A DNA stretch of 64,000 nt, taken from assembly GCA_030153785.1 (NCBI GenBank), contig JASKLF010000005.1:1-64000 (forward strand). Direction: 5' to 3'. Positions 1 through 64,000 of this stretch are shown one piece after another (position 1 is the stretch's first letter; each line of letters starts with the position of its first letter). Origin of the DNA: a bacterium (GTDB lineage Bacteria > Synergistota > GBS-1). The position numbers were made by a program, and so were the translations under genes. The notes beneath the pieces are model-generated. The model saw only the letters and a list, made by a program, of their open reading frames with translations. It ran no database searches and was not told the DNA's origin.

Positions 1-41
1 AGCCTGCGAAAGCAGGCGAAGAGTTCCGCACGCCGCCAAGA

Positions 42-1553
42 TTAATCAACTTTGATGTTAAGTTCTTCAAGTTGGCTATTTGCATATTTCATTCCTTCTT
101 CCTCGTCTTTTTCAATGTATATCTCCACAGTTCTTTTTGCTATTTCCAAAAGTTTTTTGCTGTTTTCCCTTGCTTTGAACGATTGTTGGATAAGTTGGGA
201 GATTTTTTGTTGGGTTTGAGGTTCAATCAAAGGGACTATAAGTTTTGAGAAGTTTATTGTGTTTACATAAGGTTGAACATTCCCTGTCTGCAATTTTTGT
301 AAAAATAATTTACCTACAACTTTAATATACAATGCTAACACCTCTGAATTTATGAGGTTTTTATTAGGTCTTAATCTTACAATATTTTGGTTTATAGCAC
401 CAGTTTTATTAAGTGTGTAAATAACTGCTTCGCCTATTGTTCCTGTTATAGATACCAAGATATCACCATTTACAACACTACAGTAATTTAATTTTTTTAA
501 TGTTTCTTTATCTATAGAATATAAATCCTTTTCTTTTGTGTTTAAGAACGGGCCAAAAGCATCAACTCTTACAAATGGATGTTCGTTTCTATCGTAAAAT
601 TTAATTAAATTTTTTGGGGTTGTCCCATTCTTGATAGCGTCAAGTAATAATTCCCTAATGAGTCTATAACCATTTTTGTAATTACTTATTGTTTTTTCAA
701 TATCATCATACTTAGGCTCCCAATATTCAGCGTCCATTCTATCGGCTTTTAAAACCTCGGAAAGCATCCTTATTGAAATGTTTTCTTCTTCCTCAAAATC
801 CTTTCCACCAATTTTTATTTTCTTAGTTCTTGGTTTCCAGTCCTTAAGTCCTAACTCTTCCAATAGGATTTCTTCTGCTTGCTTGTAAAGTTGCTCTGCC
901 TTTTGTCTTTCTTCATAAGCTTTTAAAACAAGTTTTTCTATGAATTTTTGGAAGGCGTCAGAGGGGATGGGGATTTTAAGTTGTTTTATTTGATAAAGGT
1001 ATAATCCTTGTTGTAATCCACCAGTGCTGATTTGTTCTAATAAAATTTGAGCATTTTTCGACATTAAGAAAGCCTGTAAATAAAATGGACTTATTGGAGA
1101 AGTTTTAGATAATTTTATTTTAGCAATATCTCTACTAAGAATTGCTTTTATTCGCTCTGTAACAACACAAACTTTACCTATAGTACCAACAGTGGTTATT
1201 AAGACATCATTTACTTCAACAAAATTCTTTTTACTTTGTTTATTTGCGTATTCAAAACATACTTTTTTAACGGAATTTAAATTAATTCCAGTTTCTTCGA
1301 TTTCTTCTACTTTCAAATAAAGGATTCCTTCTTCGCAATATTTAGGGTTTCCATGATCACCATCTGTAATTAATTCGGAAATCTTTTTATCACCTAAACA
1401 TTCCCATTTTTTCCTTTTAATTTTCTCTTCATTTCTTAAATAATACGGATCATAATATTCCGCATCAATCCTTAATTCTCCTTCTAATTCTGAAACATTA
1501 ACTATTGAATATTCCACATCATAATATTTTCCTTTATGAGTCGCTGTTATCAT
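42..1553 (-). CDS. hsdS: Restriction-modification specificity (S) subunit with two target-recognition domains
   Basis: Duplicated RIDAEYY/RMDAEYW...GDILVSITGTIG...Q-I-KLKIPIP architecture; adjacent to an N6 methylase. Confidence 0.85.
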   Translation of the reverse strand: MITATHKGKYYDVEYSIVNVSELEGELRIDAEYYDPYYLRNEEKIKRKKWECLGDKKISELITDGDHGNPKYCEEGILYLKVEEIEETGINLNSVKKVCFEYANKQSKKNFVEVNDVLITTVGTIGKVCVVTERIKAILSRDIAKIKLSKTSPISPFYLQAFLMSKNAQILLEQISTGGLQQGLYLYQIKQLKIPIPSDAFQKFIEKLVLKAYEERQKAEQLYKQAEEILLEELGLKDWKPRTKKIKIGGKDFEEEENISIRMLSEVLKADRMDAEYWEPKYDDIEKTISNYKNGYRLIRELLLDAIKNGTTPKNLIKFYDRNEHPFVRVDAFGPFLNTKEKDLYSIDKETLKKLNYCSVVNGDILVSITGTIGEAVIYTLNKTGAINQNIVRLRPNKNLINSEVLALYIKVVGKLFLQKLQTGNVQPYVNTINFSKLIVPLIEPQTQQKISQLIQQSFKARENSKKLLEIAKRTVEIYIEKDEEEGMKYANSQLEELNIKVD

Positions 1554-2508
1554 TTTTTACACCTCTGTTTTGTAAAATTTTAATATTTTCTTCTGTTATA
1601 TGTTTAAGAGCTAAATAAGTACATTTAAATAATAACTGCCAGTCTTTGTCCATTGGGTCAATGATAAAATGGAACAAGATATTTCTCAATTTATAAGCAA
1701 AATCTATAAACCATTTAGTCAAATTTTCTTCAAAAAATTGAGGCTTGTTTTGAATTTCTAAAATATTTGGATTCAAGGTAGCAATTGCATTATCTGGTCT
1801 CAGTGGAAAAACTTCTTTAATATCTAATTCTTCATTTAATTTTCTTTCTATATCTCTTAAGCATTTATCATTAAGAAAATTAATTCTTTTTTGTTTTCCT
1901 CGGTCATTAAGATGACTATTGTTATTGACAATATTTTCCGTTTTTTGTCTTATAGCTAATAAAATTTCTTCTATAAACTTGCCCTTTTCTTTAAAAATTC
2001 TACTATTTTTAACTTTTTCTGATAAAGAAAACCCCGTTTTTATTTCTTCTCCGAAGTAATTTTTAAAAGTTTGCCGATAATCTCTCAATATGATTCTAAG
2101 GTGTTTTTCTCCACTATTTAAAAAAGCATCTAAAGAAAGCTTAGTAGTTTTACCTCTATAAGTATATGAAAATTCTTGAGAATATCCTACATTATATGAG
2201 TAAAAAATTTCAAAATAATCTTTCAAAAATGTATTTGAATTTAAAGCATTATTTTTAGCTTGGATATAAGATTTAAATACATTTTTTATAAACTCATCAT
2301 CTATTTGAATCACAATATCTTCAAAAAGTTTCTGTTTATATTCTTCTAAAATTTGACTATCTCCTATACTTCTATTATTAGTATTATTTATGAGTTCTTG
2401 AAGAGATGCAAGAAAAGTAAACCAAGTTTTAATAAACATAGTTATATAATCTGTTTCTATAAGTGAAAGCCAATTTAAATATTTTTCTCTAATATCTCCA
2501 GAGGTCAT
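1534..2508 (-). CDS. Putative HEPN-domain protein (ApeA-like), embedded in the RM operon
   Basis: C-terminal YKLRNILFH (Rx4H) motif and N-terminal DYITMFIKTW helix; abuts the RM gene and overlaps the S gene. Confidence 0.6.
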   Translation of the reverse strand: MTSGDIREKYLNWLSLIETDYITMFIKTWFTFLASLQELINNTNNRSIGDSQILEEYKQKLFEDIVIQIDDEFIKNVFKSYIQAKNNALNSNTFLKDYFEIFYSYNVGYSQEFSYTYRGKTTKLSLDAFLNSGEKHLRIILRDYRQTFKNYFGEEIKTGFSLSEKVKNSRIFKEKGKFIEEILLAIRQKTENIVNNNSHLNDRGKQKRINFLNDKCLRDIERKLNEELDIKEVFPLRPDNAIATLNPNILEIQNKPQFFEENLTKWFIDFAYKLRNILFHFIIDPMDKDWQLLFKCTYLALKHITEENIKILQNRGVKNDNSDS

Positions 2509-2510
2509 TT

Positions 2511-4496
2511 TTACCCAACTTCCACATCATCCAAGAAATCAAAAGCCTTATCCCCTTCTTCCAATTTCTCCTTCCCCCACTTGATGAACGCATCTGCTAT
2601 ATCAAATAAATCTGTTTGATAGATGGGGTTTCCTCTTTCATCAAATATTAAATTTCCGTTTTCATCTTTTACAAAAATATAATTTCCTGAATTATCTTTA
2701 AAAGGAATTTTTGAAACTGCAAAGAATATTGGGTAATCCTTAATTTTAGGATTTCCTCCTTCATCAAGTTCTTCTTCTTTCCATTTCCTCAAAAACAGTA
2801 AAGAAGTTTTCGTTCCTGTATGTGGTTTAAATGAGTTGATGTGTAGTCCAATAACCGCTATGATTCTTGCTTTTTTCATTATAAATTCTCTAATATATTT
2901 ATCATTTGTGTTATTAAACACACCTTGAGGCAAAACAATCGCCAATCTTCCACCGGGCTTTATCATATCTAAAGCTCTTTCAATAAAAAGTATATGTCTG
3001 TCTATTTTAGAACCCGGTTTCTTTTTGCTTTCCGGGACAATATCGTAAAGTGCCTTAAGCCATCCTTCTTTTATATCCCCGGCAAAAGGTGGATTTGTCA
3101 TTAAAATATCAAAATTAAGCTCTTTAAATTTTTCATCTCTTACAAGATCTTCTTCTTTTAAATCCTCTTTTAGCTTCTCACTCCATCTGGTAAATTCAAG
3201 CGAGTTTTCTTTATAAATATGAGATCTGCCGTCTCCAGCAATTAACATGATAGCCCTTGAAATCTTGGTAGCTTTCTCCTCAAAATCTATACCCCACAAA
3301 TACTTTCTTGCATAAGCAGTTTTTACATCCTTCTCTTTCATATTGTATTTGTCCCAAACATATTGCATTGCATGGACGAGAAACCCAGCACTACCACAGG
3401 CAGGATCAATGATGTATTCTCTTTTATGAGGGTTTAGCATTTTTACGGCGGCATCTATTATCACTCTTGGAGTGAAATATTGTCCTTTCTTTGACTTTGA
3501 AACTTCAGGTACGAGATACTCAAAAGCCTCATCAATTATTCTTAAATCTGCCCCAAAGAGTTTTACTTCCTGCATTTCAGCAACGCATACGCTTAAATGT
3601 TCCGGGGTGAGTTTTATCTTATCTGTTGTTTCAAAAATACCTTTCCATTCTTGCTTTGCACCCTCAAACAAATCGGAAATTACTTTATAAGTTGTATTCG
3701 GGTCTTTATATTTTCTAAACTTCAATTCCTTGTTTTTTCTGCTTTTTGCTTCCCATTCATCAAATAGTTTGGCATAGATTAACTTAAATATCTCATTAAA
3801 ACTATCTACTCCCGAATTTGCTAAAACTAACTCTTCAAGCAGTTCAATAATTTCCCTTAGTGATTTTTTCTTCTCTCTTGATTTTTTCTCTAACTCTTCG
3901 AGAGTCCATTTTCTGCTCAAAACAATATCTGCAACTTCTATGGCAGGATTTTTCGCATCTTTTACTTCTAAATATTCTGTATATGTTGGAATATCAGGTA
4001 AGTTATCATCGAATTCCTTTGGATATGGTCTATAGAGAATAGTTATCTCTTTACCATTAACCGCAACACCAATCGGAGAACCTTCAGCATTCAAATAACT
4101 CTTAAGCTGAGGAATATTTAGTTTCTCATTAGGGGCTTTCACTTCTACCAGAATCCAAGGAGTTATTCCATCTTGCTGATATACAACAATGTCTGCTCTT
4201 TTCTTCTCTCTACCAAAATTTACTTTCTCTTCAACTTTAATTCTGTCAACTGGATAACCATAATTATCTGTCAATTCAAAAAGAAAAAGTTGCCTTACGA
4301 TCTCTTCAGGTCTTTTTTGGTTTTTGTTTTCGTCAAGTACTAACTTCTCTTTTCCATATGCATCATGGGTTTTTATAAACCACTTGCCTTTATCTTTTTC
4401 GTATATCGTAAGTTTGTTTAAGTGATTTGCTAATAACGATAGCTCTGTTAGAGCATTTGGAATTATCTTATTTATAATTTTAATTTTTTCATCCAT
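2511..4496 (-). CDS. Fused restriction endonuclease (HsdR_N-like PD-(D/E)xK) plus N6-adenine methyltransferase, type IIB/IIG-like
   Basis: PEEIVRQ...RADIVVY...VEVKAP nuclease motif; GQYFTP, DPACGSAGFL and NPPF methylase motifs. Confidence 0.88.
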   Translation of the reverse strand: MDEKIKIINKIIPNALTELSLLANHLNKLTIYEKDKGKWFIKTHDAYGKEKLVLDENKNQKRPEEIVRQLFLFELTDNYGYPVDRIKVEEKVNFGREKKRADIVVYQQDGITPWILVEVKAPNEKLNIPQLKSYLNAEGSPIGVAVNGKEITILYRPYPKEFDDNLPDIPTYTEYLEVKDAKNPAIEVADIVLSRKWTLEELEKKSREKKKSLREIIELLEELVLANSGVDSFNEIFKLIYAKLFDEWEAKSRKNKELKFRKYKDPNTTYKVISDLFEGAKQEWKGIFETTDKIKLTPEHLSVCVAEMQEVKLFGADLRIIDEAFEYLVPEVSKSKKGQYFTPRVIIDAAVKMLNPHKREYIIDPACGSAGFLVHAMQYVWDKYNMKEKDVKTAYARKYLWGIDFEEKATKISRAIMLIAGDGRSHIYKENSLEFTRWSEKLKEDLKEEDLVRDEKFKELNFDILMTNPPFAGDIKEGWLKALYDIVPESKKKPGSKIDRHILFIERALDMIKPGGRLAIVLPQGVFNNTNDKYIREFIMKKARIIAVIGLHINSFKPHTGTKTSLLFLRKWKEEELDEGGNPKIKDYPIFFAVSKIPFKDNSGNYIFVKDENGNLIFDERGNPIYQTDLFDIADAFIKWGKEKLEEGDKAFDFLDDVEVG

Positions 4497-4590
4497 ATTC
4501 CATCTCCTTAATACCTGATTTTTATAATAAATTACATACCTAAAAAGTAACTAACAAACATTTAGCAAAATATTCTACACCTTCTTCCCA

Positions 4591-5109
4591 TTACTCACAC
4601 AAGCACCTCATAAGCCCGTAATCCACTCCCCATAACCCTGCCCTTTCGCTCTTTGCCCTTTCTTGAGCATTGATGTAATCCTGCTTCGTGTTCCTCCAAT
4701 AAACACACGCATATCCATCCGTTATCATCTGCTTTCCAAAATCCGTTCCGTCCGCAAAGTGGATTATCCCTAAGTATCTTCCGTAGTATCCCATTCCTTT
4801 AAATTCCACCTCAACCTGTTTTCCTTTTTGAGAAAAAAGAGACTCCGCATGTTTAGTAGCTAAAACTCCCAGTCTTCTCACATCATCAACATCAACCCCG
4901 CACTTCCTTGCAGTTCTCTCAAGCTTCTCTGAATGATACTTCTCAGGAGTGTCTATTCCCCAGACCCTGACTTTTATCTTTCTCTGCCCTTCTTTTTTTA
5001 TCCAGATGGTGTCTCCGTCTGAAACCTCAACCATATGCCATAAGTCAGCAGCAAAAACTGGAATAAAAAAGAAAAGAAAAGTCAATAAACTTACAAAACT
5101 TCTTTTCAT
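4591..5109 (-). CDS. Thermonuclease (SNase-like) with signal peptide
   Basis: VSDGDTI, VRVWGIDTPE, YGRYLG and AGLWG motifs; hydrophobic N-terminus. Confidence 0.88.
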   Translation of the reverse strand: MKRSFVSLLTFLFFFIPVFAADLWHMVEVSDGDTIWIKKEGQRKIKVRVWGIDTPEKYHSEKLERTARKCGVDVDDVRRLGVLATKHAESLFSQKGKQVEVEFKGMGYYGRYLGIIHFADGTDFGKQMITDGYACVYWRNTKQDYINAQERAKSERAGLWGVDYGLMRCLCE

Positions 5110-5121
5110 TCAGCCTCCTTT

Positions 5122-5595
5122 TTATTCACTTTTTTTACCCTGAATCTCTTCAATAACATCCTGCATCTGCTTCACTTTCTCACGGGCTTTTAAATACGCT
5201 CTGTAAATGCGGAGCCTTGCAGGTAAATTTTCATAAAAAAATTCGTAATCGGTATCACAATCGGTCAAATCTTTCAGCAAAACTTCAACATCAAAAAATT
5301 CTTCACTTTTTCTGTTCAGATAAAAGGTAGGTATCCAGCACAGATAGCCTATTATGTCAGCATCCCTTTCGTTTCTTGCATTTATTCTGAGATTGCTTTT
5401 TCCGTTAAGAACATCCTCTTTGTAGTGCCCGCACATCAGGTGTCCAAGTTCATGCCCCAGAGTCAAAACAAGCCTCTCTGGATGCTCATCAGGATTGTAT
5501 ACAAGTATCCTTTTTCCATCTTTTCTGCTGAAAAGCAGAAAAGGACAGCTGTAAGTTCTGTCTTCAACAGGAATAACGCTAAATTTTTCAAGCAT
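5122..5595 (-). CDS. ImmA/IrrE-family zinc metallopeptidase (frame stays open upstream to ~5748)
   Basis: TLGHELGH HExxH motif plus downstream E-x-x-A-D; upstream in-frame sequence has no stop until ~5750. Confidence 0.8.
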   Translation of the reverse strand: MLEKFSVIPVEDRTYSCPFLLFSRKDGKRILVYNPDEHPERLVLTLGHELGHLMCGHYKEDVLNGKSNLRINARNERDADIIGYLCWIPTFYLNRKSEEFFDVEVLLKDLTDCDTDYEFFYENLPARLRIYRAYLKAREKVKQMQDVIEEIQGKKSE

Positions 5596-5760
5596 TGCAA
5601 GAACATCTTCATAGTGCAGAAACTTTTTATTGAAACCGTAAGCAGAAAAAACTTTTTCGTATCTTTTAATGATGAAATAAAGATAATATTTTGGAAGAAA
5701 TGACGAAAAAGGAAATTTCTTTCCGTTATTTCCGCAATTTTTTCCAATTCACTTTCCCTC

Positions 5761-5789
5761 TTGACAAAAATGAAATTATGTTGTAAAAT
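5761..5789 (+). promoter_or_regulatory. Sigma70-type promoter for the rightward island operon
   Basis: TTGACA-17 nt-TAAAAT upstream of the AAGGAGG RBS of the HTH gene. Confidence 0.65.
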
Positions 5790-5834
5790 CTTTTTACTAA
5801 AAGTGAAAGGAGTTACTCTAAAGGAGGGAATTAA

Positions 5835-6116
5835 ATGACAGAAAAAGAGATTTCTGTCAATCAAGGAAACCTCCTCAGAGCATTACTGCTCCTTAAAGGA
5901 GTAAAAATCACAGATCTTGCTAAAAAGCTTGGAGTTTCTCACTCTTATATCTCCGCCGTTATTCACAATAAAAAGAAAAATAAACGCATTCTTCAGCAAA
6001 TCCTGAAAGAACTTGGATTTTTACCTTCATCTCATTTTGATTTTACAAAGTTTTTACAAAACAGTCAAGATTGTTACCTCAAGAAAAAAGAAGAAAAAGA
6101 GGGAAATAATGAATAA
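5835..6116 (+). CDS. XRE/Cro-like helix-turn-helix regulator
   Basis: ITDLAKKLGVSHSYISAVI HTH; divergent from the ImmA-like gene. Confidence 0.8.
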   Translation: MTEKEISVNQGNLLRALLLLKGVKITDLAKKLGVSHSYISAVIHNKKKNKRILQQILKELGFLPSSHFDFTKFLQNSQDCYLKKKEEKEGNNE

Positions 6117-6288
6117 AAACCAGAAATACACGGCAGAATATATTTTTTCAATAAAAAATGATCCTCTTAAAACCGAAAAAATTTTACAGATTTTATACAA
6201 AGCTTTGAAAAGAAACTCAGAAAAAATAAAAGGAGGGACGAAGAATGACGAAGCAAGACCTCTGGAAGCAAGCAGTAGACTTTATTGA
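6109..6288 (+). CDS. Small hypothetical protein
   Basis: ATG at 6109 after GAGGG, overlapping the HTH stop; operon-like spacing. Confidence 0.45.
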   Translation: MNKNQKYTAEYIFSIKNDPLKTEKILQILYKALKRNSEKIKGGTKNDEARPLEASSRLY

Positions 6289-6933
6289 ATCACAAAAACC
6301 CATTCTTTTGAAAAAATCAAAAAATATAAAGCATATTCAACAGGACTTGAAACAGAAGACTTTCTACAAGAAACAAGAATTGTCGCATTTGAAACGGCAG
6401 AAGAAACGCTCAAAAAGTGCTGTCAAAACTGCGGAAATACTAAATGTTCCATGTGCCAATGCACAAACTTTCAAAAAATTTTCTGGGGAAAACTCAAAAG
6501 CAGATTTTATCAGCCTGATTTAACAGACATTCCTTCGGAATACAGGCTTTACAAAAACAGCCAAAAAACAGAAGAAGAATTCTCCCGCAAACCTTTCAAA
6601 AGGCTTTCCACAGAACTTCCCACAGAAGAAACTTTTAATGAAAACATAATTCTCTTAAAATATGAAGAATCTCCAGAAACCATTTTTGTTAAAAATGAAG
6701 ACAACAAAAAATACAAAACAGAAAAAGAAAATCTCAGAAAAGCTCTTTTAACAATTTTCACTAAAAAAGAAAAAGAAATCTTCTTCCTTCTTGAAAACGG
6801 AGAAAGCATTGAAAATATTGCTTTCAAAATGGGATATAAACACAAAAACGGCGTTTACACGGCATTAAGAAGAATGCAGGAAAAGGCTGAAAAAGCAGTT
6901 TCACTAAGGAAAAATTTCTGTCTTTTTAATTAA
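6245..6933 (+). pseudogene. Sigma-70-like factor with Cys-rich insert, split by a 1-nt frameshift at the A runs 6311-6324
   Basis: Adding one A joins MTKQDLWKQAV...LKK to IKKYKAYSTGLETEDFLQETRIVAFE (region 2-like) and FTKKEKEIFFLL...IENIAFKMG...VYTALRR (region 4 HTH). Confidence 0.65.
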
Positions 6934-6945
6934 AGACTTTTAAAT

Positions 6946-6978
6946 AAAAAGCCCTCCTTGAGAAGAAGGAGGGCTTTT
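6946..6978 (+). terminator. Intrinsic terminator hairpin
   Basis: AAAAGCCCTCCTT-GAGAAG-AAGGAGGGCTTTT. Confidence 0.75.
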
Positions 6979-7033
6979 AAATGAGTTACTGCGATCACAC
7001 TTTTATTAAAGTGTAAAGCACGGGGGTGTGCTT

Positions 7034-8081
7034 ATGAACAATTCTATAACAGAAAAAGAAAAAAATCAAGACTTTTTTTTTAAAATTTTTACAAACACTT
7101 CAAACTGAAGCTTGCTCAAACACGCTCTTTATTTTTAAAGCGGGGGAAGAGCTATCAGAAAAAATTCCTGTTATTACTTTAAGTTTTTCTTGGGATAAAG
7201 AAAGAAAAAAAGTCAATAAAAAACCCCTTTTTTCTTGGAAGGAAAATCTTGAACCTTCTTTTCTCAAAGAAGAACTACAAAAAGTTAAAGAAGAATACGA
7301 AAAAAACATCTATCAGAAAGGGATTGCCCTCGTTCTTGAAAGCTTCGGCGGGATGGTAATTGACATTGACAATCTTATTCTTTTTGAAAACTGGTTGGGA
7401 ACTTTTCATAAATTCAAAAACATTCAAGAATTTCTTGAAGACTTGAAAAAAGATGCTTTTCTCATCACAAAAAGCATTTTAAGAGGATATCATATCTACA
7501 TAAATCCTGATATTATCTTTTCGCAGTTAATTGAAAATCCCAACAACAAAAAACTTCTTGAAAATTTTGGTTTTGAATTTAGAACACAAGGTTTAATTGT
7601 TTTCCCTCCAAGCTGTTTTTATCTTGAAAAAGAACAGAGGCTTTTAAAAACAGAAATCATTCATATTTATCCCGAAAACTTTAAAAAAGAAAAAATAGAA
7701 AGCGAAGCACTATTTTTAATAATAGATGCTGTTAATTCGATTCTTCTTGAGGAAGAAAAGAAAAAAATTTCAATCTTCCAAAAAAAAGACGAAAAAAAAT
7801 GGGAAGAAGAAAGAAAAAAATTTGCAGACTTAAAAGAAATCATAGAAGAAGTAAAAAGAAAAGTAACTTTTCATGATATTATTCCCGAACACTTTGCAAA
7901 ATCAAAAACTTACTATGACCTTTATCATTGTCCTTTTCACTCTCCAGACTTAAATCCTTCATTTGCAGTTTATAAAAATGAAAAATACGAATACGCTTAT
8001 GACTTTCACACTCAAGAGGGATATGACATTGTTTCCTTTTATCAAAAATACAACAATCTTGATTTTATAGACGCTTTAAAA
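7034..8081 (+). pseudogene. Primase-polymerase (AEP/Prim-Pol-like) with CHC2-like zinc finger; frameshifted at T9 (7073-7081) and truncated at the island junction
   Basis: GIAL...MVIDID, RGYHIY and VFPPS motifs, then CPFH...NPSF...GYDIVSF; removing one T joins ATG 7034 to the 7353 ORF. Confidence 0.7.
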
Positions 8082-8239
8082 CCGAAGTGTGTAGCTGCTA
8101 AGGTTGCAGCGGCAAGCCATATACCAAGTCTTCTGCCGGCTAAAAGAAAGTCCGTCATTCCCTTTACATAGCGCTTACTAACCCACCAGCCTATGAGGAG
8201 CATGGCAACCATGTAAATTACGATAATGGATAAGATCAT
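8081..8239 (-). pseudogene. 5-prime fragment of a sodium:solute symporter (SSS family)
   Basis: IIVIYMVAMLLIGWW...DFLLAGRRLG...ATLAATHFG is a typical SSS N-terminus; it runs into island DNA after codon ~53. Confidence 0.8.
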
Positions 8240-8401
8240 ATTCTCAACTCCTTTCTGTAAGATTTATTCCGAGCCATAGTTTAAGTTAAACTTGGCTAAA
8301 TGTCAACCGTTTTCACTTCAAGGGGGCTCGTTGACTGTAGTCTAAAATTTTATATAATATTCTTGGTTACCCGAACCCTTGTCTTTGGGTGGTGATGTTA
8401 A

Positions 8402-9448
8402 ATGATTCGGGTAAGATGGCTATGGTTGATTTGTTTAATCTTTGTTTTCGGTTCCTTTTTCCCATTGCTTGGTTTTGCTTCTAAGGGGGATAATGAGATA
8501 ATAGAGCCCTTCGAGGAGGACCGTTATAACGACAGGCTTGAGATTTTAAAAGAGGCTATAAGGTTAACTCTTGACTTCTCTTTAGCCTATTTAGATCTTG
8601 AACTGGATCGACTCAGGTTTGGTGAGTATAGTGAACCTCCCGGGGAGGTTAGATACACTGAAGAGCCAAAGGCTAAGAATGCTAAGGAGTATTATGAGCT
8701 CGGTTTATATTACATGAAGCAAAACAGTTATAGCAAGGCTATAGATGCTTTCAAGCAGGCCATAAAATTAAAACCTGACTATCCCGAGGCCTTCAACGGT
8801 CTTGGATTGGTCTATGGCAGTTTAGGTAGCTATGAAGATGCGATCAAAGCTTTTAAATCGGCAATCAGATTGAAGGGGGATTATAAAGAGGCTTATTATA
8901 ACCTCGGTCTGTCTTATGGCAAGCTTGGTCGTTATGAAGAGGCCGTTAAGGCGTTTGAGAGGGCTTTGGAGTTAAGCTCTGAAGAGGAGAGCATAAAGGT
9001 CAATCTTGCTTTAGCCTATTACAAGATTGGCGGTTTTTATTGGGAACTTGCTAAGTACAAAAAGTCGCTGGAAGCCTTCAAGAAGGCTGTTGAGCTTGAT
9101 CCCAATAATGTAAATTTCTATCATGACCTCGCTTGTGCTTATGGGAAACTTGGTTCCTACGATGAGGCTATAAAGATTTATAAAGAGGTAATAAAGCTAA
9201 ACCCGGAGTATGCATTGGCCTATTATAATCTCGGCGTTTGCTATGCAAAGCTTGAGCGTTATGTTGAGGCATTAGAGGCATTGGAGAAGGCTTTAAAGAT
9301 GAGGTACGATTATGCGAAGTCCCATTATGGTATATCTTTGGTTTATTTAATCCTTGGAAATAATAACTATGCGTTTAAGCATTACAAGATTTTGGAAAAA
9401 CTCGATCCCGATTTGGCTAAGGAGCTGTTTAGGTATATCTTTCCGTAA
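8402..9448 (+). CDS. Tetratricopeptide-repeat protein with N-terminal signal/TM segment
   Basis: Multiple AYYNLG...Y-EA...F-A 34-aa repeats. Confidence 0.9.
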   Translation: MIRVRWLWLICLIFVFGSFFPLLGFASKGDNEIIEPFEEDRYNDRLEILKEAIRLTLDFSLAYLDLELDRLRFGEYSEPPGEVRYTEEPKAKNAKEYYELGLYYMKQNSYSKAIDAFKQAIKLKPDYPEAFNGLGLVYGSLGSYEDAIKAFKSAIRLKGDYKEAYYNLGLSYGKLGRYEEAVKAFERALELSSEEESIKVNLALAYYKIGGFYWELAKYKKSLEAFKKAVELDPNNVNFYHDLACAYGKLGSYDEAIKIYKEVIKLNPEYALAYYNLGVCYAKLERYVEALEALEKALKMRYDYAKSHYGISLVYLILGNNNYAFKHYKILEKLDPDLAKELFRYIFP

Positions 9449-9491
9449 GGGGTGGGGGCAAAATTTTTGTAAAGTTCCCTTTGGCGAGTGC

Positions 9492-9521
9492 TTGACAAGT
9501 AAAAAGGTTATATGATATATT
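9492..9521 (+). promoter_or_regulatory. Sigma70-type promoter of the lysW operon
   Basis: TTGACA at 9492 and extended TGnTATATT at 9513-9521. Confidence 0.6.
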
Positions 9522-9555
9522 ATGCCCGATAATTGATATGGGAGGTAATGGTGGT

Positions 9556-9669
9556 TTGAGTAAGTTAGTGGCTCATCTTCCCAAACGTTGGTTGAAGCGG
9601 AACAAGCAATCCAAGAAGCCTAAGCTTCTGGCTTGGGAAGGTGAGTCTGTTGCTTCAGCTTTGGGCTGA
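9556..9669 (+). CDS. Putative Lys-rich leader peptide (MSKLVAHLPKRWLKRNKQSKKPKLLAWEGESVASALG)
   Basis: GGAGG RBS at 9541, TTG start, 7 Lys and 2 Arg in the first 23 codons; overlaps attenuator segments. Confidence 0.65.
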   Translation: MSKLVAHLPKRWLKRNKQSKKPKLLAWEGESVASALG

Positions 9670-9729
9670 GGCATAACCTTAGGGATTATTAAAGCCCCGC
9701 TCACCTTCCCAAGGTGAGCGGGGCTTTTT
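9572..9729 (+). promoter_or_regulatory. Transcription attenuator (alternative 1:2, 2:3 and 3:4 helices)
   Basis: 9572-9584 pairs with 9633-9645; 9632-9645 is the perfect complement of 9700-9713; terminator 9691-9729 has a 17-bp stem plus U run. Confidence 0.8.
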
Positions 9730-9759
9730 ATATTTCCTTGCTTGAGGAGGGTGGTTAGC

Positions 9760-10616
9760 TTGGGGAAGCGCAAGCTTGGTTAGTTTACTCACGATTGAGG
9801 GTTGAGGAGAAGCTCCTGATAGAAGCTTTTGAGAGGGAGGGTATCAAACTGAACCTGCTTCACGAAGATCAAGTTATCCTTCCTCTCTTCGCAGATGGGG
9901 AATTTCCCATCAAGCCGCCGGCGGTGGTTTTGAATCGTGTGATTTCTGCCTCTCATGCCTTTTACATATCTCGGGTCCTTGAAAGTAAGGGTATAAAGGT
10001 AATTAGCTCTTCAAAGGCCATATCCAACTGCCTGGATAAGGCTTTAACGACTCTTCTTTTAGTGGAAAACGACATACCTATTCCTCGCACTTATCTTGCC
10101 TTTTCTCCTGAAAATGCCTTGGAAGCCATTGAAAGAGTTGGCTATCCTGCAGTTGTTAAACCTGTTAATGGTTCTTGGGGAAGGCTTTTGGCAAAGGTTA
10201 ATGATAAGGATGCGGCGGAAGCTGTTTTGGAGCACAAGTATACATTGGGCAATACCTTGCAGAAGATATTTTACATCCAAGAGTATGTGAATAAGCCGGG
10301 TAGGGATATCAGAAGCTTCGTTATAGGTCGTAAGTGCTTAGCGGCCATATACAGAGTATCTCCTCATTGGATAACAAATACGGCAAGGGGGGGAGAGGCG
10401 AAAAATTGTCCTTTAACTCCCGAGATTATTCAGCTTTCCGAAAAAGCTGCATCCGTTGTCGATGGTGAGATTGTAGCTATTGATATATTTGAGACTCCCT
10501 CTGGGGAGCTTTTGGTTAATGAGATAAATCACTCCCCTGAGTTTAGAAATAGCATTGCCCCTACTGGTGTGGACATTCCAGGGGAGATTGCAAGATATGT
10601 TAAAAGCTTTCTTTAA
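9760..10616 (+). CDS. lysX: Alpha-aminoadipate-LysW ligase LysX (ATP-grasp); apparent 1-nt frameshift near 9780
   Basis: [28 protein letters not shown] and [11 protein letters not shown] motifs; the RBS-preceded TTG 9760 is out of frame with [13 protein letters not shown] by one base. Confidence 0.88.
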
Positions 10617-10630
10617 TGGGGGTGAATTAA

Positions 10631-10801
10631 ATGTTAATCAAATCTCGCTGTCCTGAATGTGATGCTATTTTGGAGTTTGAGGATCCTGAGGTGGGAGAGA
10701 TAATAATATGCCCCGATTGTGGGGTTGAACTTGAGGTTGTTAGTTTGAATCCCTTGGAGCTTGAGATTGCTCCCGAGGTTGAAGAGGATTGGGGGGAATA
10801 G
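10631..10801 (+). CDS. lysW: Amino-group carrier protein LysW (56 aa, missed by the ORF track)
   Basis: MLIKSRCPECDA...CPDCGVELEV...EVEEDWGE: two CxxC motifs and the EDWGE C-terminus. Confidence 0.95.
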   Translation: MLIKSRCPECDAILEFEDPEVGEIIICPDCGVELEVVSLNPLELEIAPEVEEDWGE

Positions 10802-10823
10802 CTTTGGGACGGAAGATAAGAAA

Positions 10824-11654
10824 GTGCTCTTAATTTATACGATACTGAGGGATGAAGAGAGGATAATTGATAAGGCCTTAAGTAAAAGGGGGATAAAGGT
10901 GGAGAAGGTTTTGGGGAACAGAACTCTTTGGGAATTGGGAAATGGACTGCCGGAAGCCAGATTGGCTATAAACAGGACATTAAGCGCTTCTCAGGCGGCT
11001 TATATATCTTTCTTGCTTGAAGAGAGAGGGGTTAAGGTTATAAATCCCTTTAGAACGATGACTATATGCAACGATAAGGCTTTAACCACTGACCTTTTGG
11101 CCAAAGAGGGCGTTCCCGTTCCCCGAACCTATTTAGCCTTTACCCCTGAAAGGGCTTTTGAGGCTCTTGAGGAGATTGGATATCCAGCGGTTATAAAACC
11201 TGTTACTGGCTCTTGGGGAAGGCTTGTGGCAAAGGTAAACGATAGAGATGCAGCGGAGGCTGTAATATCCTATCGCTGGAATTTGGGAAGGGTTCAGCAA
11301 AAAGCCTTCTATATTCAGGAGTATGTTAAGAAGCCTGGAAGAGATATAAGGGTGCTTGTTATTGGGGGAAAGGTCAGGTATGCCGTTTATAGAAGCTCTT
11401 CTCATTGGGTAACCAACACCGCAAGGGGAGCAAGGGCCTACCCCTGTCCCGTTACGAAAGAATTGGCCGATATAGCAGAAAGGGTAGCTTCCATCGTTGG
11501 GGGAGACATAATAGCGTTGGACCTTTTCGAGAGCGAAAAGGGGCTTTTGGTTAACGAGGTTAATTCTACTCCCGAATTTGCAAGGTCTTCTCGTGATGTT
11601 GGCATTGATGTGGGTGAACTTATAGCTGACTATATCGAGGAGGTGCTTTCGTGA
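10824..11654 (+). CDS. lysX: Second LysX/ArgX-family LysW ligase (start uncertain)
   Basis: Paralog of the upstream gene: GSWGRLVA, KPGRDIR, WVTNTARG, EVNSTPEFARS. Confidence 0.85.
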   Translation: MLLIYTILRDEERIIDKALSKRGIKVEKVLGNRTLWELGNGLPEARLAINRTLSASQAAYISFLLEERGVKVINPFRTMTICNDKALTTDLLAKEGVPVPRTYLAFTPERAFEALEEIGYPAVIKPVTGSWGRLVAKVNDRDAAEAVISYRWNLGRVQQKAFYIQEYVKKPGRDIRVLVIGGKVRYAVYRSSSHWVTNTARGARAYPCPVTKELADIAERVASIVGGDIIALDLFESEKGLLVNEVNSTPEFARSSRDVGIDVGELIADYIEEVLS

Positions 11655-12679
11655 AAAAGGCTGTTGTCTTTGGTGGTAGAGGCTATACTGGAGGGGAACT
11701 TTTAAGGATTTTATCCCAGCATGAGGGGATAGAAGTTATAGCCGTTGCCTCTCAGGGGGCGGTAGGCGAGCCTATTTGGAGATATCATCCCCATTTAAGG
11801 GGGTTCTTTAAAGGTGGCTTTGTGAGTTACGAAGATGCTTTAAAAGAGGATTTCGATATAGCCTTTGTTGCTCTTTCGCATGGTGAGGGTGCGGAGCTTG
11901 TAAAGGAGATATACGAAAAGGGTAAAAGGGTGGTTGATTTAAGCGCGAACTTTAGGCTTAAAAATCCCGAGGATTATAGAAAGTGGTATTCTTGGGAGCA
12001 TCCCTTTCCGGAGCTCCTTAGCGAATCGGTTTATGGCTTACCTGAGATTCATCGGGAAAAACTACCTGAGGCAAGGCTTATTTCAGGTGTAGGTTGTAAT
12101 GCTACAGCTATAAATTTGGCTTTGCTTCCATTAACGGAGCGGAACTTATTGAATGCCTTTCACGCTGATATAAGGGTAGGGTCCTCTGCGGGCGGAGCTA
12201 AACCCTCAGAGGGAGGACATCATCCGGAGAGGAGCAGGGCTTTAAGGATTTACGCTACCTATGAACACAGGCATCTTGCGGAGGTTATTCAGGAGACAGG
12301 TGTGAACGGGGAGATAAGGATTACGGCTGTCGAGCTTGTGAGGGGAATACAGGCTGTCATCAGATGTGAGCTTAAGGAGTCGTTAAGTGAAAAGGAGATA
12401 TTGAGAATTTATAGAGATAGATACTCTTCTGAGCCTTTCGTTGAGTTATGTCCTTTCAAGCCGGAACACCTTCGCTTTCCCGATCCAAGGTGGGTTACCG
12501 GTAGCAATCTCTGTATGATTGGCGTTAAGCTTCATCCTGATGGAAGAACTTTAACGGTGGTGAGCGCCATTGATAACTTAGTTAAGGGTGCTTCCGGTAG
12601 TGCTGTTCAGGCTGCGAATGTGGCTTTGGGATTGCCAGAAGATATGGGATTAAGGCTAACACCTGTTTATCCCGTTTAG
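11651..12679 (+). CDS. lysY: LysW-aminoadipyl/glutamyl-phosphate reductase (ArgC family)
   Basis: GGRGYTGGEL, VDLSANFR, GCNATA, HPER and DNLVKGASG motifs. Confidence 0.9.
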   Translation: MKKAVVFGGRGYTGGELLRILSQHEGIEVIAVASQGAVGEPIWRYHPHLRGFFKGGFVSYEDALKEDFDIAFVALSHGEGAELVKEIYEKGKRVVDLSANFRLKNPEDYRKWYSWEHPFPELLSESVYGLPEIHREKLPEARLISGVGCNATAINLALLPLTERNLLNAFHADIRVGSSAGGAKPSEGGHHPERSRALRIYATYEHRHLAEVIQETGVNGEIRITAVELVRGIQAVIRCELKESLSEKEILRIYRDRYSSEPFVELCPFKPEHLRFPDPRWVTGSNLCMIGVKLHPDGRTLTVVSAIDNLVKGASGSAVQAANVALGLPEDMGLRLTPVYPV

Positions 12680-12692
12680 GGGGTGAGCTCTC

Positions 12693-13583
12693 TTGATTGT
12701 CGTAAAGATAGGAGGAAGTCTTAACGGTAATTTTAGAAACGTGTGTGCTGATATAAAAAGGCTTTATGATATGGGCAAGAAGGTAGTCGTGGTTCACGGC
12801 GGAGGAGAGGCAACCAATGAGCTCTCAAGGAGACTGGGAATAGAGGTCGAGAAGGTTATCTCTCCCTCCGGCATTGAGAGTAGAAGGACTACAAAAGAGG
12901 TTCTTGAGGTCTTTGTTATGGCGTGTGCTGGAAAGATAAACAGGTTCTTGGTTGCTGAATTGCAAAGCTTGGGGGTTCAGGCAATTGGGCTAAGCGGAGC
13001 TGATGGAAGGGTAGTGGAGGCCGAGAGGAAGGTTATAAAAGCTGTAACCCCCGAAGGTAAGATAAGGCTTATAAGGGACGATTACTCTGGGAAAATAAGA
13101 AGCATAAACGCAACCTTCTTGAATCAGCTTTTGGATATGGGCTTTGTGCCTGTGGTGGCTCCCGTTGCCTTTAGTTCTGAGGGGGAACTGCTTAATGTAG
13201 ATGGGGATACTTTAGCGAGTAAAATAGCTCTTTGTTTAAAGAGTGAAGATCTGATTATTCTTTCTGATGTTCCAGGTCTTTTAAGGGATTTGAGGGATCC
13301 CGAAAGCCTGATAGAAGATGTTTTTCCCGATATGGAGGCAGAAATTTTAAGGGTGGCTAAGGGCAGGATGAAGAAAAAGGTGATGGCGCTGTTTGAAGCC
13401 GTAAGGGGAGGAGTTGAGAGAGGTATTATAGCCTCTGGATACAATGATAGTCCGATAATATCGGCTTTGCAGGGTAAGGGAACCATTTTCAGGGGAAGGA
13501 GTGAATGCAATTTTGAGCCTGATGGAGTTGGAAGAGAGGTATGGAAGTGGCGTATATCCCAAAGTGCCCTTGAGGCTGGTTAA
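12693..13583 (+). CDS. lysZ: LysW-aminoadipate/glutamate kinase (ArgB family)
   Basis: VVKIGGS, VVHGGG, LLNVDGD and GRMKKK motifs. Confidence 0.9.
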   Translation: MIVVKIGGSLNGNFRNVCADIKRLYDMGKKVVVVHGGGEATNELSRRLGIEVEKVISPSGIESRRTTKEVLEVFVMACAGKINRFLVAELQSLGVQAIGLSGADGRVVEAERKVIKAVTPEGKIRLIRDDYSGKIRSINATFLNQLLDMGFVPVVAPVAFSSEGELLNVDGDTLASKIALCLKSEDLIILSDVPGLLRDLRDPESLIEDVFPDMEAEILRVAKGRMKKKVMALFEAVRGGVERGIIASGYNDSPIISALQGKGTIFRGRSECNFEPDGVGREVWKWRISQSALEAG

Positions 13584-14682
13584 AGGAGAGGGAGCAAAGG
13601 TTTGGGATGAGAATGGCCGAGAGTATATAGATTGCGTTGGAGGACATGGAGTTTGTATAGTGGGTCATTCTAACCCTTATATTATCGAGGCCATAGAGGC
13701 GCAGGCTAAGAAGATAATGGTTTGTTCGGAGACCTTTTATCATGAAGAGAGGGCCTTGCTTTATAAAGAGCTTCTTGAGGTTATGCCCCATTATATGGGT
13801 AGCGTGTTTTTGTGTAATAGCGGAGCTGAGGCGGTAGAAGCGGCTATAAAGTTTGCGAGGATATTAACGGGTAGAAAAAAGATAGTGGCTTTAAAGAGGG
13901 GCTTTCACGGCAGGACCTTTGGCGCCTTAAGCGCCACATGGAATCCCAAATATAGGGAACCCTTCGAGCCGCTGGTCCCGGGATTTGTGCATGTGGACCC
14001 TGAAAATAAGGAAGAGCTTGAGAGCGTTATAGACGAAGATACGGCTGCGTTTATATTTGAACCTGTTCAGGGAGAGGGAGGAGTTTACCCCTTGAGTGGG
14101 GAGTATTTGAAGTTTGCTCAAGAAGTTTGTAAGAGCAAGGGGGCTTTATTTATATCCGATGAGATACAGACTGGTTTTTGTAGAACGGGAAGGTTTTTTG
14201 CCTTCCAAAGGTATGAGCTTTCTCCCGATATAGTTTGCTTGGCGAAGGGGATGGCTGGGGGACTTCCAATAGGTGCTGTTGTCTTAAGGGATTCTTTGGG
14301 TAAGATTCCTTCAAGAACTCATGGTTCCACATTTGGTGGAAATCCTCTTTCTTGTGCTGCTGCAAGGGCGGCTGTAAGATTTATGAGAGAGAATGCCCTC
14401 GATAAGAGGGCTGAAGAGTTGGGCAAGCTCTTCTTGGAGGGCTTAAAAAGTATAAACTCCTCCCTTGTCAGGGATGTAAGAGGTTTAGGTTTAATGATTG
14501 GTGTGGAGCTCAAAAAGAGAAGCGCTCCATACCTTAAGGCTCTGGCTGATGAAGGAGTTTTGGCTCTTCAGGCGGGGCCAACCGTGATGAGGTTTTTACC
14601 CCCTCTTGTGATTAATGAGGATGAAATAAAATTTGTTGTGGATAAAGTTGGGAGGGTGCTTTCGGGTAATGGATCCAATTGA
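13501..14682 (+). CDS. lysJ: LysW-semialdehyde aminotransferase (class III PLP)
   Basis: NSGAEAVE, FHGRT, EPVQGEGG, DEIQTG, LAKG and STFGGNP motifs. Confidence 0.9.
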   Translation: MNAILSLMELEERYGSGVYPKVPLRLVKGEGAKVWDENGREYIDCVGGHGVCIVGHSNPYIIEAIEAQAKKIMVCSETFYHEERALLYKELLEVMPHYMGSVFLCNSGAEAVEAAIKFARILTGRKKIVALKRGFHGRTFGALSATWNPKYREPFEPLVPGFVHVDPENKEELESVIDEDTAAFIFEPVQGEGGVYPLSGEYLKFAQEVCKSKGALFISDEIQTGFCRTGRFFAFQRYELSPDIVCLAKGMAGGLPIGAVVLRDSLGKIPSRTHGSTFGGNPLSCAAARAAVRFMRENALDKRAEELGKLFLEGLKSINSSLVRDVRGLGLMIGVELKKRSAPYLKALADEGVLALQAGPTVMRFLPPLVINEDEIKFVVDKVGRVLSGNGSN

Positions 14683-15706
14683 GCTTCTTTATGGTATGGT
14701 TAGGATAAAGAGCTTTGCTGGAGAGGAAGAGGAGATAGGAAGGTTTCTGCTTGAGGTTTCTGGGAAGCTTAACTTTGACGATGCCTATTTAGATGAGGTT
14801 GGCAATTTTGTCGCTGTTAGAGGTAAAGGTGATACCGAGGTCTATCTTGTAGGGCATATGGATACCGCTCCCGGATGGATAGAGCCTCGTATCGAAGGAA
14901 ATATACTCTTTGGTAGGGGAAGTGTGGATGCGAAGGGACCCTTGGCTACCTTCATTATCGCTGCGTCCGAGGTTTCTCTTCCAGAGGATTTAAAGCTTGT
15001 GGTTGTGGGAGCTGTTGAGGAAGAGGGGCTTTCAACGGGTGCTTTACACCTTTTAAACAAGGTTTCTAAGCCACCCGCCTATCTTATAATAGGGGAGCCA
15101 AGCGGTGTTGATGGGGTTACTTTGGGATATAAAGGTTCTCTCTTCATCAAGAAGAGTTTCGTGTCCGATGTATCCCATCCCGCTTCGGGAAATGAGGGAG
15201 CTATAGAAGAGGGCTTAAAGAGCCTTCAAGAGATAAGTAAGATTTTGGAGAAATTAAATGAGGGAAAAGATAGTCCCATAGATAGGGTTGATATGAAGGT
15301 AAGGGAAATAGTTTCTACGAGCGATGGATTAACCGAGAGGCTTCATCTCGGAGTATCTTTTAGGCTACCTTTATGGATTGATCCCGATGAGCTTCTTAAT
15401 ATTTTAGGAGATGGCTGGAAGCCTCACTTTAAAGCGAAGGCATACAGGTGCGAAAGAAATAACCCGTTGGTTTCGGCCTTTAACAGGGCTATAAGGAGCA
15501 AAGGCCTTAAGCCGAAACATAAAATGAAAAGTGGAACTGCAGATATGAACTTATTGGCTCCCGTTTGGGGTTGTCCATCGGTGGCTTATGGTCCGGGTGA
15601 CAGTTCCCTTGACCATACCCCAAGGGAGCATATAAATATAAAGGAGTATCTCCTCTCTATCGAGATATTAAAAGAGGTTTTGCGCTCCATTCCTCCCACC
15701 CTATAG
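14669..15706 (+). CDS. lysK: LysW-lysine/ornithine hydrolase (M20)
   Basis: GHMDT, GRGSVDAKG, VEEE, GTADMN and YGPGDSSLDHTP motifs. Confidence 0.9.
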   Translation: MDPIELLYGMVRIKSFAGEEEEIGRFLLEVSGKLNFDDAYLDEVGNFVAVRGKGDTEVYLVGHMDTAPGWIEPRIEGNILFGRGSVDAKGPLATFIIAASEVSLPEDLKLVVVGAVEEEGLSTGALHLLNKVSKPPAYLIIGEPSGVDGVTLGYKGSLFIKKSFVSDVSHPASGNEGAIEEGLKSLQEISKILEKLNEGKDSPIDRVDMKVREIVSTSDGLTERLHLGVSFRLPLWIDPDELLNILGDGWKPHFKAKAYRCERNNPLVSAFNRAIRSKGLKPKHKMKSGTADMNLLAPVWGCPSVAYGPGDSSLDHTPREHINIKEYLLSIEILKEVLRSIPPTL

Positions 15707-15711
15707 ATAGA

Positions 15712-15743
15712 TGGGGTAGGGGATGCTCCCGTCCCCTGCCCCA
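15712..15743 (+). terminator. Hairpin after lysK, probable terminator
   Basis: TGGGGTAGGGGA...TCCCCTGCCCCA inverted repeat. Confidence 0.5.
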
Positions 15744-15775
15744 AAATCTTTTATTATGTTAAAATTATTATTGTC

Positions 15776-16855
15776 ATGTATAGGGTGTTTCAGGTGGTTG
15801 AATCCTTCGGTGGTGGAGTCTTCCAGTCGGTAAGACAGATATGCAATAACCTTCCGCGCGATCTTTTCGATGTTTACCTCATTTACTCTTTAAGGAAGGA
15901 AACGCCTCTTAACTGGGAAAGCCTAATCAAGGAAGATGTGAAAAAGATATATCTCCCCATGGTGAGGGAGATATCTCCATTTAAGGATTTGCGCTCCCTC
16001 TTCGGTTTAATAGGACTCATAAGGAAATACGATCCCCATATAATACACCTTCATTCTTCGAAGGCTGGCTTTTTGGGCAGGGCTTCTGCCTTTATATTGG
16101 GCAAGAGGGCGGTCTTTTACTCTCCGAGGGGGTTTTCCTTTCTTATGAAGGATACCCCATATTGGAAGAGGAGTTTGTTTTTTTACCTTGAAAAAATAGC
16201 CTCCCTCTTCGGAGGGGTAATTCTTGCCTGCTCTTATGGTGAACTTTCTGAGGCTAAAAGGCTTACCTCGAGGGTGGAGCTTTTAAATAACGCCGTTGAC
16301 CTTAAGGAGATAGATGATATTCCATCTTACGACTTTAAGGATGGCAAAGTTAGAATAGCCATCGTTGGGCGAGTAACTTATGCGAGGGCTCCTTGGCTCT
16401 TTAAAAGCATAGCGTTAAAGCTTTCTTCTCCTTCCGTTGAGTTCTTATGGATAGGCGGGGGAGAGCTTCAGGAAGAGCTCAAAGGCTCCCCTATCAGAGT
16501 TTTAGGTTGGCTTGGTAGAAAGGAGGCAATATCCTATCTTAAAGGTATAGATATATACCTTCAGACTTCTTTATGGGAGGGGATGCCCATAGCTGTTCTT
16601 GAGGCCATGGCCTGCGGAAAGCCTGTTGTCGCAACCGATGTGGTGGGTAATAGGGACCTTGTCCTTCATGGTGAAACTGGGTTTATCGGAAGAGACGAAG
16701 GCGAGCTTATCTATTTTCTCAAAAGGCTTATAGAGGATAGAGACTTAAGGCTGAAAATGGGAAGCGCGGGCAGAAGAAGGGTTGAGAAGGAGTTTTCCAT
16801 TGATGTTTTGATAAAGAGGCTTGTTTCCCTTTACTTAAAGGGGGTGGCTTTGTGA
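15776..16855 (+). CDS. Glycosyltransferase family 4
   Basis: HLHSSKAG and SLWEGMPIAVLEAMACGKPVVATDV motifs. Confidence 0.9.
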   Translation: MYRVFQVVESFGGGVFQSVRQICNNLPRDLFDVYLIYSLRKETPLNWESLIKEDVKKIYLPMVREISPFKDLRSLFGLIGLIRKYDPHIIHLHSSKAGFLGRASAFILGKRAVFYSPRGFSFLMKDTPYWKRSLFFYLEKIASLFGGVILACSYGELSEAKRLTSRVELLNNAVDLKEIDDIPSYDFKDGKVRIAIVGRVTYARAPWLFKSIALKLSSPSVEFLWIGGGELQEELKGSPIRVLGWLGRKEAISYLKGIDIYLQTSLWEGMPIAVLEAMACGKPVVATDVVGNRDLVLHGETGFIGRDEGELIYFLKRLIEDRDLRLKMGSAGRRRVEKEFSIDVLIKRLVSLYLKGVAL

Positions 16856-18258
16856 AAAGGATTTTTCCCTTTTTACTTTTAGCCGGGGACATCTTTGCCA
16901 TCTTTTTATCTTTTGCTTTAGCTTACTTTTTAAGACACGATGTTTTGAAAAGCTTCTTTGTTCTTAAAGCCGTATCCTGGAGTATGTATCTTGAAATAAT
17001 TCCCTTCGTCGCTTTAATTTGGATTTTGGCCTTAGCTTGGGAAGGGCTTTATATAGAAACTTTCTTGGACCCCTTGGATGAGCTTTTTTACATAGGTAAG
17101 GCTACCCTTATAACTGCTCTTTTATTCCTTTCCTTTAGCTTTATTTACAGGCTTCTTGAATTTTCAAGGGCTGTCATGCTTCTTTCTTTTCTGGTTTCCT
17201 TGCCCTTGCTTTTCTACATAAGATATCTTATAAGGTATCTTTCCTGGAGGTTGGGACTTTTTAGAAGGAGAACGCTTATTCTTGGAGCGGGAGAGATGGG
17301 AAGATTGATTTTATCTAAGCTTAGGAAGTATCCCCTTTGGGGTTATGAACCTATTGGATTTCTTGATAGCGAGCTTTCAGGTTCCCTTGTGGAGGGAGTT
17401 CCCGTTATAGGAGGTTTAGATGATGTGGAAAGGGTTGTTAGGGAGAGGGATGTCGATATGATAATCATTGCCTTGCCCTCTCTTTCCAGAAATGGGCTTG
17501 CTTCCTTAGCCTTAAGGTGTGAGCGCCTTGGTGTGCCGGTTAAGCTTATTCCCGATCTTTATGGGCTATCTTCGGCTTCCGCTCGGTTGGAGGAAGTAGA
17601 GGGATTGTTTTTAATAGAAGTAAAAAGAAATCTTATAAAAGGCTGGAATGCCATCATTAAAAGACTTTTTGACCTTCTTATTTCCGTTCCTGCCTTGGTG
17701 GTTTTATCTCCCTTGTTTTTGCTTATAGCCATACTAATCAAGCTTGATTCTCCAGGTCCCGTTTTATATGTGGCTTCAAGGTTAGGGAAGGGCGGGACCA
17801 CTTTCCCCTGTTATAAGTTTAGAAGTATGTATTTGAATGCTGATGAGATTCTCGAAAGGTATCTTGAGGAGAATCCGGAGGCAAGGGAAGAATGGGAAAA
17901 ATTTGCTAAGCTGAGAGGGCACGACCCAAGGTTGACGAGGGTAGGGAGGTTTTTAAGAAAATGGAGTTTAGATGAGCTTCCCCAGCTTTGGAACGTTTTA
18001 AGGGGAGAAATGAGCATTGTTGGGCCAAGACCTTATCTTCCACGGGAGAAGGAAAAAATAGGGGAATATTTCGATGTCATACTTGAAGTTAAGCCGGGGA
18101 TCACCGGGCTTTGGCAGATAAGCGGGCGTAACCTCACCACCTTTGAGGAGAGGTTACGCCTGGACGCTTATTATATACAGAACTGGTCTTTATGGCTTGA
18201 TATCAAGATAATGATCAGGACCTTTTTTGTTGTTCTTCTTGGAAAGGGAGCTTACTAA
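16852..18258 (+). CDS. wbaP: Undecaprenyl-phosphate sugar-1-phosphate transferase (WbaP/WcaJ family)
   Basis: N-terminal TM helices; KFRSM, DPRLT and SLDELPQLWNVL-GEMSIVGPRP motifs. Confidence 0.85.
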   Translation: MKRIFPFLLLAGDIFAIFLSFALAYFLRHDVLKSFFVLKAVSWSMYLEIIPFVALIWILALAWEGLYIETFLDPLDELFYIGKATLITALLFLSFSFIYRLLEFSRAVMLLSFLVSLPLLFYIRYLIRYLSWRLGLFRRRTLILGAGEMGRLILSKLRKYPLWGYEPIGFLDSELSGSLVEGVPVIGGLDDVERVVRERDVDMIIIALPSLSRNGLASLALRCERLGVPVKLIPDLYGLSSASARLEEVEGLFLIEVKRNLIKGWNAIIKRLFDLLISVPALVVLSPLFLLIAILIKLDSPGPVLYVASRLGKGGTTFPCYKFRSMYLNADEILERYLEENPEAREEWEKFAKLRGHDPRLTRVGRFLRKWSLDELPQLWNVLRGEMSIVGPRPYLPREKEKIGEYFDVILEVKPGITGLWQISGRNLTTFEERLRLDAYYIQNWSLWLDIKIMIRTFFVVLLGKGAY

Positions 18259-20406
18259 AAAGATGGGAACCAGGAATATTAAATAGGAGAGGCCTGTTCC
18301 GCTTCCCGATGCTACACATCCTCCCAAAAGCGGGTTTTCCTCTTTTCCCTCTCCATTTAAGGTAACATAGGATATGCTTTCTGAGGGATCATTGCTCTGA
18401 ATGACCACATAGGCGTTGTAAGTTTTATCATCCTCAGGTTTGAAGGAGACTTGTAGCTCTGCTGATTCTCCAGCGGGAACGGAAAGCGTAGTTGGGGTTA
18501 TTGAGAAAGCCGAGCTATCTTCTCCTCCCACGCTTGCTTCCACGTTTAGTGTGCCTGTTCCCGTGTTCGTGATGGTGATGGTTAAGGTTTTTGTCTCATT
18601 TATCTTTACCTCTCCAAAATCTAACTTGCTGGGAGTTATTTCTATGGCTGGGATTTCGGTTCTCTCACCGAGAATAATTTTCCCATAGTTGGATGGCGAT
18701 AAATGTCCGTAATCAAGGCCTGTTAGGTCTTCAGGCCATCTGATGTCATCTTGGGATTTTCCGGCATCGTAAACGAAAATGTAAAGGTGGACCTCGTCAC
18801 CTGAAACTCGGTTCCATCGCAGGGTGTAATCAATTTTTAGCTCGTATTGCAAATGGCCTGTAGAAAGGGATGTGGCGAAGCTGAGCTCGTTGCTGGAGGG
18901 AGTTTCATAGGTCTCAGCTATATTCGGCATACCGGAGTTTCCCCATATGGCTCTAAAAATCCCTTCCCAGCTTACTCCATTGTATCTCACCCAGTAATTT
19001 CCCTCGTTGCCCTTGCTTTGAGGCCAGCTCCAATCGCCATCCGTGTCGAAGTAAATTCCGATTCTGTCATCCTGATTTAGGGTATAATCTTTAGGGTCAT
19101 CTACCGCTATGTAGAGGTATTTTTCATCGCACTTAAGGTAGATTTTAGCACCGTTGTTTTCTATGATTTGGGCATCTGCCCATTCGGCCGTATCTATGAT
19201 CCCGTCTATCTCTACACTGCTTTGGCTCATCGGAACGTTGATTTGGGGCGCTGTTTCCCTTAGGTAGTTTTTAAGAAAGTCGTTCCATGAAGATAATGCC
19301 GTGAAGGCTCTTCTTGTGTCACCGTAAAAGGGATTATATTCCCTTCCTTGGGGGAAGTATATGGAAATGCCCGAGGCTTCGCTTACGCTTTGTGAGTTAT
19401 ACTTTTTGAAAACCGCATCCTCTACCTTGCTTTTAAGGTTTAGATCGTTTGTGAAGCTTCCCAAGTCTATCTGATATTGAAAGTCCTCTTGAAGAGGGAA
19501 GCTTAAGACGCTTTCCCTTAAGGTTCTTATTGAGTTCCAGTTTCCGGTCGTGGAGACCTCTTCGGTAAAGGAATTCAAAGCATCTATTACTTGACTTAAC
19601 TTGTTCACCTCCACAGCTGAAAGGGTTACGGGGAGAAACCCGTTTTTATAGGCGGTTTCGTATTTTTCCACGATGGTTTCGCACAACACCCTTGGTGTCA
19701 TGGATGGGTCAGAGACCAGGGCGCTTATTATGTCGTCGTAAGGAAAGCCGTCGGCGGGAACTTCGGCCTCTGAGCCTACAAAGTAGTCCGCTATCCCAAG
19801 AAGCTCGGCCATGATTTCTATGGTTCCCATCAGGCAAGCATCCATTGCAACTACATCAATGTGTTTACCTTGGAGAGCCTCTTTTATCTCATATGCCCAC
19901 AGCACATCGCTTTCGGTATCATCTATAACTACCCATTTTAGTGTGGGGTTACCTTCCTTTTCCTCTTTGCCTTTCCATCCTTGTCCATGGTTCCATATCA
20001 CGAGGATATAATTATTTGCTGGATAGTTTTTGATTGCCCATTCTACGAAACTTTTAAGTTCCTCCGGGTCGCCCATGTTTACCTCTCTTCCGCCGTTCCC
20101 ATCTCCCCAGTTTGATATGGCATTGTCTTCCGTTGGTGTCATTCCGCGAGTTACATAAAACCTGTGGGCTTTTGTCCAGTTTCCATAGCTTGAGTCGTAT
20201 CCAGGTGCTCTATCGAGCTCTACGACTATATTAACATTTGAATTTGAACCTACCGATGAGAGTTCCAAAAAGTCCTGAATTGCATAAGGTTCAAGGTTAT
20301 TATCTCCTGCCATGTAAATCATGACCGTCCAGTTTGAGAGTCCAAAGGCATATCCGGGAAAGAAGGTCAAAAATAAGAAAAGCATTACCTTCCAAGTTTT
20401 TTTCAC
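18190..20406 (-). CDS. Secreted clostripain-family (C11) cysteine peptidase with CBM9/DOMON-like and Ig-like domains and a C-terminal GGC sorting tail
   Basis: WTVMIYMAGDNNL, WNHGQGW (His) and DACLMG (Cys); IDGIID...W domain; LDFGEV Ig domain; GGCVASG followed by a hydrophobic tail. Confidence 0.8.
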   Translation of the reverse strand: MKKTWKVMLFLFLTFFPGYAFGLSNWTVMIYMAGDNNLEPYAIQDFLELSSVGSNSNVNIVVELDRAPGYDSSYGNWTKAHRFYVTRGMTPTEDNAISNWGDGNGGREVNMGDPEELKSFVEWAIKNYPANNYILVIWNHGQGWKGKEEKEGNPTLKWVVIDDTESDVLWAYEIKEALQGKHIDVVAMDACLMGTIEIMAELLGIADYFVGSEAEVPADGFPYDDIISALVSDPSMTPRVLCETIVEKYETAYKNGFLPVTLSAVEVNKLSQVIDALNSFTEEVSTTGNWNSIRTLRESVLSFPLQEDFQYQIDLGSFTNDLNLKSKVEDAVFKKYNSQSVSEASGISIYFPQGREYNPFYGDTRRAFTALSSWNDFLKNYLRETAPQINVPMSQSSVEIDGIIDTAEWADAQIIENNGAKIYLKCDEKYLYIAVDDPKDYTLNQDDRIGIYFDTDGDWSWPQSKGNEGNYWVRYNGVSWEGIFRAIWGNSGMPNIAETYETPSSNELSFATSLSTGHLQYELKIDYTLRWNRVSGDEVHLYIFVYDAGKSQDDIRWPEDLTGLDYGHLSPSNYGKIILGERTEIPAIEITPSKLDFGEVKINETKTLTITITNTGTGTLNVEASVGGEDSSAFSITPTTLSVPAGESAELQVSFKPEDDKTYNAYVVIQSNDPSESISYVTLNGEGKEENPLLGGCVASGSGTGLSYLIFLVPIFLVSSLSKKNNKKGPDHYLDIKP

Positions 20407-20419
20407 TGATAATCCCTCC

Positions 20420-20893
20420 TTAATAGGTTAAGATAATTTTTCTGTAAATTGCTCCTCCATATTTAATTTCGACTTCAACCCCGTCGGGTTTATCGCCGGG
20501 GGTTTCCCACGCTTCAAGGAAGCTTTTGTTTTTAACGAATCTGAATGAGATACTGAAATCTTTGTCCTCTATGATAACTTCTTCATTTCTTAAGAGCTTG
20601 CCGTTCTTAAGTTCGTAATCTACCTTTTCTAAGCCCTCTTTGCCAACTTTTAAAAAGGAAAGCCTCGTTTTCTCTCCTACGAAGTTTAGACCCGTTTGGG
20701 TTTGAAAGGAGGATCTCAAATCGCTGGAGAGAAGCTCAAGGATTCCCCTAACTACTTGGTTTTCCAAGGCCACGCTTTCGGAAAACTCTCTACTTCTTGT
20801 TGTTCCCACGAGGAGCCCCAGGAGGCTTCCGCCGATGAAGGCGGCAATGGCCAAGGCCACAAGAAGCTCTATAAGCGTCAAACCCTTTCTCAT
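20420..20893 (-). CDS. Type II secretion/type IV pilin-like protein (GspJ-like)
   Basis: MRKG-LTLIELLVALAI prepilin cleavage/methylation motif. Confidence 0.8.
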   Translation of the reverse strand: MRKGLTLIELLVALAIAAFIGGSLLGLLVGTTRSREFSESVALENQVVRGILELLSSDLRSSFQTQTGLNFVGEKTRLSFLKVGKEGLEKVDYELKNGKLLRNEEVIIEDKDFSISFRFVKNKSFLEAWETPGDKPDGVEVEIKYGGAIYRKIILTY

Positions 20894-21003
20894 AGTAAGA
20901 TTATATCAAAAACTCCCCTCTTCATTTTTGCAAGGTTTATTGAAGCGATAATGAGAACAAAAATGTTCATAAATTCTTTTATTCTTTTGTTTTAATTTAT
21001 GGC

Positions 21004-21032
21004 TTGACATTGAGAACAGAATATGTTACCTT
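21004..21032 (+). promoter_or_regulatory. Probable promoter of the cupin-iolN operon
   Basis: TTGACA-17 nt-TACCTT. Confidence 0.45.
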
Positions 21033-21139
21033 TAGGTTGGTAGGTAGTCTTCAGCGAGTTCGTGAAAGGTTTTATGGGTATGGAAAATTTAATTCATTTT
21101 TCATTGGCGTAAAATCTTTGAGGAAAGGGGTAGATAAGG

Positions 21140-21499
21140 ATGGCAAAGTTTACGGTGCATGAAAGCGAAGTTCAGGGAGTGAAGAAGGATCCACCAAGAG
21201 TCTCGAAGGTGCTTGTGTGTAATAAAACTGTTGGTGCAACGAAGATTTCTATGGGTGTAAACGTTACAGAGGTAGGAAGCAGAATTCCTGCTCATGCGCA
21301 CGATGGTCACGAAGAAGCCATGTTTATTATCTCTGGTAGGGGCAAATTGATTGTTGAGGGGCATGGCGAGTATGAGCTTACGCCTGGAACGGCAATTTTT
21401 GCTCCCTCTGGAGTTAAGCACGAGATTATAAACACAGGGAATGAACCCTTAAAGCTTGTTTGGGCTTATTCTCCGCCATTACCTGATCATTTAAAGTAA
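21140..21499 (+). CDS. Cupin-domain protein
   Basis: HAHDGHEE...G-G and APSGVKH cupin motifs. Confidence 0.88.
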   Translation: MAKFTVHESEVQGVKKDPPRVSKVLVCNKTVGATKISMGVNVTEVGSRIPAHAHDGHEEAMFIISGRGKLIVEGHGEYELTPGTAIFAPSGVKHEIINTGNEPLKLVWAYSPPLPDHLK

Positions 21500-21510
21500 T
21501 ATGGTTCGTG

Positions 21511-21556
21511 AAGGCCCATACGGAATACAGGTTAAGTCCGTATGGGCCTTTCTTTT
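21511..21556 (+). terminator. Intra-operon hairpin/partial terminator
   Basis: AAGGCCCATACGGA...TCCGTATGGGCCTT 14-bp stem followed by TCTTTT. Confidence 0.6.
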
Positions 21557-21600
21557 AAAAGGGAAATGATTGATTTGTCCAAGAAAGGGAGGTGCAACTT

Positions 21601-22560
21601 ATGAAATATAAATATTCTACCGGTTCCATGGATAAGGCAGATGGTATTTACTTTCAAAATATGACTTGGCGTCAGGTTGAGGAAAGGCTTAAGAAGGACG
21701 ATATAATAATCATTCCCGTAGGTAGCACGGAAAATCATGGTAAGGGTCAATGTTTTGGAGAGGATACCTTCATAGTGACGAGGATTGCTGAAACGGTTGC
21801 AAGGGAAACCGGTTGCACCGTTTCCCAGCCTATATGGTTTGGTTCCCACCCTTGGAATCAGATGGGTCAACCTGGAACTATAATCGTGCCAGATGAAGTG
21901 TTTATCCCCTATCTTATGTCTGTCATAGCGGGCTACTGGAATGCCGGTTTTAGGAAACAGATACTTCTTAACGGACATGGACAGGAGTATGTTATTCCTC
22001 TTGCCATACAGGCTTTCGGCAAGCAGTATCAGGTGCCTGCAATAGTATGTATGGTTAACTGGCCAACCGTTGCTGCAGAAGAGCTTAAGGATAAAGAGCA
22101 TGGTGGCCCATGGGAGACTCCCTTCAGACATGCTGATGAGGTTGAGGCCTCCATATCTTTGGCTCTATTCCCTGAGATGAATGAACCTGAGCATATGGAG
22201 GATTCCGAGCCTTTCGGTTTCATGCCAGAGGGGCATATAGACAAGGGTGGGGATATCTATCAATATCCTATTCCCGGACACGCTCAGATAGGCATGGGAG
22301 CTTTAGAGGTTGTTGTATACCCGCAGGGTGTGATAGGTAAACCTTCCTTGGCTAAGGCTGAGAAGGCCTACAATGCCATAGACAAGATAATAGACTACCT
22401 CATAGAGTTACACAATATTATCCTGGAGAAATTCCCGCCCGGGAAGCTTCCTGAGGCTAAGTATGTGAGTGAAAGGGACGAAAAAGAGATCGAGGCATTG
22501 CTTAAGGGACCGCGTAACGGTGGTAAGAGCCTCTACTCCTTAGGGTTACCCCGCTTTTAG
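21601..22560 (+). CDS. iolN: Creatininase-family hydrolase resembling 3-dehydro-scyllo-inosose hydrolase
   Basis: IPVGSTENHG, GEDT, NGHGQE and HADEVE motifs; from recall closely resembles Thermotoga IolN. Confidence 0.7.
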   Translation: MKYKYSTGSMDKADGIYFQNMTWRQVEERLKKDDIIIIPVGSTENHGKGQCFGEDTFIVTRIAETVARETGCTVSQPIWFGSHPWNQMGQPGTIIVPDEVFIPYLMSVIAGYWNAGFRKQILLNGHGQEYVIPLAIQAFGKQYQVPAIVCMVNWPTVAAEELKDKEHGGPWETPFRHADEVEASISLALFPEMNEPEHMEDSEPFGFMPEGHIDKGGDIYQYPIPGHAQIGMGALEVVVYPQGVIGKPSLAKAEKAYNAIDKIIDYLIELHNIILEKFPPGKLPEAKYVSERDEKEIEALLKGPRNGGKSLYSLGLPRF

Positions 22561-22609
22561 GGGGGTAACCCTCTTTTATAAATAAATTTTTGTTTAAGGG
22601 GGGATTGTT

Positions 22610-23269
22610 GTGGATTCCAGAAGGGACCAGTTTTTCCAAGTTGTTTATGAAAGAAGAAGTATAAGAGATTTTAAACCTGGTAAGGTTTCTGAAGAAGACT
22701 TAAAGTACATTTTGGAATGTGCTCGTTGGGCTCCTTCCGGGGAAAATGCTCAACCATGGAGATTCATAATTGTTAAAGACAGAGAAGGTATAAATTTCTT
22801 GGCTGAAGTATCTAAGAGGGCAAGCGGAAGAAGATTTACGGGCGAGTTTTTGAGCAAGCATATGCATGAAAGATTTAAGGGGCTTCAGGATGAACAGAAG
22901 AAACTGGCTGCCTTTAAAAAGCTAACCTCTGGTGATGTTTCTGGCTTCGTTGGTCAGGGAGACTTAATAATCGTAGTTATCGGCAGAAAGGATGTTTGGG
23001 ACCTTCCTTATGATACATCTGCGGCAATTGAAAACCTTCTCCTTGCCGTTTCAGCTGTAGGGTTAGGTGCTTGCTGGGTTATAGCTCCTTGCATAGATGT
23101 TAGAGATGAGGAAAAATTAAGGGCCTATCTTGAGGTTCCGGAGGATTACAAGATTGTGAGCATAATATCTCTTGGTTATCCTGCGAGAATGCCCAATCCT
23201 CGTCCAAGGTTACCTCTTAAGGACATTGTCTTCAGTGAAAAGTTTGGCAAACCCTATTATTCGGAGTAA
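22610..23269 (+). CDS. Nitroreductase family protein
   Basis: RRSIRDF, APSGENAQPWRF and GLGACW motifs. Confidence 0.9.
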   Translation: MDSRRDQFFQVVYERRSIRDFKPGKVSEEDLKYILECARWAPSGENAQPWRFIIVKDREGINFLAEVSKRASGRRFTGEFLSKHMHERFKGLQDEQKKLAAFKKLTSGDVSGFVGQGDLIIVVIGRKDVWDLPYDTSAAIENLLLAVSAVGLGACWVIAPCIDVRDEEKLRAYLEVPEDYKIVSIISLGYPARMPNPRPRLPLKDIVFSEKFGKPYYSE

Positions 23270-23288
23270 CTGAAAGGGGGTAAAGCAT

Positions 23289-23732
23289 ATGAGCTTGCTT
23301 GATAAATTCTTAGAGAGACTGGTTTTTGAGGTTCAGAAGGAGTTCTGGGATGAACGTGGTAAAGGTGCTCGCTACAGGCTTACAAGGGTAGGCGTTTCCT
23401 TTGCCAAGGAAAATCTTGGCGATGATATAAAGGACATGGAGAAGATCAAAAGGTGGTTAAAGGAGAGCGGTTTTTGTGGTGACGTAGAGCTTTCCGAGGA
23501 TACCTATACATTTAAAATGAAAGTGAAGGATTGTTGTTTTAAAAATATAAGGGATGCGTTCTTTAATGCCAAAATTAATCCCCTTTCCTGTCCGATAGCC
23601 AACATATTTATGTATGCGGTGGAGCTTAACACGGGTCTTGCCCCTGAGCTTCTTCCTATAGAGGTTGAGGATGGTGACTGTAAGTTAACGCTTGCTAAGA
23701 TGGGGACCTCCGAGGTTGTCCAAAGCGTTTAA
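23289..23732 (+). CDS. Hypothetical protein (Cys-containing, V4R-like)
   Basis: RBS and operon position; C...CP...C pattern. Confidence 0.5.
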   Translation: MSLLDKFLERLVFEVQKEFWDERGKGARYRLTRVGVSFAKENLGDDIKDMEKIKRWLKESGFCGDVELSEDTYTFKMKVKDCCFKNIRDAFFNAKINPLSCPIANIFMYAVELNTGLAPELLPIEVEDGDCKLTLAKMGTSEVVQSV

Positions 23733-23745
23733 GGAGGGGTTTGTT

Positions 23746-24648
23746 TTGGAAAGCAAGGTGAAGTCCTTAAGGGAAATCGTGGCTGAAATACCTGATGAAG
23801 GTGCTCACATAGCGCTTGGAGGTTTTGCCATAACGAGGAATCCTGTGGCCTTCGTCTTTGAGCTCATAAGGCAAAATAAAAGAGATTTGACCGTTTCTCA
23901 GATAGTGGCCGGGTTAGAAACCGATCTTTTAGTGGGTGCGGGTCTGGTTAAAAAGATTCAGTATAGCGGTGGTTCCTTGGATAGATTCGGGAGACTGGAG
24001 AGAATTAACGAGGCAATAAATAAGGGGTTAATAGATGCAAGGGAATATAGTGGAACGAGCATGGCGCTCAGATTCTTGGCCGGCTCCATGGGTATTCCCT
24101 TTATCCCTACGAAATATCTTCTGGGGACGGATATGCTTAACGCTCTTCTTGAAAAGAAGGATGACGCCATTAGGGTAGAAAGGTCTCCCTTTGATGGAGA
24201 AAGATACGTGTATTTAAGGGCGCTTCAGCCCGATTTTGCTGTCATTCATGCCCAATATGCCGATGAAAAGGGAAATGTTATTATAGAAGGTCCCTATTGG
24301 GATGTAGAGACGGCCAAATCGGCAAAAAAGCTTTTCGTTACGGTAGAAAAGGTGGTTTCCACGGAGTTCATTAAGAGAAACCCGGAAAAGGTAGTTATTC
24401 CAAGTTTGTATGTTTCAGCTGTAGCTGAGGTTCCCTTTGGAGCTTTTCCGTGCTCTGTATACAGATTCTATGATTATGATAAGGATATGTTGAAGGAGTA
24501 TGCTGAAGCAAGCAAGGACGAATCTAAGTTTAAGGAATTCCTTCAGGATTATGTCTTGGGAACGAAGGATTTTGAAGAATTTTTGGAGAAGGTAGGCGGT
24601 ATTAGGCGCCTCAATAAGATAAAGGCAGACCCAGTTTATGGGTATTGA
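23746..24648 (+). CDS. CoA-transferase subunit A (GctA/PcaI-like)
   Basis: LGGF, LRFLAGSMGIPF, HAQYADEKGN and PFGAFP motifs. Confidence 0.85.
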   Translation: MESKVKSLREIVAEIPDEGAHIALGGFAITRNPVAFVFELIRQNKRDLTVSQIVAGLETDLLVGAGLVKKIQYSGGSLDRFGRLERINEAINKGLIDAREYSGTSMALRFLAGSMGIPFIPTKYLLGTDMLNALLEKKDDAIRVERSPFDGERYVYLRALQPDFAVIHAQYADEKGNVIIEGPYWDVETAKSAKKLFVTVEKVVSTEFIKRNPEKVVIPSLYVSAVAEVPFGAFPCSVYRFYDYDKDMLKEYAEASKDESKFKEFLQDYVLGTKDFEEFLEKVGGIRRLNKIKADPVYGY

Positions 24649-24661
24649 GGGGTGATATAAG

Positions 24662-25423
24662 GTGTCTTTACCCTATACAACTAATGAATTAATGGCGGTT
24701 ACTGCTGCAAGGCTTTTAAGGGATAAAGAGAATGTGGTTGTCGGATTGGGATTGCCTCAGATAGCGGCTCTCCTTGCCCAGAATACTCACGCTCCGAATT
24801 TAACGATTATATATGAGATAGGCGTTATAAATCCCGAGGCCGAAGAGATGGGAGTGGGTGTGGCCGACCCCCGGCTCTGGTATAGAGCGGAGCACTTTAC
24901 AAGCTTTGTTGGCACATTAGGGTCTATTCTTCAGAAGGGCTTGGTGGATGTGGGTTTCTTGGGAGGACTTCAGGTGGATAAATACGGCAATATTAACAGC
25001 ACTTTGATTAAGACCGAAAAGGGGATTAAACATATAAATGGTAGCGGTGGCGCTGCGGATATGGCTACCTGGTCTAAAAGGCTTCTTATAATGATGAGGC
25101 ATGAAAAGAGAAAGATCGTTGAGAGCGTCGACTATTTAACGAGCGTGGGCTACTTAAGAGGCTATGAGAGTAGAAGGGAAGAAGGACTACCCATGCCTGA
25201 AGATGTAAAGATTATAACAAACCTTTGCGTGTTTGGCTTTGATGAGGAAACGCGAAGCTTAAAGCTTTTATCTATCCACCCTGGTGTGAAGCTGGAAGAT
25301 GTGCTTCAGAATACGGGCGTTCCTTTGGAGATAAGTGGCGAAGTTAAATTTACCGATGAACCCACTACGGAGGAGCTGGAATTACTAAGAAACAAGATTG
25401 ATCCTCAACGAATGTATATATGA
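24662..25423 (+). CDS. CoA-transferase subunit B (GctB/PcaJ-like)
   Basis: VGLGLP, IYEIG, GFLGGLQVDKYGNINST and GSGGAAD motifs. Confidence 0.85.
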   Translation: MSLPYTTNELMAVTAARLLRDKENVVVGLGLPQIAALLAQNTHAPNLTIIYEIGVINPEAEEMGVGVADPRLWYRAEHFTSFVGTLGSILQKGLVDVGFLGGLQVDKYGNINSTLIKTEKGIKHINGSGGAADMATWSKRLLIMMRHEKRKIVESVDYLTSVGYLRGYESRREEGLPMPEDVKIITNLCVFGFDEETRSLKLLSIHPGVKLEDVLQNTGVPLEISGEVKFTDEPTTEELELLRNKIDPQRMYI

Positions 25424-25496
25424 GGAGGTGGTGCCACGGGAGGGTCTTTTAACCGTATTTTAAAACACTAAAAACCCATAAGGGGGTGGCGTTTGC

Positions 25497-25718
25497 ATGC
25501 GTAAACTTGGTCTTGTTGGTTTGTTGGTGACTTTGGTGGTATTGGGGTTAGTATGTGCACCTTTCTCTTACGCTAAGTATCCGGAAAAACCTATCACTGT
25601 CTTTGTTGGTTTCCCAGCCGGTGGTCCCACTGATGTTATCGCTCGCGGCATATTACCCATAGTTCAGGAAAAACTCGGCGTTGGCATAGGAATTCAAAAT
25701 GTTCCGGGAGTGGTATAA
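25497..25718 (+). pseudogene. tctC: Truncated tripartite tricarboxylate transporter substrate-binding protein
   Basis: Signal peptide plus YPEKPITVFVGFPAGGPTDVIAR...NVPG, then a stop at 73 aa (family members are ~320 aa). Confidence 0.8.
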
Positions 25719-25754
25719 TGCTCCTCGAAAGGTGTTTTAAAGGAGGGAAACGAA

Positions 25755-26867
25755 ATGGAAAACTCGTTTGGAAGCATTGAAGTTAGAAAAGAAGTGCTCC
25801 AAGACTTTTGCGTTTCTTTATTAATGAGGGCCGGAGTTCCACAGAGTGATGCAGAGCTTTTTGTGGATAACTTAATTTTTTCTGAACTAAGGGGCGTGAA
25901 ATCTCACGGGATAGCTCGCCTTCCCGTTTACATAAAGAGAATTCTTTCTGGTCTCATGAATCCTAAAACGGAGATAAAAGAGGTGTCTTCAAAGGGTGCC
26001 GTTCTTCTCGTTGATGCGAATAACGGTTTGGCTCCCGTAGTGGGATGCTGGTCTATGGATAAATGTGTTGAGCTTGCTCGAATATATGGAGTTGGAGTTG
26101 TAGGGGTTAGGAACTCCAATCATTTAGGGGGTCTGGCTTATTATGTTATAAGGGCTGTTAAGGCAGGCATGATTGGCTTTGCCACCTCTAATACTGCTCC
26201 TGCCATGGCTCCTTGGGGTGGAACGAAGCCTCTTTTTGGGACTAATCCTATAGCTATTGGTATTCCTGCAAAGAATGAGTATCCCATAGTTTTGGATATG
26301 GCTACCTCTGTTGTTGCCCGCGGTAGGATAAGGCTGGCGGCTTTAAAGGGCGAAAAAATTCCATTGGGATGGGCTATAGATGAAAAGGGTCAGCCTACTG
26401 ATGATCCTGTTAAGGCTTTGAAGGGTAGCTTACTTCCTGTAGGAGGACCAAAGGGGTATGGTCTTGCCCTTATAATAGATCTGTTAAGCGGTTTAATGAC
26501 GGGTTCGGCTTTTCTTGACGAGGTAGGGGAAAACAGTGACTTCACTAAACCAACGAGAATAGGACATCTCTTTATGGCTTTAGATCCTTCCGTTTTTGTT
26601 CCGGGAGATTTTGAGGCGCTTGTCGACGATTATATAAGAAGGGTGAAGTCATCTCCGAGCAGAGAGGGGGAGAGAATTTTTATGCCGGGAGAAATCGAAT
26701 TCTTGAAATCGGCGGAAAATGAGGGGAAGGATATCCTCCTGGGAGGGGAAGTCCTTAAGGAGATAAAGGAGGTATGTGAAAAGCTTAGTGTTTCTGAGTA
26801 TTTTGAAAGGTTGCTGAGTGAAAGAAAAAGACACGAGTCTTATGGTTCTCTGCCTCAGGAGGATTAG
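25755..26867 (+). CDS. Ldh_2-family oxidoreductase (malate/L-sulfolactate/ureidoglycolate dehydrogenase-like)
   Basis: RGVKSHG, NSNHLG, GTNPIA, LDMATS and GGPKGYGL motifs. Confidence 0.88.
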   Translation: MENSFGSIEVRKEVLQDFCVSLLMRAGVPQSDAELFVDNLIFSELRGVKSHGIARLPVYIKRILSGLMNPKTEIKEVSSKGAVLLVDANNGLAPVVGCWSMDKCVELARIYGVGVVGVRNSNHLGGLAYYVIRAVKAGMIGFATSNTAPAMAPWGGTKPLFGTNPIAIGIPAKNEYPIVLDMATSVVARGRIRLAALKGEKIPLGWAIDEKGQPTDDPVKALKGSLLPVGGPKGYGLALIIDLLSGLMTGSAFLDEVGENSDFTKPTRIGHLFMALDPSVFVPGDFEALVDDYIRRVKSSPSREGERIFMPGEIEFLKSAENEGKDILLGGEVLKEIKEVCEKLSVSEYFERLLSERKRHESYGSLPQED

Positions 26868-26920
26868 TCTGGTTGATTTTTGGGAGGGGGGTAATAAGCA
26901 AGAAGTAGCAAGGGGGGATC

Positions 26921-27589
26921 GTGATGAGAAAAGGTAAAAGGGGAACGTCTTCCTCAGCTGAGGCGTTGAGTTTTGAAGAAGTCTTTAATAAGGTTTATAC
27001 TTCTTTGGTTACAGGTCATTTTCCGGAAGGGATGAGATTGAGGGAAGCTGAGCTTATGGAAAAATTTGGGGTTAGCAGGAGGATAGCAAGGAAAGTTTTA
27101 GAAAGGCTTGCCTATGAAGGGCTTGCAGTTTTAGAAGCGCGGAAAGGGGCTGTTATAGTTCCCGTTTCCAAGAAGACTTTGGCTGAGTGTTTTGAAGTCC
27201 GCGAGGGGTTAGAGATCACGGCCGTTAGGCTTGCTTGTACAAAAGCAAGCGATAAGGAGATAGCCGAGCTTGGAAAGCTTATTGACGAAATGAAAGACGC
27301 TTTAGAAAATTACGATTTTGTTCGCTATTCTGAGCTAAACAGCAAGTTTCATGATAAGATTATATCCCTTGCAAACAATTCCGTTTTGAAGCAGATTTAT
27401 GAGCGGGCAAATGTTCATCTTATAAGGTATAAGTTTCGCTCGCTTCTTACAGCAGGTAGGGCATTGGATTCCCTGCGTGAACACCAGAGGATATGGGAGG
27501 CTATCAAGGATAGGGATCTTGCCAAGGCCGAGGAGGCTATAAGAGAGCACATACAGAATATCAGCAAGAATGTGCTTTCCTCTTTTTAG
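26921..27589 (+). CDS. GntR/FadR-family regulator (FCD domain)
   Basis: N-terminal wHTH, VREGLE, FH and EH motifs. Confidence 0.88.
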   Translation: MMRKGKRGTSSSAEALSFEEVFNKVYTSLVTGHFPEGMRLREAELMEKFGVSRRIARKVLERLAYEGLAVLEARKGAVIVPVSKKTLAECFEVREGLEITAVRLACTKASDKEIAELGKLIDEMKDALENYDFVRYSELNSKFHDKIISLANNSVLKQIYERANVHLIRYKFRSLLTAGRALDSLREHQRIWEAIKDRDLAKAEEAIREHIQNISKNVLSSF

Positions 27590-27618
27590 TTTTAATCATT
27601 CAAGGAGAGGTGATGTAG

Positions 27619-28464
27619 GTGAGGGAGCTCCATGTTAACGAGATTATACCTGTGGTTGAGAAAATGTGTATTCAGGCTGCGAGCGTTTTGCCTTCGGATG
27701 TCATGGATGTTATAAAAAAGGCTTATGAAAAAGAGGAGTCTCCTCTTGGGGAAAATATCTTAAACCTTCTTGTTGAGAATGCAACCGTTGCGGCTAATGA
27801 GGAAGTTCCTATATGTCAGGATACGGGTATTACGCTCGTTTTCGTTGAAGTCGGTCAGGATTTAAGGATAGTTGGCGGGAGTCTTTACGATGCGATAAAC
27901 GAGGGAGTGAGGCGTGGCTATGTAAATGGTTACTTAAGGAAATCTGTGGTTAGTGACCCCATCTTTGAGCGTAAAAATACGGGGGATAATACGCCAGCCG
28001 TGATATATACCGATATCGTTCCCGGTGATAAGTTGAAGATAGCCCTTATGCCAAAGGGCGGTGGAAGCGAGAATATGAGCCAGCTAAGGATGTTAATACC
28101 TGCCGATGGGCCTGAAGGTATAAAGAAGTTCGTTTTGGAGGCTGTTGAAAGGGCTGGTCCCAATCCCTGTCCTCCCATAATACTTGGGATAGGCATAGGG
28201 GGGACGATGGATAAGGCGGCTGTTTTGTCGAAGAAGGCCTTGCTTAGGAAAGTGGGTGAGCCTCATCCGGATCCAAGGATCGCTGCGTTTGAGAGGGAGA
28301 TATTGGAGGAGGTAAACAACCTTGGTATCGGACCCCAGGGTTTGGGTGGGAGGATAACTGCCTTAGCGGTCCACATTGAAATTTATCCTACTCACTTGGT
28401 TGCTTTACCTGTAGCTATTAGTTTCCAATGCCATGCTGCAAGGCATGTTGAGGTAGTCCTTTAA
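27619..28464 (+). CDS. Fe-S fumarate/tartrate hydro-lyase alpha subunit
   Basis: PICQDTG, KGGGSEN, PCPP and CHAARH motifs. Confidence 0.9.
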   Translation: MRELHVNEIIPVVEKMCIQAASVLPSDVMDVIKKAYEKEESPLGENILNLLVENATVAANEEVPICQDTGITLVFVEVGQDLRIVGGSLYDAINEGVRRGYVNGYLRKSVVSDPIFERKNTGDNTPAVIYTDIVPGDKLKIALMPKGGGSENMSQLRMLIPADGPEGIKKFVLEAVERAGPNPCPPIILGIGIGGTMDKAAVLSKKALLRKVGEPHPDPRIAAFEREILEEVNNLGIGPQGLGGRITALAVHIEIYPTHLVALPVAISFQCHAARHVEVVL

Positions 28465-28479
28465 GGGGGTGCTAAAGGA

Positions 28480-29031
28480 ATGGCTAAGAAGATAAATACT
28501 CCTTTGACTGATGAGGTGGTTTTAGACCTTAAGGCGGGTGACGAGGTTTTAATTTCCGGTGTTATTTACACTGGCAGGGATGCCGCTCATAAGCGCTTGA
28601 GAGAGCTTATGTCCCGTGGGGAGAAGCTTCCTATAGAACTTGAGGGACAAATAATATACTATGTGGGGCCTTGTCCACCCAAGCCTGGTCAGGTTATTGG
28701 TTCAGCTGGTCCAACCACAAGCGGTAGGATGGACCCTTACGCTCCCTTGTTAATAGAACGAGGCTTAAAGGGAATGATAGGTAAAGGATCGAGAAAGCCG
28801 GAAGTTATAGAGACTATGAAGAAACACAAGGCGGTTTACTTTTTGGCTGTAGGTGGACTTGGAGCCTTACTTGCGAAGCGCGTTAAGAAAGCTGAGGTTG
28901 TAGCCTTTCCAGACCTTGGCCCTGAGGCCATATATAGACTCGAAGTAGAAGATTTTCCCGTCATAGTTGGTATAGATGCATATGGCAATAATCTCTATGT
29001 GGAGGGAGTAAAGAAATACAGAAAATCCTAA
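28480..29031 (+). CDS. Fe-S fumarate/tartrate hydro-lyase beta subunit
   Basis: RDAAH, GPTTSGRMD and MIGKG motifs. Confidence 0.9.
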   Translation: MAKKINTPLTDEVVLDLKAGDEVLISGVIYTGRDAAHKRLRELMSRGEKLPIELEGQIIYYVGPCPPKPGQVIGSAGPTTSGRMDPYAPLLIERGLKGMIGKGSRKPEVIETMKKHKAVYFLAVGGLGALLAKRVKKAEVVAFPDLGPEAIYRLEVEDFPVIVGIDAYGNNLYVEGVKKYRKS

Positions 29032-29046
29032 GGGGGGAGACGTGTA

Positions 29047-30396
29047 ATGTCAAATAAGGAGGAACTTTTAAAGAAGGCTAATAAGCCAGCTGAAGATGCA
29101 ATGCGGTTGCACAAATTCTACAGGGGTAAAATTCAGACAGGTTTAAGATGCGTGGTAAGAAATGTTGATGACTTTGCTATCTGGTATACCCCTGGTGTTG
29201 CGGCTCCTTGTAAGGCTATACAGGCCAACAAGGAGCTTGTTTATGAGTACACCTGGAAGTGGAATGTGGTAGCTGTTGTAAGCGATGGAACGAGGGTATT
29301 GGGTCTTGGCGATATCGGCCCGGAGGCTGCCATGCCCGTTATGGAGGGCAAATCCTTGCTCTTCAAGTATCTCGGTGGTGTCGATGCCGTTCCCATATGT
29401 CTTGATACGAAGGACCCTGATGAGTTTATTCAGACCGTTAAATATTTGCAGCCTTCCTTCGGTGGAATAAACCTTGAGGATATCGAACAGCCGAAGTGCT
29501 TTTACATACTTGAGAAGTTAAGGAATGAGATGGAAATACCGGTATGGCATGATGATCAGCAGGGAACGGCTGCTGTAAGTTTGGCAGGATTGATTAACGC
29601 GGCGAAGATCGTGGGTAAGAAGATGCAGGATATGAAGATAGTCATATTGGGTGCCGGTGCTGCGGGGATATGTACTGCAAGGCTTCTTATGGCTGCCGGT
29701 GTTCCCGGTGGTAACATTATCCTGTGCGATTCTAAGGGAACGCTTCATAAGGGTAGAACTGACTTGGAGCGGAACAGGGATAAGTTCAAGGAGAAGTGGG
29801 AAATGTGCGAAAAGACGAATGCCGAAAACGTAGTGGGTGATGCGGAAACGGCCTTGAAGGGTGCTGACGCTGTGATAGGGCTTTCCACTCCCGGTCCTGA
29901 TACCATAAAGAAGGAGTGGGTTAAGGGCATGGCTAAAGATGCGATAGTTTTTGCATGTGCCAATCCTACCCCGGAGATATGGCCTTGGGATGCTAAAGAG
30001 GCTGGAGCTAAGGTTGTTGCAACGGGGAGGTCTGACTTCCCCAATCAGGTGAATAATTCTCTTGGATTCCCTGCCATATTCCGTGGTGCCTTAGACGTAA
30101 GGGCGAAGACCATTACCGATGAGATGTGTATCGCTGCTGCCAATGCCTTAGCTGATTATGTGGAGAAGAAAGGCCTTTTGAACGAGGATTTCATTCTTCC
30201 AACCATGGATATGTGGGAGGTATATGTGGAGGAGGCTGTGGCTGTTGGATTGAAGGCTATAGAGCAGGGTATAGCCAGGGTTAAGCCCACGCGTGAGGAG
30301 TTAGTCAAGAGCGCTGAGGAATCTATAAAATCTGCAAGGGAAATGGTAAGGTTAATGATGGAGTCCAAGCTAATTCCGCCCGCTCCGGAGGAGTAA
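29047..30396 (+). CDS. NAD(P)-dependent malic enzyme
   Basis: [32 protein letters not shown] and [11 protein letters not shown] motifs. Confidence 0.92.
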
Positions 30397-30405
30397 AAAG
30401 GTAAT

Positions 30406-30439
30406 AAAAAACCCCCTCCCGCGCGGGAGGGGGTTTTTT
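30406..30439. terminator. Bidirectional intrinsic terminator
   Basis: AAAAAACCCCCTCCC-GCGC-GGGAGGGGGTTTTTT between convergent genes. Confidence 0.85.
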
Positions 30440-30443
30440 ATTG

Positions 30444-32453
30444 TTAATTTATTTTGAACCTCCTTATGAGCTCATGAAGCTCTTCCGCTATCTCGGAAAG
30501 GGCGTCAGCTGATGTGCTTAAGGAGTTGCTTGCCTCGGCTTGTTTCCTTACCGCTTCCGTCATTTGCTCTATTTGCTCGGCTATGGTGGTTATAGAGCGT
30601 GTTGCCAAGTCCATGGCGCTACTCATCTCTTGGGTAGATGCGCTTTGCTCTTGAGCTGTGGCTGCAAGGCTTTCTATCCCAGCCCCCATTTTTTCCACTT
30701 CATCAAGGATGCTTAACAGTTGTTCCTTTATCTTGACCGAGCTTGTTGCGGCTTCCTCTATGGCTTTAACGGTTTCATTGGTTAGAAGGCTTGCCTCTTG
30801 GGCTCCTCCCTTGATTTGATTGAGTATCTGGGAAATTTTGTCTGTGGCGGATTTACTTCCCTCTGCAAGCTTTCTTATCTCATCCGCCACAACTGCGAAT
30901 CCTCGGCCAGCTTCACCAGCTCTGGCGGCCTCTATTGCAGCGTTTAGAGCTAAGAGGTTGGTTTGCTCGGCTATCGAGCTTATCGTTTGAAGGATATCGC
31001 CGATGTTTTTGGCCATCTCAGAAAGCTCATAAACCGCTTTTTCCGTGCCTTTCGATTTTTCCTTTGTCTTTTCTATCACCTCTACGATAAGGTTTATGGC
31101 TTGTTCTCCCTCTTTAACTGATGCATTTACATTTTGAGCCCTTTCCGCCAGATCCTGTGCGGCTTTTGCAAGGTTTTGGGCGCTCGATGCTATCTCCTCT
31201 ATCCCCGCGTTAGCCTCTTCTATGGAAGCTGAGGCATCCTGAGCTGATTTATTTATCTCTTCCATTTGAGCGGCAAGTTCCTGGCTTGTGGAGCTAACAT
31301 CTTCTACCGCCTTTGCGAGGTTATCACTGGAGGAAGATATTTCCTCGGACCTCTTAGTTATTGTTATGAAAGATTCCTTTAATGATGTTGCCATTTTGTT
31401 TAGCGCTTGGGCTATGTGTCCTATTTCATCTTCGCTCTTTGCCTGGAAGGTAACCGTTAGGTCGCCCTCTCCGAATAGGGCTATTCTTTGAGCGAGTCCT
31501 TTTAGAGGCTTTGAAATGGTTCCGCTTACGAAAACGATAATGACGGCCATTAAGGCTACAAGCACGCCGAAAAGTAGAGTTGTGGATTTTGCTACGCTTG
31601 CTCCGTAGGTCGCGATTTCCCTTTCAGGGACATCGACGAGAAAGGCCCATCCCTTTGCGGTTTCTATGGGAGCGTAAAAGGTGTAATTAACGGACCCATC
31701 GGGAAGGGTAATCTTCACATAACCGGTCTTCCCCCCGAGAATGTCGCTTGCTAACTCTTCAAGTCCCTTAATGCCCATTTTAGAGGCTTCGGTTATCTTC
31801 AGCTTCATTATGTAATCTTGGTTGGGATGAGCTATGACCGTTCCGCTTCCATCCACTATCCATCCATAGCCGGAGCTTCCTACCTTTATTTCTGAAGCGA
31901 TTTTGGCTAGCTGTGTGGCTGTTACTCCTGCACAAAGTAAACCTATGGTTTTGCCATCATCTTTTACTGGTTTGGCTACTACAAATATTGGTTTACCTGT
32001 TGCTCTTGAAATAATAGCGTTTGAAATTGATAGTTCCTTTCCTTCTTCGACTATTTCCTTGAAGTAACTCCTATCTTTCACGTTTATCTTTGCGCCGGCA
32101 GTGCTCTCTGCTTTCCCTGTGAGGTCAACTATAAGAACGTCTTCATAGGGCTTGTTTTTTATCCTTGGTGGTAGATAAGTCTTTAGTAGATTGGTCCAGT
32201 CCCCGCTTTTTAAGGCGTCTTTTGCCGCATTGGTTCCTGCAAGCCAGCTTACATCACTTATCACGCTTTTCATCCATTCGTCAACTATTTTTGCTCCCTT
32301 TTCTGAAATTTCAAGACTCAGGCTTTCGACGATTTCGTCGATGGACGAATCTACCCTTTCTCTTGTTAGTAGTGCTATAGTAGCCGATAAGGCTATTATA
32401 GGGATTAAAAGTAAAACGAGTAGCTTGATCCGTACACTTTTCATTTTATTCAA
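30444..32453 (-). CDS. Methyl-accepting chemotaxis protein (dCache, HAMP)
   Basis: Two TM segments, a Cache sensor, and [27 protein letters not shown]. Confidence 0.93.
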
Positions 32454-32625
32454 CCTCCTCCAATATTAAAATTATGTTAAAATTAATTTGTGTCGAAGTT
32501 CTTAATTTGTGTTGATTTGGAATTTGAAGCTGGTCAAAACTGACCTTCAAAAGTTTATTACTTCTTTAGCCTCTTGTCAATAAATTTTTTATGGGTTATT
32601 GTTTTAAAAAGAGGAGGGTTATAGG

Positions 32626-34623
32626 ATGTTTGAGGGAGAAGAATATAAAAATAATTTATATAAATTGAAAGCCCTTTTGGATTTGGTTCAGGTTATGGTT
32701 TTGGTCTTAGATAAGGAAGGCAGGGTGACCTTCATAAATCCGAAGGGGTGTGAGATACTCGGATATAGTGAAGAGGAGATTATCGGTAAGGATTGGTTTA
32801 CCAACTTTTTACCCGAGGATATAAGGGAGGGGGTCAAGAGGGTGTTTCAAAAGCTTGTTAACGGGGAGCTTGGGCCTGTGAGATATAATGAAAACCCCGT
32901 TCTCACGAAAAAGGGAGAGCAAAGAATCATAGCTTGGCATAACAGCTTTTTGCGGGACGAGCATGGAAATATATCGGAGGTCATAAGCGCGGGAGAGGAC
33001 ATAACGGAGTTAAAGAGCTATATGGTTTCCTTGGGTAACCTGTATGATTTAGCAAGAGAGCTTGTGGAAGGGGAATTAGACTTTGTAGAAAGGGCAAGGA
33101 TTGTTGTTAAAAGATGTGTTGAGAGGTTCGATGCCTATATGTCGCTGATTGGATGGGTTGAGCCCGATGGAAGGGTGAGGCTTGTGGCTCACTACCCCGA
33201 GGGACATCCTTATTTTGATGGCCTTATAGTCCGCTGGGATAAAAGCCCCTATGGAATGGGAAGCGCGGGAAAGGCCATTAGAAGCGGTCTTCCCCAGGTT
33301 GTAGAAGATGTAGAGAGTGATAGCTCTTTCCTCGCTTGGCGGGAGAAAGCCATTTCCGCTAACCTTAAAACGGTGGCATCCTTTCCAATGATGAGTAAGG
33401 GAAGGGTTTATGGAGTTTTGACCCTATACTCCAGAGAGAGGGGATTTTTCACCAAAGGGAGGGTGGAAACCTTCCAAGTGGTTGCAAACATTGCGGCTTC
33501 TTCATTGGAAAACGCTCGGCTTTTTGAGGAATCACGGAAAAGGCTTAGTATGCTTCAGACCTTAAGAAATATAGACAGGACTATAAGCGGTAGCTTAGAT
33601 CCAAGTTTAACGATGAAGGTAGTTCTTGACGAGATTATTAAACAGCTTAATGTTGATGCCGCTTCCATACTCCGCCTCGACCCGTGGACGATGGAGCTAA
33701 GGATTTCTCATGGATGGGGCTTCGCTGTAAAAGAGTTTGAAAAGGCTCGCATAAGGGTGGGAGAGGGAGTAGCTGGTAAGGCTCTTTTGGAGAAAAGGGT
33801 TTTGTGGCTGGAGAGCATAGAGATAGATAACCCGAGAAGCCCCCTTTTAAGGGAGGAAGGTTTTCAAAGTTATTTCGCTGCTCCTCTTATAAGCAAGGGT
33901 AAAAACCTTGGCGTTTTGGAGATATTTAAAAGAAGTCCTATTCACGCTGATGAGGAATGGATAGGCTTCTTAGAGACCTTGGCTGGACAATTGGCCATAG
34001 CGATAGATAACATGGAGCTTTTAAGAAACCTTGAAAATACAAACATAAAGCTTCTTCAGGCCTATGAAGATACCATAGAAAGCTGGGCGAAGGTTTTGGA
34101 GCTCCGTGACAGGGAAACCGAGGGGCATAGTGAGAGGGTGACGGAGCTGACACTCAAAGTGGCTAAAAAGCTTGGCATAGAAGGAGAGGCCCTTGTTCAC
34201 ATTAGAAGGGGAGCTCTTCTTCACGATATTGGCAAGCTTGCTATCCCCGATAGCATACTTTTAAAGCCTGGCCCGCTAAATGCGGAGGAATGGGAGATGA
34301 TGAAGAAGCATCCCGTTTATGCCTATGAGCTTCTTTCGAGGATAGAATATCTAAAACCCGCTTTAGATATCCCCTATTACCATTATGAAAGATGGGATGG
34401 AAGCGGTTATCCTAAGGGGCTGAGGGGTGAAGAAATTCCTCTTCCTGCAAGAATTTTTTCGGTAGTGGACGTTTATGACGCCCTAACAAGCGACCGTCCC
34501 TATCGAAAGGCATGGACGAAGGAGGAAGCTATAAAATACATAAAGGATGAAAGCGGACGGCTCTTCGATCCAAAGGTTGTAAAGGCTTTTCTTGAAGTAT
34601 TAAGGGAGGAGGAAATAAGTTGA
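32626..34623 (+). CDS. PAS-GAF-GAF HD-GYP phosphodiesterase
   Basis: N-terminal PAS, two GAFs, GHSERV, LHDIGK and HYERWDGSGYP motifs. Confidence 0.9.
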   Translation: MFEGEEYKNNLYKLKALLDLVQVMVLVLDKEGRVTFINPKGCEILGYSEEEIIGKDWFTNFLPEDIREGVKRVFQKLVNGELGPVRYNENPVLTKKGEQRIIAWHNSFLRDEHGNISEVISAGEDITELKSYMVSLGNLYDLARELVEGELDFVERARIVVKRCVERFDAYMSLIGWVEPDGRVRLVAHYPEGHPYFDGLIVRWDKSPYGMGSAGKAIRSGLPQVVEDVESDSSFLAWREKAISANLKTVASFPMMSKGRVYGVLTLYSRERGFFTKGRVETFQVVANIAASSLENARLFEESRKRLSMLQTLRNIDRTISGSLDPSLTMKVVLDEIIKQLNVDAASILRLDPWTMELRISHGWGFAVKEFEKARIRVGEGVAGKALLEKRVLWLESIEIDNPRSPLLREEGFQSYFAAPLISKGKNLGVLEIFKRSPIHADEEWIGFLETLAGQLAIAIDNMELLRNLENTNIKLLQAYEDTIESWAKVLELRDRETEGHSERVTELTLKVAKKLGIEGEALVHIRRGALLHDIGKLAIPDSILLKPGPLNAEEWEMMKKHPVYAYELLSRIEYLKPALDIPYYHYERWDGSGYPKGLRGEEIPLPARIFSVVDVYDALTSDRPYRKAWTKEEAIKYIKDESGRLFDPKVVKAFLEVLREEEIS

Positions 34624-34624
34624 A

Positions 34625-34649
34625 GGCCCGGGAAAAGCCTCCCGGGCCT
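34625..34649. terminator. Hairpin between convergent genes
   Basis: GGCCCGGGA...TCCCGGGCC inverted repeat. Confidence 0.55.
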
Positions 34650-34656
34650 CTGTAGT

Positions 34657-35706
34657 TTACCCCTTTATTTTCCTCGCAAGCTCGGCAAGTTCGGGTGGGT
34701 TTATAACCCTTCCCTTATCGGTTATCTGAAGGTCATCTATCCATACCGAGGAATTTAAGCAGATGCCATCGGTATGGGATGAGGCTGGAACTCCGCCGGG
34801 TATATCGGGGACCAGGCGCGGTCCAATATTTCCTATACCCCATTCTGTGGCTCCCCAAACCCTTTCGTCTTCCACGATGTCTCCCGTGAGCTTTGCGCCC
34901 GGGTTAAAACCATAGGATATATGGGCCAGCTGATACATGTTAGGGTCATTAAAGCTTTTAATCCAATCCTCTAACTCCCTTGCCTCTCTTCCGCCCTCTA
35001 TCTTTACTATTCTTCCCCCTTCGATGGTTAGCTTTATGGGTTCGCGAAGCAGTCCTATAGGCGGGTATATGGAGCCATCGAAGACTATGTATCCGTTTAT
35101 CGTTTCAAGCTTGGGTGTCCAGCTTATCTGCCCGGGAAGCATTCCGTAAGTTCCCTTTGGAATATATCCCGAGTGAACTATGGGTGGTCTTTCGGGGTGG
35201 TTTTCGAATTCTACATCGGTTCCCGCTGGTGTCGTTATCCTCACGCGTTTTCCTTTCATCGTGATTTCCGCTACCATATTCAGGAATCTGGCTAAGGCTT
35301 TTATGTCCACCCTTCCTATAACCCTAACCATCATGTCTGGGTTCATTCCTACAAGGCATATATACCTTATGTTTTTGTTCTCCGATATAACTTTATCGAA
35401 CACCGTGGAATATAATAGCCACTGATAGTTAAACTCTATCCATACATCTACATTGTTTAAGGCGCCGATCAGGGCATCTTGAGGAAGCATTGGGTCTGCA
35501 GCCTTTCCCACTCCCAGGGGGGTGGCAACCCACATGACCAATGGTTTCGCTCCTGTCTCAAAGACCGCTCTTGCCGTTGCATTGACCACGGCTTCACTGG
35601 AAAGGGTATCTGCGGTTATCCCTACCACTTCATCAGGCTGGATATCGAGGATATCTTTAACGAGCTTTCTTGCTGCGAGTCCGAGCTCGAAGTCGTAGGT
35701 ATGCAT
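34657..35706 (-). CDS. M29-like (thermophilic aminopeptidase-fold) metallohydrolase
   Basis: TPAGTD, IVFDGS, DIVEDERVWG and SHTDG motifs. Confidence 0.75.
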   Translation of the reverse strand: MHTYDFELGLAARKLVKDILDIQPDEVVGITADTLSSEAVVNATARAVFETGAKPLVMWVATPLGVGKAADPMLPQDALIGALNNVDVWIEFNYQWLLYSTVFDKVISENKNIRYICLVGMNPDMMVRVIGRVDIKALARFLNMVAEITMKGKRVRITTPAGTDVEFENHPERPPIVHSGYIPKGTYGMLPGQISWTPKLETINGYIVFDGSIYPPIGLLREPIKLTIEGGRIVKIEGGREARELEDWIKSFNDPNMYQLAHISYGFNPGAKLTGDIVEDERVWGATEWGIGNIGPRLVPDIPGGVPASSHTDGICLNSSVWIDDLQITDKGRVINPPELAELARKIKG

Positions 35707-35715
35707 GGCAACTTA

Positions 35716-37296
35716 TCACTTCCTTCCGAGTCTTAAGGTGGACCTGAAGAAGCTTACCAGCGTTGCTCCTGCTATGAAGCCAGCCCCAAGAACGTAAAGG
35801 ACGTTTTGCCCTTCCTCTTTGAAGGCTTTTATAACTAAGAGTCTTATTCCTAAGGCTACAAGGACGGTGAAACCTGCTATTGGATATCTTATAAGTAACC
35901 CTGTTGCAAGAAGTATGCCTATTTGCCTGTCCGGTCCGCCGAGCGCCTGAACTATTGCACCGGGGATTGCCCATATTATTAGATATTTTGCTATTTGCGA
36001 ATTAGCTCCAGCTTCTATCGTCTTGGCATATACTCTATCAACGGGAGGAACGAGATCCTGCACCAGGTAGGTTTTGGCCAAGATCGCTACCATAATCGCT
36101 GCTATAACGAGCCCTGTTATTTCGGCAATATACTGCTGTCTCCTTCCCTCCATTTCGAAGGCCTGGTCTTTTCCGTAGCCTCTTATAATCCAACCAGCTT
36201 TAAGGTCGTATCCCATGTCGGCAAAGGCGGGTCCTGTGGAGGCGGTGTATCCTACGAGCAGGCCCAATGCTATAGGTGGAAAGCCCATGAGCATCCCTAT
36301 AGTCAGGAATATCAAAGCTGTCGCGAAGGCCGGAAACCAACCCGCATGCATCGCTGAAAGTCCCACCATAAGCTCGGAGATAATTGCTGCTATGGCAGCA
36401 AATATTATCCACCATATGAAGGTACTTGTTGGCATATCGGTATATAAACCTCCCATAACCGCTATGAGAAGTCCTATACCTATGTAGAGAATGAATCCTT
36501 TGCTGAGCCCGAAGGCGATGTCTCTATCGGGTCTTGATGGCTTGTAGTCCCCCAGCTCCTCTTTAACGGCTTCTTTTTTCTTGGTGAGAATGATTATTAT
36601 TTGAATTAAGGCTGTTACACCTGCTCCTATCATTATTCCGTGAGGCACATAATATTGGTTAATATCAACGCCAAAGAGCTTTGTAGAGTATCCCCTCAGT
36701 ATAAGGCCTATTCCAAACATGGCTAATGCCCACATGTTTCCTATCCATGCAACTCCGGCGACGTCAGCGGGAATTCCAAAGTATGCTAACGTTCCACCGC
36801 CGATCATCCCGTAAATTAGATAGAGCGCTCTTTTACCCTTTTGAGCTGCGGCGAGAAGAGTTTCAGCTGTGGCTATGCCCGGTGGCCATGGATTTTTAGC
36901 CGGGAAAATCCTTGTGTCAAAGAGCCAGTAGATAATTGTCATGTCCACTACCGCTCCCAAGAAGGCACCTATGAGCATGGGCATAACGAGGTCGGGCCTT
37001 TTAAGGAGCCAAGGTATAGCGGCGGGTAGGAATATGGCGTTTGCCGCTCCAAAGGTGGCTCCTGAAATGGTTGTCTGAACAAGGTTTTGTCTGTTGATGT
37101 CGAGGAATTTTTGTAAGGCGATAATGGGAAGCCTTGCAAGTATTATGGCTATTAAGGCACCTATTATGGAAGTATTCGTTGATATACCGAGGCGGGTGAT
37201 AAGCTCAAGTCCTATGATGGTTCCAAATACGGCCATGGCTATGTTGAGTATCAATACTGAAGGTTCAAGCGCCGATGGGTGTCTTTTCCCTTCCAT
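35716..37296 (-). CDS. OPT-family oligopeptide transporter
   Basis: Many TM segments; QNLVQT, WPPGIA and ADMGYDLKAG motifs. Confidence 0.8.
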   Translation of the reverse strand: MEGKRHPSALEPSVLILNIAMAVFGTIIGLELITRLGISTNTSIIGALIAIILARLPIIALQKFLDINRQNLVQTTISGATFGAANAIFLPAAIPWLLKRPDLVMPMLIGAFLGAVVDMTIIYWLFDTRIFPAKNPWPPGIATAETLLAAAQKGKRALYLIYGMIGGGTLAYFGIPADVAGVAWIGNMWALAMFGIGLILRGYSTKLFGVDINQYYVPHGIMIGAGVTALIQIIIILTKKKEAVKEELGDYKPSRPDRDIAFGLSKGFILYIGIGLLIAVMGGLYTDMPTSTFIWWIIFAAIAAIISELMVGLSAMHAGWFPAFATALIFLTIGMLMGFPPIALGLLVGYTASTGPAFADMGYDLKAGWIIRGYGKDQAFEMEGRRQQYIAEITGLVIAAIMVAILAKTYLVQDLVPPVDRVYAKTIEAGANSQIAKYLIIWAIPGAIVQALGGPDRQIGILLATGLLIRYPIAGFTVLVALGIRLLVIKAFKEEGQNVLYVLGAGFIAGATLVSFFRSTLRLGRK

Positions 37297-37311
37297 CTTC
37301 TACCACTCCCT

Positions 37312-38280
37312 TCATATTAGGAGCTTGCCCTCTCTCATGAGGGGCTTTCCATCCACAATTACTGTCGGGCTTTTTACTATTCCATCGAGGTGAATTGGAG
37401 CTCTTACGGTTCCTCCAAAATCTATGTTGCTTCCTAGCGCTATATGAATGGTTCCTAAGACCTTTTCATCTTCAAGGATGTTACCGCTTATCATGGCCTG
37501 TGGATTGGTCCCAATCCCGAACTCTCCAATGTTTCTTGCTTCCTCACCGTATCCTGAAAGTATTTCTTTGAGTTTCTCTGCTTCTTCCTGTCCCTCAATA
37601 TCTTTTACCTTTCCATCTTTTATAATAAGTTTTATAGGATTCTTAAGCAATCCTATTCCCGCCATGGAGCCATCTATTACGACTATCCCCTCCGCCGTCC
37701 CTTCTACCGGTGCTATGAAGGCTTCAGCTCCAGGGATGTTCCCACATTCGCCAACCCTTTTGTAGATGCCCGTGCTTCTCTTAGCCTGCCTTTCGGTTAT
37801 ATAGAACTTCAAGTTTGTTCCTGAAGAAGTTAATATTTCAACCCTTTCCCCTCTATCAAGTATCTCTGCCACCCTATTCGTTATCTGAAGTATCTCTTCA
37901 TAATTGACCTTTAAGGTTCTTATAAAGATCTCCTCGGTTATTCCCGGTAAGGTTGCGACCCTCGTTCCTCTCTCGCAGGCCTCCTTTTTGGCGAGGGTGT
38001 GGGTTATGGATTTGGATGTTGGTGCTAAAACCACATCAGAGGATTTCATCGCTTCGGCTATAGGGGGAGGGGGCTCTTCGCCGTGCATCTTTCTTGGTAG
38101 CATTTCCATGTAAATTGCTTCTGTGCCAAGCTCTTTTGCTTTTAACCACAGGTGAACCCCTATGTTTCTTTTCTCCTCGTCGGTTATGATGGATACTATT
38201 TCACCTTCTTTCACTCCCATACAATCCTTTAAAGCCACTTCACAGGCTTCGTAAAGCTCCTTATCTATCTCGATTTTCAA
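37312..38280 (-). CDS. M29-like aminopeptidase
   Basis: HGEEPP, GNIPGAE, IGEFGIGTN, EDEKVLGTIHIALG and HLDG motifs. Confidence 0.82.
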   Translation of the reverse strand: MKIEIDKELYEACEVALKDCMGVKEGEIVSIITDEEKRNIGVHLWLKAKELGTEAIYMEMLPRKMHGEEPPPPIAEAMKSSDVVLAPTSKSITHTLAKKEACERGTRVATLPGITEEIFIRTLKVNYEEILQITNRVAEILDRGERVEILTSSGTNLKFYITERQAKRSTGIYKRVGECGNIPGAEAFIAPVEGTAEGIVVIDGSMAGIGLLKNPIKLIIKDGKVKDIEGQEEAEKLKEILSGYGEEARNIGEFGIGTNPQAMISGNILEDEKVLGTIHIALGSNIDFGGTVRAPIHLDGIVKSPTVIVDGKPLMREGKLLI

Positions 38281-38942
38281 GCTTTCTCACCTCCCAAAAG
38301 TTCGCCTATAACTCTTGCTATGAGCGTTCGTGGCAGGAGGATGGGTCTTCCTGTAAGTTCTCTTAGTATCCTTTTAACGTTCAGGTTATATCCTATGCAG
38401 TCCAATACTATGAGGTCACAATTTTTAAGTTCCCCGGCCATCCTTATAAGCTCCTCTTCCTTTCCACTGTAGGGAGAGATACTCCCTATAGTAATTTCTT
38501 TTGCCTTTCCTTCCCATTTTCTTAGGGTCATTTCTTCCTGTCTTGGATCTGGTATCAGTATGCCGAGCCTGTTTACATTTAGGGACTCAACCGTCTTTGC
38601 TAAGAGATTTGACGGTTCAATCAATATCTTCTTTGAGCTGATCTCTTTAAACTCTCCCGTGCAAAGTAAACCTATTATATCAACCTTATCCTCTATTTTC
38701 TTTACACACTCTTTTAAGCTTCGTGTTATAAGATTACCGTTTAGCTTTACCTCTCTCCCATCTCTGAGCCTGCTTACCAACACGGGGTCTCCTTCTTTCG
38801 GCGAAAGGGATTCTATTTCCTCGAGGGATAAGCCATCTAAAGCTCCAATCTCAAGTATTTCCACATCGCCAAGGTAAGGCTTCATCTCTGGAACTACGTC
38901 TACCCTTGGAGATTGACCTATGGTTATAAAACCGACCTTCAC
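38277..38942 (-). CDS. AroM-family protein
   Basis: TIGQSPRVD, LVSRLRDG, LCTGEF and LDCIGY motifs. Confidence 0.85.
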   Translation of the reverse strand: MKVGFITIGQSPRVDVVPEMKPYLGDVEILEIGALDGLSLEEIESLSPKEGDPVLVSRLRDGREVKLNGNLITRSLKECVKKIEDKVDIIGLLCTGEFKEISSKKILIEPSNLLAKTVESLNVNRLGILIPDPRQEEMTLRKWEGKAKEITIGSISPYSGKEEELIRMAGELKNCDLIVLDCIGYNLNVKRILRELTGRPILLPRTLIARVIGELLGGEKA

Positions 38943-39877
38943 CTTTTGATTCCTCCCATTTCCTGAAGATGGTTCATGGGACCATAAAGCTCGATAAGCC
39001 TCCTAAATTCCTCTTCATCATAAAATCTTATCTTTTTTCTTCCAAATTCCTTTGCTACCTCTATGCAGAATCTTCCAGCAAGCTCTATGTCGATCGCTTG
39101 ACTCGCTCCTGTTGCACAGCCTGGAACTGGTATTTCCGATGTTATGGCTACGCCTACCACGGGGGCATTTGTTGCTGTTGCAGGTTGCATGATGCTGTTT
39201 ATGTGGTAAATTCCATTCCCATAAGGGGTTATATCCTGCATCGTTATTGGAACAACGGCGGGCATCCTCCCTGTAACATATCCCATTATGTTTAAAAGGT
39301 CTTCGCTAACCCTTAATATCCATCCTTCCTTTACTGTAGGGGTGATGGCGAAGCCTTTTACGTTTATTATCCTGTTTCCTCTCGTGGTGTCTATCGAGAG
39401 AATCGCGTCCATCCGGGGATCCACCTCGAACCTGTTCATCGTGGCCATATCTACGGGTGAGCCCATGAAGGGAACGGGCTCATGTTTTTGAGTTGGAGCG
39501 TTGGGACAGATGTGAGTCGCGATTATAACATCGCCGTCAAGGATATCTCCGTTTTTAATCATATCGGCCATCTTTAAGGCTATAGCTATGGCTGTTATAG
39601 CTCCATCTGCATCGGAGACCAGTCCGATTCTTTCGGGTCTTGCTCCTATACCTCCAAGCCTACCTATTATTCCAAGGGTGGGAGCGTTTCCGTCAGAGGA
39701 CTTTCCCATTCTCCCGGGTATAAAAACTTTTATGAAGTCTGTCATTCCCTTTTCTCCCTTTATGGTTTTAACCTCCGTGGTTTTTAATCCTCTTTCAGTC
39801 AGAACTTCCTTTACTCTTTCTCCGTTAACATAGGCACTATCAAGAAGCTCAAAGGCTTCTATGACTTGCTTTAACAC
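38939..39877 (-). CDS. DUF1177-family protein
   Basis: GRLGGIGARP, VSDADG, IDTTRGNR and HINSIMQP motifs. Confidence 0.8.
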   Translation of the reverse strand: MLKQVIEAFELLDSAYVNGERVKEVLTERGLKTTEVKTIKGEKGMTDFIKVFIPGRMGKSSDGNAPTLGIIGRLGGIGARPERIGLVSDADGAITAIAIALKMADMIKNGDILDGDVIIATHICPNAPTQKHEPVPFMGSPVDMATMNRFEVDPRMDAILSIDTTRGNRIINVKGFAITPTVKEGWILRVSEDLLNIMGYVTGRMPAVVPITMQDITPYGNGIYHINSIMQPATATNAPVVGVAITSEIPVPGCATGASQAIDIELAGRFCIEVAKEFGRKKIRFYDEEEFRRLIELYGPMNHLQEMGGIKR

Positions 39878-40962
39878 ACGCTTTCACCTCCTAAAATTTT
39901 CTTGCCAGTTATCTTCTCTACTTCTCTCAAGACTTCTGGGTCCTTGACTCCCGCTCCTAAAATTATGCTCTCTTTAGGTATTGCCAGAAGAAGGGCTTCC
40001 ATATTTTCCTTAATCTCTGCGGAGGTTAGGGGTATGGATTCTTCCATTTCTATAAGTGATATTAAATCGGGAAACGTGGCTAACCTTTCTCCATCTGAAC
40101 TTTCTAAAGTCATAAACTCGTTCCAGAAGGTGACTTCGTATCTATCTTTCTCTCCCTGTGCGATTACCTTACCTACATCAAACCCTCCCTCCGTCTTAAG
40201 GGAGACTTCCATTATTCTTACTTTATCCACTATTTTACCATTGCCTAAATACTCGATTATTTTCTCTGAGAGTTTGTAGGTTTCCCCCTTGTATTTTTTC
40301 ATGAACCCTCCTATTTCTATCGCCTGTGTCATGGCTCCAATTGCTCCGTTTTCTTTTACATAGTTCCTTTTAACGGGGTTCCTCGTTACGGCAACCAAAC
40401 CTCCAGCTTGAACCGCCGCTTCTCTCACCATTCTCGAGGCCCTTATGAGGTTTCCTTTAACCAGTATTTCTATGTACCTTCCTTCTTCCTCGCTTCCTCC
40501 CACCGCTGACTGAAGGGACACGAAATCCTTTAACCTGTGTAGTCCCATGGCTCCCATTATTCCCGTTGGGTGAGCTCTTCCATCTGCCGGCGCATCAACT
40601 ATTGGTATTCCCGTTAATGCTGAGACTATCCATCCATTGATCGTTGAATATCCTCCGTTTTCTGAAGATACGATGCCTGTTATCTCTCCCTTGAAAGATT
40701 CTTTTAGAATTTGAAACGATTTAAGCATGTGTGAGGGAAGCACGAGCTTCTCCTTGGCGGCTGGAGCGCCGACCATTGAGGCGGTGACTAAATAGCCATC
40801 TTCAGGAAGAGAGTCTATATCTATTAACCTTATTTCACCCAGGCTTAACGCCAGCCTTGCATGAGAAAGCCCTAACTTAAAATCCCCGCCTCCGCCACCG
40901 CCTAAGAAGGCTCCTCCTAAGACGGCGGCCTCGGCTATGTCCTCGTTAACTTTCAAAATCAT
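39871..40962 (-). CDS. DUF917-family protein
   Basis: LGGGGGG, VGAP, SENGG, DGRAHP, NEF and FPDLI motifs. Confidence 0.8.
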   Translation of the reverse strand: MILKVNEDIAEAAVLGGAFLGGGGGGDFKLGLSHARLALSLGEIRLIDIDSLPEDGYLVTASMVGAPAAKEKLVLPSHMLKSFQILKESFKGEITGIVSSENGGYSTINGWIVSALTGIPIVDAPADGRAHPTGIMGAMGLHRLKDFVSLQSAVGGSEEEGRYIEILVKGNLIRASRMVREAAVQAGGLVAVTRNPVKRNYVKENGAIGAMTQAIEIGGFMKKYKGETYKLSEKIIEYLGNGKIVDKVRIMEVSLKTEGGFDVGKVIAQGEKDRYEVTFWNEFMTLESSDGERLATFPDLISLIEMEESIPLTSAEIKENMEALLLAIPKESIILGAGVKDPEVLREVEKITGKKILGGESVC

Positions 40963-40965
40963 TTT

Positions 40966-41637
40966 TTATCCCTCCCAGCATTTAAGCCTTCTTAAGGTGT
41001 AAAGGGCGATCGCTCCCGAGGCTATTACTGCATCTATCACGGGAAGTTTAAGGCTCTTCTCTAAAAACGGAGCGAGGCCTATCGTGGAGTATCCTGTGCA
41101 GGCAAAGGCTATCGCTTCGGCTCCTTTTTCTCTTAATTTTCCCGCGGCTTCTAAGGCTCTCTCTTTACCCCAGTCGCTTAGAAGGTCCAAGGTGTTTTTA
41201 ACTCCCTCAGGGTTTGCTTCAGCGATCAGGTTATCCTTTAGTATCTCTTTAAATACCTTTGGAGTTCTTTCTGTGAGATTTAAAACCCCGATTTTTCTTC
41301 CGCAAGCTAATGCCATTAGCGCTGAAGAGGTTCCCGCTCCTATGATGGGTATCTTCGATATCTTTCTGGCTTCATCGATCGCTGGGTCTGCAGCACAGCT
41401 TATAATTATCCCTTCAACCTCCTCTTGGAAGTCCTGAACCAGCCTTAGAATTTTGGGTTTGGCTATTTTTTCCGTTTCCTCATCGTATATACCCTTCGGC
41501 TGGTCTTCGATACATTTGCTTACCACCTTTACTTCTGGGAAGGCCCTTTCTATCAGCCTTCCATGAAAGTTTAGAAGCTCTTCGTTTTCTATGGTTACAA
41601 CCCTTATCAAACCGATTTTGTGCTTTATCAAGGGCAA
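40966..41637 (-). CDS. Asp/Glu/hydantoin racemase family protein
   Basis: ISCAADP and ACTGYS two-cysteine motifs. Confidence 0.82.
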   Translation of the reverse strand: MPLIKHKIGLIRVVTIENEELLNFHGRLIERAFPEVKVVSKCIEDQPKGIYDEETEKIAKPKILRLVQDFQEEVEGIIISCAADPAIDEARKISKIPIIGAGTSSALMALACGRKIGVLNLTERTPKVFKEILKDNLIAEANPEGVKNTLDLLSDWGKERALEAAGKLREKGAEAIAFACTGYSTIGLAPFLEKSLKLPVIDAVIASGAIALYTLRRLKCWEG

Positions 41638-41692
41638 GCACCTCCACCTTTATTTTACTATTTAGAAACCTTTTCTACAATCTCTTCCAAAA

Positions 41693-42841
41693 TTAAGGAT
41701 TCTGGATAGTCTCGCTTAGTAATCCGAATCTGAATTTTAATACCCTTTCTAAGAAGCCTTCCACCTGTCTGGGGTCCCTTTTAAAGTAGAAGAGGTGGCT
41801 TTCGCAGGCACAATCGCTTGAACCGAAACCGGCGATTATCCCATCTGCTATAGCTTTGAGCTCCTTCGCTATTTTGCATTCCATCCTCTCGGGGTTTCTT
41901 ATAGGTATAACTTTTACTATTTTCATCCCCTTTTTGATTTTATCGATGTGCCAGAAAGGTTTTCCTTTATCGCTTAAGTGTCTTTTTATCCTCGATGATA
42001 GGCCCTTTAGTCCCGATCCCACATATACATAAAACCCTCTTTCAAAGAGAGCGCTTTTAGGCTTGCTCCCCTCGGAAAAGGGTAGCGCTTTTGGACTTTC
42101 GTTTAGTAATAACAGTAGATAAGCCCCCTTATCTTGTAAAAGGGGTTCCATCCTTTCCCATGGGATATGTGCCCGTGATATCGATTCTTCGATTAAATTT
42201 AAGTCTTCATCCCACTTTAAACTTATAGCTTCTATTAACAACCTTTCTCTTGCCTTGTAAAGCTCGCTTGCGAATTCTGGGTCGGTGTGAAAGTTTGGTA
42301 TAAAGTACTTGACCGGTTTTTGGATAATAAATAGGATTCCTCCTTTTAAGTCTTCTGGGAGATTTGAAAGAAGCCTTAGGTGTTTTACCCCTCGCTTTGT
42401 GGGGGCATCGGGAAAGGAAGCTACATCTTCCCAAAAGAGCGTGCAACCCTTAACTTCAAGAAGAAGCTTTTGAGGTCCCTTTCCTAATAAAAAATCAAAC
42501 CTTGCATTTTCGTATCTTACCTCTCTTCGGGTTATCTGGTAGCCCTTTAAGGAAGGGATTCTCTCTATTATCGACGGTAAAATTTCGTTAACCTTTATAG
42601 AGTCTATCATTATAAAATTTCCGCTTGCATCGATCACTCCAACCGCTTTGTAGGGAAGCTTTCCTTTCTGGCTTTCGGTAACTAAAACGGTTCTTCCGGG
42701 AATTAAAAGTTCCTCCAAGCTTCCAGAGTTTGGAAGGTAGGATTTTAGGACTTTTCCATGGCGGTTTAAAACCTTAATTGTGAAGCGATTGACCCTTTCA
42801 AGAAAAGTTGCCTTTTCCGTAATGGGGAAGAACTTCGCCAT
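41693..42841 (-). CDS. sfsA: SfsA nuclease fused to a DUF123/GIY-YIG-like domain
   Basis: RVNRF, EVKGCTL and FPDAPTKRG-KHL, then YVYVGSG...WHID...GFGSSDCAC. Confidence 0.82.
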   Translation of the reverse strand: MAKFFPITEKATFLERVNRFTIKVLNRHGKVLKSYLPNSGSLEELLIPGRTVLVTESQKGKLPYKAVGVIDASGNFIMIDSIKVNEILPSIIERIPSLKGYQITRREVRYENARFDFLLGKGPQKLLLEVKGCTLFWEDVASFPDAPTKRGVKHLRLLSNLPEDLKGGILFIIQKPVKYFIPNFHTDPEFASELYKARERLLIEAISLKWDEDLNLIEESISRAHIPWERMEPLLQDKGAYLLLLLNESPKALPFSEGSKPKSALFERGFYVYVGSGLKGLSSRIKRHLSDKGKPFWHIDKIKKGMKIVKVIPIRNPERMECKIAKELKAIADGIIAGFGSSDCACESHLFYFKRDPRQVEGFLERVLKFRFGLLSETIQNP

Positions 42842-42935
42842 AAGAATATGATATCAAAATCTTGACCCTCTAAATTAACTTATGCTATTATCTTTTTCAG
42901 ATTTTTAAAAATCTAATGAAGGGGGGATATGGATT

Positions 42936-44573
42936 TTGAAAGTTAGAAATTCTGTGGTATTTATTTTAGCTGGCCTTATTTTAGAGGGTGTGGCAGTCTT
43001 TTATTGTTTGAGAGGTTTTTATTTATCTCGTTTTAGCGTTCCACTGGCTTTGGCGATCTTAGGCTTTGGTGCGGGGCTGTTTGGCCTGTTTTTGGTTTTT
43101 AAGGATTTTAAGTCTTTCACCCAGCTTGAATCGTTAGTTAAACTCCTGGAGAAGGGGGATATCGTTGGAGTTGATCAGGCCATTTTAAGGCGGAAGGGGG
43201 AGTTTTCTAAGAGCGTTGAAAATTCTATCTTGCCGGTCCTTGATACCTTTTTCAGATTGATAGGCAACGTTCAGAGAAGCTCCGAGGAGTTAAGCTACCT
43301 CGTCGATATCTTGGAGAGGGATACCGAAACCAATAGAAAGGGTTTGAAGGAAACATCTAACGCTATGAATGAGGTCTCCACCGCCGCTGACGAAGAGGCC
43401 GATGTGGCCCAGAAAGTGGCTAACGGTATAGAGACCTTGCTTTCCCTGGCACGGGAGATCTCAGAAACAGCTTCAAATCTCAGAAAGCTCTCTGATAATG
43501 CCGAAGTGCTTTCCCATGATGTGAGTAACAAGATGGGGTCGCTCCTTGGCGATATAAGGCAGGTTACAATTTCAAATGAGGAAACTGCTAAAAAGGTTAT
43601 AAAGCTTGCTGAACAGATGGAGCAGATTAACAGATTTGTCGATACATTGGCTGAGATAGCGGAGCAGACTAACCTTTTAGCCCTGAATGCTGCCATAGAG
43701 GCTGCTCGCGCTGGTGAAAGCGGAAGAGGCTTTGCTGTTGTGGCCGAGGAGGTTAGAAAGCTTGCCATGAGGTCAAGGAGCTCTGCTTTAGAAATTGCGG
43801 CGTTGGCTGGCGAGATGATGGAGAGCGCTAAAGCGGTGGCTACTGAGGTGACGAGCGGAACAGAGCTTGTTAATAATAACTTAAGGAAGGGAGAGGATGT
43901 AGTCTCATCGCTGAATGATTTTTCGCGTGCCTTTGGGGAGGTCTCCTCTGGCTTAGACTTAATAGATGAAAGGGTGAAGGCACAGGTTCAGAAGCTCTCG
44001 GAAATAGCCCAGGAGGCAGAAAGGTTGGCTTCTCTTTCTCAGGAAACGGCGGCAAGCGTTCAAGAGATTACGGCATCCTTGACTGAACAGAGCAATGCTT
44101 TGGAGCATATAGAAGGCTGTGTCAAGAAGCTTGTCGAGGTAGCCGGTCGCCTTAAAAGTGTGGCTAATCAATACACCAAGGAGACGTGGAGTAAAGAAGA
44201 TAAGGAGCGTATGGCGCGGGAAAGCTTGAAGGTTTTGATGGAATTAGCGGAGAGGCCGGAGTTTAAGAGCCTCGATATAAACAGATTGGCGCCCATTTTT
44301 GACAAAGCCTTTAAAGGCCATCCTTACATCAAGACTCCTCTCTTGGTTGGCTTAAATGGGAAGATAATTCATGCTGATGCCAGACTCGATAAAAATGTGG
44401 ACTGGTCTTTCAGACCTTGGTTTCAGGGGGCTTTAAGGGGAGAGCCGTTTGTTGGAGAACCTTATGTTACTTTGGGAACTAATAGGCCGGCTTTCACGGT
44501 ATCTTGTCCTGTTAAAAACGAACGAGGGGAGGTGATAGCTGTATTGGCGGCTAACGTGGATGACAGAGGATAG
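42936..44573 (+). CDS. Methyl-accepting chemotaxis protein with a C-terminal Cache-like domain
   Basis: [18 protein letters not shown]-terminal DWSFRPWF...EPYV...TVSCPV. Confidence 0.88.
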
Positions 44574-44669
44574 GAGAATAAAAGAGGGTGATTGAATCGG
44601 GAGGAGTGGGGTGCTTTCATAAGAACCTTAACGCTGTTTTATTTATAGTTCGAGAGGGAGGTGTGTAAG

Positions 44670-46197
44670 GTGGCACCTGAAAGGGAAGGCTTATTAACAC
44701 GGTTTGTCAACTGGATAGAAAGGGTGGGGAATAAGCTTCCCCATATGTTTTGGATATTTCTCTTTCTGTGGATCTTAGTTATATTACTTTCGGGCGTGTT
44801 TGAGGGAGCATCTGCTATAGATCCTGCGAAGGGTAAAGAGATAAAGGTAATAAGCCTCTTGGATAGAAAGGGACTTGCTTGGATTTTATCCAATGTTGTT
44901 CGTAACTTTGCAAAATTTCCACCTTTAGGTTTGGTTTTGGTTATGATGATGGCAGCGGGTTTTGCTGAAAAGGTCGGTTTTATTCCCGCTTTAATGAAGA
45001 CGCTGACTAAGGTATCGGACAAGTATCTAATTCCCGCTATTTTTGTTTTTGGCATATGTGGTAACTTGGCCTCTGACGCTTCTTTGGTAATCATCCCCCC
45101 CCTTAACGGCAGCTCTGTTTTACGCGAGAAAGCAAGACCCCATCTTTGGTCTAGTATTGGGTTATGTGGCTGCCGCTTCTGGCTTCACCGCTAACCTTTT
45201 TATTGCGGGAACCGATGTTTTGCTTGCAGGCATTACCGATACCGCTGCTAAGATAGTAAACGCCAAATATAATGTGTATCCCACAGCAAATTATTATTTC
45301 ATGGTCGCTTCAACCTTCGTGCTTACCGTAGTAGGAACGATATTTACAGTGAAGTATGCCATGCCAAGGTTTGCAAGGTGGGAAGAGGAATACGAGCATG
45401 CACAGGTTCCTCCCGAGTATTTGAGTGAACTTAGCGGGATGGAGATAAGCGCGCTCAGAAAGGCGCTTTTCGCTGGAGGATTGTATATCTTCTTCATCCT
45501 CCTTCTGACTTTCACGCCAAATGGCCCTTTGAGGGATCCTGTTAAGAACACGATCGTGCCATCTACTTTTCTTAGAGGCATGGTTCCCATTCTCTTCATG
45601 TTCTTCGTAATAGGGGGATACGTCTTCGGTAAAAGCGTGGGTAAGGTTAAGAGAGCAACGGATATGATTAATTATATGGTGGAGAGCATGAAGACCATGG
45701 CCTCCTATATTGTCATAATACTTCCCATAGCTAACTTCATCTACACGTTTACTCACACCAACATGGCTTCGGTGCTTGCCATAAAGCTCGCGAATTTTCT
45801 TAAGAGCACGGGATTTACCGGTATAGGCCTTTTCATTTCTATAATACTAATTTCGACCTTTATAAACCTTTTCATTACAAGCGGTTCTACCAAGTGGGCC
45901 TTTTTAGCGCCCGTTATAGTTCCCATGATGTACTATTTGGGTTACTCTCCTGAATGGACTCAGCTGCTTTACAGGGTGGGAGACTCAAGCACTAACTCCT
46001 TTACTCCTCTTATGACTTACTTTCCCATAGTTATAGGTTACGCCTCAATTTACAAGAAGGATGTGGGGATAGGCACGATAATTTCAAGGACTTTTCTTTA
46101 TTCGCTGGTATTCTTGGTGACCTGGATAGTTATGATAGTCGTTTGGTATTTGTTAGGCCTTCCGGTGGGACCCGGTGCTGGAATAAGGCTTAGTTAG
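44670..46197 (+). pseudogene. abgT: AbgT-family transporter, frameshifted at a C8 run (45095-45102)
   Basis: IERVGNKLPH and FPPLG in ORF1; GFTAN and YRVGDSSTN in ORF2; a C7 run would restore IIPPLTAALF. Confidence 0.85.
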
Positions 46198-46214
46198 GGG
46201 GGAGGTTTTCTAAA

Positions 46215-47387
46215 ATGGAGATGGAGAAAAGGGTTATCGAGCGTGCCAAAGATTTGGAATCTTATATCATCGAAAAAAGAAGGGATTTTCATCAAAACCC
46301 GGAGCTCAGATTTGAGGAAGTTAGGACTTCTCAGATTGTGGAGGAGGAATTGAAGAACCTTGGGTATGAGGTGAAAAGAACTGCTGGGACTGGAGTTGTG
46401 GCTCTTCTTGACGGTGGGAAAGGGGGTAAAACCGTCGCATTGAGGGCGGATATGGATGCCCTTCCCGTGGAGGAGGAAAACGACGTTCCCTATAAATCCA
46501 AGGTTCCTGGTAAGATGCATGCTTGTGGACACGATGCTCACACCGCGATGCTTCTTGGAGCTGCCAAGATATTGTCGGAAATAAGGGAAGAGCTTAAAGG
46601 TAAGGTTAAGCTTATCTTTCAGCCGGCTGAAGAGGGTGGCGCGGGAGCAAAGAAGGTTGTCGAAGAGGGACATGTAGATGATATAGATGCGATTTTTGGA
46701 ATTCATGTATGGGCTCATATTCCATCAGGCGTTATTGCTACAAGGAGAGGACCTTTCATGGCTTCCTCCGATGGCTATGTAATAAAGATTCGGGGAAAAG
46801 GAGGGCACGCTGCATCTCCCCACCTTGCCATAGATCCTACTAATCCTGCCACCGATATTTACAATGCTCTGCAAAAGATAGTTTCAAGATATGTAAACCC
46901 TCTTTATCCGGTTGTTATAAGTACTCCCGTTCTTAAGGGTAGTCAGGGATATAACGTTATACCTGATGAAGCTGAGATAACGGGGACGCTCAGAACCTTC
47001 GATATGGAAGTGCGGGAAAGGATAATAAAGAAAATCCAAGATATAGTAAAAGGCTATTCGATGGCATGGGATTGTGAAGGCAGTTTTGAGCTATTCAGGG
47101 TTTCTTATCCACCGACGGTTAACACCCCTGAGCTTGCGGACTTTGCCATTGAAGTTGCAAAGGATTTAGGTCCTGTAACCGAGGCTGAAATGACGATGGG
47201 AGCGGAAGACTTTGCCTTCTATCTTCAAAAGGTTAAGGATGCTTTCATTTTCTTAGGGGTAAGAAACGAGGAAAAGGGAATCATCTATCCTCATCACCAT
47301 CCGAGGTTTAACGTGGATGAAGAGGTTCTGTGGAAAGGAACGGCACTCTATGCGCTTTTAGCTTACAGATACCTAAGGGACAGATAG
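46215..47387 (+). CDS. M20D amidohydrolase/carboxypeptidase
   Basis: RADMDALP, MHACGHDAH, FQPAEEG, MGAEDF and HHP motifs. Confidence 0.92.
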   Translation: MEMEKRVIERAKDLESYIIEKRRDFHQNPELRFEEVRTSQIVEEELKNLGYEVKRTAGTGVVALLDGGKGGKTVALRADMDALPVEEENDVPYKSKVPGKMHACGHDAHTAMLLGAAKILSEIREELKGKVKLIFQPAEEGGAGAKKVVEEGHVDDIDAIFGIHVWAHIPSGVIATRRGPFMASSDGYVIKIRGKGGHAASPHLAIDPTNPATDIYNALQKIVSRYVNPLYPVVISTPVLKGSQGYNVIPDEAEITGTLRTFDMEVRERIIKKIQDIVKGYSMAWDCEGSFELFRVSYPPTVNTPELADFAIEVAKDLGPVTEAEMTMGAEDFAFYLQKVKDAFIFLGVRNEEKGIIYPHHHPRFNVDEEVLWKGTALYALLAYRYLRDR

Positions 47388-47401
47388 CTTTAGCCTTTAT
47401 G

Positions 47402-47435
47402 GCCGGTGCCACGAAAGGCACCGGCTTTCTTTTTT
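47402..47435 (+). terminator. Intrinsic terminator
   Basis: GCCGGTGCC-ACGAAA-GGCACCGGC followed by a T-rich tail. Confidence 0.8.
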
Positions 47436-47508
47436 ACACATATTGACAAATTGCACATATGTTGATTATAATAATAAATGAGAAATTTGAATAAGGAGAT
47501 GATGCGCT

Positions 47509-47898
47509 ATGGGAAAAAGAATAGTGGTCCCCGTTTTGGAAGATAAAGGGTTGGATTCGAAGCTATCAGCTCATTTTGGCAGGTCTCCTTATTTCGCCGT
47601 AGTTGATATTGATGAGAGCGGAGAGGTTATCGATGTGAAGGTAGAGCCTAATAGGGGTGAGCATTTTGGTGGTGGAAGAAAGGCAAGGGATATCGTTTTG
47701 GCTTATAAACCGGATTCCGTCATCGTTTTAAACATTGGTCCTGGTGCCATAGCGGGTTTAAGGGAAGCGGGAGTGAAGGTTTTTAGGGCGAAAGCTTCCT
47801 CTTTGAGGGAAACGGTTCTCTCTTATTGGAGAGGGGAGCTTGAGGAGCTTGATGAGGCCTGTGAGAATCCTCGACACGAGGGGATGCACAAGCTATGA
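47509..47898 (+). CDS. NifB/NifX-family FeMo-cofactor-binding-like protein
   Basis: HFGRSPYF and IGPGA motifs. Confidence 0.85.
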   Translation: MGKRIVVPVLEDKGLDSKLSAHFGRSPYFAVVDIDESGEVIDVKVEPNRGEHFGGGRKARDIVLAYKPDSVIVLNIGPGAIAGLREAGVKVFRAKASSLRETVLSYWRGELEELDEACENPRHEGMHKL

Positions 47899-48260
47899 GA
47901 TGGAGATTTTGTGGTTGCAGGCCTGAAAGGCCTTTCATGGGAGGAGACCTTTTAATTCCCGCCATATTAGCAATTTTGTCGAAAAAGCCGGCTCATGGAT
48001 ATTCCCTTATAGAGGAGCTTTCGGGTTTGGGGATAGAGCCTTCGCTATTTCACCATAGCTCTATATACAGAGCCTTAAGGGCTTTGGAGGTTGAGGGACT
48101 CCTCATTTCCGATTGGGATGTGGGAGAAGGTGGTCCCCCAAAGAGGGTTTACAGAATCACGGAAAGAGGAAAGGCCTTTTTAAAGAGATGGGCTTCCTCT
48201 GCAAGGGAGAATTTAAAGGTAATAGAGCGAGTTATAAAACTCATAGAGGGAGGTGAGTAG
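47895..48260 (+). CDS. PadR-family regulator
   Basis: HGY, IYRALRALE and PPKRVYRITERG motifs. Confidence 0.88.
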   Translation: MRWRFCGCRPERPFMGGDLLIPAILAILSKKPAHGYSLIEELSGLGIEPSLFHHSSIYRALRALEVEGLLISDWDVGEGGPPKRVYRITERGKAFLKRWASSARENLKVIERVIKLIEGGE

Positions 48261-48486
48261 AATGTGGGGCTGGGGAAGAGGTTTCCGATTTAGGGGCTCC
48301 GTTCCTCCTTGGCCATACATTGGTTGGGGTAGAGGCGGTCTTCCGAGATGCTGGTATTACTGGGGACCAAGCTATACAAGGGAAGAAGAGCTGGCCCTAT
48401 TGAAAGAACAAGCTGACCTTTTAAGAGGAGAATTAGAGTTAATTGAAGAAAGAGTTAAGAAGCTGGAGCAAGGGAAAGGTGCTTAA
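48253..48486 (+). CDS. Small DUF5320-like protein
   Basis: G/R/W-rich N-terminus (PPWPYIG-GRGGLPRC) plus a C-terminal coiled coil. Confidence 0.65.
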   Translation: MSRMWGWGRGFRFRGSVPPWPYIGWGRGGLPRCWYYWGPSYTREEELALLKEQADLLRGELELIEERVKKLEQGKGA

Positions 48487-48545
48487 ATTTTAGGGGGGGC
48501 AGGATTGAAAGGCCTGCCCCCTAAAATTTTTATGGGAAAATAAAG

Positions 48546-49067
48546 ATGGTTGATTCTATCACTGTTTGGGAGGGAGAGAATATGAGCTTAAGACTTGGAG
48601 GTTTTATTTTTCTTCTGACCTTGGGATTTTACATCCTCGTCTTCTTTAGAAGTAAAGCTCTCTTTAAAAGGGCACTTTTAAGGGGAGCTAAAAATTTGAT
48701 TCGAAATTCGGTGAGGATTTTTTCTGTTTTCGTGGTTATAGGTATCTTACAGAGCTTTCTTTCAAAAGAATTGGTTGGTGGTTTTCTGATGCACTTTTCG
48801 GGTATAAAGGGAATATTAATTGGTGCGCTCATTGGAGCTCTTATGATGGGGCCTGTTATATCTGGATATCCTATATGTAAATATATTTTGGAGAATGGAG
48901 GAGCCGTGGGTCTCGTTTCCTCCTTTTTGTTTTCTTGGGTTATGGTTGGCCTTGTTGCCCTTCCCCTTGAGATAAAGACTTTGGGAGGAAGATTTGCTTT
49001 GGTAAGGAATTCCTTTGCAATCTTTTCTGCCATAGTTTTAGGTTTAATAATGGAGGCATTGCTATGA
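48546..49067 (+). CDS. Predicted permease (DUF318/ArsP-like)
   Basis: Hydrophobic; GP...YP and E...LG-RFA..RN motifs. Confidence 0.7.
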   Translation: MVDSITVWEGENMSLRLGGFIFLLTLGFYILVFFRSKALFKRALLRGAKNLIRNSVRIFSVFVVIGILQSFLSKELVGGFLMHFSGIKGILIGALIGALMMGPVISGYPICKYILENGGAVGLVSSFLFSWVMVGLVALPLEIKTLGGRFALVRNSFAIFSAIVLGLIMEALL

Positions 49068-49564
49068 GCAAATTGGCGAAAAGTTACCCCATGGAGATCT
49101 TTGTGACATGTTTAGCCCTTATCTTGATCTTCGCAAATTCAGATAGAGCTGTTTTGGGGATAAGCCATGCGGTTAACATGTATACGAACCTCTTCATCGT
49201 CATCGTCTCGATAGCCTTTCTTTCTGGCCTAATATCGGAGTTTTTGCCTCCCGAAGTTGTAAAGAGGATAATAGGAAGAGAAAGCGGATTTAAAGGAACC
49301 TTAATAGGCGCTTTATTTGGTGCTCTCATGATTGGTCCGGCCTACGTATTTTATCCTCTGTTTAAAGACCTCGTGGACAAAGGTGCGAGTATGAGGGTAA
49401 TCGCTACTACTATCGGTGCTTGGGCTGTAAGGCTTCATGCGATTCCCCTTGCTGGAGCCTTTCTCGGTTACAAATTCGTTTTGCTTTTTAATCTCCTCAT
49501 ATTCATATATTCGCTGTTTTCCGGCTTCGTGGTAGGTTTTTTCTGTGAAAGGGATGAAAGTTAA
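49064..49564 (+). CDS. Predicted permease (DUF318/ArsP-like)
   Basis: Hydrophobic; G-ESGFKG and GPAYVFYP motifs. Confidence 0.7.
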   Translation: MSKLAKSYPMEIFVTCLALILIFANSDRAVLGISHAVNMYTNLFIVIVSIAFLSGLISEFLPPEVVKRIIGRESGFKGTLIGALFGALMIGPAYVFYPLFKDLVDKGASMRVIATTIGAWAVRLHAIPLAGAFLGYKFVLLFNLLIFIYSLFSGFVVGFFCERDES

Positions 49565-49591
49565 AGCCCCAAAATTTTTTTCTAAAACCCC

Positions 49592-49620
49592 TTGCAAGAT
49601 ACTTTCTCCTTTATTATAAT
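49592..49620 (+). promoter_or_regulatory. Sigma70 promoter of the T-box/carAB leader
   Basis: TTGCAA-17 nt-TATAAT. Confidence 0.75.
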
Positions 49621-49644
49621 ATACCAGAATAGCTTAATAGGGCT

Positions 49645-49918
49645 AAAGGCTGTGAAGGGGTGAAGTAGGCTTCACCTCGCCGACAGAGAGGGAGCGCCAA
49701 CGGGGCTGAGAGCGCTCCTCGGAGTTGAGGCGAAGCTGAAACGGGCCCCTGAGCCGAGGCTCGAAGAAAGGCTTAATGTAGCCAAGTAGAGCCTCCGGAT
49801 GGCTCCGTTAAAGGCCGCTAAAGTGGGTAGAAGGGAAAGGTTACCTTTCTACCAAGAAGGGTGGCACCGCGAGGCTTGATAGATAAGCCCCGCCCCTTAT
49901 AGGGGGTGGGGCTTTTTT
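49645..49918 (+). ncRNA. T-box riboswitch, probable Arg (CGG) specifier
   Basis: GA motif, AGTA, AGAGA and GCTGAGA stem I elements; GAA-A-CGG at 49738-49744; stem II/CCGTTA; AGGGTGGCACCGCG T-box; terminator 49885-49918. Confidence 0.9.
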
Positions 49919-49934
49919 ACGGGGAGGTGTAGGA

Positions 49935-51056
49935 ATGAAGGCTCTCTTGGTTTTAGAGGATGGGACCGCCTTTGAGGGAAGCTCTTTTACGGGTGCGGGT
50001 GAGGCTGTGGGTGAGGTTGTTTTTAATACCAGCATGACCGGGTATCAGGAGATTTTAACCGATCCATCCTATAAGGGGCAAATAGTTACCATGACCTATC
50101 CATTGATAGGAAACTACGGTGTTAACGATGAAGATGTAGAGTCTTCGCAGGTTCAAGTTGAGGGCTTGGTAGTTAGGGAGTATTGTCCTTTTCCTAGTAA
50201 TTGGCGGTCCAAGATGAGCTTAGCTGAGTATCTTAAGAGAGCGAACGTTTTAGGAATTGAGGGTATAGATACGAGAGCCTTAACGAGAAGAATCCGTCTT
50301 TATGGTGCAATGAAGGGCATAATTTCAACGATGGATTTAAATCCGAAGTCTTTGCTCGAGCGTCTTAATGCCTTTCCGGGAATGGTGGGGATGGACCTTG
50401 CTACCCCTATATCTACAAGGAAGCCATATCTCTGGAATGGCGGTAAAAGGATATTTTTAGACGGACTTAAGGGCTTTTCTTGGAGGGACGATAGTAAACC
50501 CTATAAGGTCATAGTTTATGACGGTGGGGTTAAGTTCAACATTTTAAGGGAGCTTGAAGCAAGGGGTTGCGAGCTTTTAGTTGTTCCCATTTGGACCTCC
50601 GCTGAGGAGGTCTTTTTTTTAAGTCCTACAGGGGTTTTTCTCTCAAACGGGCCGGGTGATCCCGCCGCTATTAAAGGGGTCATTCTGGAGGTTAAAAAAC
50701 TTATAGGTAAGATACCCATCTTTGGGATATGCCTTGGGCATCAGATAATCGGGCTTGCTATGGGAGGAAAAACCTATAAGCTTAAGTTCGGTCATAGGGG
50801 AGCGAATCACCCCGTTAAGAATCTTGCTAACGGGAGGATTGAGATAACATCTCAGAATCATGGTTTCTGTGTAGATATGGATTCTCTTAAAGGGTCTGGC
50901 ATGGAAGTAACTCATATAAACTTAAACGATGGAACTCTTGAAGGCATGAGACATAGGCGACTTCCGCTGTTTTCTGTTCAATATCATCCCGAGTCAAGTC
51001 CTGGTCCTCACGATTCGAAGTATCTCTTTGATGAGTTCGTAAATATGATGAGTTAA
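49935..51056 (+). CDS. carA: Carbamoyl-phosphate synthase small subunit
   Basis: FNTSMTGYQE, LSNGPGDP, GICLGHQ and QYHPE motifs. Confidence 0.96.
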   Translation: MKALLVLEDGTAFEGSSFTGAGEAVGEVVFNTSMTGYQEILTDPSYKGQIVTMTYPLIGNYGVNDEDVESSQVQVEGLVVREYCPFPSNWRSKMSLAEYLKRANVLGIEGIDTRALTRRIRLYGAMKGIISTMDLNPKSLLERLNAFPGMVGMDLATPISTRKPYLWNGGKRIFLDGLKGFSWRDDSKPYKVIVYDGGVKFNILRELEARGCELLVVPIWTSAEEVFFLSPTGVFLSNGPGDPAAIKGVILEVKKLIGKIPIFGICLGHQIIGLAMGGKTYKLKFGHRGANHPVKNLANGRIEITSQNHGFCVDMDSLKGSGMEVTHINLNDGTLEGMRHRRLPLFSVQYHPESSPGPHDSKYLFDEFVNMMS

Positions 51057-51059
51057 GGG

Positions 51060-54000
51060 GTGAAGGATATGCCTAAGAGGACTGATATAAAGAGGATCTT
51101 GATTATAGGTTCGGGCCCAATAGTGATAGGACAGGCCTGCGAGTTTGATTACTCAGGTAGTCAGGCTTGCAAGGCTTTGAAGGAAGATGGCTTTGAGGTA
51201 GTTCTCGTGAATAGCAATCCCGCCACAATAATGACAGACCCGGAGATGGCCGATAGAACCTATATAGAGCCTATAGTTCCGGAAGTGGTTGAAAAGATAA
51301 TAGCTAAGGAAAGGCCCGATGCTATTCTTCCAACTCTCGGTGGACAGACAGCGTTAAACACCGCTATAGCGCTTGCAGAGAATGGAGTGCTTGAAAAATA
51401 TGGAGTTGAAATGATAGGGGTTTCTCCTGAGGCGATAAAGAAGGCAGAAAGTAGAGAGCTTTTTAAGAAGGCCATGGAGAGGATAGGTTTAAGAGTTCCG
51501 AAAAGCGGAATAGCGAGAAGCATGGCTGATGTGAGGAGGATAGCTAAGGAGATAGGCTTTCCAATAATAGTAAGACCCAGCTTCACTTTAGGAGGGACAG
51601 GTGGAGGGGTTGCCTACAGTTGGGAAGACCTTGAGGTTTTGGCGCAGGCGGGTCTTTCTGCGAGCATGGTTCATGAAGTCCTTCTTGAAGAGTCTGTTTT
51701 GGGGTGGAAGGAATACGAGCTCGAGGTAATGCGAGATAAGAAGGATAATGTGGTGATAATATGTTCCATAGAGAACTTTGACCCCATGGGGGTTCACACG
51801 GGAGATAGCATCACGGTTGCTCCCGCTCAAACCTTAACCGATAAGGAATATCAGAAAATGAGGGATGCAGCTATAGCTGTGATAAGGGAGATAGGGGTTG
51901 AGACAGGGGGAAGCAACATCCAATTTGCTTTAAACCCTGAAAACGGGGAGATGATGGTTATAGAGATGAATCCCCGCGTTTCTCGCAGTTCCGCTTTAGC
52001 CTCTAAAGCCACAGGCTTTCCAATAGCTAAGATTGCGGCAAAACTTGCTGTTGGATATACTCTTGATGAGATACCGAACGATATTACAAGGGAAACCTAT
52101 GCTTCCTTTGAGCCGACGATAGATTACTGTGTCGTTAAGATCCCCAGGTGGGATTTTAAGAAGTTCCCCGGCGCTAAGGATGAGCTCGGCACTTCTATGC
52201 GTTCCGTTGGAGAGGTTATGGCTATAGGGCGCACCTTTAAGGAGGCGCTTCAGAAGGCGGTTCGCTCTCTTGAGATAGGAAGATACGGCCTTGGTTCGGA
52301 TGGTAAAGATCCCAAGGCCTTGACAAGGGAGGAAATAGAGGAGAAGCTTTCCCGCCCGAATTCTGAGAGATTGTTCTACATTAAATATGCCCTTCAAGGC
52401 GGTTTTTCCGTTGATGAAGTTCATAGACTGACCAAAATAGACCCGTGGTTTTTGAATAACATAAAGCAGATAGTTGATTTGGAGGAAGAGCTTAAAAGGT
52501 TTAAGGGCTACCCGCTAAGCGATATTCCTCAGGACCTGTTTAAGAAGGCCAAGTCTTACGGTTTTTCTGATAGACAGCTTGCCTGCCTTTGGGGTAGAGC
52601 CGAGGAAGAGGTTAGGAGGGAGAGGGAAAGGAGAAACCTTTTCCCCGTGTATAAGCTTGTAGATACGTGCGCTGCTGAATTTGAGGCTTATACGCCTTAT
52701 TACTACTCTACCTATGAGATCGAAGATGAGGCAAAGGTTTCCAATAATAAAAAGGTAATTATTCTGGGTGGCGGTCCCAACAGGATTGGTCAGGGTATAG
52801 AGTTTGATTATTGCTGTGTTCATGCATCCTTTGCCTTAAGAGAGGAAGGAATAGAAAGCATAATAGTTAACAGTAATCCGGAGACGGTGAGCACTGATTA
52901 TGATACCTCTGATAGGCTTTATTTTGACCCTTTGACCCTTGAGGATGTTCTTCATATAGTTCGTGAGGAGAAGCCTTGGGGGGTAATAGTTCAGTTTGGT
53001 GGGCAGACACCATTAAATTTAGCACTCCCCTTATACAATAATGGGGTACCTATAATAGGGACGAGCCCCCTTGAGATAGAGAGAGCCGAAAACAGAGACG
53101 AATTTAGAGAGTTCCTCTATAAGCTTGGTTTGAAGCAGGCGCCGAGCGGAATAGCCTTTAATCTTGAGGAGGCCTTAAAGATAGCGGAAGAGATCGGTTA
53201 CCCCGTTTTGGTGAGGCCATCCTATGTTTTGGGTGGCAGGGCTATGGAGATAGTTTATAATGAGGAAAGGATGAAAGGCTTTTTTGAAAGAGCTATTGAA
53301 GAGGCCCCGGGGGCTCCCGTGTTAATAGATAAGTTCCTTGAAGGTGCAACCGAGGTAGATGTGGATGCTGTGGCCGATGGAGAGATATGTGTTATAGCTG
53401 GGGTAATGGAGCATATCGAGGAGGCTGGGATTCACTCTGGGGATAGTGCGTGTGTTCTTCCTCCTCATACATTACCAAAGGATATGGTGGATGAAATAAA
53501 GCGTCAGACAAGGCTTTTGGCAAGGGAGCTTAACGTTGTTGGTTTGATTAATGTTCAATATGCCGTTAAGGATGGAGAGATATATGTTCTTGAAGTTAAT
53601 CCGAGGGCTTCTCGAACGATTCCCTTTGTTAGCAAAGCTACCGGGATTCCATGGGCTAAGATAGCTACCAAGGTAATGATAGGTAAAAAGCTAAGGGAGC
53701 TTGGAATAACTGAAGAGGTGGAGATAGAACATGTGGCTGTTAAGGAAGCGGTTTTACCGTTCTCGCGCTTTCCAGGTGTGGATCCTCAGCTTGGTCCCGA
53801 GATGCGTTCAACGGGTGAAGTTATGGGGATAGATTATAGCTACCCCTTGGCCTATGCGAAGGCTCAGATTGCGGCGGGCATGAGGCTTCCAAGGGAGGGG
53901 AAGGCCCTTTTAGCTGCTGATGAGGAGTCCTCTTTAAAGATAATACCCATTGCACAGAGGCTTTTAAGTCTCGGGTTTACCCTTGGAGCTTTCCAGTTCA

Positions 54001-54302
54001 CCGCTTCTCATCTTAAGCGTAACGGTATTCCCTGTGAGGCGTTAAAGGGCACTTCCAAGATAAGGAAAGGAGAATTTTCCTTGATAATAGGTATAGGCTC
54101 GGGTAGGGAGATATCGGAAGCGAGAAGGCTTGCTGTGGACCTGAGCATCCCTTATGCCACTACCGTTTCAGGAGCGAAGGCTATGATAGATGCTATAGAA
54201 GCCTTAAGGAGTGAGGAGTTGGAGGTAAGGCCTATTCAGGAGTACTATCTTCGGCGTGCCTTCCGCTTTGAAAACCTTGAAAGAAGGTTCAGAATCGTAT
54301 AA
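51060..54302 (+). CDS. carB: Carbamoyl-phosphate synthase large subunit
   Basis: [17 protein letters not shown] and two ATP-grasp halves. Confidence 0.96.
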
Positions 54303-54324
54303 AATAATTTAAGGTGATGCTTTC

Positions 54325-54798
54325 ATGGAGTATACTTATATAGTTGTAAAGCCCAATGCGGATGAAAGGGCTGAGAGGATAATTGAAGAGCTTCCCTGTA
54401 AGGTAGAGAAGGTAGCGCTTCATGTTTCTCTCCCGCGGGAGTTCTGGGAGAGCTTTTATGTGGTCCACAGAGGAAAGAGCTTTTATGAGGAGCTTTTGGA
54501 TTTTATGTCCAGCGGAAATACGAGCCATTTTATAGGATACGGCGATGGGGTTATAAAGAAGGTGAGAAAGGCTATAGGGGCTACGGACCCTTCTAAAGCG
54601 GAGCCTGGCACTATAAGGGCTAAGTATGGGAGGAGCATAACGGAAAATGCCATTCACGCTTCGGATAGCCCTTCATCGGCGCACTTCGAGTTAAGCGTTG
54701 GCTTAACGGGGTTGCTTCAATATGGCTATATAGACCTAAAGAGGTTTATGGAGCTTAAGGAGAGGTTTTTGGGAGGGGAGGAAGTAAAGCATGCCTGA
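54325..54798 (+). CDS. ndk: Nucleoside-diphosphate kinase
   Basis: VKP, GATDP..AEPGTIR and NAIHASDS motifs. Confidence 0.88.
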   Translation: MEYTYIVVKPNADERAERIIEELPCKVEKVALHVSLPREFWESFYVVHRGKSFYEELLDFMSSGNTSHFIGYGDGVIKKVRKAIGATDPSKAEPGTIRAKYGRSITENAIHASDSPSSAHFELSVGLTGLLQYGYIDLKRFMELKERFLGGEEVKHA

Positions 54799-56119
54799 GA
54801 AGCTGGTTGTTATAGGTGGTGTAGCGGCTGGCCCTTCTGCGGCCTTTAAGGCGAAGAGAACCAATCCTGATCTGGAGGTTCTTTTGATAACCGATGAAGA
54901 AGACTTGTCCTATGGAGCCTGTGGTTTACCTTACTTGATAAGCAGAAAAATTTCTGAGAGAAGAAGGCTTGTTGCAAGAGACGTTGAGGCTTTTAGAAAA
55001 GGGGGTATAGATGTCAGGCTTAAAACCCGTGTAGAGAAGATAGATGTGAATGGAAGGTTCGTTGTGGCAGGCGGGGAAAATATACGCTACGATTATCTTC
55101 TTATAGCTACGGGTGCAAGCCCCCTTATTCCCCCCTTTGAAGGGGTTAACCTTGATGGAGTTTTTACCTTAAGAACCCTTAGGGATGGCGATAGAATAAT
55201 AGATTATATAAGAAGAGAAAACCCTTGGAAGGCAGTCATAGTTGGTGCAGGCTATATAGGGGTTGAGATGGCAGAGAGCTTTGCTTCTTTGGGTATGAGA
55301 GTTACCATGGTTGAGCTCATGCCTCATATACTCATTAACATGGATGGCGACATTGCAGAGAAGGTGGAGAATTACCTTAGGGAAAACAGGGTCGAGGTTT
55401 TAACATCTACAAAGGTTTTGGGTTTCGAGGGAAAAAGAAGGGTAGAGAGGGTTATAACCGATAAAGGAAAGATCGAGGCTGACATAGTCCTTCTCGCCAT
55501 AGGGGTTAGACCGAATTCGGAGCTGGCTAAGGAAGCCGGCTTAGCATTGGGGCCGAAGGGCTCCATAGATGTCAATAATCTCATGGAAACATCCGTTCCG
55601 GGGATTTACGCGGCGGGTGATTGTGCCGATGCCGTGCATCTTGTGACAGGTAAAAAGGTTTATATTCCTCTTGGCAGTACCGCTAATAAGCAGGGAAGGG
55701 TTGCGGGTAGCAACATTGCGGGTGAGCGCGCAATCTTCCCAGGGGTCGTGGGAACCGCTATAGCTAAGGTGATGGATATGGAGATAGCGAGAACGGGGTT
55801 AAGTGTCGAGGAGGCGAAGGCTGAAGGATTAAAGATAAAAACTTCCCTTATAGAGTCACACACTACAGCCGGCTATTACCCTGGTGGTTCCTCTATCTCG
55901 GTAAAGATAGTAGCTGAGGAGGAAACGGGTAGAATACTTGGTGGACAGATATTCGGTGGGCCGGGAAGTGCGATGAGAATTAACGCCCTGGCTGTTGCGG
56001 TATCAAGCGGAATGAAGATATGGGATTTTGCTTATCTTGACTTGGCGTATGCGCCTCCCTTTGCTCCCGTATGGGATCCTCTGCTTGTTGCTGCGCAAAA
56101 TCTTCTTAAAGAATATTAG
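54791..56119 (+). CDS. CoA-disulfide reductase / NADH oxidase family flavoprotein
   Basis: GGVAAG, SYGACGLPY, GAGYIG and YAPPF motifs. Confidence 0.88.
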   Translation: MPEKLVVIGGVAAGPSAAFKAKRTNPDLEVLLITDEEDLSYGACGLPYLISRKISERRRLVARDVEAFRKGGIDVRLKTRVEKIDVNGRFVVAGGENIRYDYLLIATGASPLIPPFEGVNLDGVFTLRTLRDGDRIIDYIRRENPWKAVIVGAGYIGVEMAESFASLGMRVTMVELMPHILINMDGDIAEKVENYLRENRVEVLTSTKVLGFEGKRRVERVITDKGKIEADIVLLAIGVRPNSELAKEAGLALGPKGSIDVNNLMETSVPGIYAAGDCADAVHLVTGKKVYIPLGSTANKQGRVAGSNIAGERAIFPGVVGTAIAKVMDMEIARTGLSVEEAKAEGLKIKTSLIESHTTAGYYPGGSSISVKIVAEEETGRILGGQIFGGPGSAMRINALAVAVSSGMKIWDFAYLDLAYAPPFAPVWDPLLVAAQNLLKEY

Positions 56120-56807
56120 CTATAGAGTCATAAACGAATTGGGCTAAGGTCAGAAAGTCAAAGACGGGTAGACCAAGCTCCATTTGAACTCTCGGTGTAT
56201 AAGGCGGTAGGTTATGGCATTCAAAGAGGATAGCTTTTGTATCGGGATGTTCATAAACTAACTCTTTTGCCGTTTCTAACACTTCCTTTTCTATCTTTAT
56301 AAAATCTCCATCAGGGGAGTCCTCGAGTATGACCCTTTTGGATTCGCTTTTGCCTTCAAGCCCCTTTATCCCAAGGGGAATTCCCTTGCCTCCCGCGGCT
56401 TCAATATGAGATTCAGACAGCGACCTTGAGTTTGCGGTTATGATGCCGATTTTCCCCCTCACCATCTTGTAAATCAAAGGTATCATTATTAGCCCTGAGG
56501 CGAATACGGGAACCTTTACCTCCTGGGCTAACCTGTCCTGAAATAGAACGGTGAAACCGCAGCTTGTGGTTATTGCCTTTACTCCTTCCGCTTCGAGCTC
56601 TTTTGCCCCTTTTATAAATGCATCTATAAGGCTTTCTTCCGTTTTCCAGACCACCGTTTTAAGGTTTGCCCCCTTAACCTTTTTAAGCTTCACGGGGAAT
56701 GGATAGGTCTGGGGATTACCCACATCACCTATTATTCTTGGAAATTTAGTTTCAAGCATCAATACTCCGAGGATGGCGGTATTTCCCTTCATGGTTGAAA
56801 ACCTCAC
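56106..56807 (-). CDS. Asp/Glu racemase-superfamily protein
   Basis: FPRIIGDVGN, TTSCGF and ECHNLPPY motifs. Confidence 0.8.
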   Translation of the reverse strand: MRFSTMKGNTAILGVLMLETKFPRIIGDVGNPQTYPFPVKLKKVKGANLKTVVWKTEESLIDAFIKGAKELEAEGVKAITTSCGFTVLFQDRLAQEVKVPVFASGLIMIPLIYKMVRGKIGIITANSRSLSESHIEAAGGKGIPLGIKGLEGKSESKRVILEDSPDGDFIKIEKEVLETAKELVYEHPDTKAILFECHNLPPYTPRVQMELGLPVFDFLTLAQFVYDSIANIL

Positions 56808-57596
56808 TTACAGGTCTTTTCTAAAAGGCTTATAGGCTAAAAGCTCTAAAAGAACTTCGGCTAAAAGGCCGGGAACTCTTCCTATGGCAAATATTCCCCT
56901 TCCCGTTAGGTAGGGGAATCCCATGTCGCTAAGTATGGACCCTGAGGCTCCGTCTATGTTCATATATATTCCCTTATGTTCCGAAAGTAGCTTTTCGATC
57001 TCTATGGCGAGCTTTAGATGCGGACCATCCACTTCCAGTTCTTTCGCTAATGCAATTAATGCGGGAGGACGTGGATCCCTGTTATGGTATCTATGTCCGT
57101 ATCCCGGTATTTTTTTGCCGTTTTTCATGTGATCTTCAAATATTACCTGAGCTGCCTCTTTGAAGGATAGACCTTCCTTCTCTATTAGCCTTTCTACGCT
57201 CTCCTGAAAGAGCTTCATGGCAAGCTCTATTGCACCCGCGTGGTGATCCCCGAAGGCTAATATTCCTCCTGCTATTGCAGCTTGAATGGGGGAACCGGCA
57301 GAAACTATAAGTCTTGCGGTTTTCGTGCTTGCCGGCGTTGGCCCGTGGTCACACATGGCTACGAAGATTGCTTCAAGCATTCTTGCCCTTTCCGGAGACG
57401 GTCTTTCACCTTTAAGAAGAAACCAGACCACTTCTGCGAAGCTCCAGCTTCTTATAAGCTCTTCTATTCTTATTCCCCTGACTATGATGTGATTAGGTTC
57501 TATCTTTGTTATCCCTCTGTCTGGAGGGATGGGAATCTCCTTGCTTGGTGACATTTTGATCTCCCGCCTTTCTCTCTGGTCTTCTAATAAACTCAC
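56808..57596 (-). CDS. Citryl-CoA lyase / short citrate-synthase-family protein
   Basis: DHG-TPAST, GDHHAGA, PGYGHR, DPR and NIDG motifs; 262 aa; AGGAGG RBS. Confidence 0.85.
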   Translation of the reverse strand: MSLLEDQRERREIKMSPSKEIPIPPDRGITKIEPNHIIVRGIRIEELIRSWSFAEVVWFLLKGERPSPERARMLEAIFVAMCDHGPTPASTKTARLIVSAGSPIQAAIAGGILAFGDHHAGAIELAMKLFQESVERLIEKEGLSFKEAAQVIFEDHMKNGKKIPGYGHRYHNRDPRPPALIALAKELEVDGPHLKLAIEIEKLLSEHKGIYMNIDGASGSILSDMGFPYLTGRGIFAIGRVPGLLAEVLLELLAYKPFRKDL

Positions 57597-57633
57597 GATT
57601 AAGACACCTCCTAAGGTTTAATGAGACGGTAAC

Positions 57634-57777
57634 AAAAAAGCCCGCTCCAGATTTTCTGGAGCGGGCCAGGAAGTCGAAAATAAGCTGATCTCGGGTTACC
57701 GCCCGAGATATCCTGGCCCCTATTCGCTTCTTCTCCTTCTTAAGGCTAAATACTTTAAAAGCTACAGCCCTTCTCAT
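57634..57777 (-). promoter_or_regulatory. Lys-rich leader ORF plus attenuator
   Basis: GGAGG-ATG, MRRAVAFKVFSLKKEKKR; antiterminator 57711-57719 with 57663-57671; terminator with a 12-bp stem at 57640-57666 plus U6. Confidence 0.72.
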
Positions 57778-57806
57778 TTTTGCCTCCGTTTAGATGCTTT
57801 TCTCCT

Positions 57807-57835
57807 ATTTTATCTTAGGAGTTTATGCTAGTCAA
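57807..57835 (-). promoter_or_regulatory. Sigma70 promoter upstream of the leader
   Basis: TTGACT-17 nt-TAAAAT on the minus strand. Confidence 0.7.
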
Positions 57836-57877
57836 GAAGCTGAGGACAAATTTTTGTAAGGGTGCCGAGAACTTTAT

Positions 57878-58480
57878 CTACGATGGTATGATATCTTTTC
57901 TGAGGATTCTTATTCTCCTTCCCGCCTTTTCTATGATTCCCTCTCGAATAAGGTCCTGAAGGACTCTTGATAAGGCAGGGCGTGCACAGCCAAACATTTT
58001 GGATAGGTCTTCAATAGTTACATTTAGAACTAAATAGCCATCTTCATTTGCATGCTGTATTAAATAATACAGGAGCCTTTCTTTTAGGGTTTTAGTGCTA
58101 AGAAGGAAGAGCTTTTCTGAGACCATCCTGAAGTGTTCGGATATGTCTTCGAGAAAGAAAAACAATATATCTTTTCTCTTCATTAGAATATCGAGGAAAT
58201 CTTTCCTTTCTATATGAAGAATTTTTGACTCCTCCTTCGCGGTTACTGTTGCGGGGTATTTGGGTTCCCTTGAGAATATAAGCCCAGAGGCTATTATTTT
58301 GATGGGCTTGATCGTATCGATTTCCAAGCTCTTTCCGCTATCCGATATGTGCTCCGTTGAGAGCAAACCTTCAAGGAGGATTAAAATTTCCTCTATTGGT
58401 TCTCCCTGAAGCTTAATGATCTCTCCCTTTTTATATATGGCTATCTTACCCTTCTGAAGCAGGTCCTCTAAATCGACCAA
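57878..58480 (-). CDS. hcpR: Crp/Fnr-family regulator (HcpR-like)
   Basis: cNMP-binding domain plus HTH (RPALSR); divergent from hcp; probable TTG start at 58480. Confidence 0.8.
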   Translation of the reverse strand: MVDLEDLLQKGKIAIYKKGEIIKLQGEPIEEILILLEGLLSTEHISDSGKSLEIDTIKPIKIIASGLIFSREPKYPATVTAKEESKILHIERKDFLDILMKRKDILFFFLEDISEHFRMVSEKLFLLSTKTLKERLLYYLIQHANEDGYLVLNVTIEDLSKMFGCARPALSRVLQDLIREGIIEKAGRRIRILRKDIIPS

Positions 58481-58496
58481 GGTTTCACCCCCGAAA

Positions 58497-58512
58497 TGTA
58501 ACAAATGTTACA
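58497..58512. promoter_or_regulatory. Crp/HcpR-type palindromic operator
   Basis: TGTAAC-AAAT-GTTACA between hcpR and hcp. Confidence 0.8.
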
Positions 58513-58575
58513 GACAGTTTCACTTGAAAATATTATAGTATAAAGTGAAATTATAAGAAGGAGGTTTGAGGAAAC

Positions 58576-59871
58576 ATGCAGATGTTCTGTTATCAGTGTT
58601 CTCAAACGGCGAAGGGTACGGGTTGTACCGAGCGTGGGGTTTGTGGGAAGAGTCCTACTCTTGCAAGACTACAGGATAATCTGATATTTGCTATAAAAGG
58701 CATATCTGCTTATTACTACCATGCAAGGGAGCTTGGTTATGATGATTCTGAGATAGCTGGTTTTCTTGATGAGGCGCTTTACAGCACCTTAACTAATGTG
58801 AACTTTGATGCGGAGGATTTTGTAAGATACGCGCTTGAGGCGGGAAAGATGAACTTGAAGGCGATGAAGCTTCTTAAGAAGGCTCATATCGATACATATG
58901 GGGAGCCCACCCCTGTAGAGGTGGAGACGGGGACGAGGAAAGGCAAGGGTATCATCGTTACCGGGCATAACCTTAAGGCGCTTGAGGAGCTTTTAAAACA
59001 GGTTGATGGGACAAACGTCTATGTTTATACCCACTCTGAGATGCTTCCTGCGCATGGGTATCCTGGCTTGAGAAAATATAAGAATCTGGTTGGTAACCTT
59101 GGAAAGGCGTGGTATGATCAGAGGAAGCTCTTTGCTGAATACCCCGTTGCCATACTTGGAACCTCAAACTGTGTATTGCTACCTGAGGAGTCTTATAAAG
59201 ACAGGATGTTTACTACGAGCATCGCAAGGCTTCCCGGGGTGAAGTATATAAGCGGCTATGATTATACTGAGGTGATTGAGAAGGCAAAAACTTTGCCTGA
59301 CCTGGAGGATAAACCTGGAACTTACAAGCTCAAAACAGGTTTTTCCACATCTGTGGTAGCCTCTCTTGTTGATAAGATAAGGGAGCTCGTTAATGCCGGT
59401 AAGATAAGACACTTCTTCGTGGTCGGAGGATGCGATGTGCCTTTCAAGAGAAACGAATATTACAGGGAGTTTGTTCAGAAGCTTCCTAAAGAGACGGTGG
59501 TTATCACCCTTGCTTGCGGTAAGTTTAGAATAAACGACCTTGATCTTGGAGAGATAGAGGGTATTCCGAGGCTGATCGATGTTGGTCAATGTAATGATAC
59601 GATCGTTGCAATAGAGATTGCGGAGGCGCTTGCGAAGGCTTTCAACGTGCCCGTTACAGATCTTCCTCTCACGCTCGTTCTAACCTGGATGGAGCAGAAG
59701 GCGGTGGCGATCCTTTGGACTTTGCTTGCGCTCGGTCTGAAAAATATCTATGTTGGGCCAATCATTCCTGCGTGGGTTAACGAGGATATATTGAAGGTAT
59801 TGACTACGGAGTTCGGTATAAAGGCTATATCGGAGCCTGAAAGGGATATAAATGAGATATTAAAGGTTTAG
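58576..59871 (+). CDS. hcp: Hybrid cluster protein (hydroxylamine/NO reductase), short form
   Basis: MFCYQCSQT...C...[25 protein letters not shown] and EQKA motifs. Confidence 0.95.
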
Positions 59872-59878
59872 TTTTAGT

Positions 59879-59906
59879 AAGCCCCACCCTCTAAAGGGTG
59901 GGGCTT
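59879..59906. terminator. Bidirectional terminator hairpin
   Basis: AAGCCCCACCCT-CTAA-AGGGTGGGGCTT. Confidence 0.8.
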
Positions 59907-59911
59907 GGTTT

Positions 59912-61354
59912 TTAGAATTCGTATGCTCCAATATCGGGTTGCGCATCGCGAGGCTTATTTTCTAAATCTACTGTTGGGGCATCTTGCGTTGTTCCCGCAT
60001 TAATTGCTGGGCTACCAGCTTGCAGGTGATAATCTCCCTCCGTTCCCCATGCGGGATTTACAAATAACGGATCGCCATAGATATTTCCGCTACCTAAGTT
60101 TCCAATGTTTGTAGAGTTATACTCGGTATTACCATGTATCAATACCCTTTGGCTTTGTGGCATGTAAAAAAGGTTGTGATCAGCTACCAGGGTGCTGACT
60201 TCGTTGATGTAGATAGGGCAGTCTGGTCCTCGCCCGCTGAATATCGAATTTCTGATGGTTAAGTTAACAGGAATGGTTGGATTATCATACTGAACATACA
60301 TTATATAGTTGTTTCCCAATTCGTCATCAACGGTGACGTTTACGATTTCAAAGCGAGCCCTAACTTGTTCTCCTTGGTCAATTACGATGGCCGCCCAAGG
60401 GGTAGGTGTTGGGTCACCGTCGCCTCTGCCATAGATGAGGGTATTTTCTACACGGCTGTTATCTCCCCAGAGTTTTACTCCATCGCAAGAGTTGTTTGCA
60501 ACGATGCACCTTCGAATTGTGGTGTTGGCTGCTTTTGAATCTAAGCCGTCTCCATAATTATGTTCCGCAATGGTATCTTCAATTATAATGGGTCCGTTGG
60601 AGGGTTCTATTCCGAAACCATCGGGACGGTCATAGGGGCGGTTTGAACCATCGCCTCCTTGATAGTAATGACCACTATAGGATAGTGAACACCCTTGTAT
60701 AGTCACATTCTGCCATCCTCCATGGTCTCCTTGGGGTCCTCCTAAAGCTCCAAAACCACAATATTCTATACGACAGTTAATAATTTGCAAATCTTCCACG
60801 TCCTTTATATCCATTCCAAATTCATCTATGTGATGAATATACAGGTCTTGTAATAGGATATGAGCTGCTGGTTCATCAAGTATGCTTATTCCCTCTCGGA
60901 ACCAGAGATCCTGTCCAGTAGCGGTATCGTCATGGGTAATTTCAAGGTTCTCTATACGAACATATTGAGCGCCAGAAAGGTCAAAGGCAGCTCTAAGGTT
61001 ATTTCGTCCCACCAAGACTGGGCGATTTCCCTCTTCCCCTCGTATGGTGACCCAAGCGGAAGATGTTCCCGAATTTGGAATAATAACATCTTCTTCCTCC
61101 CTTAAGACATAACGGCCTCCCAGTATTATGAGTGTATCGCCGGGTTGAAGCATTCTCGCACCATAGGCGGGGGTAGCCCACGGTTGATCTCGGGTACCTG
61201 GGTTGCTATTGTTTCCGTTTGGAGAAACATAGTAGACGTTGTTTGAAGGAGGTGGAGGAGCTTCGCCACTCGATGTTGCGCCGCCACCGCATCCGAACAT
61301 CGATAAGGCTAAGGCTAAGCTTAGCAAGGTGATGACGATACCCCTCATTTTCAC
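59912..61354 (-). CDS. Lipoprotein with right-handed beta-helix (pectate-lyase-like) repeats
   Basis: Lipobox MFGC, YYVSPNG, parallel beta-helix repeats, DYHL..GSPAI...DIGAYE tail. Confidence 0.78.
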   Translation of the reverse strand: MKMRGIVITLLSLALALSMFGCGGGATSSGEAPPPPSNNVYYVSPNGNNSNPGTRDQPWATPAYGARMLQPGDTLIILGGRYVLREEEDVIIPNSGTSSAWVTIRGEEGNRPVLVGRNNLRAAFDLSGAQYVRIENLEITHDDTATGQDLWFREGISILDEPAAHILLQDLYIHHIDEFGMDIKDVEDLQIINCRIEYCGFGALGGPQGDHGGWQNVTIQGCSLSYSGHYYQGGDGSNRPYDRPDGFGIEPSNGPIIIEDTIAEHNYGDGLDSKAANTTIRRCIVANNSCDGVKLWGDNSRVENTLIYGRGDGDPTPTPWAAIVIDQGEQVRARFEIVNVTVDDELGNNYIMYVQYDNPTIPVNLTIRNSIFSGRGPDCPIYINEVSTLVADHNLFYMPQSQRVLIHGNTEYNSTNIGNLGSGNIYGDPLFVNPAWGTEGDYHLQAGSPAINAGTTQDAPTVDLENKPRDAQPDIGAYEF

Positions 61355-61625
61355 TCACCCCCTTTCGCTTTGGATATTGTAATGCAATTTTATACATTAT
61401 AGCTCTGTATGTAAAGTTATTCAATTATATATATAATTAACAGTTTTTGAACTTATGGATGGAAGGGAAAGGATAGCTTGTACGGGGGGATATTATCGCT
61501 TTTAGATTGCCAGTATTTTATTTGTTATGAATGGATATTTCTGTGACTCGGAATTTCAAGGAGACTTGAGGCTTTTTAATCTTATGGGGGTGATATGTAA
61601 GTTGTGGAGGTGGGATGCTGGAACT

Positions 61626-62384
61626 TTATTCTCCTATGTAATCTCTTGCCCTTTTACAGGTCTCATAGAATAAGAGGGTGTCAACATTATAGGCTACATA
61701 GTTTAGCCCTAAGGAAAACCATTCTTTTACATCGTCAAGGTCTACAGAGAAGGTCCCCACATATACTCCTTTTTCCTTTGCCTTGTTGGCCATTTCCTTT
61801 AAGGCCTTTCTAACTAAGGGGTTGTGCACTTCCCCTGGGAGTCCTAAGGACACGGATAGGTCAAAGGGGCCGAGCATTACCGCGTCTATATAAGGCACGC
61901 TTATTATTTCGTCAAAGTTTTTAACTCCTTCTTTTCCTTCGACAAGAAGAATGACCGAGGTTTTATCGTTTGCGGTTCTTAAGTAATTGGGGTCTCCAGC
62001 TCCGTATTTGTTCGCCCTTACGCTTGGGCAGGCTCCTCTTATACCGATAGGTCCATATTTTGAGGCTTTAACTGCCTTTTCCGCATCCTCTTTAGAGGAT
62101 ATCCCGGGGATTATTACGGCTGAAGCTCCTATATCGAGGGCCTTAAGTATGGCTGTATTGGAGTTTTCCGGAACCCTCACTATTGGTGTTATTCCCGCTG
62201 CGTCTGCAGCTCTTACAAGGTTTAATGCTACCTCTATATCGAAGGGACCATGCTCCATGTCTATTATCACGAGGTCGAAGCCTGAGTAGCCTATTATTTC
62301 AACTATTTCTTCGCTTCTCGATTGAACGAACATCCCTAAAAGCCTTTTTCCCGATGCCTTTAGCTCCTTGAAGCTTTTAAACAT
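61626..62384 (-). CDS. HpcH/HpaI-family aldolase
   Basis: IDMEHG, ALDIGA, G-RG and GPFDLS motifs. Confidence 0.88.
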   Translation of the reverse strand: MFKSFKELKASGKRLLGMFVQSRSEEIVEIIGYSGFDLVIIDMEHGPFDIEVALNLVRAADAAGITPIVRVPENSNTAILKALDIGASAVIIPGISSKEDAEKAVKASKYGPIGIRGACPSVRANKYGAGDPNYLRTANDKTSVILLVEGKEGVKNFDEIISVPYIDAVMLGPFDLSVSLGLPGEVHNPLVRKALKEMANKAKEKGVYVGTFSVDLDDVKEWFSLGLNYVAYNVDTLLFYETCKRARDYIGE

Positions 62385-62400
62385 ATTAGAAAAACCCCCT

Positions 62401-63246
62401 TTAATAGCCTCTCAGTTTTCTTAAGGTGGCCAAATTTATGGTGTCCCAGTTACCTTCTTTTGGTGTTTCCAAAATCATCGGTATCCCTTTAAAGTTCTCA
62501 TCGTTTAATATAAGAGAGAAGGCTTTTTCTCCTATAAATCCCTTGCCTATATGGGCATGTCGGTCAAGCTTGCTTCCCAGCGGGCTTGCGGAGTCGTTTA
62601 AGTGAAACGCGAATAAAAAGCTCACCCCAATTATTCTGTTGAAATATTTCATCGTGTTCCTGTAGCCATGTTCTGTTGATATATCATAACCTGAGGCAAA
62701 TATGTGGGCTGTATCGATACAAACTCCTAATCTGTCTTCTTTTCCTACAAGGCTCATTATTTCGGCTAAGTGGTCGAGCCTGTGTCCTATGTTGTTTCCT
62801 TGACCCGAGGTGGTTTCAAGAAGTATTCTTGTTGAGGTTCCGGAGGTATCCTCTAAGACTATTTTTAGGGCATCAGCAATTCTCCTTATCCCCCACCTTT
62901 CTCCCTTTCCCTTGTGAGACCCAGGGTGCATAACTAAGTATGGGATACCGAGCTCATCGCATCTTTTAACTTCCTCTATCAGGGCTGTTATAGATTTTTC
63001 ATAGTTCACCCTGTCTGGAGATGCTAAGTTTATCAAATAAGAGGTGTGAGCCACTATCTTCTTTATATTGCTTTTTTTCCATTCGCTGTAAAACATCTCC
63101 ACATCGAGGGCGGTGAGCTTTTTTCCGAACCATTGAAGCTGATTTTTGGTGAAAATCTGGATGGCTTCGCATTTAAGTGCCTCTCCTCGCTCTATTGCCT
63201 TCCATATTCCCCCCGATATGGACATGTGCGCGCCTATTAAGCTCAT
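62401..63246 (-). CDS. nfo: Endonuclease IV
   Basis: GAHMSI, HTSYLINL, HPGS, DTAH, HLNDS, DRH and ETP motifs. Confidence 0.93.
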   Translation of the reverse strand: MSLIGAHMSISGGIWKAIERGEALKCEAIQIFTKNQLQWFGKKLTALDVEMFYSEWKKSNIKKIVAHTSYLINLASPDRVNYEKSITALIEEVKRCDELGIPYLVMHPGSHKGKGERWGIRRIADALKIVLEDTSGTSTRILLETTSGQGNNIGHRLDHLAEIMSLVGKEDRLGVCIDTAHIFASGYDISTEHGYRNTMKYFNRIIGVSFLFAFHLNDSASPLGSKLDRHAHIGKGFIGEKAFSLILNDENFKGIPMILETPKEGNWDTINLATLRKLRGY

Positions 63247-63748
63247 CTATAACATCTTTCCTTTCCAAAAGCTTACTTAATATTCTTGCAGTTGCTCCCC
63301 AAATTCTATAACCCCTCCAATTGTAAACAGGATAGGATATCTCCCTTCCTCTTACTACCGTGCTTTCCATTTTTAGTGGCAAAGATAAAAGCTCGTCAAA
63401 AGGCAAAACTATGATTTCCTTCACCTCCTTCTCGTTCCTTTTTAAGTCTAAGTCGTTTTTTATCAATCCTACGAAGGGCTTGATTAGATAGCTACTTACA
63501 TAGGCCATTTCGTCCTGAAGCTCTGCGATTATTTCCACGGCATCCTTGTTTAACCCTATTTCCTCTTCTGCTTCCCTTAAGGCGGTTTCTAAAAGGTTCT
63601 CCTTTTCTTCCTGCCTTCCTCCCGGGAAGCATATCTGTCCCCCATGCTGGCTTAGGTTTTGATTCCTCAGCGTTAGTATCAGGTGTAACCTATTGTCTTT
63701 GATAATAAAAGGAATTAGAACTGCGGCTTTCTTGACTTCGCTTCTCAT
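63173..63748 (-). CDS. Nudix CoA pyrophosphatase
   Basis: HGGQICFPGG...ALREAEEEIG Nudix box and IWGATA motif. Confidence 0.88.
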   Translation of the reverse strand: MRSEVKKAAVLIPFIIKDNRLHLILTLRNQNLSQHGGQICFPGGRQEEKENLLETALREAEEEIGLNKDAVEIIAELQDEMAYVSSYLIKPFVGLIKNDLDLKRNEKEVKEIIVLPFDELLSLPLKMESTVVRGREISYPVYNWRGYRIWGATARILSKLLERKDVIDELNRRAHVHIGGNMEGNRARRGT

Positions 63749-63782
63749 AACCTATATTATACTCCAAAAGGGGGTGAATATC

Positions 63783-64000
63783 TTGTCCTTGGGGTTAGTT
63801 CAAGTTTATACGGGTAACGGTAAGGGTAAAACCACGGCTGCCTTGGGGCTTGCTATGAGGGCTTTAGGTCACGGTTACAAGGCTATAGTAATTCAGTTCA
63901 TGAAAGGGTGGGAATATGGGGAGCTAAGGTCCGCTTCAAAGCTTGGCCTTGAAATTGTCAGGTTTGGAAGGGCTTCTTTTGTGGATAGGAATAATCCGGC
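63783..64000 (+). CDS. cobO: Cob(I)alamin adenosyltransferase CobO/BtuR, 5-prime part (runs off the window)
   Basis: Manual translation: MSLGLVQVYTGNGKGKTTAALGLAMRALGHG...IQFMKG. Confidence 0.9.
   Translation, partial: MSLGLVQVYTGNGKGKTTAALGLAMRALGHGYKAIVIQFMKGWEYGELRSASKLGLEIVRFGRASFVDRNNP

What the first reader, a model, noticed from the sequence alone, without database searches (positions are those of the whole stretch)
56106..57835. Lys-codon attenuator in front of a citrate-synthase-fold gene: candidate new entry step into aminoadipate/lysine biosynthesis
Seen in sequence: on the minus strand a TTGACT-17-TAAAAT promoter, then GGAGG-ATG and a leader MRRAVAFKVFSLKKEKKR (AAG AAG GAG AAG AAG at 57741-57727). 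Next comes a 9-nt segment that can pair with the 5-prime side of a strong terminator (antiterminator), then the terminator, a 262-aa citryl-CoA-lyase/citrate-synthase-family gene and an Asp/Glu-racemase-family gene. Established: terminator/antiterminator leaders with tandem codons switch on biosynthetic genes when that amino acid is scarce, and known homocitrate synthases are DRE-TIM enzymes rather than citrate-synthase fold. Inference: the LysW operon at 9.7-15.7 kb has a similar Lys leader but no homocitrate synthase. This Ccl-like enzyme could condense acetyl-CoA with 2-oxoglutarate (a non-orthologous homocitrate/homocitryl-CoA synthase) or otherwise supply lysine precursors, with the racemase-like protein as partner. 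Caveats: the leader frame does not stop before the terminator (a 1-nt deletion would give a TAG just after KKR), and Lys codons are common in this genome.
Basis: partly seen in the sequence, partly recalled or inferred. Interest (0 to 1): 0.85.

Follow-up and report, generated by a model that had tools for sequence, protein, structure and literature searches.

The report
Lysine-switched substitute homocitrate synthase candidate
A lysine-codon mini-gene with switchable RNA hairpins sits in front of a citryl-CoA-lyase-family gene whose relatives lie inside or share control with lysine-making operons, so this enzyme likely performs the first step of aminoadipate-type lysine synthesis in place of the usual homocitrate synthase, an activity nobody has yet tested.

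Summary
Observation confirmed and strengthened. The leader keeps ATG, a 12-codon spacer and KKEKK in 2 relatives, with the same antiterminator and terminator. The missing stop is a single-base allele: the window has CAG at codon 31, while 5 runs from 4 other studies have TAG; no deletion is needed. The gene is a citryl-CoA-lyase (CCL) family member with the citrate-synthase catalytic residues. Its orthologues (13 of 268 genomes of the phylum, probably Synergistota) are tied to lysine in 11 of 13 cases: own Lys leader (3), inside lysW operons (6), operator box shared with the lysW operon (2). All 12 tested carry an HD protein that marks a double-homoaconitase cluster; 10 of 12 lack lysA. This genome has a separate citrate synthase and no convincing homocitrate synthase. 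Best reading: Si-type condensation of acetyl-CoA with 2-oxoglutarate (untested, 0.6). Against: 60 of 71 lysW genomes lack the gene, no CoA-releasing step is identified, and methanogen homologues have no lysine link. The racemase-like neighbour is probably a bystander. This scan noted a similar case earlier in a planctomycete (unchecked AI notes, not tested here).

The parts
57807..57835 (-). sigma-70-like promoter TTGACT-17-TAAAAT
   Evidence: 10 of 12 consensus; TTGACT also at this place in G001 and G003
57783..57787 (-). ribosome-binding site GGAGG of the leader
   Evidence: equivalent sites in G001, G003
57685..57777 (-). leader peptide gene, 30 codons plus codon 31 (CAG in the window, TAG in other populations); frame runs on to 57493 in the window allele
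   Evidence: G001 stops at codon 31, G003 at codon 29
57727..57741 (-). Lys codons 13, 14, 16, 17 (KKEKK), predicted sensor
   Evidence: invariant in 3 of 3 genomes
57711..57719 (-). antiterminator 5' arm, pairs with 57671-57663
57688..57709 (-). inner 8-pair hairpin inside the antiterminator (possible pause site, inferred)
   Evidence: 1 pair with changes on both sides
57633..57667 (-). intrinsic terminator with U tract
   Evidence: about -25 to -28 kcal/mol in 3 genomes
56808..57596 (-). CCL-family (citrate-synthase fold) gene, candidate Si-type homocitryl-CoA/homocitrate synthase; start GTG 57596 or ATG 57554
56106..56807 (-). PRK07475 Asp/Glu-racemase-superfamily gene (likely start ATG 56792), abutting ccl; probably a bystander
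9556..9731 (+). second Lys-rich leader with antiterminator/terminator before the lysW operon
9795..15706 (+). lysX1-lysW-lysX2-lysY-lysZ-lysJ-lysK operon; LysX1 has the aminoadipate-type signature F-I-T-NS

Best explanation
The leader is likely a ribosome-mediated attenuator that switches the downstream gene on when lysine is short, and the citryl-CoA-lyase-family enzyme it controls likely joins acetyl-CoA to 2-oxoglutarate, replacing homocitrate synthase at the start of the LysW/aminoadipate route. Shown: leader anatomy and conservation, family and catalytic residues, gene context. Inferred: a ribosome stalled at Lys13/14 leaves the antiterminator arm free; a ribosome that passes covers it and stops at codon 31, so the terminator forms. 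Inferred: a citrate-synthase-fold enzyme would give (S)-homocitryl-CoA, the mirror form of the usual (R)-homocitrate, which would explain the two different homoaconitase-like pairs in the co-occurring HD-hacAB-hacAB cluster; a homoisocitrate dehydrogenase then gives 2-oxoadipate for LysX/W/Z/Y/J/K. How CoA is released (slow intrinsic hydrolysis, the HD protein or an unlinked thioesterase) is open. The window's CAG allele may make this copy leaky.
For: Leader: same ATG-to-Lys spacing with divergent codons 2-10 and stops at codons 29-31 in G001, G003; TAG allele in 5 runs of 4 studies; masked folding gives the antiterminator at stalls on K13-K16 and loses it once the ribosome is at codon 22. Enzyme: NF004866 289.6 bits over cut-off 245; closest structure H. 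thermophilus CCL 6HXP; 7 Si-citrate-synthase residues invariant in 20 of 20 rows. Context: one clade, SH-aLRT 100, for the 12 orthologues in the tree; inside lysW operons in G006, G012, G032, G076, G114, G176; TGGT-N4-ACCA box in both the ccl and lysW promoters of G021 and G080, the only intergenic hits there (3 of 7 and 2 of 3 places). Of 171 genomes: 12 ccl, of which 11 lysW (71 overall), 12 HD marker (62 overall), 2 lysA (134 overall). No intact 400-aa DRE-TIM candidate in 9 of those 12. Own genome: separate citrate synthase beside acn and icd; lysA, dapB over cut-off, citF and CoA-ligase family not found; extra HacAB pairs and an HICDH-like protein present.
Against: No assay; sequence cannot tell 2-oxoglutarate from oxaloacetate use. 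60 of 71 lysW genomes, and 15 of 24 that also lack lysA, have no ccl, including family member G002 (96% complete). CCL reaction is near equilibrium (-2.1 kJ/mol, PMC13147460 table) and no CoA-releasing partner is identified. 78 of the 80 metagenome loci kept are of the Methanobacteriales-like type with no lysW genes nearby. G000, G001 and G021 carry an intact 402-408-aa DRE-TIM protein that could still act as synthase. G001 and G003 have lysA, though dapB was not found there. The HD-hac cluster is also in 18 lysW-negative genomes and is GntR/FCD-led in most, which suggests catabolism. Covariation is not significant with 4 rows. In G006, G012, G114 the Lys codons lie 60-100 nt from the arm. The operator pattern is not enriched genome-wide in G080 (4 hits against 8 control hits). 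Genomes are related, so counts are not independent.
Confidence: 0.6

Rival explanations
1. The leader senses lysine, but the enzyme is an ordinary oxaloacetate-specific citrate synthase or citryl-CoA lyase that raises 2-oxoglutarate/glutamate supply for lysine synthesis; homocitrate comes from LeuA, the 402-aa DRE-TIM protein or a citrate-lyase-like complex run backwards.
For: Closest characterised relative acts on citryl-CoA; the other ccl genomes have no full-length citrate synthase; most lysW genomes manage without ccl.
Against: G000, G001, G003 already have a full citrate synthase; no citryl-CoA synthetase family or CitF in G000; 12 of 12 co-occurrence with the HD-hac marker.
Confidence: 0.17
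2. The enzyme acts on homocitryl-CoA but is accessory: the HD-hac-hicdh-citDEF module is mainly a catabolic 2-oxoadipate route, and ccl only biases, repairs or detoxifies it; aminoadipate is largely scavenged or made otherwise.
For: The module carries citDEF and a GntR regulator in the 13 clusters read outside the own family (one cut by a contig end), and occurs without lysW in 18 genomes; G008 has lysW but no aconitase or isocitrate-dehydrogenase family hit; ccl is patchy (13 of 268).
Against: An on-switch under lysine shortage and a place inside lysW operons point to synthesis; ccl is concentrated in genomes lacking lysA (10 of 37 against 2 of 134).
Confidence: 0.15
3. The conserved block is an RNA element (protein-binding site or unknown riboswitch) and the Lys codons are incidental.
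For: About 38 nt, synonymous positions included, are nearly invariant in 3 genomes; the window allele lacks the stop.
Against: Start, ribosome-binding site, frame and stop position are kept although codons 2-10 diverge; no Rfam family; the genome has Trp, Tyr and Ile/Leu/Val leaders of the same design; K-rich leaders precede lysY in other genomes.
Confidence: 0.06

Closest known systems
Citryl-CoA lyase of Hydrogenobacter thermophilus (PDB 6HXP; EC 4.1.3.34) and the CCL module of ATP-citrate lyase
   Same: 40% identity, TM 0.84, same size and catalytic residues; Si-type stereochemistry is predicted for CCL (bioRxiv 10.1101/2025.03.31.646503, passages; PDB title '(3S)-citryl-CoA').
   Different: No citryl-CoA synthetase family partner found; under lysine control; separate clade from the other family members in the tree (6HXP itself was not in the tree).
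Homocitrate synthase (DRE-TIM; Thermus, Sulfolobus, fungal) and the LysW/AmCP aminoadipate pathway of Thermus thermophilus
   Same: Proposed reaction and pathway position; lower pathway and LysX signature F-I-T-NS match (PMC12998189 Table 1, passages).
   Different: Unrelated fold; predicted opposite homocitrate enantiomer; CoA release not accounted for.
Classical leader-peptide attenuators (E. coli trpL; Lys-codon leader of the T. thermophilus lysine cluster, recalled, not found)
   Same: Short leader, tandem sensing codons about 20 nt before the antiterminator arm, competing terminator.
   Different: Controls a CCL-family gene; no separate 1:2 protector helix was identified; the window allele has lost the stop.
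Methanobacteriales 'citryl-CoA lyase / citrate synthase' proteins
   Same: Nearest named homologues, 50-57% identity.
   Different: Lie beside prpD and a fumarase-like gene or a transporter cluster, no lysW genes; outside the clade.

Membership tests
Leader-peptide attenuator | translatable short ORF with RBS, conserved start and frame | tested here: met
Leader-peptide attenuator | clustered codons of the cognate amino acid at stall distance from the antiterminator arm | tested here: met
   K13/K14 are 22/19 nt before the arm in G000 and G001
Leader-peptide attenuator | mutually exclusive antiterminator and terminator | tested here: met
   5 of 13 bases of the terminator arm sequestered; covariation not significant
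Leader-peptide attenuator | stop codon before the terminator | tested here: inconclusive
   absent in the window allele (2 runs of one study, maybe its source); present in 5 runs of 4 studies and in G001, G003
Leader-peptide attenuator | lysine-dependent read-through | not testable with these tools
   needs reporter or RNA data
T-box or lysine riboswitch | Rfam model match | tested here: not met
Citryl-CoA lyase family PRK06224 | score over curated cut-off, CCL fold | tested here: met
Citryl-CoA lyase family PRK06224 | Si-citrate-synthase His/His/His/Arg/Asp/Phe/Arg residues | tested here: met
   7 of 8 listed in PMC13147460 mapped and invariant; the eighth (Arg407 type) not mapped with certainty
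rTCA citryl-CoA lyase (CCS/CCL system) | citryl-CoA synthetase partner in the genome | tested here: not met
   PF00549 not found in G000, 96% complete
rTCA citryl-CoA lyase (CCS/CCL system) | cleaves citryl-CoA | not testable with these tools
   needs assay
Homocitrate synthase (DRE-TIM) | PF00682 TIM-barrel domain | tested here: not met
   only PF00285
Homocitrate synthase (by function) | acetyl-CoA + 2-oxoglutarate to homocitrate + CoA | not testable with these tools
   context only
PRK07475 Asp/Glu-racemase superfamily | score over cut-off; two Cys motifs | tested here: met
   260 bits over 231; Cys in TSCG and ECHN; catalytic role of the Cys pair recalled

The most novel reading that the evidence does not exclude
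A citrate-synthase-fold enzyme makes (S)-homocitrate as a non-orthologous, stereochemically inverted entry to aminoadipate lysine synthesis; with an HD protein and two homoaconitase-like pairs it forms an undescribed upper pathway, in which CCL-like and CitDEF-like enzymes are interchangeable ends of a reversible 2-oxoglutarate/2-oxoadipate route.
Probability: 0.5. Interest if true: 0.85.

Novelty: new variant of a known kind. Interest (0 to 1): 0.72.

Why it matters
If true it fills a pathway hole (LysW genomes without homocitrate synthase or lysA), gives a first function to a stand-alone branch of the widespread, mostly unassigned PRK06224 family, and shows homocitrate synthesis arising from a second fold with predicted opposite stereochemistry. 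It is testable with one small protein and a standard CoA-release or LC-MS assay. The attenuator itself is an ordinary mechanism; its value is as evidence for the gene's role.

Tried and rejected
1-nt deletion: rejected. Known riboswitch or T-box in this leader: no match. Arg sensing: conserved Arg18 lies 6 nt before the arm, so a stall there would cover it (inference). 402-aa DRE-TIM protein (contig C13) as the synthase: under all cut-offs, differs from 6KTQ at substrate-pocket motifs (roles recalled), lies in a TRAP/GntR operon, broken in G003, not found in G002, present in lysW-negative G028 and G029; not excluded. Racemase-like gene as needed partner or homoaconitate isomerase: not supported; other copies lie by saccharopine-dehydrogenase-like or M24-peptidase genes. 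G002's citDEF as the ccl substitute: it does not fall inside the hac-cluster clade, so unresolved. Rfam did not call the T-box-like leaders before lysW; specifiers were read by eye. No RNA holder listed. The structure model is a monomer and gave no substrate information. The planctomycete case could not be reached with the tools and was not checked. Literature searches found 0 papers; others listed none describing this link; most subscription papers are not searched and no supplements were read.
Full report
Observation. The promoter match alone is weak (6 sites against 3.9 expected). The leader is not chance. Only 27 of 15,664 proteome windows have 4 Lys in 5. A scan of 303 upstream regions ranks it first for Lys and also recovers Trp-, Tyr- and Ile/Leu/Val-rich leaders, so this organism uses the design widely (the scan missed the lysW-operon leader). 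No Rfam family matches the leader.

Leader conservation and mechanism. G001 (same genus) and G003 (same family) keep a ribosome-binding site, an ATG exactly 12 codons before KKEKK, the 9-nt arm, an inner hairpin and the terminator, while codons 2-10 diverge; they stop at codons 31 and 29. In the window codon 31 is CAG. Contigs of 5 runs from 4 studies have TAG there; 2 runs of a fifth study, possibly the source, have CAG; 1 run did not cover the site (8 laid of 20 listed). Folding the nascent RNA with a ribosome mask gives the antiterminator (-27 to -36 kcal/mol) for stalls at K13-K16 and loses it at codon 22. Pair counts on 4 rows do not exceed shuffles (the fourth row aligns poorly), so the structure rests on complementarity and geometry. 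Lys-dependent switching is inferred. The CAG allele could let ribosomes run through the terminator and make this copy leaky (inference).

The enzyme. It passes NF004866 citryl-CoA lyase; the nearest structure is H. thermophilus CCL 6HXP (E 1.7e-51; TM 0.84 for a model of mean pLDDT 90.5). Seven of the eight Si-citrate-synthase residues listed in PMC13147460 (passages read) map to H70, H105, H154, R162, D201, F222, R226 (numbered from ATG 57554) and are invariant in 20 of 20 rows. It is a real condensing/cleaving enzyme by sequence, of unknown oxo-acid preference.

Own genome (96% complete). A full citrate synthase lies beside aconitase and isocitrate dehydrogenase. lysA, citF and the CoA-ligase family were not found, and dapB only as a sub-threshold hit. 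Besides leuCD/leuB there are two more HacAB pairs with an HD protein and an HICDH-like gene. DRE-TIM hits are LeuA, a 4-hydroxy-2-oxovalerate aldolase, a carboxyltransferase-type protein and a 402-aa protein under every homocitrate-synthase cut-off, in a TRAP/GntR operon, broken in G003 and not found in G002. LysX1 has the aminoadipate-type signature F-I-T-NS of PMC12998189 Table 1 (passages read); LysX2 fits no listed type.

Relatives. Named records among the closest hits are titled Synergistia or Synergistales, so the phylum is probably Synergistota. The gene was found in 13 of 268 genomes. The 12 placed in a tree form one clade apart from methanogen and other family members (quick method). 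Six lie between lysX or a terminator and lysY of lysW operons (G006, G012, G032, G076, G114, G176; 4 genera, 3 families). Three have the own leader. In G021 and G080 the stand-alone gene and the lysW operon share a TGGT-N4-ACCA box, the only intergenic hits in those genomes, although the pattern is not enriched overall in G080. G023 and G074 show no link (G074's contig ends before the promoter). T-box-like leaders before lysW read AAA or AAG by eye in 8 genomes but were under Rfam's cut-off in the 5 of 9 scanned loci where expected. Of 17 regions downstream of lysX, the script found a Lys-containing leader with an antiterminator in 12; 5 failed or had none. Among 171 genomes, the 12 with ccl are 11 lysW-positive, 12 HD-positive and 10 lysA-negative, against 71, 62 and 37 overall. 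Kin are not independent, so no test is claimed.

Pathway logic (inference). In many relatives aconitase-icd is followed by citDEF, where this family has citrate synthase; HD-hacAB-hacAB-hicdh is followed by a distinct citDEF clade, where this family's cluster has none. A CCL-like enzyme under lysine control fits as the one-carbon-longer counterpart of citrate synthase. CCL is predicted to have Si stereochemistry (bioRxiv 10.1101/2025.03.31.646503, passages), so the product would be (S)-homocitrate; fungal homoaconitase was assayed with (R)-homocitrate (PMC6268379, passages). A second dehydratase pair would then be needed, as seen.

Against. 60 of 71 lysW genomes and 15 of 24 lysW-positive, lysA-negative ones lack the gene. 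CCL chemistry is near equilibrium and no CoA-releasing enzyme is identified. 78 of the 80 metagenome loci kept (of 257 confirmed, scan stopped early) lack lysW genes and resemble Methanobacteriales clusters with prpD and a fumarase-like gene; the other 2 are copies of this clade. The HD-hac cluster occurs in 18 lysW-negative genomes and is usually led by a GntR/FCD regulator. G001 and G003 have lysA and a dapA hit over cut-off, but dapB was not found. The racemase-like gene is not tied to ccl.

Known and new. The attenuator and the LysW pathway (PMC3356886, passages) are known kinds; the Thermus Lys leader is recalled, not retrieved. Searches returned no paper, and 27, 53, 54, 89 and 93 (listings only) none on a CCL-family enzyme in lysine synthesis; subscription papers are mostly missing and no supplements were read. 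Earlier AI notes of this scan describe a CCL-like, HD and PrpD set in a planctomycete lysine operon and HD-hac-citDEF operons elsewhere. They prompted the HD and citF tests here; their own genomes were not checked and they are not counted as support.

Verdict. Real lysine attenuator (about 0.9), gene tied to lysine synthesis (about 0.85), homocitrate-forming chemistry likely but untested (0.6). New variant of a known kind; interest 0.72.

Noticed in passing
L033 (G032), L034 (G006), L035 (G012), L036 (G021), L030, L084 (G080), L083 (G074), L089 (G114), L252 (G176), directly before ccl: A 50-100-codon ORF ending H-[LI]-G-R-D-G-E-W-W overlaps the ccl start in another frame in 9 orthologues; it resembles the family's N-terminal Trp motif split off. 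G001 and G003 have shorter out-of-frame ORFs ending near a Trp at the same place, while the window's 14 extra codons are in frame.
   Followed up: partly
window 9556-9731 (+): Lys-rich leader (7 Lys) with antiterminator and terminator before the lysW operon, conserved in G001-G003.
   Followed up: partly
window 10761-11654 (+): Second LysX paralogue with signature L-V-T-RS, matching none of the LysX, ArgX or bifunctional types listed in PMC12998189.
   Followed up: no
window 49643-49900 (+): T-box (Rfam RF00230, 105.9 bits) before carA-carB; specifier read by eye as CGG (Arg).
   Followed up: no
L058-L070; own genome C7:12007-17485: Conserved GntR-HD-hacA-hacB-hacA-hacB-hicdh-citD-citE-citF cluster with its own CitE/CitF clade; the own family has HD-hac-hac plus a dihydrolipoamide-dehydrogenase-like gene instead.
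   Followed up: partly
L043-L057, lysX-lysY gaps: Many lysW operons of the phylum have an internal Lys-rich leader and terminator between lysX and lysY, some in addition to a T-box before lysW: double lysine control.
   Followed up: partly
L117, L119, L122 and similar; L032: Methanobacteriales-type ccl lies in a prpD, unknown 300-aa, fumarase-like cluster; in a Thermoplasmatota record it follows a gene that looks citF-like by eye (no hit).
   Followed up: no
L222 (G023), L230 (G074): Intergenic TGGT-N4-ACCA boxes before what look like a class IV aminotransferase and a kynureninase (named by eye), possibly a 2-oxoadipate-related regulon.
   Followed up: no
own genome C4:101623, C1:201411, C3:82747, C9:70465, C1:11515: Tyr-, Trp- and Ile/Leu/Val-rich leader peptides with terminators; two were noted earlier by the scan.
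   Followed up: no
L085 (G076) 370-1218: The lysX-like gene before ccl is degenerate (25% identity, motifs missing).
   Followed up: no
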